A DNA stretch of 64,000 bases from Hormiphora californensis (lineage: Eukaryota; Animalia; Ctenophora): NCBI GenBank assembly GCA_020137815.1, contig CM035354.1:7316001-7380000 (forward strand). Direction: 5' to 3'. The position numbers were made by a program, and so were the translations under genes. A model generated the notes under the pieces. The model ran no database searches. It was not told where the DNA came from and saw nothing but the letters and a program-made list of their open reading frames with translations. Below, one piece after another: positions 1 through 64,000 of the stretch (position 1 is the stretch's first letter; the number at the start of each line of letters is the position of its first letter).

Positions 1-3000
1 GGAGTTGTGTCGGTATGATCAGTTGCCATGTGAACGGTGGCTGTGGTTGCTGTGGATGTGTTTACCCCACCACCACCGCTACCACCCCTAGATCCAGTAG
101 TTCCACCTTCCGAGTCAGGCGTCTTCAGGCTAGAGGAAAGAGACGCAGCGTTGCGGTGCCGGATATCTAGGTTTCGCCTATCTAGATTTCGTGCGAGTTG
201 GTTTTGTCGTATCAAACGGTAGTGTACCGGCATCTCTGGGAGAGGGAGGGGATTGTCAGTGTTAGTTGTCCATCAAGTTTTAATAATAGGAACCCTCTCC
301 CCTCCCTCTATTTTTCTCTATCTCGCTATCTCTCTTTCTCTCTCACCTGTTGACCCAGTATCAAAACTCCTAGTCTCCCTCAACTGGTGAACATTGCTCT
401 CGCTGGGCGCTGTTTCTGGTATAGCTCCAATCGTCTTCATTGCTCGTAACAATCTTGGTGACATCGCCGGAGCCTGGCTACCTGACGGACTTGCCATTCC
501 CCCTTCATCAACAGTTAAATCCGTCCGACACACCTTCCTCTTGCTTCTCTCTGGTGCGAGGGGTGGGGGTGAATCCTCTGGGATGGTTGAGATACTGATT
601 GTGTCAGAGTCAGGATGGTGGTTTGGGGGACCGCTGGTAAAACTTGTCGTGGTAACACCATCCCGTTCTGAGGATATTCCCTCTTCCTCCTGGTCATTGA
701 AACACAAGACATCATACGCAGGATCTTCCTTCTTACTGGAAAAAGGAGGATGTGTTATTGTTGTTGATCATGGATTGTTCTGTGGTAAGTGTGAGAGGGA
801 CTCGTGTGCGCGTTACGCTGACCACTTCTACTTTCATCATATCGAGTGCGCGCGGTTTCCACGCGCACACCAACCTGCTGCTCCCGTGTGTTGTGTCTTC
901 GGAGTGGTCTCCTGCCGGAGTGTCTGTTGAGCTTTGTTTAGATTGGTCATCCAGGCTCGCATAGGTGTGGTCAACACCACTCTTGCTCTTCTCCGATAAT
1001 GATTTTGGTGAGCTTTTGCTGGCCGTATCTGGTGTCTGGAAGGGGGGGGGGGGGTATTTTAATCGAGGAAACACAAGGTTTTGTTGACATTTCGAATTTC
1101 TTGGCACTCAACTTACCTCAGCAGATAGAGCCCGAAGATGATTGTAAAAGTTTTGCGACGTTTCTTCGCTTTCAAAGATAGCAGTATAGAGCCAGAGGGC
1201 ATCTCTACCACTAGGAAATCGAATGTCCATATCTTTGGAATAACTGGAGGGTAAAATGTGGTGAGGAACAGGAAGAAGGATTTAGATTGATCGTTAATAT
1301 CATCCACCTTTCTCTCTTTCTCTCTCTCCCTTTCTCCCTCTCTCTCCTCTCTTTTCCCACCCCTTTCTATATCTCTCCCACTCTCTAAATTACCTCTCGG
1401 TATGGGTAGACCAAGTGACACTATTCCTGTATTTCGTGACATCTCTCTCCACACTGTTGTGGCAAACAAAATTGCGTTGGTAATCTTGGTAAGAGCTAGC
1501 ACAGATCTGAAAATTTTTAGTGAGTTATTTCGTTATAATATCGACGATTTACTACACATGGTTAATTTAACAATAATTACATTTCTTCAGAATGTCACAC
1601 TCCCACTTTAGTGACCAACAGCACTTTCACGAACCACTTTATGATTACCAACAACTTACCTGGCGTTTCTGAGTGATAAACAGTGAAACTTTGATGAGCC
1701 TGAGAGGCCGCACTTGATGCCGGAGAAGATAGCAGAAACTTTTAAAAACAAATGGTAAAGGGTAGAATATCCAGTGATCCAACTCCGGGCCATCGTCACA
1801 CTGGTGCTCACTGTTACTGTGACTGAGGGGGGTGTTAGGTTAATAAACCATGCAAGGAAAATAGTAAACCCTGTATATAGTGAAGTTATAAAACAACATA
1901 GCATAGCCCAAACAAGTAGATATGATAGTATAGATACGACCAATATATATACATTATACAAGCGGGGGTATAAATGAATTGTGCATTTTTACATGAACAA
2001 AAGAAGATAAGTATTCCCAACAGAATATTAATAGAGCTCTGTGCAAAGGCTTTGTTACCTGACCCCAGCCATATAGATACGAGACCAGGGGCTGGAAAGA
2101 ATACTGAAACGTACAGGGGAAGATGGATACATTTTGAAAATAAAGAGTAGTCTTAGCGGAAATTGAAACATGTATAGTGGGAACATTGAGGGCTGATTGC
2201 GTACTCCAGGGGTATCAGATTCAAACTAAAATACCGGTTAAATCCTAAAATGTTTGAAATGCGTACCACTGTACCTGTTTCGTTCGTAGTTATTTGTTGA
2301 TCCCAGTGAATCGGGTAAGCTACCTCGAATTGCGTTGCTGCTCCCTTGTGGTACCTACAAGAACATGCTCCGTCATAAAATAAATTGTTACTCCTTCATA
2401 AAACTTTTTCTTGTATTCAACATACCGTTATACTATCAGAAGATGGTGCTTTAGCAGCATTTGTCGCTATCTCCTCCATTTCTTCCTCTTCCTCCCCCTG
2501 TTTCGATCTAATCTCGTCAGTCTCCTTGAAAACCTGGAATGGAGAGAGTTGTCTAGTCAATCAGATCAGAGAGGACAGTAGAGTAAGTTTTAGACACAAA
2601 ACGATTATGGTTTTCACCGGTAAATTGGAAACGTGTGTTCCACTCACCACGGGTATTTGGACTGCCTCTAACACCTCGTACCTTGTTTTGTTCAAACCCA
2701 AAGAAGAAAGAGGGTCTAGCTAGGCAATACCTTGTGTAGATAGAAGTTGACTCCCTTAATCAGGGAGAACATAACGGTAACGAGAACGGTGTAGATGATG
2801 ATCACTGATAGCTGACTGTCCCTGATCTGAGCGGGGGTGGGTTGGTGTTAGCTGGAGGAGAAATAGGAGAGGCCGAGGGTGTGGCACCCCCTCTTCCCCT
2901 AAAACTTCGCCCCACAACCACCCTTCTCCCCGCCCCTTACGTCGATCAAACGTGCAACTTATGATTGTCAAAAGTATCATTGATACTGGTCGGTATTAAA

Positions 3001-5870
3001 TGTCGAAAGTGCAGTAGGAATACCACACCAATTTAGTGGTCTGATTGCAATACGTCACTTTGTAAGCTGCACTTCACAACATATTTCAAGAACGTGTGAC
3101 GCCGTGACGGCTGTGGTAACTATTATGTATGTACGTATATGCACGTACATATATGTTATGTCCCAGAATACTGACCATTTATTTATGTCACCCCCCCCCC
3201 CTTGTGCGCTCTTATTACTCCGTCTAGTTCTGTAATAGTTTCAAGCTGTCTCTCTTCCTCTCTCTCTTTCTCTATCCCTCTCTATCTCTCTCTCTCTTTC
3301 CATCCACAATTTGTCCGTCCCTTTACACACAGACTCGACAGGAAATTTACTTAGTAGAGACAAGAAGCGGTAATATTTCATAGGTGTCACTCTTTCAACA
3401 GTGTGTATTATATGCCGCGTGTTTTGTATGTCTCTTTTCCCTTGTTCTTCCTCTACTTCCCTCCCTCACTATCGCTCTATCCCTCTCTTTCTCTCACTCT
3501 GTTTATCTATCTATCTCCCTCTCTTTCTCTCACTCTGTTTATCTATCTATCTCTCACTCTTTCACTCTCTTTGTCTATCTCTCTCTCTCTCTCTTCCCTC
3601 CAATGTTTCAGTACTGTGGATTTGTTAAATTGCTTTGTTTATTTAGGGGAAATTATCTAAGGTAGGAATCTGGTTGTGTTCTGTCATCAAACTCTCGAGG
3701 GGGGAGTAGTTAGACTGTAATTAGAATGTCTCAGTTTCTCATATGCGGCGCTCTATTTTCCCCTCTTCTCCCCATCCGATCCCCGTTCGTGTTTTCCCTA
3801 CTGTCTAAAACATAATAGCAGGCAGGCGGAACCTGATTTAGTTTTGATTAAATTCTAGTGATATCCTGTACGTGTTTAGTCTCTTTCCTTTCGCTTCGAA
3901 TATTTTATAATTCTCCAGAACTTCTCCAAAAGTTCCACCTGCTTTCTAATTCACTCTGCCGTCACCTTATTGTATTGTATCATATTGTACTTAATTGTTG
4001 GAGTTGTCTAGAGCAGATATTACCTTTTCTATCAGTGGTGCTCCGTCATATAATTGGCCATACAGCGTACGTTCCCAGCATACGCGTCGTTCCCAGCGTG
4101 TTTCACACTTCGCAGCGTCCAAAACACGCAAAAAAGAATACGTTGGTAGTTTTGGACGCTGGAAGCGACGCATGGGGGGGGGGGGGGGCTGTGCGTGTGG
4201 TCAATATGACGGAGCACCACTATGTATATGTCCCGGTGCCAACTCTTATTTGTAACCTTCTCAACTTTAGAGGGTTGTAAGGATAAAGCTCACTAGTATG
4301 AGGAAGGCAGTTCACCTCTCGGCATTAGTAAGTGTACTTGCCCTAATATTAGGGCCAGAGTTTTATCAGCTTAATCTATTAGCCAAACTGAGCTTCCTTG
4401 AGATTATGGGAAGATGGATTTCATCTTTTCAAGGTTCATCAACCTATTGGCCCCGAGGCAAACAAATGACCTCTCCCTTCACGGAATAAGGAGGTGTAAT
4501 GCAATCAAGATATATATTCCTTCCTACCTACCCAACCCCCTCTACCCCGTGACCCATCTTTAATCTGCTTCCCCCTCTTTCTTTGTGATCATTCTTCTAT
4601 TTGTTCTATAAAAGTGCTAATATCTTTGTATCTTCAGTTGTCTCTGGTGTTCTGCCAAAGTGCTGCTGAACAAGCTGCCATGAACAGACGTAAGTACCAT
4701 ATGTATACTAAATCAAATTGATCACCAACACACCAGTTTGTGCTAAACTATCTCACGTGCTGGACGCATTGAATGTTGGTTATAGATCTTTGATTTGAGT
4801 AAAAAACCCGTAAAGCCAGGATACAATCCCCCCCCCCCCCTCGTTGTACCATCAACACTTTACATTTTAACTCCCCCCTCTCCACAGGAAGGAATTGGAT
4901 GATATACGGACCGATATTATGCGTTATAATACTGATATTGTGTTGTGTTGTGTACGATAAAGTGATACTGTGGCTCAGAAAACATCAGGTGAGGGAAAAT
5001 AAGGGGGAAATATAAATTGGTGGCCCCCACCTCTCATTTTGTTTTTTGTCATATAAATCAGTCGAGTATATGTTTTGAGATTTATACACGTACAATTGCG
5101 GTGTAAGACACACCAACAGTGCAGGTCAGTAGTGTGGTATAACTGTAAACAAACATCTAACTCTCTCCATTTCAGTCGGAAGAAAAGGAGAGGAGAGAGC
5201 GGACCCCTGAAACAACAGAGAAGTTGCTGGTAAAGAGCAACACAGGCTCAATGCAGTACCCTCCCATCATCCTGGACATGTCATACCTTGGATCCAGGGG
5301 TACCCCATACGACTCACATGCCACTACCCTAACCCAAGAGGTATAGAGTTTGGAGGTTTTGAGAGGGTCGAGGAGGGAATCGCTCTGACTCTCGGGTCGC
5401 GGAGAGAGAGGGTCAAACAAGGGAATTGGTATCAAGGGATATTAATGGACAAATAGAGAAAAGAGAGACAGAATGTATTGTATTATTTATATGTAATGGG
5501 TTGCTCAGTGGGAATTATAATAAAGACAATCAGGAGGAGGCAGAGAGATAATTAGACAGTGCGGGTTTAAGATTGAATGCTGGTCGTTTTTTAACTCTAT
5601 TTTATTTTTCTATGCAAGAATAGATAGTTTTTTAATACTACACTGAAATCCCAAAACTATGGCCCACTTCCTTCTTCTTGCCCCTCGCATCAGTTTGCGA
5701 GTTGTCCCACTCACCATTATATAGATAATCAGAGGTAGCAGCCCCAGAACTATCCACAGATACATGTGTAGAGTGTTAATGAAGATGTCATTGTGAAGGT
5801 TGTAATACCAGCCACCCGTTAGGGAGGCCAGTACCCCGTGTAGAAGGAGATCGACCACGTGAGAAACCAT
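1..5870 (-). CDS. PCNX: Pecanex-like protein, 5' exons (gene runs off window start)
   Basis: Exon 5870-5715 reads MVSHVVDLLLHGVLASLTGGWYYNLHNDIFINTLHMYLWIVLGLLPLIIYIM, matching the pecanex N-terminus (GVWASLTGGW...N..HLY.W). It splices GT-AG in phase 0 to exon 2826-2731 (IRDSQLSVIIIYTVLVTVMFSLIKGVNFYLHK; cf. IKTVNYRLH). Further low-complexity exons lie near 2533-2426, 2355-2276, 1820-1659 and below. Confidence 0.88.
4034..4221. mobile_element. MITE with 18-bp terminal inverted repeats
   Basis: AGTGGTGCTCCGTCATAT (4034-4051) and its exact reverse complement (4204-4221); internal repeats of TTCCCAGC; TSD not clear. Confidence 0.7.
4680..5346 (+). CDS. Nested antisense gene in PCNX intron 1; ~93-aa single-pass membrane protein of unknown family
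   Basis: Exons 4638-4689, 4888-4988 and 5176-5346 have canonical GT-AG sites and consistent phases, giving MNRRRNWMIYGPILCVIILILCCVVYDKVILWLRKHQSEEKERRERTPE...TTLTQEV*. The N-terminus may extend upstream of the ATG at 4680. Confidence 0.7.
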
Positions 5871-6155
5871 GAGGTACACGTGTTACTTCACATTTTACAT
5901 GCAGCTAGGGGGAAATAGGGTTTAGTTAGATAGCGATAGTTGATCGGAGTGTGGGCTAGCCCAAGCATTCATAAAAGAAGACATTTTTTCTGAATTCAAG
6001 AAATATAAATGTTTTACAAAAAGATGAAATCATAAACATGCTAACACATTTTACAAAGAAATACTTACAATACAGATTACAGCCCAATCACAACATAAAA
6101 ATACCTACTCTAAATGTTAATATGTAATTGTCTAGTACTTTTATACACTTCCTTT

Positions 6156-8528
6156 TTAGGAAGAGGAGACAAAGTTTTTCATTTCATCCTTGAGATTTTT
6201 CACCTCTTCTTTGGAGATTTTTCCATCCAGCCACTTCTCAGATTTCCCAGCAAACCTATACCAAACATCCCGTTGTACCCCAAACTTGATTTCCAACAAA
6301 ACCAGAGCCAGAACAGTTGCTACGATGTCCTCTGCAAAGTTACTAGCTGCCGTCAGCTCTCCCAACTTAAACACAGCCCTAATCTTGGCAAGATCAGTAA
6401 AGCGACCCTTCGTATCGGCCAGGTCCATCAGCTCGGTAAGTTGATCACCGGGTTCATTTTTACTTGGACCACACAACTCCTTGCTAACTGATCGATAAGA
6501 TCGGGAACTTCTCGAACTACTATCCTCTAACATGGATGCACGGTCCGACGAACCTGAGACAGATGAAGATTCATCATCCATGGCATCATCAATCATGGCA
6601 CACTTCATCATTTCCGGACTCGCATCTCTACAGAGAAGACCTCTCACAGGTGCTGACTTCTTCTTTTTCCTAAAGAGACCTCCGAAAGAGGGCAATCCGA
6701 AGCCCCTACTTCGACCATATCCTACAACGGGGTTTCCGCCACTTAACGCCATCGCTTTTAAGTGCATTATTTCAAACTCATCAAGGTGCATATTATCTGT
6801 TTTGAGTAGCATATTAGCAGTAGTAGTGACATCCCCATCAACACAAACGAAGGAGGTTTCCTTGGTAACCACCTGGTAGTTAAGAGCCAACTCAACTCCT
6901 CTCCCTTCACTGACAACACCTCCAGTAGCCACCTTGTGGGCAACCAACTTGGGCATCTTGCCAGAGTGCACCTGGACAAAGTTTCCACTGGTCACTGTAT
7001 GTTTACTACCCGAACAATGGACAGTAATTTCAGCTGGTAGGGTGGGTGTGAGGGTGTACAGGACAGTTTTCTCTCCAGTGAACAGGGTCACGGGTACAGG
7101 TGGGGTGAGGGATTCCTGACCCTCCATCTCGACACAACTAATTTCAGATCGGTTCGCACAAGCACACGACAGCATTCTGATCACTTTCTCCCTCATTGGT
7201 TCCTTGGAAGTACAGAACAATTGGATCCCATCTCCTGCCTCTGCCATACCTTTTACCAGTTCCCGGGAGACCACACATCACCATACCCAAACTGAACACA
7301 CACATTTGTCTTTGTTGGATCTGTTTTTAATGGTCTTAATGACTTTCTCAGTATTACTAACAGCTCCGTCAGTGAGAATTAGAATCTGTCGTTCATAATC
7401 TTTTTCATAACTCCATGCCAGTACTTTTTTCAGTGGTTCCAGGATTTCAGTTCCACCCAAATCAGCGTGGACAGACTCTTCAATGTACTTTTTTGCCCTT
7501 TTCAGCGTTTCATCGTTATACTGGAGAGACTTGCTCGTCATGACTTCGTAGGAACTTCCAAAACGAATTATGTTAAAGTAGCAGTCCTCAGGAAGGGACT
7601 GAATGAACACCCGCATAGCTTCTTTTGCCTTTTTAATGCAATCGCCAGTCATGGAACCAGAACAGTCGACAATAAAGACAAACTCACACAACCGGTCCTT
7701 GGCGTGCGTCTCAGGGATGAACGACATCATGAGAGCAACTTCTCCCTGCTCTGTGTTTTCATACAGTACAACAGGTAGCAGGGGGTCATCACACTCCAGC
7801 GTGAGCACAAAATCCCGGTCAAGAAGTGAGGTGAAGTCCTCCAGAGTCCCCCCTGCACAGAACCACCCCTCCTCAGAATGTTGAGTAACTTCCACCTTGT
7901 GAGAGGGTGAGGTGATATTCTTGATTTCACTCCTCATTTTAATCTGGAACCCAATGGAGAGGGGCACATCTCCAGTGTACTGCATGTTCATTAGTCCCAC
8001 CACCGGGTCAGGTGCACTAGCTGGGATGTATCGTGGTGCTATGCTGGTAGGTAGGTGAAACGGGTTAGGAGATCCTGGAAAGGTAACTCCTGGATGTAAC
8101 ATATCTCTATCTGACACGTTTCGTTCGATCCCAGATTACCAACCATCAATTCCATGATGTCGGGCTTCAGTTCCTCCAATAAAAACGCAGTCTGTCCCTG
8201 CCTGACCGCATCGGAAAACTCCTCCCGAGCCACTTCCTTCTTTTTTACAACACCACTTAGTTTCCGGTCCCCGATGGTGGCGGTAAATTTGTGGAGGGCA
8301 ACGTACGTCTCCGTGGGAAAGAAGTAGACACAATTGAGTGGGTCAGGGGAGTTGTTGAGGTACGTCTGAGTAAGCTTCACCTCTGCCGCACAGAATGTGA
8401 TGTCTATTTCCGCGGCGACATGTGTCAAAGGGATTCCAATAGCTTGGTTCTCATGTTTAACCACTAGACCGCACTTCAACAACCCCCAGATTTCCATCTT
8501 GGAGCTTCACTTTGTTCGCAAACGGCAT
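6156..8528 (-). CDS. VWA5A: VWA5A-like protein (VIT + vWA domains), copy 1; apparently intronless, with frameshifts
   Basis: VIT domain (YLNNSPDPLNCVYFFP...FTATIGDRKLSGVVK..AREEFSDAV) and vWA MIDAS (FVFIVDCSGSM, GGTEI, ILILTDG) are split over ORFs 8039-8497, 7278-8117 and 6156-7274 by small indels. Confidence 0.85.
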
Positions 8529-9455
8529 CCTGTCTCATATAAAACATAAAATATACCTACAGGGGTATAATTCGTTAAAAAGAATTAGTTTCAAACGATG
8601 CTGTTAACGACATTACCTCCACAATTGTCCACTGATTAATCTGGTACCATGATCATAGGAAAATGGTGGAAGATGCGAGTTCCATAGACATATTACCGAC
8701 CATAGTTAGAATATACTTCGTGTATTTATAGCTGTAGATCGTGTAATACCCATCCATTCATCACGTTTTAAATACACAAACATAGCTGAGACAATTCTCT
8801 TTCGAATGGTGGTAATTTTAACGCTCTAGGACGCCAAGTAGTCATTTCCCATGACCTTTTATGGAAGTAACTTTTCAATACGATTTCCCCCAAAAACTAG
8901 ATTTGAGCCGCGCAACAAACCGATCAAACGGCCGGTTTCGCAGCATTGTGCAGGGGTATAATTCGTTAAAAAACTTTCGGAGAAAGGGAACTGGGACAGA
9001 TATTCGGACTCAAAGAAGTTTCTAAGCTCGGGATAAACAAACACGGAAATGTCAGCAATGTTAAACTAATATGTCACCGAATTAAAGATAGAAATTAATA
9101 TACACATTATCCGTATTTACACACACAGTCTGCTAAAATAACAATAACAAAAACACTCATTATATAAACTTAAAACATGCAATGATTAAATTTTAAACTG
9201 CTCTGAAAATGATGCTATGCTTTTATAATTCACACTGTCATAGGAATTAGGATCATTCCATAATGTCTTTATAACATTCCATACTGTCCTTGAATCATGT
9301 TTTGCAGTTCTCAAATCATGTTCTGAACGTGTTTAACAAATGGATACTTTTCCTGAGGGTTGGGGTGCCAATTAATTTCTCAATTTCGCGACTCTAACCT
9401 CTCTGTACCTATTCTACTAAATCTACATGGATAAAAAATCCCAAAAATGATGCAA

Positions 9456-9659
9456 ATTATACCAAAACTAATTGAAATTAGTAGGCCGGAAAGGTTGCCT
9501 TACGATTTGAGCTACCTTTGGCATGGTACATTCCCTTTTGAAGATAACCGAGCATCTGTAACCTGTCTATACCTCCGGCGTGAAAGTTACGTGCCTAAGG
9601 TAGCTCAAATCGTAAGGCAACCTTTCCGTCCTACTAATTTCAATTAGTTTTGGTATAAT
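9456..9659. mobile_element. MITE with ~70-bp inverted arms at the junction of the VWA5A duplication
   Basis: ATTATACCAAAACTAATTGAAATTAGTAGG(C)CGGAAAGGTTGCCTTACGATTTGAGCTACCTT begins at 9456; its near-exact reverse complement ends at 9659. Confidence 0.75.
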
Positions 9660-9750
9660 ACTTAAAATACAGATTACAACCCAACAACAACATAAAAATA
9701 CCTACTCTAAATGTTAATATGTAATTGTCTGGTACTTATACACTTCTTTT

Positions 9751-11856
9751 TTAGGAAGAGGAGACAAAGTTTTTCATTTCATCCTTGAGATTTTTCAACT
9801 CTTCTTCGGGATTCTTTCCATCCAGCCACTTCTCAAGATTTTTCCAGCAAACCTATACCAACCACCCGTTGTACCCCAAACTTGATTTCCAACAAAACCA
9901 GAGCCAGAACAGTTGCTACGATGTCCTCTGCAAAGTTACTAATTGACTTCAGCTCTCCTAACTTAAACACTGCCCTAATCTTGGCAATATCAGTAAAGCG
10001 ACCCTTCGTATCGGCTAGGTCCATCAGCTCGGTAAGTTGATCACCGGGTTCGTCTTTACTTGGACCACACAACTCCTTGCTAACTGATCGATAAGATAGG
10101 GAACTTCGGGAACTTCTCGAACTACAATCCTCTAACATGGATGCACGGGACGAACAGTAGTAGTTAGCAGTAGTAGTGACATCCCCATCAACACACACAA
10201 AGGAGGTTTCCTTGGTAACCACCTGGTAGTTAAGAGCCAACTCAACTCCTCTCCCCTCACTGACAACACCTCCAGTAGCCACCTTGTGGGCCACCAACTG
10301 GGCATCTTGCCAGAGTGCACCTGGACAAGTTCCCACTGGTACTGTGTGTTTACTACCCGAACAATGGACGTAATTTCAGCTGGTAGGTGGGCGTGAGGTG
10401 TACAGACATTTTCTCTCCGTGAACAGGGTCACGGGTACAGGTGGGGTGAGGGATTCCTGACCCTCCATCTCGACACAACTAATTTCAGATCGGTTCGCAC
10501 AAGCACACGACAGCATTCTGATCACTTTCTCCCTCATTGGTTCGTTGGAAGTACAGAACAATTGGATCCCATCTCCAGCCTCTGCCATACCTTTTACCAG
10601 TTCCCGGGAGACACCATCACCAATACCCAAACTGAACACACGACATTTGTCTTTGTTGGATCTGTTTTTAATGGTCTTAATGACTTTCTCAGTATTACTA
10701 ACAGCTCCGTCAGTGAGAATTAGAATCTGTCGTTCATAATCTTTTTTATATTTCCATGCCAGTACTTTTTTCAGTGGTTCCAGGATTTCAGTTCCACCCA
10801 AATCAGCGTGGACGGACTCTGCAATGTACTTTTTTGCCTTTTTCAGCGTTTTATCGTTGTACTGGACAGACTTACTCTCATGACCTCGTAGGAACTTCCA
10901 AAACGAATTATGTTAAAGTAGCAGTCCTCAGGAAGGGACTGAATGAACACCCGCATAGCTTCTTTTGCCTTTTTAATGCAATCCCCATTCATGGACCCAG
11001 AACAGTCGACAATAAGACAACTCACCACAACCGGTCCTTGGCGTCGTCTCAGGGATGAACGACATCATGAGAGCAACTTCTCCCTGCTCTGTGTTTTCAT
11101 ACGTACAAGAGGTAGCAGGGGGTCATCACACTCCAGCGTGAGCACAAAATCCCTGTCAAGAAGTGAGGTGAAGTCCTCCAGAGTCCCCCCTGCACAGAAC
11201 CACCCCTCCTCAGAGTGTTGAGTTAACTTCCACCTTGTGAGAGGGTGAGATGATATTCTTGATCTCACTCCTCATTTTATCTGGAACCCAATGGAGAGGG
11301 GCACATCTCCAGTGTACTGCATGTTCATTAGTCCCACCACCGGTCGGTCACTAGCTGGATGTTCGTGGTGCTGCTGGTAGGTAGGGTGAAACGGGTTAGG
11401 AGATCCTGAAAGGTAACCCTGGATGTAACATATCTCTATCTGACACGTTTCATTCGATCCTAGATTACCAACCATCAATTCCATGATGTCGGGCTTCAGT
11501 TCCTCCAATAAAAATGCAGTCTTTCCCTGCTTGACCGCATCGGAAAACTCCTCCCGAGCTACTTCCTTCTCTTTTACTACACCACTTAGTTTCCGGTCCC
11601 CGATGGTGGCGGTAAATTTGTGGAGGGCAACGGACGTCTCCGTGGGAAAGAAGTAGACACAGTTGAGTGGGTCAGGGGAGTTGTTGAGGTATGTCTGAGT
11701 AAGCTTCACCTCTGCCGCACAGAATGTGATGTCTATTTCCGCAGTTACGTGTGTCAAAGGGATTCCAATTGCTTGGTTTTCATGTTTAACCACTAGACCG
11801 CACTCAACAACCCCCAGATTTCCATCTTGGAGCTTCACTTTGTTCGCAAACGGCAT
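9751..11856 (-). CDS. VWA5A: VWA5A-like protein, copy 2 (more indels; C-terminal segment deleted relative to copy 1)
   Basis: Near-identical to 6156-8528, including flanks; ORF fragments 11272-11856, 10843-11028, 10376-10801 and 9833-10336. Confidence 0.8.
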
Positions 11857-12450
11857 CCTGTCTCATATAAAACATAAAATATACCTACAGGGGTGAGGGT
11901 ACAATTCGTTAAAAAGAATTAGTTAATACTTTCGGAGAATGGGACAGATATTCGGACTCAAAGAAGTTTCTAAGCTCGGGATAAACCAACAACGAAATCT
12001 CAGCAATGTTAAACTAATATGTCACAGAATTAAAGATAGAAATTAATATACACATTATCCATATTTACACACAGTCTGCTAAAATAACAATAACAAAAAC
12101 ACTCGAATAAACTTAAAACATGCAATGATTAAATTTGTAAACTGCTCTGAAACTGTCCTTAACTGTCCTTAACTGTCCCTAGTAGGGACTCCCTAGCTGT
12201 GTTAATTGCCTTCGATATTGTTCACTATAGCCTGTTTTTATAATCCACACTGTCCTTGAGTCATTCCATAATGTCGTATGTAATACTCATAAAATATGTT
12301 CTGCCGTCCTCAAATCATGTTTTGCCGTCCTCAAATCATGTTCTGAACGTGTTTAACAAATGGATACTTTTCCTGAGGGTAGGGTGTGCCAATTAATGAC
12401 CAATCAATGACTAATGAGCCAACGATTAACAATTAATTAGGGCCATGCCA

Positions 12451-14674
12451 CTAAATATGTACTTGAGCCGCCTGTATTTTAAAGATTATGAACAATTCAA
12501 CTAGACTGACCTGTAATGCAAGTATCCCCGGATCTCCCTTCTGAAAGTTACTGCAGTAGGAGAGATCTACAAAATTCATGTTGGGACAACACTCCAACAA
12601 CTTTTCAATCTAAATGTGACATATATTAAAGTGAGTTTAATCCCCTTTACTAATAATAGTATGTACAGTAGGACCCCGATTTACTGGGATGCTCGGGAGT
12701 AAAGGTTCTTGCCCAATAAATCGGGGTGCCCGGTATATCGGGGTCCGACTGTAGTACATAATATGAAGAAACTAACCCATTCAAGTTTAAGTCCATTCAT
12801 TGCCAGAATATCCAGCTGCTCCAGTTCTGGACAACACCGTCCCAGTGTCACGAACTCTTTCTCCTTTAAAGAATTGAGGCCCAAGTGTGTGAGTGTTAGT
12901 ACTTTTAATTTCGGGCACTTTCTAAACACGTTATTCCAGTCAAAGGGTCCCGAGAACACACTTGACCAACCCAGGTCCAGATACTCTACAGTGGGACCGA
13001 ACTTTTCAATTAAATCGATTAGATCGGGCTGGTTAGAGTTGAAAACGAATCTAGTCCTCCAGAGGTTGATTCCACGTATTCCTACAGTAAAAAGTTTAAT
13101 TAAAATCCGGTGAGATAGATTACAGTCGGACCTCGATTTACCGAAACCCCGATTTAAATTTCCCCTGATATAGGACATCTAACAGTATTTGACCCCGATA
13201 AATTAATTCAGAATAGACGTTCTCACCTTTGCAATGTGCAACCATATCTCCAAACAAGTCTTTTGTAAGGCTACAATTGCGATAGATTTGGCGACAGCTG
13301 TTTCCCGCCAAGTACCACTCGATATTAGGGTGGCTCTTGAAAAATGACTCATATCCGGACCAGGATGGATCCTTACTGAGCACCACACGGCACTCAGATA
13401 TGTCAAGGAGGCGAAGATTTGAAAGATTGTCTATCAGGTAGATGCTAGATCACCACAGTGCCGAATATCCAACGCCTAATTTGGGAGATATCAGAGAGTA
13501 AATGTTTCTAACTTTTCCAATGTACAGCTGAGGAAAAAGGAGAAACAAAATCATGGTTTTGTTTTACCTGCAGTTGTGTGAACTGATTGATTCCAACTAG
13601 AAATTCATCGTTAACAAACTCCTCACAGTTGGCACACGATAGATCTACTAAATAAGGTAGTTGGGAAAGTGCAGCCACAACCTCACCACCCTTCATCATC
13701 CCATTCACACCGGTCCACGACAAATCAAGACGAGTAATATTGGGCACACGATCTGCAAACCCTGCCAGAGCATCTCCCGTTAAACTATTCCAAAACGGTT
13801 TAAAATTCATCTCCTTTCCTCGTCAACAGACACTGATCGAACAGTCTGCATGTCCGTTGGACCTGTGCTTGGTCTTTTGCATCCAGTAGATAGGAGAATA
13901 TGGTAGTTAGTACCTCAGGAGGGACCCTACTGATGAAACACTCTTCTCTCGTTAACCTTCACTACTGGCCGGTTGTCGGTTAATTTCAGTTTCTCTAGCT
14001 CCTTCACAGGTATTGTGGACAGTTGTCGACGCCATAACCCGATCCTTGACAACTTTCTTAGCGTGACTTTTAGCAGCTTTCTCCTTGTCTACTGGCAGAG
14101 ATTTGTATCCCTCCAAATTGACAGCGTCAAACTCAAAATAATACTCTGCCAGACTACTGTTGAACTCGAGCCGTAACCTCTGGGTCCGGAACGATTTCTT
14201 GTTTAACTTGGGAAAACTAATTTTAGCTATGGTGTGTTGGTGGGGATCAGCTTTCTCCTTGCTACTCCACAGAACCCTCCATCTGGAGAGGTGTTTTGAT
14301 GACATAACCGTTCCGTGGTCACTGGCTAACACCCGAACAAGAGCCCCCGGACACAGGGTCTGCCACAGAGATAGACACACTGGGTACACTGGTTCAGGGA
14401 AGGTAACATCAATGAAATCAGTCCCACGGAACCAATTAGGGGTGTGTCCTATGGGTGGGAAGGGGAGTAAATGCGGTAACTTGGTCCAATGATCACCATA
14501 CGTTCTGAATACAACACTTCGAGTGAAGTCACCATAGTTGCAATGCCTCGACTCGCCGATACAGTTGTCTGCCGAATAACAGTTTGTGGATTTGAAGCCA
14601 TACTCGCTGCTGTAATAGTTCAACTCGGAGACATATTGTGTTATAAGAGCTTCCCCCTCCTCACCCGCGGCCAT
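12451..14674 (-). CDS. FBXL4: F-box/LRR-repeat protein 4
   Basis: N-terminal FBXL4 signature (YSSEYG...GDFTRSVVFRTYG..W...DFIDVTFPEPVYP...PGALVRVLA), F-box (PPEVLTTIFSYL) and LRRs (RLDLSWTG, YLDLGWS, CPELEQLDIL). Exons approx 14674-13569, 13476-13227, 13081-12777, 12609-12511 and 12471-12451; small indels near 13950-13810. Confidence 0.9.
12666..12751. mobile_element. Tc1/pogo-like MITE (CAGTxGGACCCCGAT termini, TA TSD) in FBXL4 intron
   Basis: TA|CAGTAGGACCCCGATTTAC...TATATCGGGGTCCGACTG|TA; family copies at 13123-13200 (partial) and 36662-36764. Confidence 0.8.
13123..13200. mobile_element. Partial copy of the same Tc1/pogo-like MITE family
   Basis: TA|CAGTCGGACCTCGATTTACCG...TTTGACCCCGATA; only one end present. 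Confidence 0.6.
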
Positions 14675-14805
14675 AGACTAGAAGTGGGAAAAACATTGAG
14701 AAAAACATTGAAATGTAAAGCAGAAAATGTACCATTCCAAAACCCTTGTATTACATTAAAAGGTAAAAATATAATACATATATGTACAAGCTGACAATAA
14801 ACAGG

Positions 14806-15114
14806 TTATATACATGCATCGCGGACAAGTTGAACTCGCTCCATGATAGCCGTTTCCAGCCAGATTTGTTCGCTAACTAATTTCTTCAACATTGTTTGTA
14901 ATTCTTCAGTGGAATGTTGCGCCCACTTTTCAGTACATGTCGCACACTTTTCATCTGTTCTGTTCCATATTTTTTGCAATGGATTTGGCAAATCACAGCC
15001 CATCTCTTCGCTCACTGACATCTGATGGAACTTTTTAAGAACTGGCCGTAGACGTTTTCGGACAAACTCTCCCCTGTATAGACTTTGTAGTTGTACAACC
15101 GAATCTTCATTCAT
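14806..15114 (-). CDS. IQCC: IQ domain-containing protein C-like, compact 102 aa
   Basis: N-terminal IQ motif (LQSLYRGEFVRKRL) and C-terminal helix (LVSEQIWLETAIMERVQLV; cf. IQCC LAMELLWLQQAINSRKEYL); single exon; acceptor TGTAG 3 nt before the ATG. Confidence 0.65.
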   Translation of the reverse strand: MNEDSVVQLQSLYRGEFVRKRLRPVLKKFHQMSVSEEMGCDLPNPLQKIWNRTDEKCATCTEKWAQHSTEELQTMLKKLVSEQIWLETAIMERVQLVRDACI

Positions 15115-15939
15115 TTTCTACAGTAAAAAGAGGTAATTAAAACTCCCCTTTGATGCTACAATCTCCGAGGAGGCGGGAGCCACGAACGGTGTTGGCGGAC
15201 GAACAACGGTACTGTCCCTCTGAGCGCGGTCGGGCAAGAAAATTAAGATAAGTGCCACCAATAATAACAGGTACTGAATCAGAAGAACCTGCAGCTTTTC
15301 CAATGATGCTCCGAGCTTTAAATGTGCTAAAAAGGACCGGAAACGGGTGCTTTTCGTTTTTTTAAAGTTTGGGTCTGCAAAATTTAAAAGGAAGACAAAT
15401 TCAAACGCGCATAACTTTTCTTATTTATGCGCGGCTTTAGTTTTGCGCGTACCAAATAAGCGCTGGAAAGTGTCTCAAATTATTCTAGACTGATCAAAAA
15501 ACAAAGACTTTTTTTTAGAATTTAGCAACTAATCCATAAACAAGGAAGGGAAACTGATGTCATTTCTATAATCACTTATAATCACTGATTCACTGAACAA
15601 ATAATTTAATGAAAAGTTTAGAACATGAATCATGATTCCAGACCAAAACAATTAACAAAACCACACAACCAGTAATCTCCATACCTACCTTGTGCTGTTG
15701 CACCCCCCCCCCCCCCCCCCCCTCATAATAGTATGAACAATACAAACCTCCACACCTAACAGCAATCTCCAAACATAACAGCAACCACACCTCAGCTATC
15801 ACCAAGAGATCCGTAACGAACAACGGAAAGACCGAGACCCTCCGTCACAATCACATGAACCATCACATGAACCGTCACATTTCTTTTCACAATCACACAC
15901 CACTGTTCAGTTTCACTTTCGTATACTTTCAATATTACC

Positions 15940-16089
15940 TCAAATTGTCTTATACATCAAACTCTCTGACTCTCCAACTAGTTCAACTGAGGCGTATGAT
16001 TCCCAGCTGTCGTCGGAGTCTTTCAGACAACTGAGTTCTTTTATCATACTTTCTGAGCGGGTTCTGCACTCACAGCTATAGGTAATTAC
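15940..16089 (-). CDS. Possible terminal exon of an unidentified gene whose upstream exons lie in the low-quality region
   Basis: CTTACAG acceptor, then 50 open codons (VITYSCECRTRSESMIKELSCLKDSDDSWESYASVELVGESESLMYKTI*). Exon-like garbled segments near 17390-17540, 17873-17922 and 18084-18147. Confidence 0.35.
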   Translation of the reverse strand, partial: VITYSCECRTRSESMIKELSCLKDSDDSWESYASVELVGESESLMYKTI

Positions 16090-16413
16090 CTGTAAGGGGT
16101 ATCATATTAAAATGTGTATCGAGTAAAATTAAAACGTTTTTACAAACTTAGGGTTTGCTAGGTCCTTTGACAAGCTTATAATAAGTATTTAGCTTTTATA
16201 TTGCCATTGGATTGTCTATATGCCAGGCCGAATATTCTTATCCAATAACCAAGTAGCTAACTCTCTGAGAGAGTCTCTCTCTCTCACTCCCTCTGTCACG
16301 TTACAAGATATAAAATTCATAACCTGGCACGTACGCCGGCCAACTAATCAGTGATTGAATGTATCCTACTATCCTACTATCCCGGCGCAGTATGATCCTA
16401 TCATCCTTGTGAA

Positions 16414-16678
16414 CAGAGAGAGAGAGTGAGAGAGAGAGAGAGACAGAGAGAGAGCGAAGCGAGGAGAGAGAGAGAGAGCAGATCGAGAAGAGAGAGAGAG
16501 ACGAGAGAGGAAGCCAGAGAGAGAGAGAAGAGAGAGAGAGAAGACGAGAGAGACGAGTGGAGGAGAGAGAGAGAGAGTGATCGACCTCGAAAGAGAGAGA
16601 GAGAGTGAGAGAGAGAAGAGGAGACGATCGATGTGGACCAGTATTGACCGAGCAGGGAGAGGGCGAGGACGAGGGAGG

Positions 16679-16722
<44 letters not shown>

Positions 16723-16795
16723 AGAGAAAGAGGGCCCCCCCGGGAGACAGAGAGAGGAAAAGAGAGAGGCAGAGGAGGAGAGAAAAAGAGGGGAA

Positions 16796-16830
<35 letters not shown>
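16414..16830. repeat. Degenerate (GA)n microsatellite
   Basis: Long AG-rich tract. Confidence 0.9.
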
Positions 16831-18754
16831 AATTTGGAAAAAGCTATAGATCCCCCTTTTAGAATTTTGATAGAAAAGAAAAGGGGTTCCAGATGTTTAT
16901 GGGAGCTACAACCTCTTATGTCAGATTACTGTCATGTACTGGCCTCCCACCGCGGGGAGTGTTTACTAGTTTAGGAAAAATCAACATTTATAAAAATTTT
17001 TAATTATAGTATGCAGTTCCCCCCCGAGCTTACATTAAATTTTTAAAAAAACTTACCTTATATAAAAGGGGGGGGGGGGTTAGATGATTAGAAGCAAGAA
17101 CTTCTGTACTACTGGCTGCCCAGTACTGCGGCATTGGTTTACTGGTTCAAGGCTGTGAAAATCTATGAAATCAAGAATATAGAAACCTTTTCGGGGTTGG
17201 TCTGTCAGCGCCGATAATCCGATACGGGCCCTTTTAATTTTCATTTTAAACGTTAGCCCAAACTACTTTTTTGTCTCCCGTTAGCAGCGATTTTCTGAAT
17301 CTTAGTAGTTCTTGGCATTTGACAAGCTATGGCGCAACGAAATTTAAGCTTCTTGGTGACGTCAAAACTATTTAATAAAATATGAGACCCCTCTCTTCTT
17401 TTTCTTCTTCTTTTATAGTCATGATCTCTTTCGAATCTCTCTGGCCCTTTCTCTTGCCCCCTACTGCATCTCCCTATAGTCTCTGATTTGCGTTACTTTG
17501 TCTTGAATCTCTCACCGTTACTTTCAACCAAAAGGCCCCCTTAAAAATAGCTAAATTTTTCCCCTTCTTCGGGGCCCCCTACAAAGCACCCCTCCCACAT
17601 TGGGGGAGTAAGGTCCCAGGGGAACAGGGTTAAATCCCCCGAGCCCCCATCCCTTGGTGATCTTCTCTCTTGTTCTTCTCTTTCTTCTCTCCCCTCTTTT
17701 TCCCCTTTTCTATCCCCCCCCTTCTTCTATTCTATCATGCTCTCTTTCCCCTCATCTCTCCTAATTAATTCCCCCCCCCTCCCTTTTTATCCTTTCCCCC
17801 CCTTCAACAAACTCTCTCTCTCTTTATTTTCTACCTCTCACTCTCACTCCTTATTTCTCACAATATCTCTAACCTGTCGCTTCCCATTTCTACAAAAGTA
17901 CGAAAGCGTTATTTCCAATTTCCCTGAAAAATCCCCTCTTATTATCTTAACCTGGGCAAGGGAAAAAGAGGAGGTTTAGCTTCTAGTTTCCCAAACTACT
18001 TGTCAATCCTTTAAAAAACAAGGCCCCTGTTTTTTCTTTTGTGGGGGGGTTTAAAACGGGGGAGGACGGAACATCAAACTCACCTCGCCTGCTTCCCTCC
18101 CCCCATTGCTCTGTAATGCCCCTTTGCCCTTTAAAAACTCTTTCCATCTGCAGAAATCTTTAAAATTGGGTTAACAAAAAAAACCAAAAAAAAAAAAAAA
18201 AAAAAAAACCCCTTTTTAAGGGGTATGAAATCTATTTATATTATAATTTTTATATAAACTAAAATAAATCCTCCTCCCCCTTTTCTCTCTTTTTCAAAAT
18301 TCACTCTCTGCGCAGCCCCGTGTATTGAAATTGTGTTTTGCGGGACCCGTCAAATTAAAATTAGCTAAAATTTTTTGTTTTTCTCCTTGTTTTTACAAAA
18401 AAATGTGAAGTTTGTCAAGGGAATTTTTTAAAAATTGGGGGGGGGGGGGGGGTATTTAAAACGTTTTAAACTTTCTAATTCAAATCAAATTTGAAGATTT
18501 CCCCCCCCTTTTTAAATCTCCACGCCCCACAACGGCCGACAGAGAGATAACTATGAGAAGAGTTAAACAACTAGAAGCCTAGAAAGTTTGTTTACTGCCT
18601 GTGCTATTACCCATGTGTCTTATAGAGTTCAGAATACCAGCAACTACCATAATTCAAACAATATCACTGCTTATATTGTTTGGGTTCCAGCGGAACATAT
18701 CTGCATATATAAATAACGTATATCTTTTAACTAACCCCCACTTTCCTTCTAGCT

Positions 18755-20098
18755 ATGATGCAAGTTAACCTAACCTCTCTTGTTGGAGAAACTCCAACAT
18801 CAAACACCTACACTTTCCTCAGTCTGACCCTCCTAACCTGCTCCTACTTCTCAACTCTCTCCTACTATTTGGATCTCACACTAAACAAGGCCCTAAAATC
18901 AGACCCATCTACAGTACTACTTCTAGAGAGCCTCGCAGTTACAGACATTTTAATCACCATCTCCCACGTCCTCCCTGTCACCCTGACCTCTAATCATGGG
19001 CGGTTGGTCTCTAGGAGGTATTGGGTGTGCGGTGACTGCCACTACAACTCTCTATCTGTACCTTTTGGAGCTCCTTCTGGTGGCAGGGATATCCCTCCAC
19101 CGCCTCAGACTTATCATCATCAGGAGGAAGGGGAGTAGAGAGGAGATCAGGAGGGCTCACAAGAACAACCAAACGAGGATCACCCTTGGAGTTTTGCTCC
19201 TAATGCCACTTCCACCCGTTCTGCTGACACTACTGGAGCCCGCGTCTAAGATCCTGTATATGGGAAAGTTGAGGTGTTGTGTTAGTGAGGTTGAGGGACC
19301 GGTGATAGGGTATATCATAACCTCATACCTCATCCTACCTGGACTTGTTATACTCTTTTGCAATGGGGTCATATTTGTGAAGATTGTGGCAATTAAACTT
19401 AGGTCAAAACGAAGGATAGGGTTCTTTGTGGGACTTCGATTCAGCTATAAGTCCTGGGTCTCTGGCACCTAAACGGACCCAACGGAAGATAAAATCTTCG
19501 ACCTACATAACAATTTGTTGATCTTGTGGGGCCTTTCTGTTGTGCTATACACCCCTAGTTTGGGTTGTTGGCCGGGGAGAGTTCTTCCACAAGAGCAAGG
19601 GCACCTGGGCCATGTCCGATCCTATCCCTGATCGTGATCACAAATCCAGTCCTCTACACTTTCTCTAACATGAGATACAGACGGTATGTGTGGAGTGTGA
19701 TCTGCTGCCGTCCCTTCCCTCCTGATATTAACACCCGCTCTACACCCTGACCTACTCTTCAATGATACCATTAGCAAGTTCTTCTCCAACACCACACCCC
19801 GACACAGGAAGATCTCAGCTATGAGTGTCACCCAAAGCCGCTCTTCCATGTCCTCCCAACCGAATCAGGACACCCGGCCGGAAAGACTCAAGGACACCCA
19901 GGCCATGTGAACTGTTTCTCAGAGCATCTCCCACGGAGTCCCAGTGAGACGTCTCTGTGTGGGGTATGCCAGGTGATCCAAACTAAACCTACCGTCACCA
20001 CTACCACACCCCTAAAGTCGGCTAGTTGGGCCTTTCCTACTGCTAATAAAACTGTGAGCGAGGCTCCTTTGAGACGCCAGTTGACGGCCGAAAAGTGA
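18755..20098 (+). CDS. Class A (rhodopsin-like) GPCR, intronless, frameshifted in this assembly
   Basis: TM2 LLLESLAVTD, ECL1 W.LG..GC, TM3 end ISLHR (DRY position), TM5 YLILP...CN, TM7 NPVLY, helix 8 YRRYV and a CC palmitoylation site; acceptor TTCTAG 2 nt before the ATG; spread over 4-5 ORF fragments. Confidence 0.8.
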
Positions 20099-22811
20099 AT
20101 ATATTGTGTCCATATATGTATTTTTTTATTTATTTTCTAGCTGACATGAAACAGCTTTCAACACCAACTGAGCACATATACTTCTTGCTCTAATAATGGA
20201 AAACTAACTGACACACACTACTAGGTGCGAACATATTCACCCCCTCTAGAAAACTTTGCAAGTGGGAATTTTTGAATTTTTCCGAAAAAATTAATACCGG
20301 GTGTTTTAAAAAACCCAGCAAGGACCCAAATTGTATACTACAAGGCTCTTGCTATGCGAATTCCTCACAGCATTCTAGAAAAGAAGACAGGCTCACATCC
20401 CTAACTCAAAGGGTACATTTTAAAATGATCTGGGAAATGTTTGTAGAATGTTAGTTACGGGGTGAGCTGTTAATCATGGTTTTTTAAAATATGACCCCCT
20501 TTCTCCTTCCAAAATTTTTTTCGAGAAAAACACGCCCATATCTCACCTTCCCCCAATATAAAGCTCATATGTGAGAGATATGGAAAAAGAGAAAAAGCGA
20601 GAGGAGTGGAGTAAAGAGAGAAAAAGAAAAAGCTATCGTCGCCCACGCCCCTACACACTGGATTATGATATGAAACCCCTTTTCCTCAAACCCCCCTGCT
20701 TTTGAACTGTTGCAATGCTTTTATTTAATAACCTGGTCATGCAAACCATCCGCCTGGCTGAGGAGGATTGGGGTGGGGTACGAGACTCGAGTGGTTAAAT
20801 TTTAATAATTTGTATATGTTAGTCAAAATCTGCGAACCCCTCCCGATCTTTTAATTATGGAAGGTTAGAAGTGTTTTAATTTTCCTGTGATTTATGGAAC
20901 TCATGCTACTGCTCCGCCCGTCATCTGTTGGACCCCCCTCGGGCCCCGCACGTTTTCCCTCATATTATGCAGGGAAAAAAATTTGTCAAATTTCGCCCGT
21001 TGATTTAAAAATTTTTTCGGGGGTTTTTGTTATAGGGGTATTATGGAATTTGGAAAGGCTTGCAGAGAGAGAAAGGTTGGGGGTGGGACGAGACTCGAGT
21101 AGTTAAATGCAGGAAAGAGCGGTTCATGTAGGCAAATGCCCTCGACTGGTCATTAAAATATGAATTATAAATCCCGTCACTTTGGACCGGGGGCAAACGA
21201 AATCATCGGCAAAAAAGGGGGGGGGGCAAAAATAAAAAGTATGGAAGTGGAATTTGGTTTCCTTTCTTCTCCCCCTCCTTTTCTTCCCTGGAATTTTTTT
21301 TCCCCCTTCTCTCTTTTTCTTTTCCCTCTTTTTCTCTCTCTCTCCCTCTCTCTCTCTTTCTCCCCATCTCTCTCTCTCTCTCCCCCCTCTTTCCTTCCCC
21401 CTCTCCCCTCCTTCTCTCTCTCTCTCTCTCTCTCTCTCCCCCTCTTTTTTTTTACTCACCGCCCTGGGTTTTTCCGGGTTTTTTTTCCCCTTCACTTTGT
21501 CAAGAATAATGGAGGGGTGCTCTACTTTGGAAAAGGGGAAATCGATTTTTTTCATTTCCCCCGGAAAATACTGAAACGAATAAAAGCAAGGGAGCCCCCC
21601 TTCCTTTCCCAACTCTCGTTTTGGGAATTTACCCGCTTTAATACAGGAAAAAAGTTAAAAAATTTCCCAAAACGACCCCTATCAAAACTTTTTAATTTTT
21701 AAACCCGGGCTGGGTGATATACCCAGTGATCAAAAAAAAGTTAAAAAAATAACCTTTCCGGGTTTCCCGCGGCCCCTTTTCACTGAGTCCCTATAACTCC
21801 TCATCAAACGTATCTTTTGACTTAACTCAACTTTACACATTTTACCTAAACATCCCTTTCCCAACACATTAACTTCTTCAGCTACCCTTAAACCAAACCC
21901 CTAAAAACGTATCTTCTGATCTAGCTGTCCTCAACACCAAAAAAAACCCCGGGATCTTTTGTCTACTGACCTCAAAAAAACCATTTATTTCCGGGGGTCC
22001 TCCGGGGGGCGCAGTTCATCTTTGGGAATTTTTTTCAGCAGTGTCCGGGGCTTTCCACCTTCTCCTCTGCTAAAAATTCTCATCATGTCTCGGTTCCTGG
22101 GGGGAGAAGAGGGGCAAAAGGGACATTCTCTGGCCCCTCATCCCGTGGGTTTTTTGTGGGAAAATTTTTAAAACTTCATCGCTTTTTTTCTAAAAAAAAT
22201 CAGGGGACTAATCTGCACCAAACACCCTTTTTGTACGCCCAAAACCTTTCGTACATCACGGGTATTTTCCTAAGTTAAACCCGCTTTTGGTTTAAAGGCA
22301 AGGCCACGAATTGTTGAAAATTGAGAGTGACAATAATGAGTCTTGAGTGTAGTTGGAAATGAGCCTACAAATGATATCTAATAGAAAGGGCATTGTATCT
22401 ACCCTATTGCTGCATTATGGTACCCGCCCTCCCTGCCGAGGGCCCCTCCCTGCCGGGGGTCCAGGGGGGTCTTCGGCGGGGGGGGGGAATGGGGGATAAT
22501 GTCCTAGGGCCCGACGAGATTGGGTTTATCCCCGTCGGCCGTAGGACATTGACCCCTATATTCCGCCCTCCCTGCCGAAAACTGACTCCGAGAGAGTATT
22601 CGGCAGGGGAGGACATTTACCCCTCCTATTCACCCTCTGTACCGACGATCGGCAGGGAGGATATTTCACCCCTCCTTTTACCCTCTGTACCGACGATCGG
22701 TAGGGAGGGCGTTTCACTCCTTCTGTGAGCTCGAGAATTTGGCCGGCAGGCCAAATACGAAGAGTTCACTGTGTATTTTTCCTCTGAGTATCGTTAGGGT
22801 TAGGGTTAGGG

Positions 22812-24178
22812 CCATAAACAATCGAATTCCTGCCAGCGAGGGCGCGGTTAAGATCAATCGATTTCCTGCCAGGCCCACGGTTAGGAACACAGTGTACGGA
22901 AATCCGACACATTTTATTTTTAAGTGCTACTTTAGTTAATCACTGCTAATTAGTGGTTGAATATTTTGAAGTTTTAAGAACGGAAAAAGGGAACAGAAGG
23001 GATTATCTATCCAGCTATGTAATTTTTAGTTGAATTTTCAGATCATAACATAAGTCTATCCTTCCAGAACACCAGGTCATTTTTGGTCAATTTTGGACAT
23101 AATTGATCAATTATCTAATTGACCAATTAACTTTTTTTAAGGTTAAGCTGGCCTAACCTTCACGTCTCAAACGTCCTCTTTCAGATGGTGTAATTTTTTG
23201 GAATTTTGTAAAACACATTATCACTCAGACTGCATTTAACTGTTTAGTACTAGCCTATTGTACCGTCTTCATAGTGAAGTGCAATTTCGGGTCGAAAAAG
23301 TCAATTTTGTAACAAAGTCATATCTTAACTGTTTTTAATCGAATATATTGTTGCATTAATGTTGTCGATACAGTTATCCGCTTATTACTACTTACTTTTA
23401 TTAAGTTTTTTGGCCAAAATCGAGCCAATATAGCGTTTTTTGGTCAATTTTGGACATATATGACTTAAAAATCCCAAAATTTTTTATGCATAAAAGACCT
23501 CAGACAGTGCTTGGCATCTGAAGATAACTTTCAGCTCTTTAAATGAAGTCAAACAGGTCAAAAATCACTTAGATTGACTTAAATGGTGATTTGGCCAAAT
23601 TTGGCTGGCAGATCAGCATTGGTGTTAAGCTGAGCACTAACAATATGATTCTTTATTGGTTAGAAATGATCGAATTCCGTTCAAATCATTCATATTCCGT
23701 ACAACAAAACCCTGGTTAGAAAGTATCGAATTCCGTACAACACTTGAACTCTAACCAAAATATACTCCATTGGTTAGAAACTATCGAATTCCGTCCAAAT
23801 CGTTCCTATTCCGTACAGGTCCTAACCGGTTAGAAAGTATCGAATTCCGTACAACACATGAACCCTAACCATTCATACTCCGTTGGTTAGAAACGATCGA
23901 ATTCCGTCCAAACCGTTCTATTTCCGTTCTATGAGGCCAGGGTTAGAAAATATCGAATTCCGTACACGCAGGGTACTTACAATAGCACTCTCTGCACTCT
24001 TGTACGGAATTCGATAGTTTCTAACCTTGCCCGTGGACGGACATCATACAGACTGGACGGACATCCGACAAACTGTACGGATAGTAGACTCAGTGGATGC
24101 ATCAGAAAGATCGGACGGACACTGCACAGTTTGTCGGATGTCCTGCCAATATGTCGTACGGATTTCGATTGTTTATGG
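22812..24178. mobile_element. Inner TIR element inserted into the TTAGGG array
   Basis: TIRs CCATAAACAATCGAATTCC (22812) and GGATTTCGATTGTTTATGG (ends 24178), flanked on both sides by TTAGGG in the same orientation. Confidence 0.65.
23656..24026. repeat. Array of GGTTAGAAA(G/C)TATCGAATTCCGT(A/C)CA units inside the inner element
   Basis: About six spaced direct copies (23656-23965) plus one inverted copy at 24001-24026. Confidence 0.85.
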
Positions 24179-24262
24179 TTAGGGTTAGGGTTAGGGTTAG
24201 GGTTAGGGTTAGGGTGGTGGTTAGGGCGGTGGTTAGGGTGATGGTTAGGGCGATGGTTTGGG
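24179..24262 (+). repeat. Interstitial telomeric repeat (TTAGGG)6 plus degenerate units
   Basis: Six perfect TTAGGG from 24179, then variants; (TTAGGG)3 at 22794-22811. Confidence 0.95.
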
Positions 24263-24487
24263 TTATGGTTTCGTCGGCACAGAGGGTGAAAAGGAGGGGT
24301 TAGGGTAGGACATTATACCCCCATATCCCGCCCTCCCTGCCGAATGACCTCCCTGCCGACCCGTCGGCAGGGAGGTCCGTCGGCAGGGAGGGGGTGACTC
24401 CTGCATTATTCAAACCCAAGTTTAAAAAAATCAAAAAATCTCCCAACGACGACACCCTACTGGCTACTAAAATCCCCACTCCCCCAG

Positions 24488-26797
24488 ACGAGATACAACT
24501 GCGACGGTGTTGGTGGGCATCCATACTGGCGTGTTTCTAGCACTGGTGATAGGGGCAGTAGTGGTGGATCAAACGGAGGACATGGCTTTGGCAGGGTGGG
24601 CCCTGGTCATGGCCCTTGCTGCTGAAGTCATCATGAAGATCACCATGGAGATATTCACTGTGGCAACCACGAGGGATTGGATTCTAGAGGTAACTGGGGG
24701 TAACTAGGGGGTAACTAGGGGTATCCAATACCACCAGGGATTATATTCTAGAGGTAACTATGTGGTAACTAGGGCCTGGGGTAAAATTTGAAAAAAGATA
24801 TATGTCATGACGTTCTGCTTTCCATATCATTAAAAAGTGACGGTCTGGCATTAAAATAATCTTGAACTCTAGGACTCTAGAAGATACTAGGATACTTGAC
24901 ATTTATGTCAGGAGTCTAGACCACTTAGTGCTCTGCAACTAATAGGCATTTGAAGGGTACAGATGGCGGCTCGTTGAACTGCTTGTACTACATGTTGTGC
25001 AGTAAAATATAGAAAGAGAGATTGACAGGTAAAATTCAAGGGAGTGTCGGAGGGGGGGGGGGTAAGCCGGTAGGGGTGACCGTTGTCTAGACCACACCTA
25101 GGTATTGCGATATGAACCAATACCTTCTGGAACCATCCATAGCAATCGATCCCCTTCATCTAATGTGATCCTGACGTCAACATTACTAAACCATTCACTC
25201 ACCCATTTAACCAAATTAGTTCATCATGATGATGCATCATCTCTCTCTGAAATGTCTCTCTCGCTCTCCGTCTCTCTCTTTCCATCTCTAGCTTTCAAGT
25301 CACCATCATAACGTCATTTTAAAAGCCACTATAAGTGATTCTTTGCTAATTTAAGCAATTGGTCACCCTCAACATCTCAAATCCTATCCCATTTAGAGAT
25401 TCCCCCCCCCCCCCCGAGATCTTCTAGAACCTTCTGATCATGTCATCTGACTCAAGAAACATATAACCCCCTCTAATCACCTCCTGCTAATCTCACCTAC
25501 TGACCTTGATGTTATCTTGTCTCACCTTCCCTTCCTAACAGATATCAGATAACGACTCAGAACAGATGGTGACAGGAAACACATGGTACTACATAATGGC
25601 TGTCACTATTCCGGGCCTCATGACCCTCGGGGGAAACTACCTGTTTGATGAAAACTTGGGGGGAATCACAGGTATAATAGTGACAATGCTCTGAGTCTGA
25701 CCGCAGCTTTCCCGCTGTCAGGCCAACCATCAATGCTCTGACAGACATAGCGTGACGTCACAGATTTAAAGAGAGAAATGACGTCATAACTGTTAGTTGT
25801 CAGACAACTAATAGTTGATCGAAACGTGGGAATCAAGCTGTCAGGCCAATTCCCTGATCGCGGTTCTCGCTCCTTATTTGAAAGAAACGAGAATATTTAC
25901 CCTTATTTAGTAAAACTAATACTCAATAATCCTTCCCTCCCAGGTATCGTGTTGACTCTGGGAGCAACAGCCATCCTCCTCCAACTGCTAGCCCTAGCTG
26001 GAATCATCTTTATAATCGGCCCTCAACGCTCCAACCTAGATCACCATGCCCCCTCCCTACCACACAACAACTACAAATACTTCTTCTCCATGCCTGCCTG
26101 GGAGCTCTCCCTGGGACTTGATGTCGAGAGTGTGGGACTCATCTCATTCGGCCTCTTCATGAGGATGTTCCTAGCACACAAGGGTGTCACCCCCTACACC
26201 ATCTCAGTTCTGTTATTCCTTCAGTCTGCAGCTGCTGTTATTGCAGCCCTCTTCTTCCCTGCCATCAGGAGGTTCTGTCAGGACGGATACGTGCTGATGC
26301 TGTGTGTAGTTGGGAAGATTGTATTCGCTGCTGTTTTCCTGTTTGTGGTACTAAAACAAACCTACCAAAGTGAGATCGAGGATGCGGTGGTGATCATCAC
26401 CCACGATGCCATCTTCATTGATTTGGAGAGTGTGTTACCCCAGGATAACACTATTCTAACTGCTACCATCATGGTCAGCAGTGTGCTGCTAGCCATGTTC
26501 TGTCAAGTGGACACCCTCTCATCCAACCAGATTATCCAGGAGTCCATCCTGGATGGAAACAGGGGACAATACGCTTCCGCAGAGTTCTCCTTCAAGTACA
26601 TTTTCACGCTGATCAAACAAATGTGTATTGCCTGCATTGCCTTTGAGTCTCTGTTCATGGTGCTCCTGGTGCTCACTTTTGTGTGTGAACTGGTGAAACT
26701 GTTTCTGGTCGTGAAGTGGGTGTTGAGGAGTCGGAATGCGAGGTTTGGGGATGTGGACGAAATAAAACTTGAAAAGACAAGTCTAATGGCTAGCTAG
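24488..26797 (+). CDS. Divergent ferroportin-like (SLC40 family) MFS transporter; 5' exons unresolved
   Basis: Exons 24488-24689, 25542-25671 and 25944-26797 splice in phase. Motifs TVATTRDWILE (cf. ITIQRDWIVV) and DTLSSNQIIQESILDGNRGQYASAEFSFKYIF (cf. [32 protein letters not shown]); many TM helices. Confidence 0.75.
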
Positions 26798-27390
26798 TAG
26801 GACCGGGTAAATTGGGAGTTTTTTTAATTTGTATCATCGCAGTTTGTGTATATGATCCGTCATAGAAAGTAGTTGTTTTGTTCAAACCTTGGCGTGAGAC
26901 AGGGCAAGAAGTTAGTTGCATGAAAGGACTATAATGTTAGGACTATGTTAGAGCTACATTTGATAACCCAGACGTCTGGACCATTGTCTAGACACTAATT
27001 TGTCTGGTCTCCATTTTGTGAGGGATGTTTATGACTTCGAACCGGGACATAAACCAGACCCGTCTCGAAGAGAATGATCATGGGACGTGATATCATGTCT
27101 ATTGAAGTTGTTTTGTATGGTGCTATTTATTGTGCCAGTTCTGTAGAAGATGTTCGTGTTCAATATGGCTCAAGGAGGAAAACATATCACACTTCAATAC
27201 GTGTTGCACCACGTGGCATGCACACAATAGTGTTCCCATATTATGCTCCCATTGTGTCGAACGTTTCCCACCACTATTTCAATTCATTTCCACCATTAAT
27301 CCCCAAAAAGATGGGCTGAAAAGGGGACAGGATGTGACCATGAACATTGGACAAAACGCCACTATATTTCCGGGGTATTACAATAGTTAA

Positions 27391-27440
27391 TCACGTGATA
27401 TATTTGTTGCCAAAAATAGCCACCTATTCGATCTATAAAA
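27391..27440 (+). promoter_or_regulatory. Putative promoter of precursor gene 1: TCACGTGA E-box and TATAAAA
   Basis: TCACGTGA at 27391-27398 and TATAAAA at 27434-27440, about 85 bp before the ATG; same layout before gene 2. Confidence 0.55.
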
Positions 27441-27522
27441 CCGAGAAAGCAAAAACTGTTTATTCATCAACTTTGTAAACCATTTTACTCATAAACCACT
27501 GATCGTGATCCCTGCTTTAACT

Positions 27523-28851
27523 ATGCTGAAGCTACTGGTTCTAATCTCTACTGTCGGATTCTGTCTTGCAGAAAATGAAGAAACGTAAGCTTTCATTCTA
27601 TTGAATACAATTTACGTGACTCACTACATGTTACCATTACTTCAGACGGGATACTTGATTACTATAACTATCGGATAGTTTACTAGTTCAAACACAAATG
27701 ATGTTTCTATAATTACAGGTTGGATAAGAGGGCATCGTGCAGTATCATTGAGAGTGGTGGTAATGCTAGGTTTTACCCAGTTGATTCTGTAATTCAGGTA
27801 AATCGGATGCTGGTGGATAGGGGTGGGAGTAATCTCGGGTTCTGGGGGTAAAGGGGAGTATACCTTCCCGACGCGAACTACCATTTATTGTCCACACCCC
27901 ACGGCGGAGTATTCTAGAAGTAGATAACCACTAGATAACCACTAGATAACCACTATACTAAACCAGATACCCTGTACCTCTCAAATCTAAAATCTCAAAT
28001 ATCTTTAAATAGATGGGGCAAACAGAGTTGTGTCAGTGTCGAAGTTCTGGAACTTTCCGATGTCGTCATTCGAGCAGGATCGCTAAGAGGTGGATCGAGG
28101 AGGAGGAAATGTAAGAGAGAGAGGGAGCTAATTTAGTTTCTGCAGAATCACCCTACCCTACCTACGTCATTCAATATTCTTTTTAACCGTCCTGCCGCGA
28201 CTAGAAATACCTTATATAATTACTTCGGTACCTGCTAAAAGCAAAATCCTAATCCCTTTAATAATATAATTCCTGCTAAATACGAATGTATAAACTCGAT
28301 TACTAAAATCCGGCTATATTAATTTTAACCTCTACAGGGAGCAACATATATTTATATTTTCTAACCTCTGATCCCTATAACAGGGAGACAGCTGAAGTGG
28401 AGAAGAGGGCATCTTGTGTGATGATTGAGGAGGGAGGAAGGAGTAGGAGCTACCCTGTTGACTCCATAATTCAGGTACAGCACATTATGACACCACTACC
28501 AGTCTCGAATGTTTCCTTCTGGGGGTATAACATCGTTCCTGGGGGAGGAGAGGGTACGGTTAAATAGCTGTAAATTTATACTGGGGTGAATTCTAGTTTC
28601 TTGGTAATTTGTCTGCTACCAGTAAAATATCCATTTTAGGGTTGATTTAGGAGATTTACCCCCCTCTTTAGAAACCTTGTTGGGATACGGGCCACCCGAC
28701 ATTCCTTACTCAACATATTTAACCCATATTCCCTCATCAGATGAGCCAGACGGAGAAATGTCAATGCAGAAGTTCTGGAACATTCCGTTGTCGTGATTCT
28801 ACCAATAAGCGACCTAGTATCGACAAGAGATGGCCCCGATATGGGTTTTAA
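27523..28851 (+). CDS. Secreted Lys-Arg-processed precursor 1 (146 aa) with two 4-Cys modules
   Basis: Five exons (27523-27584, 27719-27797, 28013-28110, 28384-28474, 28741-28851), all GT-AG and phase-consistent: MLKLLVLISTVGFCLA-ENEETLD-KR-ASCSIIESGGNARFYPVDSVIQMGQTELCQCRSSGTFRCRHSSRIA-KR-WIEEEEMETAEVE-KR-ASCVMIEEGGRSRSYPVDSIIQMSQTEKCQCRSSGTFRCRDSTN-KR-PSID-KR-WPRYGF*. Confidence 0.88.
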
Positions 28852-29358
28852 ACAATAACCCATGAACAATTTAACTTTATATAAAGCCCTAAAAATTGGA
28901 CAGTACGCATCTTTCATTTACAGTGCATGTAATTGTGTAGTAATTTATCATACAGTTCAATATACTCCCTCCCTTGTGAAACATTGTGAGCGTTCCATTG
29001 TCCCCCCAGAAAACAAAAGGGGCCAGGATAAAGGGGGCAGGATAAAGGTGCCCCAAATTGTCCCAGCTGCTGCAGCTCCCTTATTAAATATGTGCATCAT
29101 ATGGTGGGTTACAAAGTCAAAAAGCTCTTGTTCTCTGGACAAAGTTGGTTGGACCCTAACATCCGTTTCCGCAGAATCCATCTTCTCTTTTCTCCTTTCA
29201 TATTCGTATTCCCTCTCTCTCTGTCTATCTCATCATCCTCTCTTTCTCTCTCTTTCTATCTTATCATCCTCTCTCTCTTTCTCTTCTTGGTGGAGCTACT
29301 TCTTGTTCAACAATGGCGCCCCGGGGCGGATATGCGTGCGCAACGAGAACATGGACCT

Positions 29359-29427
<69 letters not shown>

Positions 29428-29571
29428 AAAGGATAGAGATACAAGAACTACTTGGAGAAGAAGAGTTCAGTGCGAACAAAAGAGCTACTTGAAAAGGAAG
29501 GGGGACCAGGAGGAGTAGCACGTGCACAGTGAGCCCCCTCCTCTTGTTGTCGCCCCACCCGGATATTTACA

Positions 29572-29604
29572 TCACGTGACATGCCACCCTGCAACCCATA
29601 TAAA
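29572..29604 (+). promoter_or_regulatory. Putative promoter of precursor gene 2: TCACGTGA E-box and TATAAA
   Basis: TCACGTGA at 29572-29579 and TATAAA at 29599-29604, about 90 bp before the ATG. Confidence 0.55.
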
Positions 29605-29693
29605 TCATCCCAAGCATCCCTAGCACCTCAATTCAATCCCAATACTTGTTTACTCAGTTTCATATCAAGCCTCCGGCCCCCCACTTCTCCAAA

Positions 29694-31107
29694 ATGTTCA
29701 AGATTCTTGTTGCTGTTTCGGTGGTTCTCTGTGTGGTTAGTGCCCTTCCTGCCAAGAGGAGCGTGGACATGGATGATGATGACATGTGAGTAACTGAGAG
29801 AGTAAAATATCAATCTTTGCTAGGCAATCTTGAGAACTGCTACCTAATATTCCGAGCTAAAATCGACCGCGGCGCACGTTTTCTTCTCTGCCATTTGATC
29901 GTTCATTCTTTCATTCATTCTTTCCTCAAAATATACCTACGCTGCTAAAATAAGACCTGTCATCCATCCCTTCAATCTACATAACTAATATAACTATCAC
30001 TGTCTAATATTAGTCAAATGATCTTGCTGTCTAAGTGTCATATAAATATAGACCGTCTATTTTTAGAAGACATCATTGAAAATTACCTAAAAATGGTTGG
30101 CTATAAAAATATTGTCTAATAAAAATGAAATATTGACAACCACTTAACCAAACCGCTCTCTTATCAAACAAAATTCTATTAATAGGAGTGTGAGAGTATA
30201 CGAAAAATATTCCAATTCCTTAATTGGTCAATCTGTCAATTTCTCGATTAAGAGTTAAATCATTCGCTCCCTATAATTTCAATTTCCATAGTAACCCATG
30301 AATCTTCCTAAATGATCCCAAAATAACCCTAAATGATCCCTAAATTACCCCCTCTCTCACCTGCAGGGCTCTGCTCGAGGTTCTGGTAAGGGATGCTGCT
30401 AATGTTGAGAAGAGGTCAACCTGCCACATGATTGAGGGAGGAAGAGAGTACGCTGTTAACTCTGTTGTCCAGGTAACGGCTTTTAATCACCATGGTAACC
30501 ACGAGAGTTATCATTCCTGAACCATAGAATCAAATTCAAATCCCATTCTTTCAATCAGGTTTCCTGTAATGTGTGTCAATGTAAATCTTCAGGAAAATTC
30601 AACTGTACCCATCGAACGTGTGCTTAGGTAGCAAAATCGAGTGCCTTGCTTAGTGTATGATGCTAGCAAAATCGAGTGTTTTGCTTAGTGTGTGATGCTA
30701 GCAAAATCGAGTGTTTTGCTTAGTGTGTGATGCTAGCAAAATCGAGTGCCTTGCTTAGTGTGTACTTATGATGCTATTGAATTGGTATCAAAATCGAGTG
30801 CGTTGTGTGTTTTCTCTGCTTCAAACGATTTGCTACAAAAAGTGAAACGGGGGAGTGCCTTTCTCTCATCGTATCACAGATTATGTCATACTTCATTAAA
30901 TATCTTATGAGACATTTTTGAACTAGTGAACAGCTGAAGGGTGACGTGTGTGATTGTTTGAGTTTTATCGATTAGATTACCAACTCAACTTACCAAATAT
31001 CCTTGTCTTTAACTTACCAAATATCCTTGTATTTTCAGGTCAGTGGTAGCCGATTGTGTCAGTGCAGGTCAACAGGACAGTTCAGGTGCAGCGACGTCGG
31101 AAAATAG
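29694..31107 (+). CDS. Secreted precursor 2 with alternative last exons (6-Cys pacifastin-like or 4-Cys module)
   Basis: Exons 29694-29785 and 30367-30472 give MFKILVAVSVVLCVVSA-LPA-KR-SVDMDDDDMALLEVLVRDAANVE-KR-STCHMIEGGREYAVNSVVQ, then either 30559-30627 (VSCNVCQCKSSGKFNCTHRTCA*) or 31039-31107 (VSGSRLCQCRSTGQFRCSDVGK*). Confidence 0.85.
30629..30802. repeat. ~35-bp minisatellite (TAGCAAAATCGAGTGYYTTGCTTAGTGTRTGATGC), about 4 copies
   Basis: Direct tandem copies immediately after exon 3A. Confidence 0.9.
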
Positions 31108-31301
31108 AGAGAGAGTTAACAGACACTGTTTTTATGTTTACTGCACTTTCTTATCAATAGAAAGAGCGTATCTTATTCCTTTTCTCTATGTTTTGCCTCT
31201 TTTTAACCCCTTTAACCACCTGATTTTTATATTTGATTCCTGGGAATAGTGCGTTAAATAAGATGGCCTGTCAGCCGGGGATATGGGTGCTTCTGGGCTA
31301 G

Positions 31302-31560
<259 letters not shown>

Positions 31561-31929
31561 GGGGCGAGGAAGATGTAGACTGCACTGCATCCCCCGACGA
31601 GAAACGTCAGCCGTTCAAAGTCTAAGAGAGAGAGAGAGAGAAATAAAAGAGAGGTGGTCCGACTGTTTAACAAGCTAACCATGATAAAGGGAGGATGCAG
31701 TGCTTGTCAAAGAATATTAAATGCTAACAATTCACTGGGGTCATAATAAAAGCATAACATAACATCTGTACAAAATCAATAATAATATTATGGGTGGTCA
31801 TATTGTAGTGATCACATACTCTGAGTTCTGATAAGAAGAGAGGTGAACTCTCAAAGTAAACCCACCGAGCTGGTGGCTCACCACCAAAAAGGTCTACTTA
31901 ATAGACGGTAAAGATATGGATTTATACAC

Positions 31930-44902
<12,973 letters not shown>

Positions 44903-45037
44903 CGTGTCACATGGCAGCTAGATTAAAAGAGCAGGGGCTTAAAATCATAATCGCAATATTGAAAGACAAACACGTTTTCAGACGAATTAACAAAGTATAT
45001 AACTAGTCAAAGTTTAAAACCGTTAAAAATCACCAAT

Positions 45038-45435
45038 TCAAGTGATAGAAAACTGTAGCAACTTTTCCACAAACTCAGGTTCCCTAACATCGACCTGAAC
45101 TTTGTCCAAAGCACAAGCCACAAACACCGCCAACAAATGCTTACATAGAAAGCTAGTTCGTTTATTAATAACTGTGTCGGAAAATCCACGACAAGGACAG
45201 TACATCTCTCTTTTCAAGCAGGTGAATTGTTCGTGTTCACTTCGAATCTGAAAAACGGATCTTCCTTGACTGCTTTTCACCTTCCAGATAGCGTCCTTGT
45301 CAACAAGATCGAGTGCAGGACACAGAATATTGCCACAGATAAGCTGCAGTGTCTTAATCGACTCAGGGGTGAGATCTTTTTCGCCCCTTATTTCTGCTAT
45401 GACTTCCTTAAACATGAACGTCACCACGTTGTGGT
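45038..45435 (-). CDS. ZSWIM7: Zinc finger SWIM domain protein 7 (SWS1 homologue)
   Basis: ALDLVD...GRSVFQI...YCPCRGFSDTVI...LCKHLLAV: SWIM CxC...CxH in a ~125-aa protein; acceptor at 45436, first in-exon Met at 45415. Confidence 0.85.
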
Positions 45436-45624
45436 CTGACAACGTAATGTAATGTAATGTAATGTAAATTATGCACTTAATATCCCACTCAATAGTGAAT
45501 ATATACCCAGAAAAATGGTGCCAACGCACTCTCTAAAGTATCACTTTCTCAAGTGGATTACATTGTCTTTCTGAACTTAACGAAATTTTGCTCGCAACAA
45601 CCGGAGCAACTTCAAAACACAACT

Positions 45625-45655
<31 letters not shown>

Positions 45656-45959
45656 CACTAAAAAAGAATAAATTAAATTGTTAATAAATTAGCCCCCGAT
45701 CATACAAAAGTCCAGAACGCTTGATTTGGTATCAGTAAGGGGCCCTTACTAAGGGCGCCTGTGCATCGTCGGCACGGATTAGTGTTTCATTCGTCAAATA
45801 TCGGGTCTCTCGTTCGCACTCCCATAACCAGTACCACTCCCTGCAGGGAGGGTGGGTGGTGAGAAAATGCCGATTTTCAGAACGAATACGTACCAAAGGT
45901 AGTAATGTGTTTGGTAGCTGTCCAGGGAGGGAAGATCCGGTGTGATAAAGTGGAAGGAT

Positions 45960-46600
45960 GTGGAGCCACAATCCGGATGGGATGCAAAGGGAGGGTGCAA
46001 AAGCAGGAACCAAGGAGGGAGGGGGTGTAGAACCAGGTACCAAGGAGGGAGAGGGTGTGGAAACAGGTACCCAGAAGGAGGGTTCAGACACAGGGACCGA
46101 AGAGGGAGGGCGCAGAAGTAGGTACCCAGAAGGGAGGGTACAGAATCAGGACCCATGGGGGAAGGGTGTAGAGGGCGGACCTAGGAGGGAGACTGGAGAG
46201 GTGTGGAAGCAGGACCCAGGAAGCAGGACCCAGGAGGGAGGGTGCAGGAACAGGTACCCAGGAGCGGAGATGTGTAAGGCAGAAGCAGGTTCCGAGGGGG
46301 GAGAGGGTGCAGAAGCAGGTACCAAGGAGGACGGGGTGTAGAAGCAGGTACCGAGAAGGGAGGGTGCAGAAGCAGGTTCCAGGAGGGAAGATGAAGTAGC
46401 AAGTTTCAAGGATGCGGAGGGAAGCCTTAGGTGGAGGTACTTATGGTCAAAAGAGATCCAGGGAGAGGTGCTGAAAAGGAGTTGCCTAAGATAAGGTGCA
46501 GAAGGAAGTGCCCAACGGTACAGTCAAGGGAGGATACAGAAGGAGGTGCACAGAATGGAGTGTAGAAAGGGGGGCACCAGGGCCGGGGGGGGTGTCCAGT
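45960..46600. repeat. GC-rich degenerate ~30-bp minisatellite (GAAGCAGGTACCAAGGAGGGAGAGGGTGYA), probably the LINE 3' UTR
   Basis: Repeated GAAGCAGGTACC / GGAGGGTGCA units directly downstream of the RT stop codon. Confidence 0.75.
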
Positions 46601-46696
46601 AGGAGGGAACTAGGAACTGGGGCATAGACTGCAGAAGAGAGGGACCCACGGGTGTCTTGAGGCGGTGGTCGCAGAGCTGGTTGTGATTGAAACAGA

Positions 46697-48646
46697 TTAG
46701 ATCACGGAGTATGAGCCTCCATAGGTCTTCACAAAGAGATAGGTCTTCAGTTGCTTTTTGAAGAGATTAACAGTTTCCAGTTGCCGGATTTTTCTTGGCA
46801 GATTGTTCCAAATAACTGGACCAGCAATGGAAATTCCTCGTTCAGTGATTTTATGTCGCAGCTTTAGGTCACCATGAATCTTCTCCTCTAGCAAGGTTTT
46901 GTCGTTATTTGCACGAAGATTGACAGATTTTGGTCGACGTTTTTGGATCTCATTGGTTAAATAGTCAGGTGCATAACCATGAACAACTTGGTGCATCAAC
47001 AGACAGACCTTAAAGTGAATCCTAGCTTCAACTGGCAGAAAATGTAGCCATCGCCTGAGAGCCGTAACTCCTCTTCGCTTCTTCCATCCGAATATATACC
47101 TTGTAGCTGAATTTTGGATCTTCTGTAGTCTATTGAGTTGCTTTGCCGAAATTCCATTAAGAAGCGAATTACAGAAGTCAAGCTTGGAATGTATGAACAC
47201 ATTTACCATCCTTATCTTAGACTGCCAGTTCAGCATATCTCCTATCCTCCAAAGGTTGGTAAGGTAGCCCATGCATCCACGGACGACGTGAGATACGTGT
47301 TTCTCCATGCTAAGTTTTTCATCAAAGACCACCCCAAGATTTCTCGCCGACTCAACTGTGTCAGTCGGTGTTCCAAAGACAGTAAGTTTGGTTGGGCTTG
47401 GTTCACGATCGTATGCTGATCTTACTACCATCACTTCTGTTTTTCCTGAGTTTAGCATAAGGCGGTTTTTAGCCATCCATTTTTGTATATCAAGTAGGCA
47501 TCTGTTAATTTTTTCCTCGGTTGCAGCAAGCTCAGCATTCTTGAAAGAGCAGTAAAGCTGACTGTCATCAGCATACAGATGTAGCTTCATACCATGCAAC
47601 TGGACAATCTGCTCCAACTCCTTGGTGTACATTATGAACAGTATAGGACCAAGAATACTACCCTGTGGTACACCAATAGTTACTTCTCGGGGCGTTGAGG
47701 ATGCACTACCTATCTTCACAGACGATGATCTTCCTGTGAGGTACGATCTGAACCACTCCAGTGCTTTACCACCAATCCCATAGGTGTTACGAAGTTTCCT
47801 GAGTAGCCTTTCGTGGTCAATAGTATCAAACGCAGCGCTCAAGTCAAGCAACAAGAGCACTGCCTTAGAGTTATCATCTGTGAGGAGTAGCAAGTCATCG
47901 AGTATCTTTACAGTTGTGGTCTCAACACTATGACCCTTCCTATATGCTGATTGGAATCTACCTAGAAGGTTGTTTGTCTCCAGATATCCTGTCAGCTGAA
48001 GGGAGACAGCCTTTTCTATCACTTTTGAGATGAAACTTAAATTAGATACCGGTCGATAGTTTTTCAGATCTTCTTTATCGCCTTGCTTTAGTTTAAAAGA
48101 CGGTCTGACTTGAGCGACTTTAAGATTAGACGGAAAAACTCCACTGGCGAGACTGGTATTGACAATGTGGGACACCATCTCTATCAGCTCAGGTAGGAGG
48201 TTCGATATCATCGAGGTTGGGATCGGATCCAAGTCACAATGCTTATGCGCCATAGAACGGATAAGTTTGACTAGTTCCTCGTCTGTTAGTTTCTGGAACT
48301 CTTCAAATTTGCACTTTAGTACAGGATCGGGGATTTCAGGAGCAGGACCTAACCGTTCAGCATCTATCTCAATCTTCTCATAGATGTCGTCCACCTTCTT
48401 TTTAAAGTAGTCAGCAAAAGCCTCAGCCAGCTCTGCATCTTCCAACCCGCTAGGTTTCTCTGTCGGATTCTTAGTCCTCCCCAGAATAAAGTTCGTAAGA
48501 CGAAAAAAGGCTGCAGCATTGTTCTTGGATTCACTAATCTTCTTGTGGTAGAAATCACGCCTTGCAGTCTTGATAGTAGCAGTGGCTTCTACGTTCGCTT
48601 TTTTCAGTTCATAAAGAGCTGTCAAAATATCACGTTGAGTTTTCAC
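46697..48646 (-). mobile_element. 5'-truncated non-LTR retrotransposon (L2/CR1 group) with open RT domain
   Basis: 649-aa ORF with YRPVSNL, QSAYRKGHSVET, LLDLSAAFDT, GVPQGSILGP, YADD and SKLDFCNSLL; no endonuclease domain. Confidence 0.92.
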
Positions 48647-49771
48647 CGTTTTTCATCGTTTTTCAAGCTTTAAATTGGTAAAAATAAGTGTTTAAGTACT
48701 TCAAAGACACCTTTCGCCTGATTTTAGGCCGGAAGATACGTTTACGTTCACGTTTTTGATAAAAAAAAAACGACCAAAAACAACTTTCCGAAGAAAGAAA
48801 AATAAAAAAGCAAACGCGAACGGACTAGGACCATTTTTTATAAAAAACTTACTTTCACTGCGCGCAAAAATGCAGCGCTTAAATCTATTTTTGGCGCGTC
48901 ACAAACAATGCCATGCTTTTTTAACTTTCAGAATCCAGGAACCTTTTTTTTTAAAGTTTTGTTTTTTGTTTTTTTAAAGTTTTGTTTTTTGTTCCTTTTT
49001 ATAATTTTAACTTTTTACGGTTTTTTGAAGACTTATAAAGTAAACTCTATTCTTTGGCTTCAAAAGTGCCGCCTTATTCCCTTTCAGAAAGGTCTGTAGC
49101 ATATGCCAAGTCCTGCAGTAACGTTAGAGGGGTCTGTAGCATCACTAGCATGCCTGTAGCAACGTTGGAGGGGACTTAATTTCAGCTTCAGCGTATCATA
49201 AGTTCCAACTTTGGCCGGTAGTGACTAGGTTTTATCCCTACAAGACCGGATCTGTAGCATATGCTAAAAGCAACCAAAGGCTAGGCGTTGACAGAAGTTT
49301 CTACGAGGGAATTCTGGTCGAAGATGGATTTGGAAGTATTTGAGTTTTTTCAACTCTCAAGCTGAAACCAACACAACGCGTTAAAACGGAAGTCCTATCT
49401 TAATTGAGTGCTAAATATGGAGAAGGGGTCATTCACACCACTAGTGACGTACACCACGGGAGGGATGAGTAAAGACCAGACAGCACGAGAGTTCACTTGT
49501 TCAAGTTTCAATCAGTTACGAGTTTCAATCAGTTGCGAAAGTGTGAGTTGCGGCGACAGGCTCCCCTAAACCAAGATAATGATATGCTGTTGGCCTAGGA
49601 ATATGGCAGTTGGACATTTCTTTCTTTCTTTTTTTGGATGTGCACCCAAACTGCGATTGTTTGCTCTGCAACGGTCCCTGTTTAGTCGTGTGATATTTGT
49701 GATAATGATATTTGAATCACGAAGTTTTCTAATAAAATTTTCATTGTAGGGTAGCATGGACTAAACAAGCG

Positions 49772-60259
<10,488 letters not shown>

Positions 60260-61091
60260 TGAACACTGCCGTACAGTTGTAACAATGTTTGTTTGTGTGT
60301 TTTAAAAAGACGTGTGTTGTGACGTCACGTGACATATCTGTGATCACGTGATATATCTGCGGTCACGTGATATATCTGGTCACGTGATATCTCTCTCTCG
60401 GTTCAATGATGGTGGGTAATAAAGCTGCTACTCAACTTCTACGGGGTGTTATTGTGTGGGTGAAGTATACACTGTGTGTGGGACAGCGCATGAAACATTA
60501 GCTTTTTGTCTCTTGTGAAGTGTGTGTTTCTACATATTCCTTGTGTGTGTGGGGTGTGATAGATATTAGCGTGGTGTGATTGAATTTGGTTGGTGTGATG
60601 TGTCGTGTGTGAACCCACATATTGTTTTTGCAGCAGTTTAATAATGGAACAAATGGATGTGATAGTGGTGGTGTGATAATGCCTATTTATGAAACTACGG
60701 TGTGAGCTGGTGTGAGTAGTATCTCGATGTGCATCCCCCAATCTTGCATGCCCCCTCTTCTTCTCTCAAATTATCGTCTAATTATCGTCTTATCTGTCAA
60801 AAAATACATGTAACATGTAACATGTGTACATGTAACATGTGTACATGTAACATGTGTATACTAATTACTGCATGTAAACGTTACTAATGAATCCCTCGAC
60901 CTTCCTACGTTCTAAATTTATATTATCAAGCAATTCTTTTGTTTTAAAAACTCATTACTTTTTGTAAACGAGGAATGAACACTCTTGTTCTCTTCTCTTC
61001 TGTCACACTTCAAAAATATAATTTTCCGTTTCTTCTCTTCTTTGGGGCATGCAAGATGATTGCACATTGATTACTCCACCCTTTATGTGAT

Positions 61092-61458
61092 GGTTACCAT
61101 ACTGTTACCATGGTGAGCATACTATACCGTTACCATGGTTACCATACTATACTGTTACCATGGTTACCATACTATACTGTTACCATGGTTACCATACAAT
61201 ATCGTGTAACCATGGTTACCATGCCATACCGTTACCATAGAATAAGAACAACGTAACTAAACACCGCTCTCCTTTCTCTCTTCTCCTTCCAGGTTAACAA
61301 AGTCAAGTTGGCCAGACGTTGACATTAAATACACACACAGTGAGAATAACTACAAGTTACTGATGATCAGAAAGTGTGACTCCCTAGTTACCATGGTTAC
61401 CTGACTTCCTAGTTACCATGGTTACCTGACTCCCTAGTTACCATGGTTACCTGACTCT
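61092..61458. repeat. Minisatellites built on GTTACCATGGTTACC
   Basis: Units TACTGTTACCATGGTTACCATACTA (61092-61238) and CCTAGTTACCATGGTTACCTGACT x3 (61383-61456). Confidence 0.85.
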
Positions 61459-61565
61459 ATCTGACTTGGACAATAACTATGTGTGTGTTAAGACATGATT
61501 ATACCTATTACAGAGTCACTGATTGAGACACCTAATTCACACCTTGACACCAATATAACACACCA

Positions 61566-63224
61566 CACGGTGCACTAGAAGGATCGTCAACCCAAAGTTG
61601 AGCCCGCAAAACAAACTTTTGTTGGGGGTGACCCAGGAGGCCTTCCTGAACATCCCCACGGTGAGAAAAGTATATGTTATCGGGGGAAATTTTTGTTAAA
61701 ATCGAAAAAACTGGTTTTTGGTCCAAATTTGTGCATAACTTACTTGACTGCCGTTTGATGAAATATGTGATTGACATAAAATAAGTATACAAGACCTATT
61801 TTTGCACGAAGAATCGATTGCCGGTGGAGAGAAATCTCTAAAATGACCGGAAAGTTGTCAAATATGGGAATTTTGTCATTTTTTTGAGGTTTTTGGCCCT
61901 TTAACCATTGAAAACGTTGAGATAGGAAGTTGGCAATAGCGCCAATCGTTAAAATGGTCATTTTTCTACGGGATCCCAAAATTTCATGTATATCCGATTT
62001 ATGGTTAGATTTTGGCAAACTATTGAGATGTGCTTACTGAAAAAAGGATAACTTGATTTTCTCGTTTTTTGCGATTTTTTAACTTTTGAAAGAATTCTGA
62101 TTGAAATGGCCAATCAGGGCCATGCTAAAGTTGTTTATGGGACAATTTTCGACCAAAATCCAAGATTTCATGCAAATCCAATGACAGATCATTGATTTAT
62201 AGAAAGTTGAAATAGGCAAAAAAGGCCAATTTTTACCATGAAAACAAAAATACACATTTTTTTTCTTGTCAATTTCCATTAACAACTGGTACGGGTACCT
62301 AGGTAGGGTCCCTACCTATTTTTTGCACGTAGAATCGATTGCCGGTGGAGTGGATCCTCTTAAATGATTGGAAAGCGGTCGAAATGTCATTTTTTGGAAG
62401 TTTTTGGACCTCCAAAAAATGGCATTTTGACCGCTTTTCCAATCATTTAAGAGGATCCACTCCACCGGCAATCGATTCTACGTGCAAAAATAGGTAGGGT
62501 ACCAGTTGTTGATGGAAATTGACAAGAAAAAAATGTGTATTTTTGTTTTCATGGTAAAAATTGGCCTTTTTTGCCTATTTCAACTTTCTATAGATCAATG
62601 ATCTGTCATTGGATTTGCATGAAATCTTGGATTTTGGTCGAAAATTGTCCCATAAACAACTTTAGCATGGCCCTGATTGGCCATTTCAATCAGAATTCTT
62701 TCAAAAGTTAAAAAATCGCAAAAAACGAGAAAATCAAGTTATCCTTTTTTCAGTAAGCACATCTCAATAGTTTGCCAAAATCTAACCATGAATCGGATAT
62801 ACATGAAATTTTGGGATCCCGTAGAAAAATCACCATTTTAACGATTGGCGCTATTGCCAACTTCCTATCTCAACGTTTTCAATGGTTAAAGGGCCAAAAA
62901 CCTCAAAAAAATGACAAAATTCCCATATTTGACAATTTTCCGGTCATTTTAGAGATTTCTCTCCACCGGCAATCGATTCCTCGTGCAAAAATAGGTCTTG
63001 TATACTTATTTTATGTCAATCAGATATTTCATCAAACGGCAGTCAAGTAAGTTATGCACAAATTTGGACCAAAAACCAGTTTTTTCGATTTTGACAAAAA
63101 TTTCCCCCGATAACATATACTTTTCTCACCGTGGGGATGTTCAGGAAGGCCTCCTGGGTCACCCCCAACAAAAGTTTGTTTTGTGGGCTCAACTTTGGGT
63201 TGACGATCCTTCTGGTGCACCGTG
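61566..63224. mobile_element. 1.66-kb foldback (near-perfect palindrome) DNA transposon, CACGG termini, 4-bp TSD (Chapaev/CMC-like, tentative)
   Basis: ACCA|CACGGTGCAC...GTGCACCGTG|ACCA; ~830-bp arms mirrored about a ~10-bp spacer near 62400-62410; mirrored ORFs in the track (61740-62018 vs 62772-63050). Confidence 0.85.
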
Positions 63225-63440
63225 ACCATCGACTCAGAGACAAGCAACATATTGACATTTTTAATTTCAAAGAATGAAAGTGTGTGTGAATGTGTGAGGA
63301 TACTGGTTATGGCTGAATGGTGGGGGAACCAATCTGAGTATGCTAATCAAGGGGGATTCTGAGTGTGAGAATCAGGGGGAGTTATGGTTTTTTACAATGA
63401 TTACTTTAACTGTTTAATACCCTTTTTGTGTGTGCGTGTG

Positions 63441-64000
63441 TTACTTACTTTTGTTACTTTTGGAGGCTTCGTAGGATCCTAGCAGGCCATCCCTTTCTCA
63501 GGACCACCGGAAACTGCCCAATCGAGCAGTGAGTTATCGTTACAGTAACCATAGCCAGCAATTGGAGGCTGGTCAGGTATGGTATCGAGATGACGCTGTA
63601 GTGACGTCTTAAAGGCCGAGAGAGGGTAGGCCTCAGTTACAGTTGCCGGGAGGGTGTTCCAGAGACGAGGTGCTCTCACTGTAAAGCTATTTTCAAAGAG
63701 AGATTTCGCTCGCCGGCCTCTGGTATCCGGAATGGCAGGAACAACGGCCCTGATCCCGAGTCTGCTAGGGGGCCTAAAAGCGATGCCCAGGTTGTTGGGG
63801 ACTAGACCGTGCAGGGTTTTCCAAATAAGGATGATGGAGTAGCGTTCACGGCGTCTCTGAAGAGAGGAGAGGCCCAGATTTTGGAGGCGGTCCCAGTAGT
63901 TATCACCAGAGTTGGATATCCTAGCAATGAAGGATCTTTGAACACCTTCGAGGAGCCTGATGTCGCTGACCAGGTGAGGGTCCCACAGGGGGCAGGCATA
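63441..64000 (-). mobile_element. CR1-like LINE, 3' end of ORF2 and tail (continues beyond window)
   Basis: Frame reads YACPLWDPHLVSDIRLLEGVQRSF...YWDRLQNLGLSSLQRRRERY...NSFTVRAPRLWNTLP...FKTSLQRHLDTIPDQP, stop at 63479; short AAGT(AAC) repeat tail. Confidence 0.85.

Follow-up and report, generated by a model that had tools for sequence, protein, structure and literature searches.

Can a single gene make two structurally different secreted peptides by ending its message in one of two alternative half-domains? The question is raised by a small gene, here called gene 2, on the plus strand of a 64,000-nt stretch of the Hormiphora californensis genome (the window). The coding part of its exon 1 (29694..29785) carries a leader, a first Lys-Arg (KR) site, and an acidic spacer, as read from its translation and an RNA joint at 29785-30367. 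Exon 2 (30367..30472), which is RNA-covered and common to both forms, carries a propeptide, a second KR, the first cysteine (Cys1, C1), and a Gly/Tyr hairpin half, and ends at 30472 in a phase-0 donor (CAG/GTAACG). Two possible last exons follow. Exon 3A (30559..30627), a candidate alternative last exon, encodes the C2-C6 half of a six-cysteine long-loop module of the pacifastin-like/E type and ends in a TAG stop. Exon 3B (31039..31107) encodes a three-cysteine half that completes a four-cysteine module and ends in Gly-Lys-stop. Both are phase 0, span 69 nt including TAG, and follow a CAG acceptor, which confirms the twin last exons behind one upstream exon proposed in a sequence-only reading of this DNA. 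Pyrimidines fill 12 of 17 acceptor positions for 3A and 11 of 17 for 3B; five other RNA-supported acceptors have 10-14.

Alignment indicates that 3A and 3B are homologous twin last exons. They share 18 of 69 nucleotides without gaps and 29 of 66 after a one-codon shift, 3B having one more codon before the CxC and one fewer after it. The equal length of the two exons is accidental because these indels offset each other. Equal length was accordingly rejected as evidence of a clean duplication. The core of 3B is nearer to the tandem paralogue, gene 1 (9 of 11 residues), than to 3A (7 of 11). A degenerate family pattern, built from the four exon-3-type pieces themselves, occurred at four places in the window and in none of 100 shuffles. 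The pacifastin C-terminal motif occurred once in the six frames of the window and in none of 40 simulated windows.

When the exons were joined in a script, the 3A form had six cysteines with gaps of 18, 2, 1, 7, and 4 residues, and the 3B form had four with gaps of 22, 1, and 7. Exon 2 gives Cys1, to which 3A adds five cysteines and 3B three. C2 and C6 are exactly the cysteines absent from the 3B form, and 3B and the gene 1 modules all lack C2, Asn, Thr, and C6. The expectation that one cysteine pair separates the two forms, as in gene 1, was therefore borne out.

Either gene 2 precursor has 88 residues: a hydrophobic leader, then an acidic spacer bounded by two KR sites, and finally a peptide of 41 residues. 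Its product is likely secreted, the signal peptide having been called by eye from the translation, and cleavage at Lys-Arg is predicted to release the 41-residue peptide. The two predicted 41-mers are identical over their first 19 residues. A Gly-Lys-stop end is an amidation signal, and the 3B peptide is predicted to be amidated. The second KR reads ER in the RNA contig of run X1 (Lys-to-Glu, window 30410), so this cleavage site is not fixed. The same contig differs at seven places in exon 1 (29735-29751 region), and its differences would represent either an allele or an unseen paralogue.

Which of the two forms is transcribed? RNA data consisted of the assembled contigs of three runs (X1, X2, and X3), X1 and X2 coming from one study. 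Joints 29785-30367 and 30472-31039, both with GT..AG ends, are present in X1 and X2 contigs alike. The 3B joint has a depth of 31 and 3.4, and cover reaches 31210 in X1. In other words, the four-cysteine form is the demonstrated RNA product of gene 2. The joint between exon 2 and 3A (30472-30559) is absent from the contigs of all three runs, and no contig covers the bins over 30488-30719, which include 3A. Nothing of gene 2 was found among X3 contigs, which is no proof of absence. Likewise, zero cover of 3A cannot be equated with absence, since contigs lose rare variants. Alternative use of 3A and 3B was thus supported for the 3B joint, seen in two runs, but not for the 3A joint, and the claim that both forms are made went further than contigs in which 3B alone appears. 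Four-cysteine modules make up three of the four modules in both genes; all three are transcribed, and the six-cysteine one is unseen in contigs.

One RNA-library contig lies between the two last exons. It is unspliced and 151 nt long (30776..30926, plus strand), has a depth of 6 and no differences from the window, and occurs in X1 only. It lies within the intron of 3B, just 3' of a 35-bp tandem array (30629..30763, plus strand, 3.9 copies) with its start at the stop of 3A. An ATTAAA hexamer is found inside it at 30895, and no second full copy of its sequence is present in the window. The contig possibly represents the 3' UTR of 3A, of which it gives a weak hint. However, its length is one read length, it has no poly(A) loose end, and it may instead derive from pre-mRNA, from DNA, or from a repeat located elsewhere. 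In a 4.8-kb control, no high-identity contig lay on non-exonic DNA among the records listed, outside of which there were four further records. As a separate observation, the unit of the 35-bp array repeats the final bases of 3A (30619-30763), as if the array had grown from the exon end.

Gene 1 (27523..28851, plus strand) has exons at 27523-27584, 27719-27797, 28013-28110, 28384-28474, and 28741-28851. Its 146-residue precursor contains two KR-flanked four-cysteine modules with gaps of 25, 1, and 7. RNA joints span introns 2, 3, and 4; the one over intron 3 is interpreted as 28110-28384 carrying a single base substitution. A loose end also leads from exon 1 into exon 2. A search of its sequence with the family pattern found no 3A-type exon. 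Both genes are preceded on the plus strand by a CACGTG E-box upstream of a TATAAA (27392-27439 for gene 1; 29573..29604 for gene 2), a promoter-like arrangement whose function in gene 2 is presumed from its sequence. Of 15 CACGTG sites, 2 have a TATAAA 15-45 nt downstream on the plus strand, those of genes 1 and 2 alone, which suggests that the two peptide genes may be co-regulated. The last exon of gene 1 (28741-28851) has two further KR sites that would yield a 4-residue spacer and a 6-residue aromatic tail starting Trp-Pro-Arg, with a neuropeptide-like look.

To what class does the 3A form belong? PMC2689174 gives the conventional pacifastin as C1-x9-12-C2 followed by C2-Asn-x-C3-x-C4-x2-3-Gly-x3-6-C5-Thr-x3-C6, with disulfides 1-4, 2-6, and 3-5. 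The C2-C6 part of this pattern is present in 3A in full. Furthermore, the signal peptide and dibasic sites of conventional pacifastins are present in gene 2, the signal being called by eye and the second KR altered in one RNA allele. The 3A exon alone (22 aa) matched Pfam PF05375 with an E-value of 3.7e-4 and 20.6 bits, below the 27.9 cut-off, and all nine matches at E<=10 in a PDB sequence search were pacifastins (best E 0.085). These results uphold the pacifastin likeness first seen by eye. A model of 3A alone, built without the real N-terminal half of the module, gave one hairpin at pLDDT 60; pacifastins came first among its matches, but the best (E 0.87, TM 0.42) was not significant. Pfam fn1 matched no exon piece. 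The C1-C2 gap of 18 falls outside the conventional 9-12. It had been noted as unusual, and the number is right, but it is not anomalous because an "ancestral" pacifastin-like class, as described in PMC13388995, has a Gly- and aromatic-containing hairpin extension of 13-20 residues between C1 and C2. The extension of the 3A form has 18 residues, including Gly-Gly and Tyr. That source also looks for models with a TM-score of at least 0.5 and the right disulfide topology, and the poor 3A-only model, which lacks its real N-terminal half, reached 0.42. As pacifastin pairing joins cysteines 2 and 6, the 3B form lacks the C2-C6 disulfide.

Long-loop modules collected from metagenomes place this class in a wider context. 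The six-cysteine motif is carried by 31 metagenome loci that look bacterial from their GC content (0.42-0.75) and long open frames, no formal classification having been made. An upstream cysteine was present in 29 modules, 28 of which had gaps of 9-22 and were kept (26 distinct); the C1-C2 gap was 15-18 in 25 of the 29. Nine of ten long-loop modules passed the Pfam Pacifastin cut-off, all ten also matched Pfam VWF, and several matched VWC or FnI_RECK. A profile of these modules likewise matched VWF 829-864 and mucins (MUC5B) beside pacifastins. A long-loop module used as a stand-in for the ctenophore peptide folded at pLDDT 92 and had the six-cysteine, two-sheet fold of an E module along its full length. 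It matched VWF/mucin E modules (VWF, MUC2) with TM 0.75-0.85 over 33-37 columns, E modules together with the first VWC subdomain (2mhp, 6n29, 8d3c, 7pov, 5nir) with TM 0.69-0.85 over 33-40 columns, fibronectin F1 modules with TM 0.65-0.68, and pacifastins with TM up to 0.67 over about 30 columns. All of these structure matches have E above 0.001 and describe the stand-in, not the ctenophore peptide itself. Since the modules match all these families in profile and structure, the long-loop class represents a shared pacifastin/E/VWC/FnI fold, which has both inhibitory and non-inhibitory members. The "ancestral pacifastin" class of the literature and the E/VWC module may be largely one and the same. 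Several individual loci (L002, L004, L007, L028, and others) score alike on Pacifastin, VWC, VWF, and FnI_RECK.

Would the 3A form be an inhibitor? By the numbering of PMC13388995, its P1-P1' residues are His-Arg, in line with the earlier prediction. Section 14 of PMC2689174 names trypsin, chymotrypsin, and elastase classes of P1 specificity and does not include His there, and the P1 His of 3A lies outside these three types. The same source reports 17 different P1 residues among predicted pacifastin members. The inhibition by non-metazoan homologues is described in PMC13388995 as not validated in vitro. It had also been proposed that splicing toggles the disulfide clamp on one inhibitory loop. 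However, 3B puts a different sequence in place of the loop and terminates in Gly-Lys-stop. A division into inhibitor and non-inhibitor is hypothetical because the stand-in fits E modules best, P1 is His, and 3B swaps the whole loop. The claim that 3A is an inhibitor was not supported, as long-loop modules are at least as close to VWF/mucin E modules as to pacifastins. That the 3A form, if made, inhibits a serine protease is a tentative possibility against which we lean.

Is 3A maintained? It retains its acceptor, its open frame, and the full series C, N, C, C, G, C, T, C. Over the 11-codon core, 4 of the 7 residues that 3A shares with 3B, and 3 of the 8 that it shares with each gene 1 exon, are encoded by different codons; the counts are tiny, and simulated sequences needed more than about one substitution per site to reach this codon divergence. 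The probability that simulated neutral decay left the acceptor, frame, and motif of 3A in place was 0.63 at 0.02 substitutions per site, 0.32 at 0.05, 0.11 at 0.1, 0.013 at 0.2, and 0.002 at 0.3. An intact motif despite the synonymous divergence argues that 3A has been constrained through most of its history; its recent death is possible. Between the two genes, synonymous divergence is lower in the exon-2 halves (1 of 10 and 2 of 10). Further evidence comes from a profile of the N-terminal halves of the 26 distinct long-loop six-cysteine modules, a half that lay outside the search pattern. The mature part of gene 2 exon 2 scored 11.6 bits on it, and none of 2000 shuffles scored as high. The gene 1 N-halves, which are three residues longer and belong to four-cysteine modules alone, were equalled by 184 and 104 of 2000 shuffles. 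The score on the corresponding C-half profile is circular, as the pattern was drawn from 3A. Because of the N-half fit, the shared exon 2 still looks shaped for a six-cysteine partner. Most likely, selection has retained 3A as an alternative exon of minor or cell-specific use.

The half-domain splice swap in gene 2 is accordingly plausible and unproven, with the balance tipping slightly towards it. The fuller model, in which one shared exon and a choice of 3A or 3B give a four-cysteine 3B product and a kept alternative with the ancestral six-cysteine module, the four-cysteine forms acting as ligands, stands evenly poised between right and wrong. Gene 2 would feed the regulated secretory pathway, in which a convertase would release a small disulfide-bonded beta-sheet peptide. 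Its default product would be the amidated four-cysteine peptide (3B), and use of the proximal acceptor (3A) together with a proximal poly(A) site would yield the six-cysteine product. In the 3A form there would still be the disulfide-pinned C-terminal loop of an ancestral long-loop pacifastin/VWF-E-type module. The four-cysteine forms (3B and both gene 1 modules) would have derived from such a module by C2-C6 loss, yielding a two-disulfide, FnI-like beta-sheet miniprotein. We infer the four-cysteine state to be derived because outgroup modules have six cysteines, and the main job of the family would be independent of the C5-C6 loop because all transcribed modules seen have four. Most likely, as a best guess, the four-cysteine forms serve in signalling or defence as released ligands of a surface partner and are not canonical inhibitors, a role to which the precursor architecture alone points.

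A simpler explanation is that 3A is an ancestral exon that has fallen silent or died recently and that gene 2 makes the four-cysteine 3B peptide with no switch at all. This would account directly for RNA in which the 3B joint stands alone at depths of 31 and 3.4 over zero cover of 3A, and for a gene 1 with no 3A-type exon; a motif surviving at 0.05-0.02 substitutions per site would be unremarkable if decay were recent. However, an acceptor, frame, and motif left intact against marked synonymous divergence, a shared exon that still fits a six-cysteine hairpin, an unspliced contig just behind 3A, and the loss of rare variants from contigs all weigh against this, and we regard silence as rather unlikely.

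If 3A is in use, it might act as the sequence-only reading supposed, with both forms made, 3A inhibiting serine proteases in the canonical pacifastin manner and 3B lacking such activity. Every C2-C6 pacifastin feature of PMC2689174 is present in 3A; the PF05375 match and the PDB sequence matches to pacifastins alone agree with this, as do a signal and dibasic sites like those of insect pacifastin precursors and the missing C5-C6 loop of 3B. The missing 3A joint in RNA contigs, the P1 His outside the trypsin, chymotrypsin, and elastase classes, the match of the class to non-inhibitory VWF/mucin E modules, and the lack of in vitro validation for non-metazoan homologues noted in PMC13388995 weigh against it, and it seems improbable. 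A last option turns on the weak donor that had been noticed after 3A and that does exist (TAG/GTAGCA, directly after the stop). Through it, 3A could be a cassette before 3B whose role is to alter the 3' UTR or to serve as a poison exon, with no useful second peptide resulting. RNA-supported donors of these genes are also varied (GTACAG, GTAACG). On the other hand, GTAGCA is not among the closest donor-consensus matches in 30628-31038, the joint 30627-31039 was not seen in RNA contigs, and a poison exon has no need of five cysteines, all of which makes a cassette very improbable. Because the stop precedes the donor, such use would alter the UTR alone and leave the same six-cysteine peptide; cassette use as the source of a third peptide was ruled out on the same ground.

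How does the preferred reading, a kept choice between 3A and 3B, compare with known systems? Like the ancestral pacifastin-like domains of PMC13388995, the 3A form has six cysteines, C2-Asn, Gly in the C4-C5 loop, and a long C1-C2 extension. In that source, however, dibasic release is an arthropod feature and the six-cysteine scaffold is called invariant, whereas here a solitary long-loop domain is KR-flanked and three of four modules have four cysteines. Ctenophores are not named in its text or in the two supplementary files that were term-searched. Insect pacifastins (PF05375; SGPI/PMP) share with gene 2 the signal peptide, dibasic sites, and C2-C6 motif, but their gap is 9-12, not 18, and P1 His sets gene 2 apart. 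The closest precedent for the splice choice is Tribolium tcpp-1, in which alternative acceptors pick between two stop-ended last units, as proposed here (PMC2689174). There, the exchange involves whole six-cysteine domains; in gene 2 it involves half of one and alters the number of cysteines. Trichoplax tapp-1 (same source) also splits each domain over two exons, but in a 3+3 arrangement of cysteines, compared to 1+5 here. VWF/mucin E modules and the first VWC subdomain, whose likeness was seen through the stand-in, belong to giant matrix proteins, whereas the gene 2 product is a predicted free processed peptide.

Fibronectin type I modules have four cysteines paired 1-3 and 2-4. Under pacifastin pairing, 3B and the gene 1 modules, which keep C1, the CxC, and C5, would have this same 1-3/2-4 arrangement (compare PDB 3cal). 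The likeness of the four-cysteine forms to FnI is drawn from spacing, and descent from fibronectin is not claimed. Gene 2 also resembles the predicted disulfide-rich neuropeptide precursors of ctenophores in having a signal peptide, dibasic processing, and a short disulfide-rich product (bioRxiv 2021.03.31.437758); that study set disulfide-rich precursors aside.

What would follow? The feature of gene 2 is real and represents a variation on a known fold. Tribolium already offers a case in which splicing selects among terminal pacifastin domains (PMC2689174), and the half-domain version was not found in the literature searched. It is unlikely that one gene uses a shared N-terminal hairpin to build two products, a pacifastin/E-type peptide with three disulfides and a functional reactive loop, and an amidated FnI-like ligand with two disulfides. 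If true, a single locus would catch the six- to four-cysteine step of the fold, and convertase release of pacifastin-like peptides would occur in the earliest-branching animals, against the view of it as an arthropod innovation. The locus extends long-loop pacifastin-like domains to ctenophores as KR-flanked peptides, none of which was found in the literature searched, and bears on a 2026 "liberation" model that ties dibasic processing to arthropods. The transcribed four-cysteine derivatives indicate that a scaffold held to be invariant can survive the loss of its C2-C6 pair. Should 3A be spliced, the two 41-mers would form a natural, cheaply synthesised pair with which to probe if long-loop domains are protease inhibitors in the first place and what the relationship of pacifastin, VWF-E/VWC, and FnI modules is. 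Without use of 3A, the genes would be an ordinary lineage-specific family of secreted peptides.

Searches for relatives were largely negative. No ctenophore pacifastin or half-domain swap was found in the literature searched; subscription papers and bioRxiv supplements on Pleurobrachia secretory peptides may already hold these genes. A term search of a Mnemiopsis immune-gene preprint found no mention of pacifastin. Protein, profile, and metagenome searches found no relatives of the exon halves in other ctenophores. A protein search with the exon 2 region (31-102 aa) gave no candidate, an exon-3 profile (75-2000 aa) gave 11 candidates with none at E<=10, and a metagenome scan with exon-2 patterns gave 54 pattern matches with none confirmed. 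The ESM Atlas held no usable match for 3A and coiled-coil look-alikes alone for a neighbour, and a PDB sequence search with either family profile returned zero matches. A tree of exon-3 halves (23 columns) was uninformative, with unsettled bootstrap and branch lengths of 10. A profile of the three exon-2 halves, run against 1.84 billion representatives, gave two matches, one of which, a plant repeat protein (E 1.4e-4), was judged spurious. The other is a chimeric Pleurobrachia bachei model (sb/3467768) without 3A or 3B. It is 99.5% identical over 209 residues to a membrane gene of the window, also includes exon 4 of gene 1 together with exon 1 of gene 2, and fuses three genes corresponding to window 26090-29786, the peptide genes being mis-annotated there. 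This model is uninformative on 3A because it is fused and lacks both last exons. A read-through product as the origin of the fused model was rejected, as RNA gives separate spliced genes.

The membrane protein gene itself (25790-26797) lies directly upstream of gene 1 and has a weak ferroportin match (PF06963, E 2.6e-5, below cut-off). A neighbouring TBC gene has best relatives at 60% identity, with the next named group at 44%; these best relatives cluster with Bolinopsis and Mnemiopsis proteins. A vWA-domain gene is present as a tandem duplicate on the minus strand (6156-8506 and 9833-11862), with blocks that are 94-96% identical and a second copy that looks fragmented. A 651-aa open frame on the minus strand (46697-48652) resembles a LINE reverse transcriptase. 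Finally, an inverted repeat with arms of 698 nt (61566-62263 and 62527-63224) is 99% complementary, with 263 nt between the arms.
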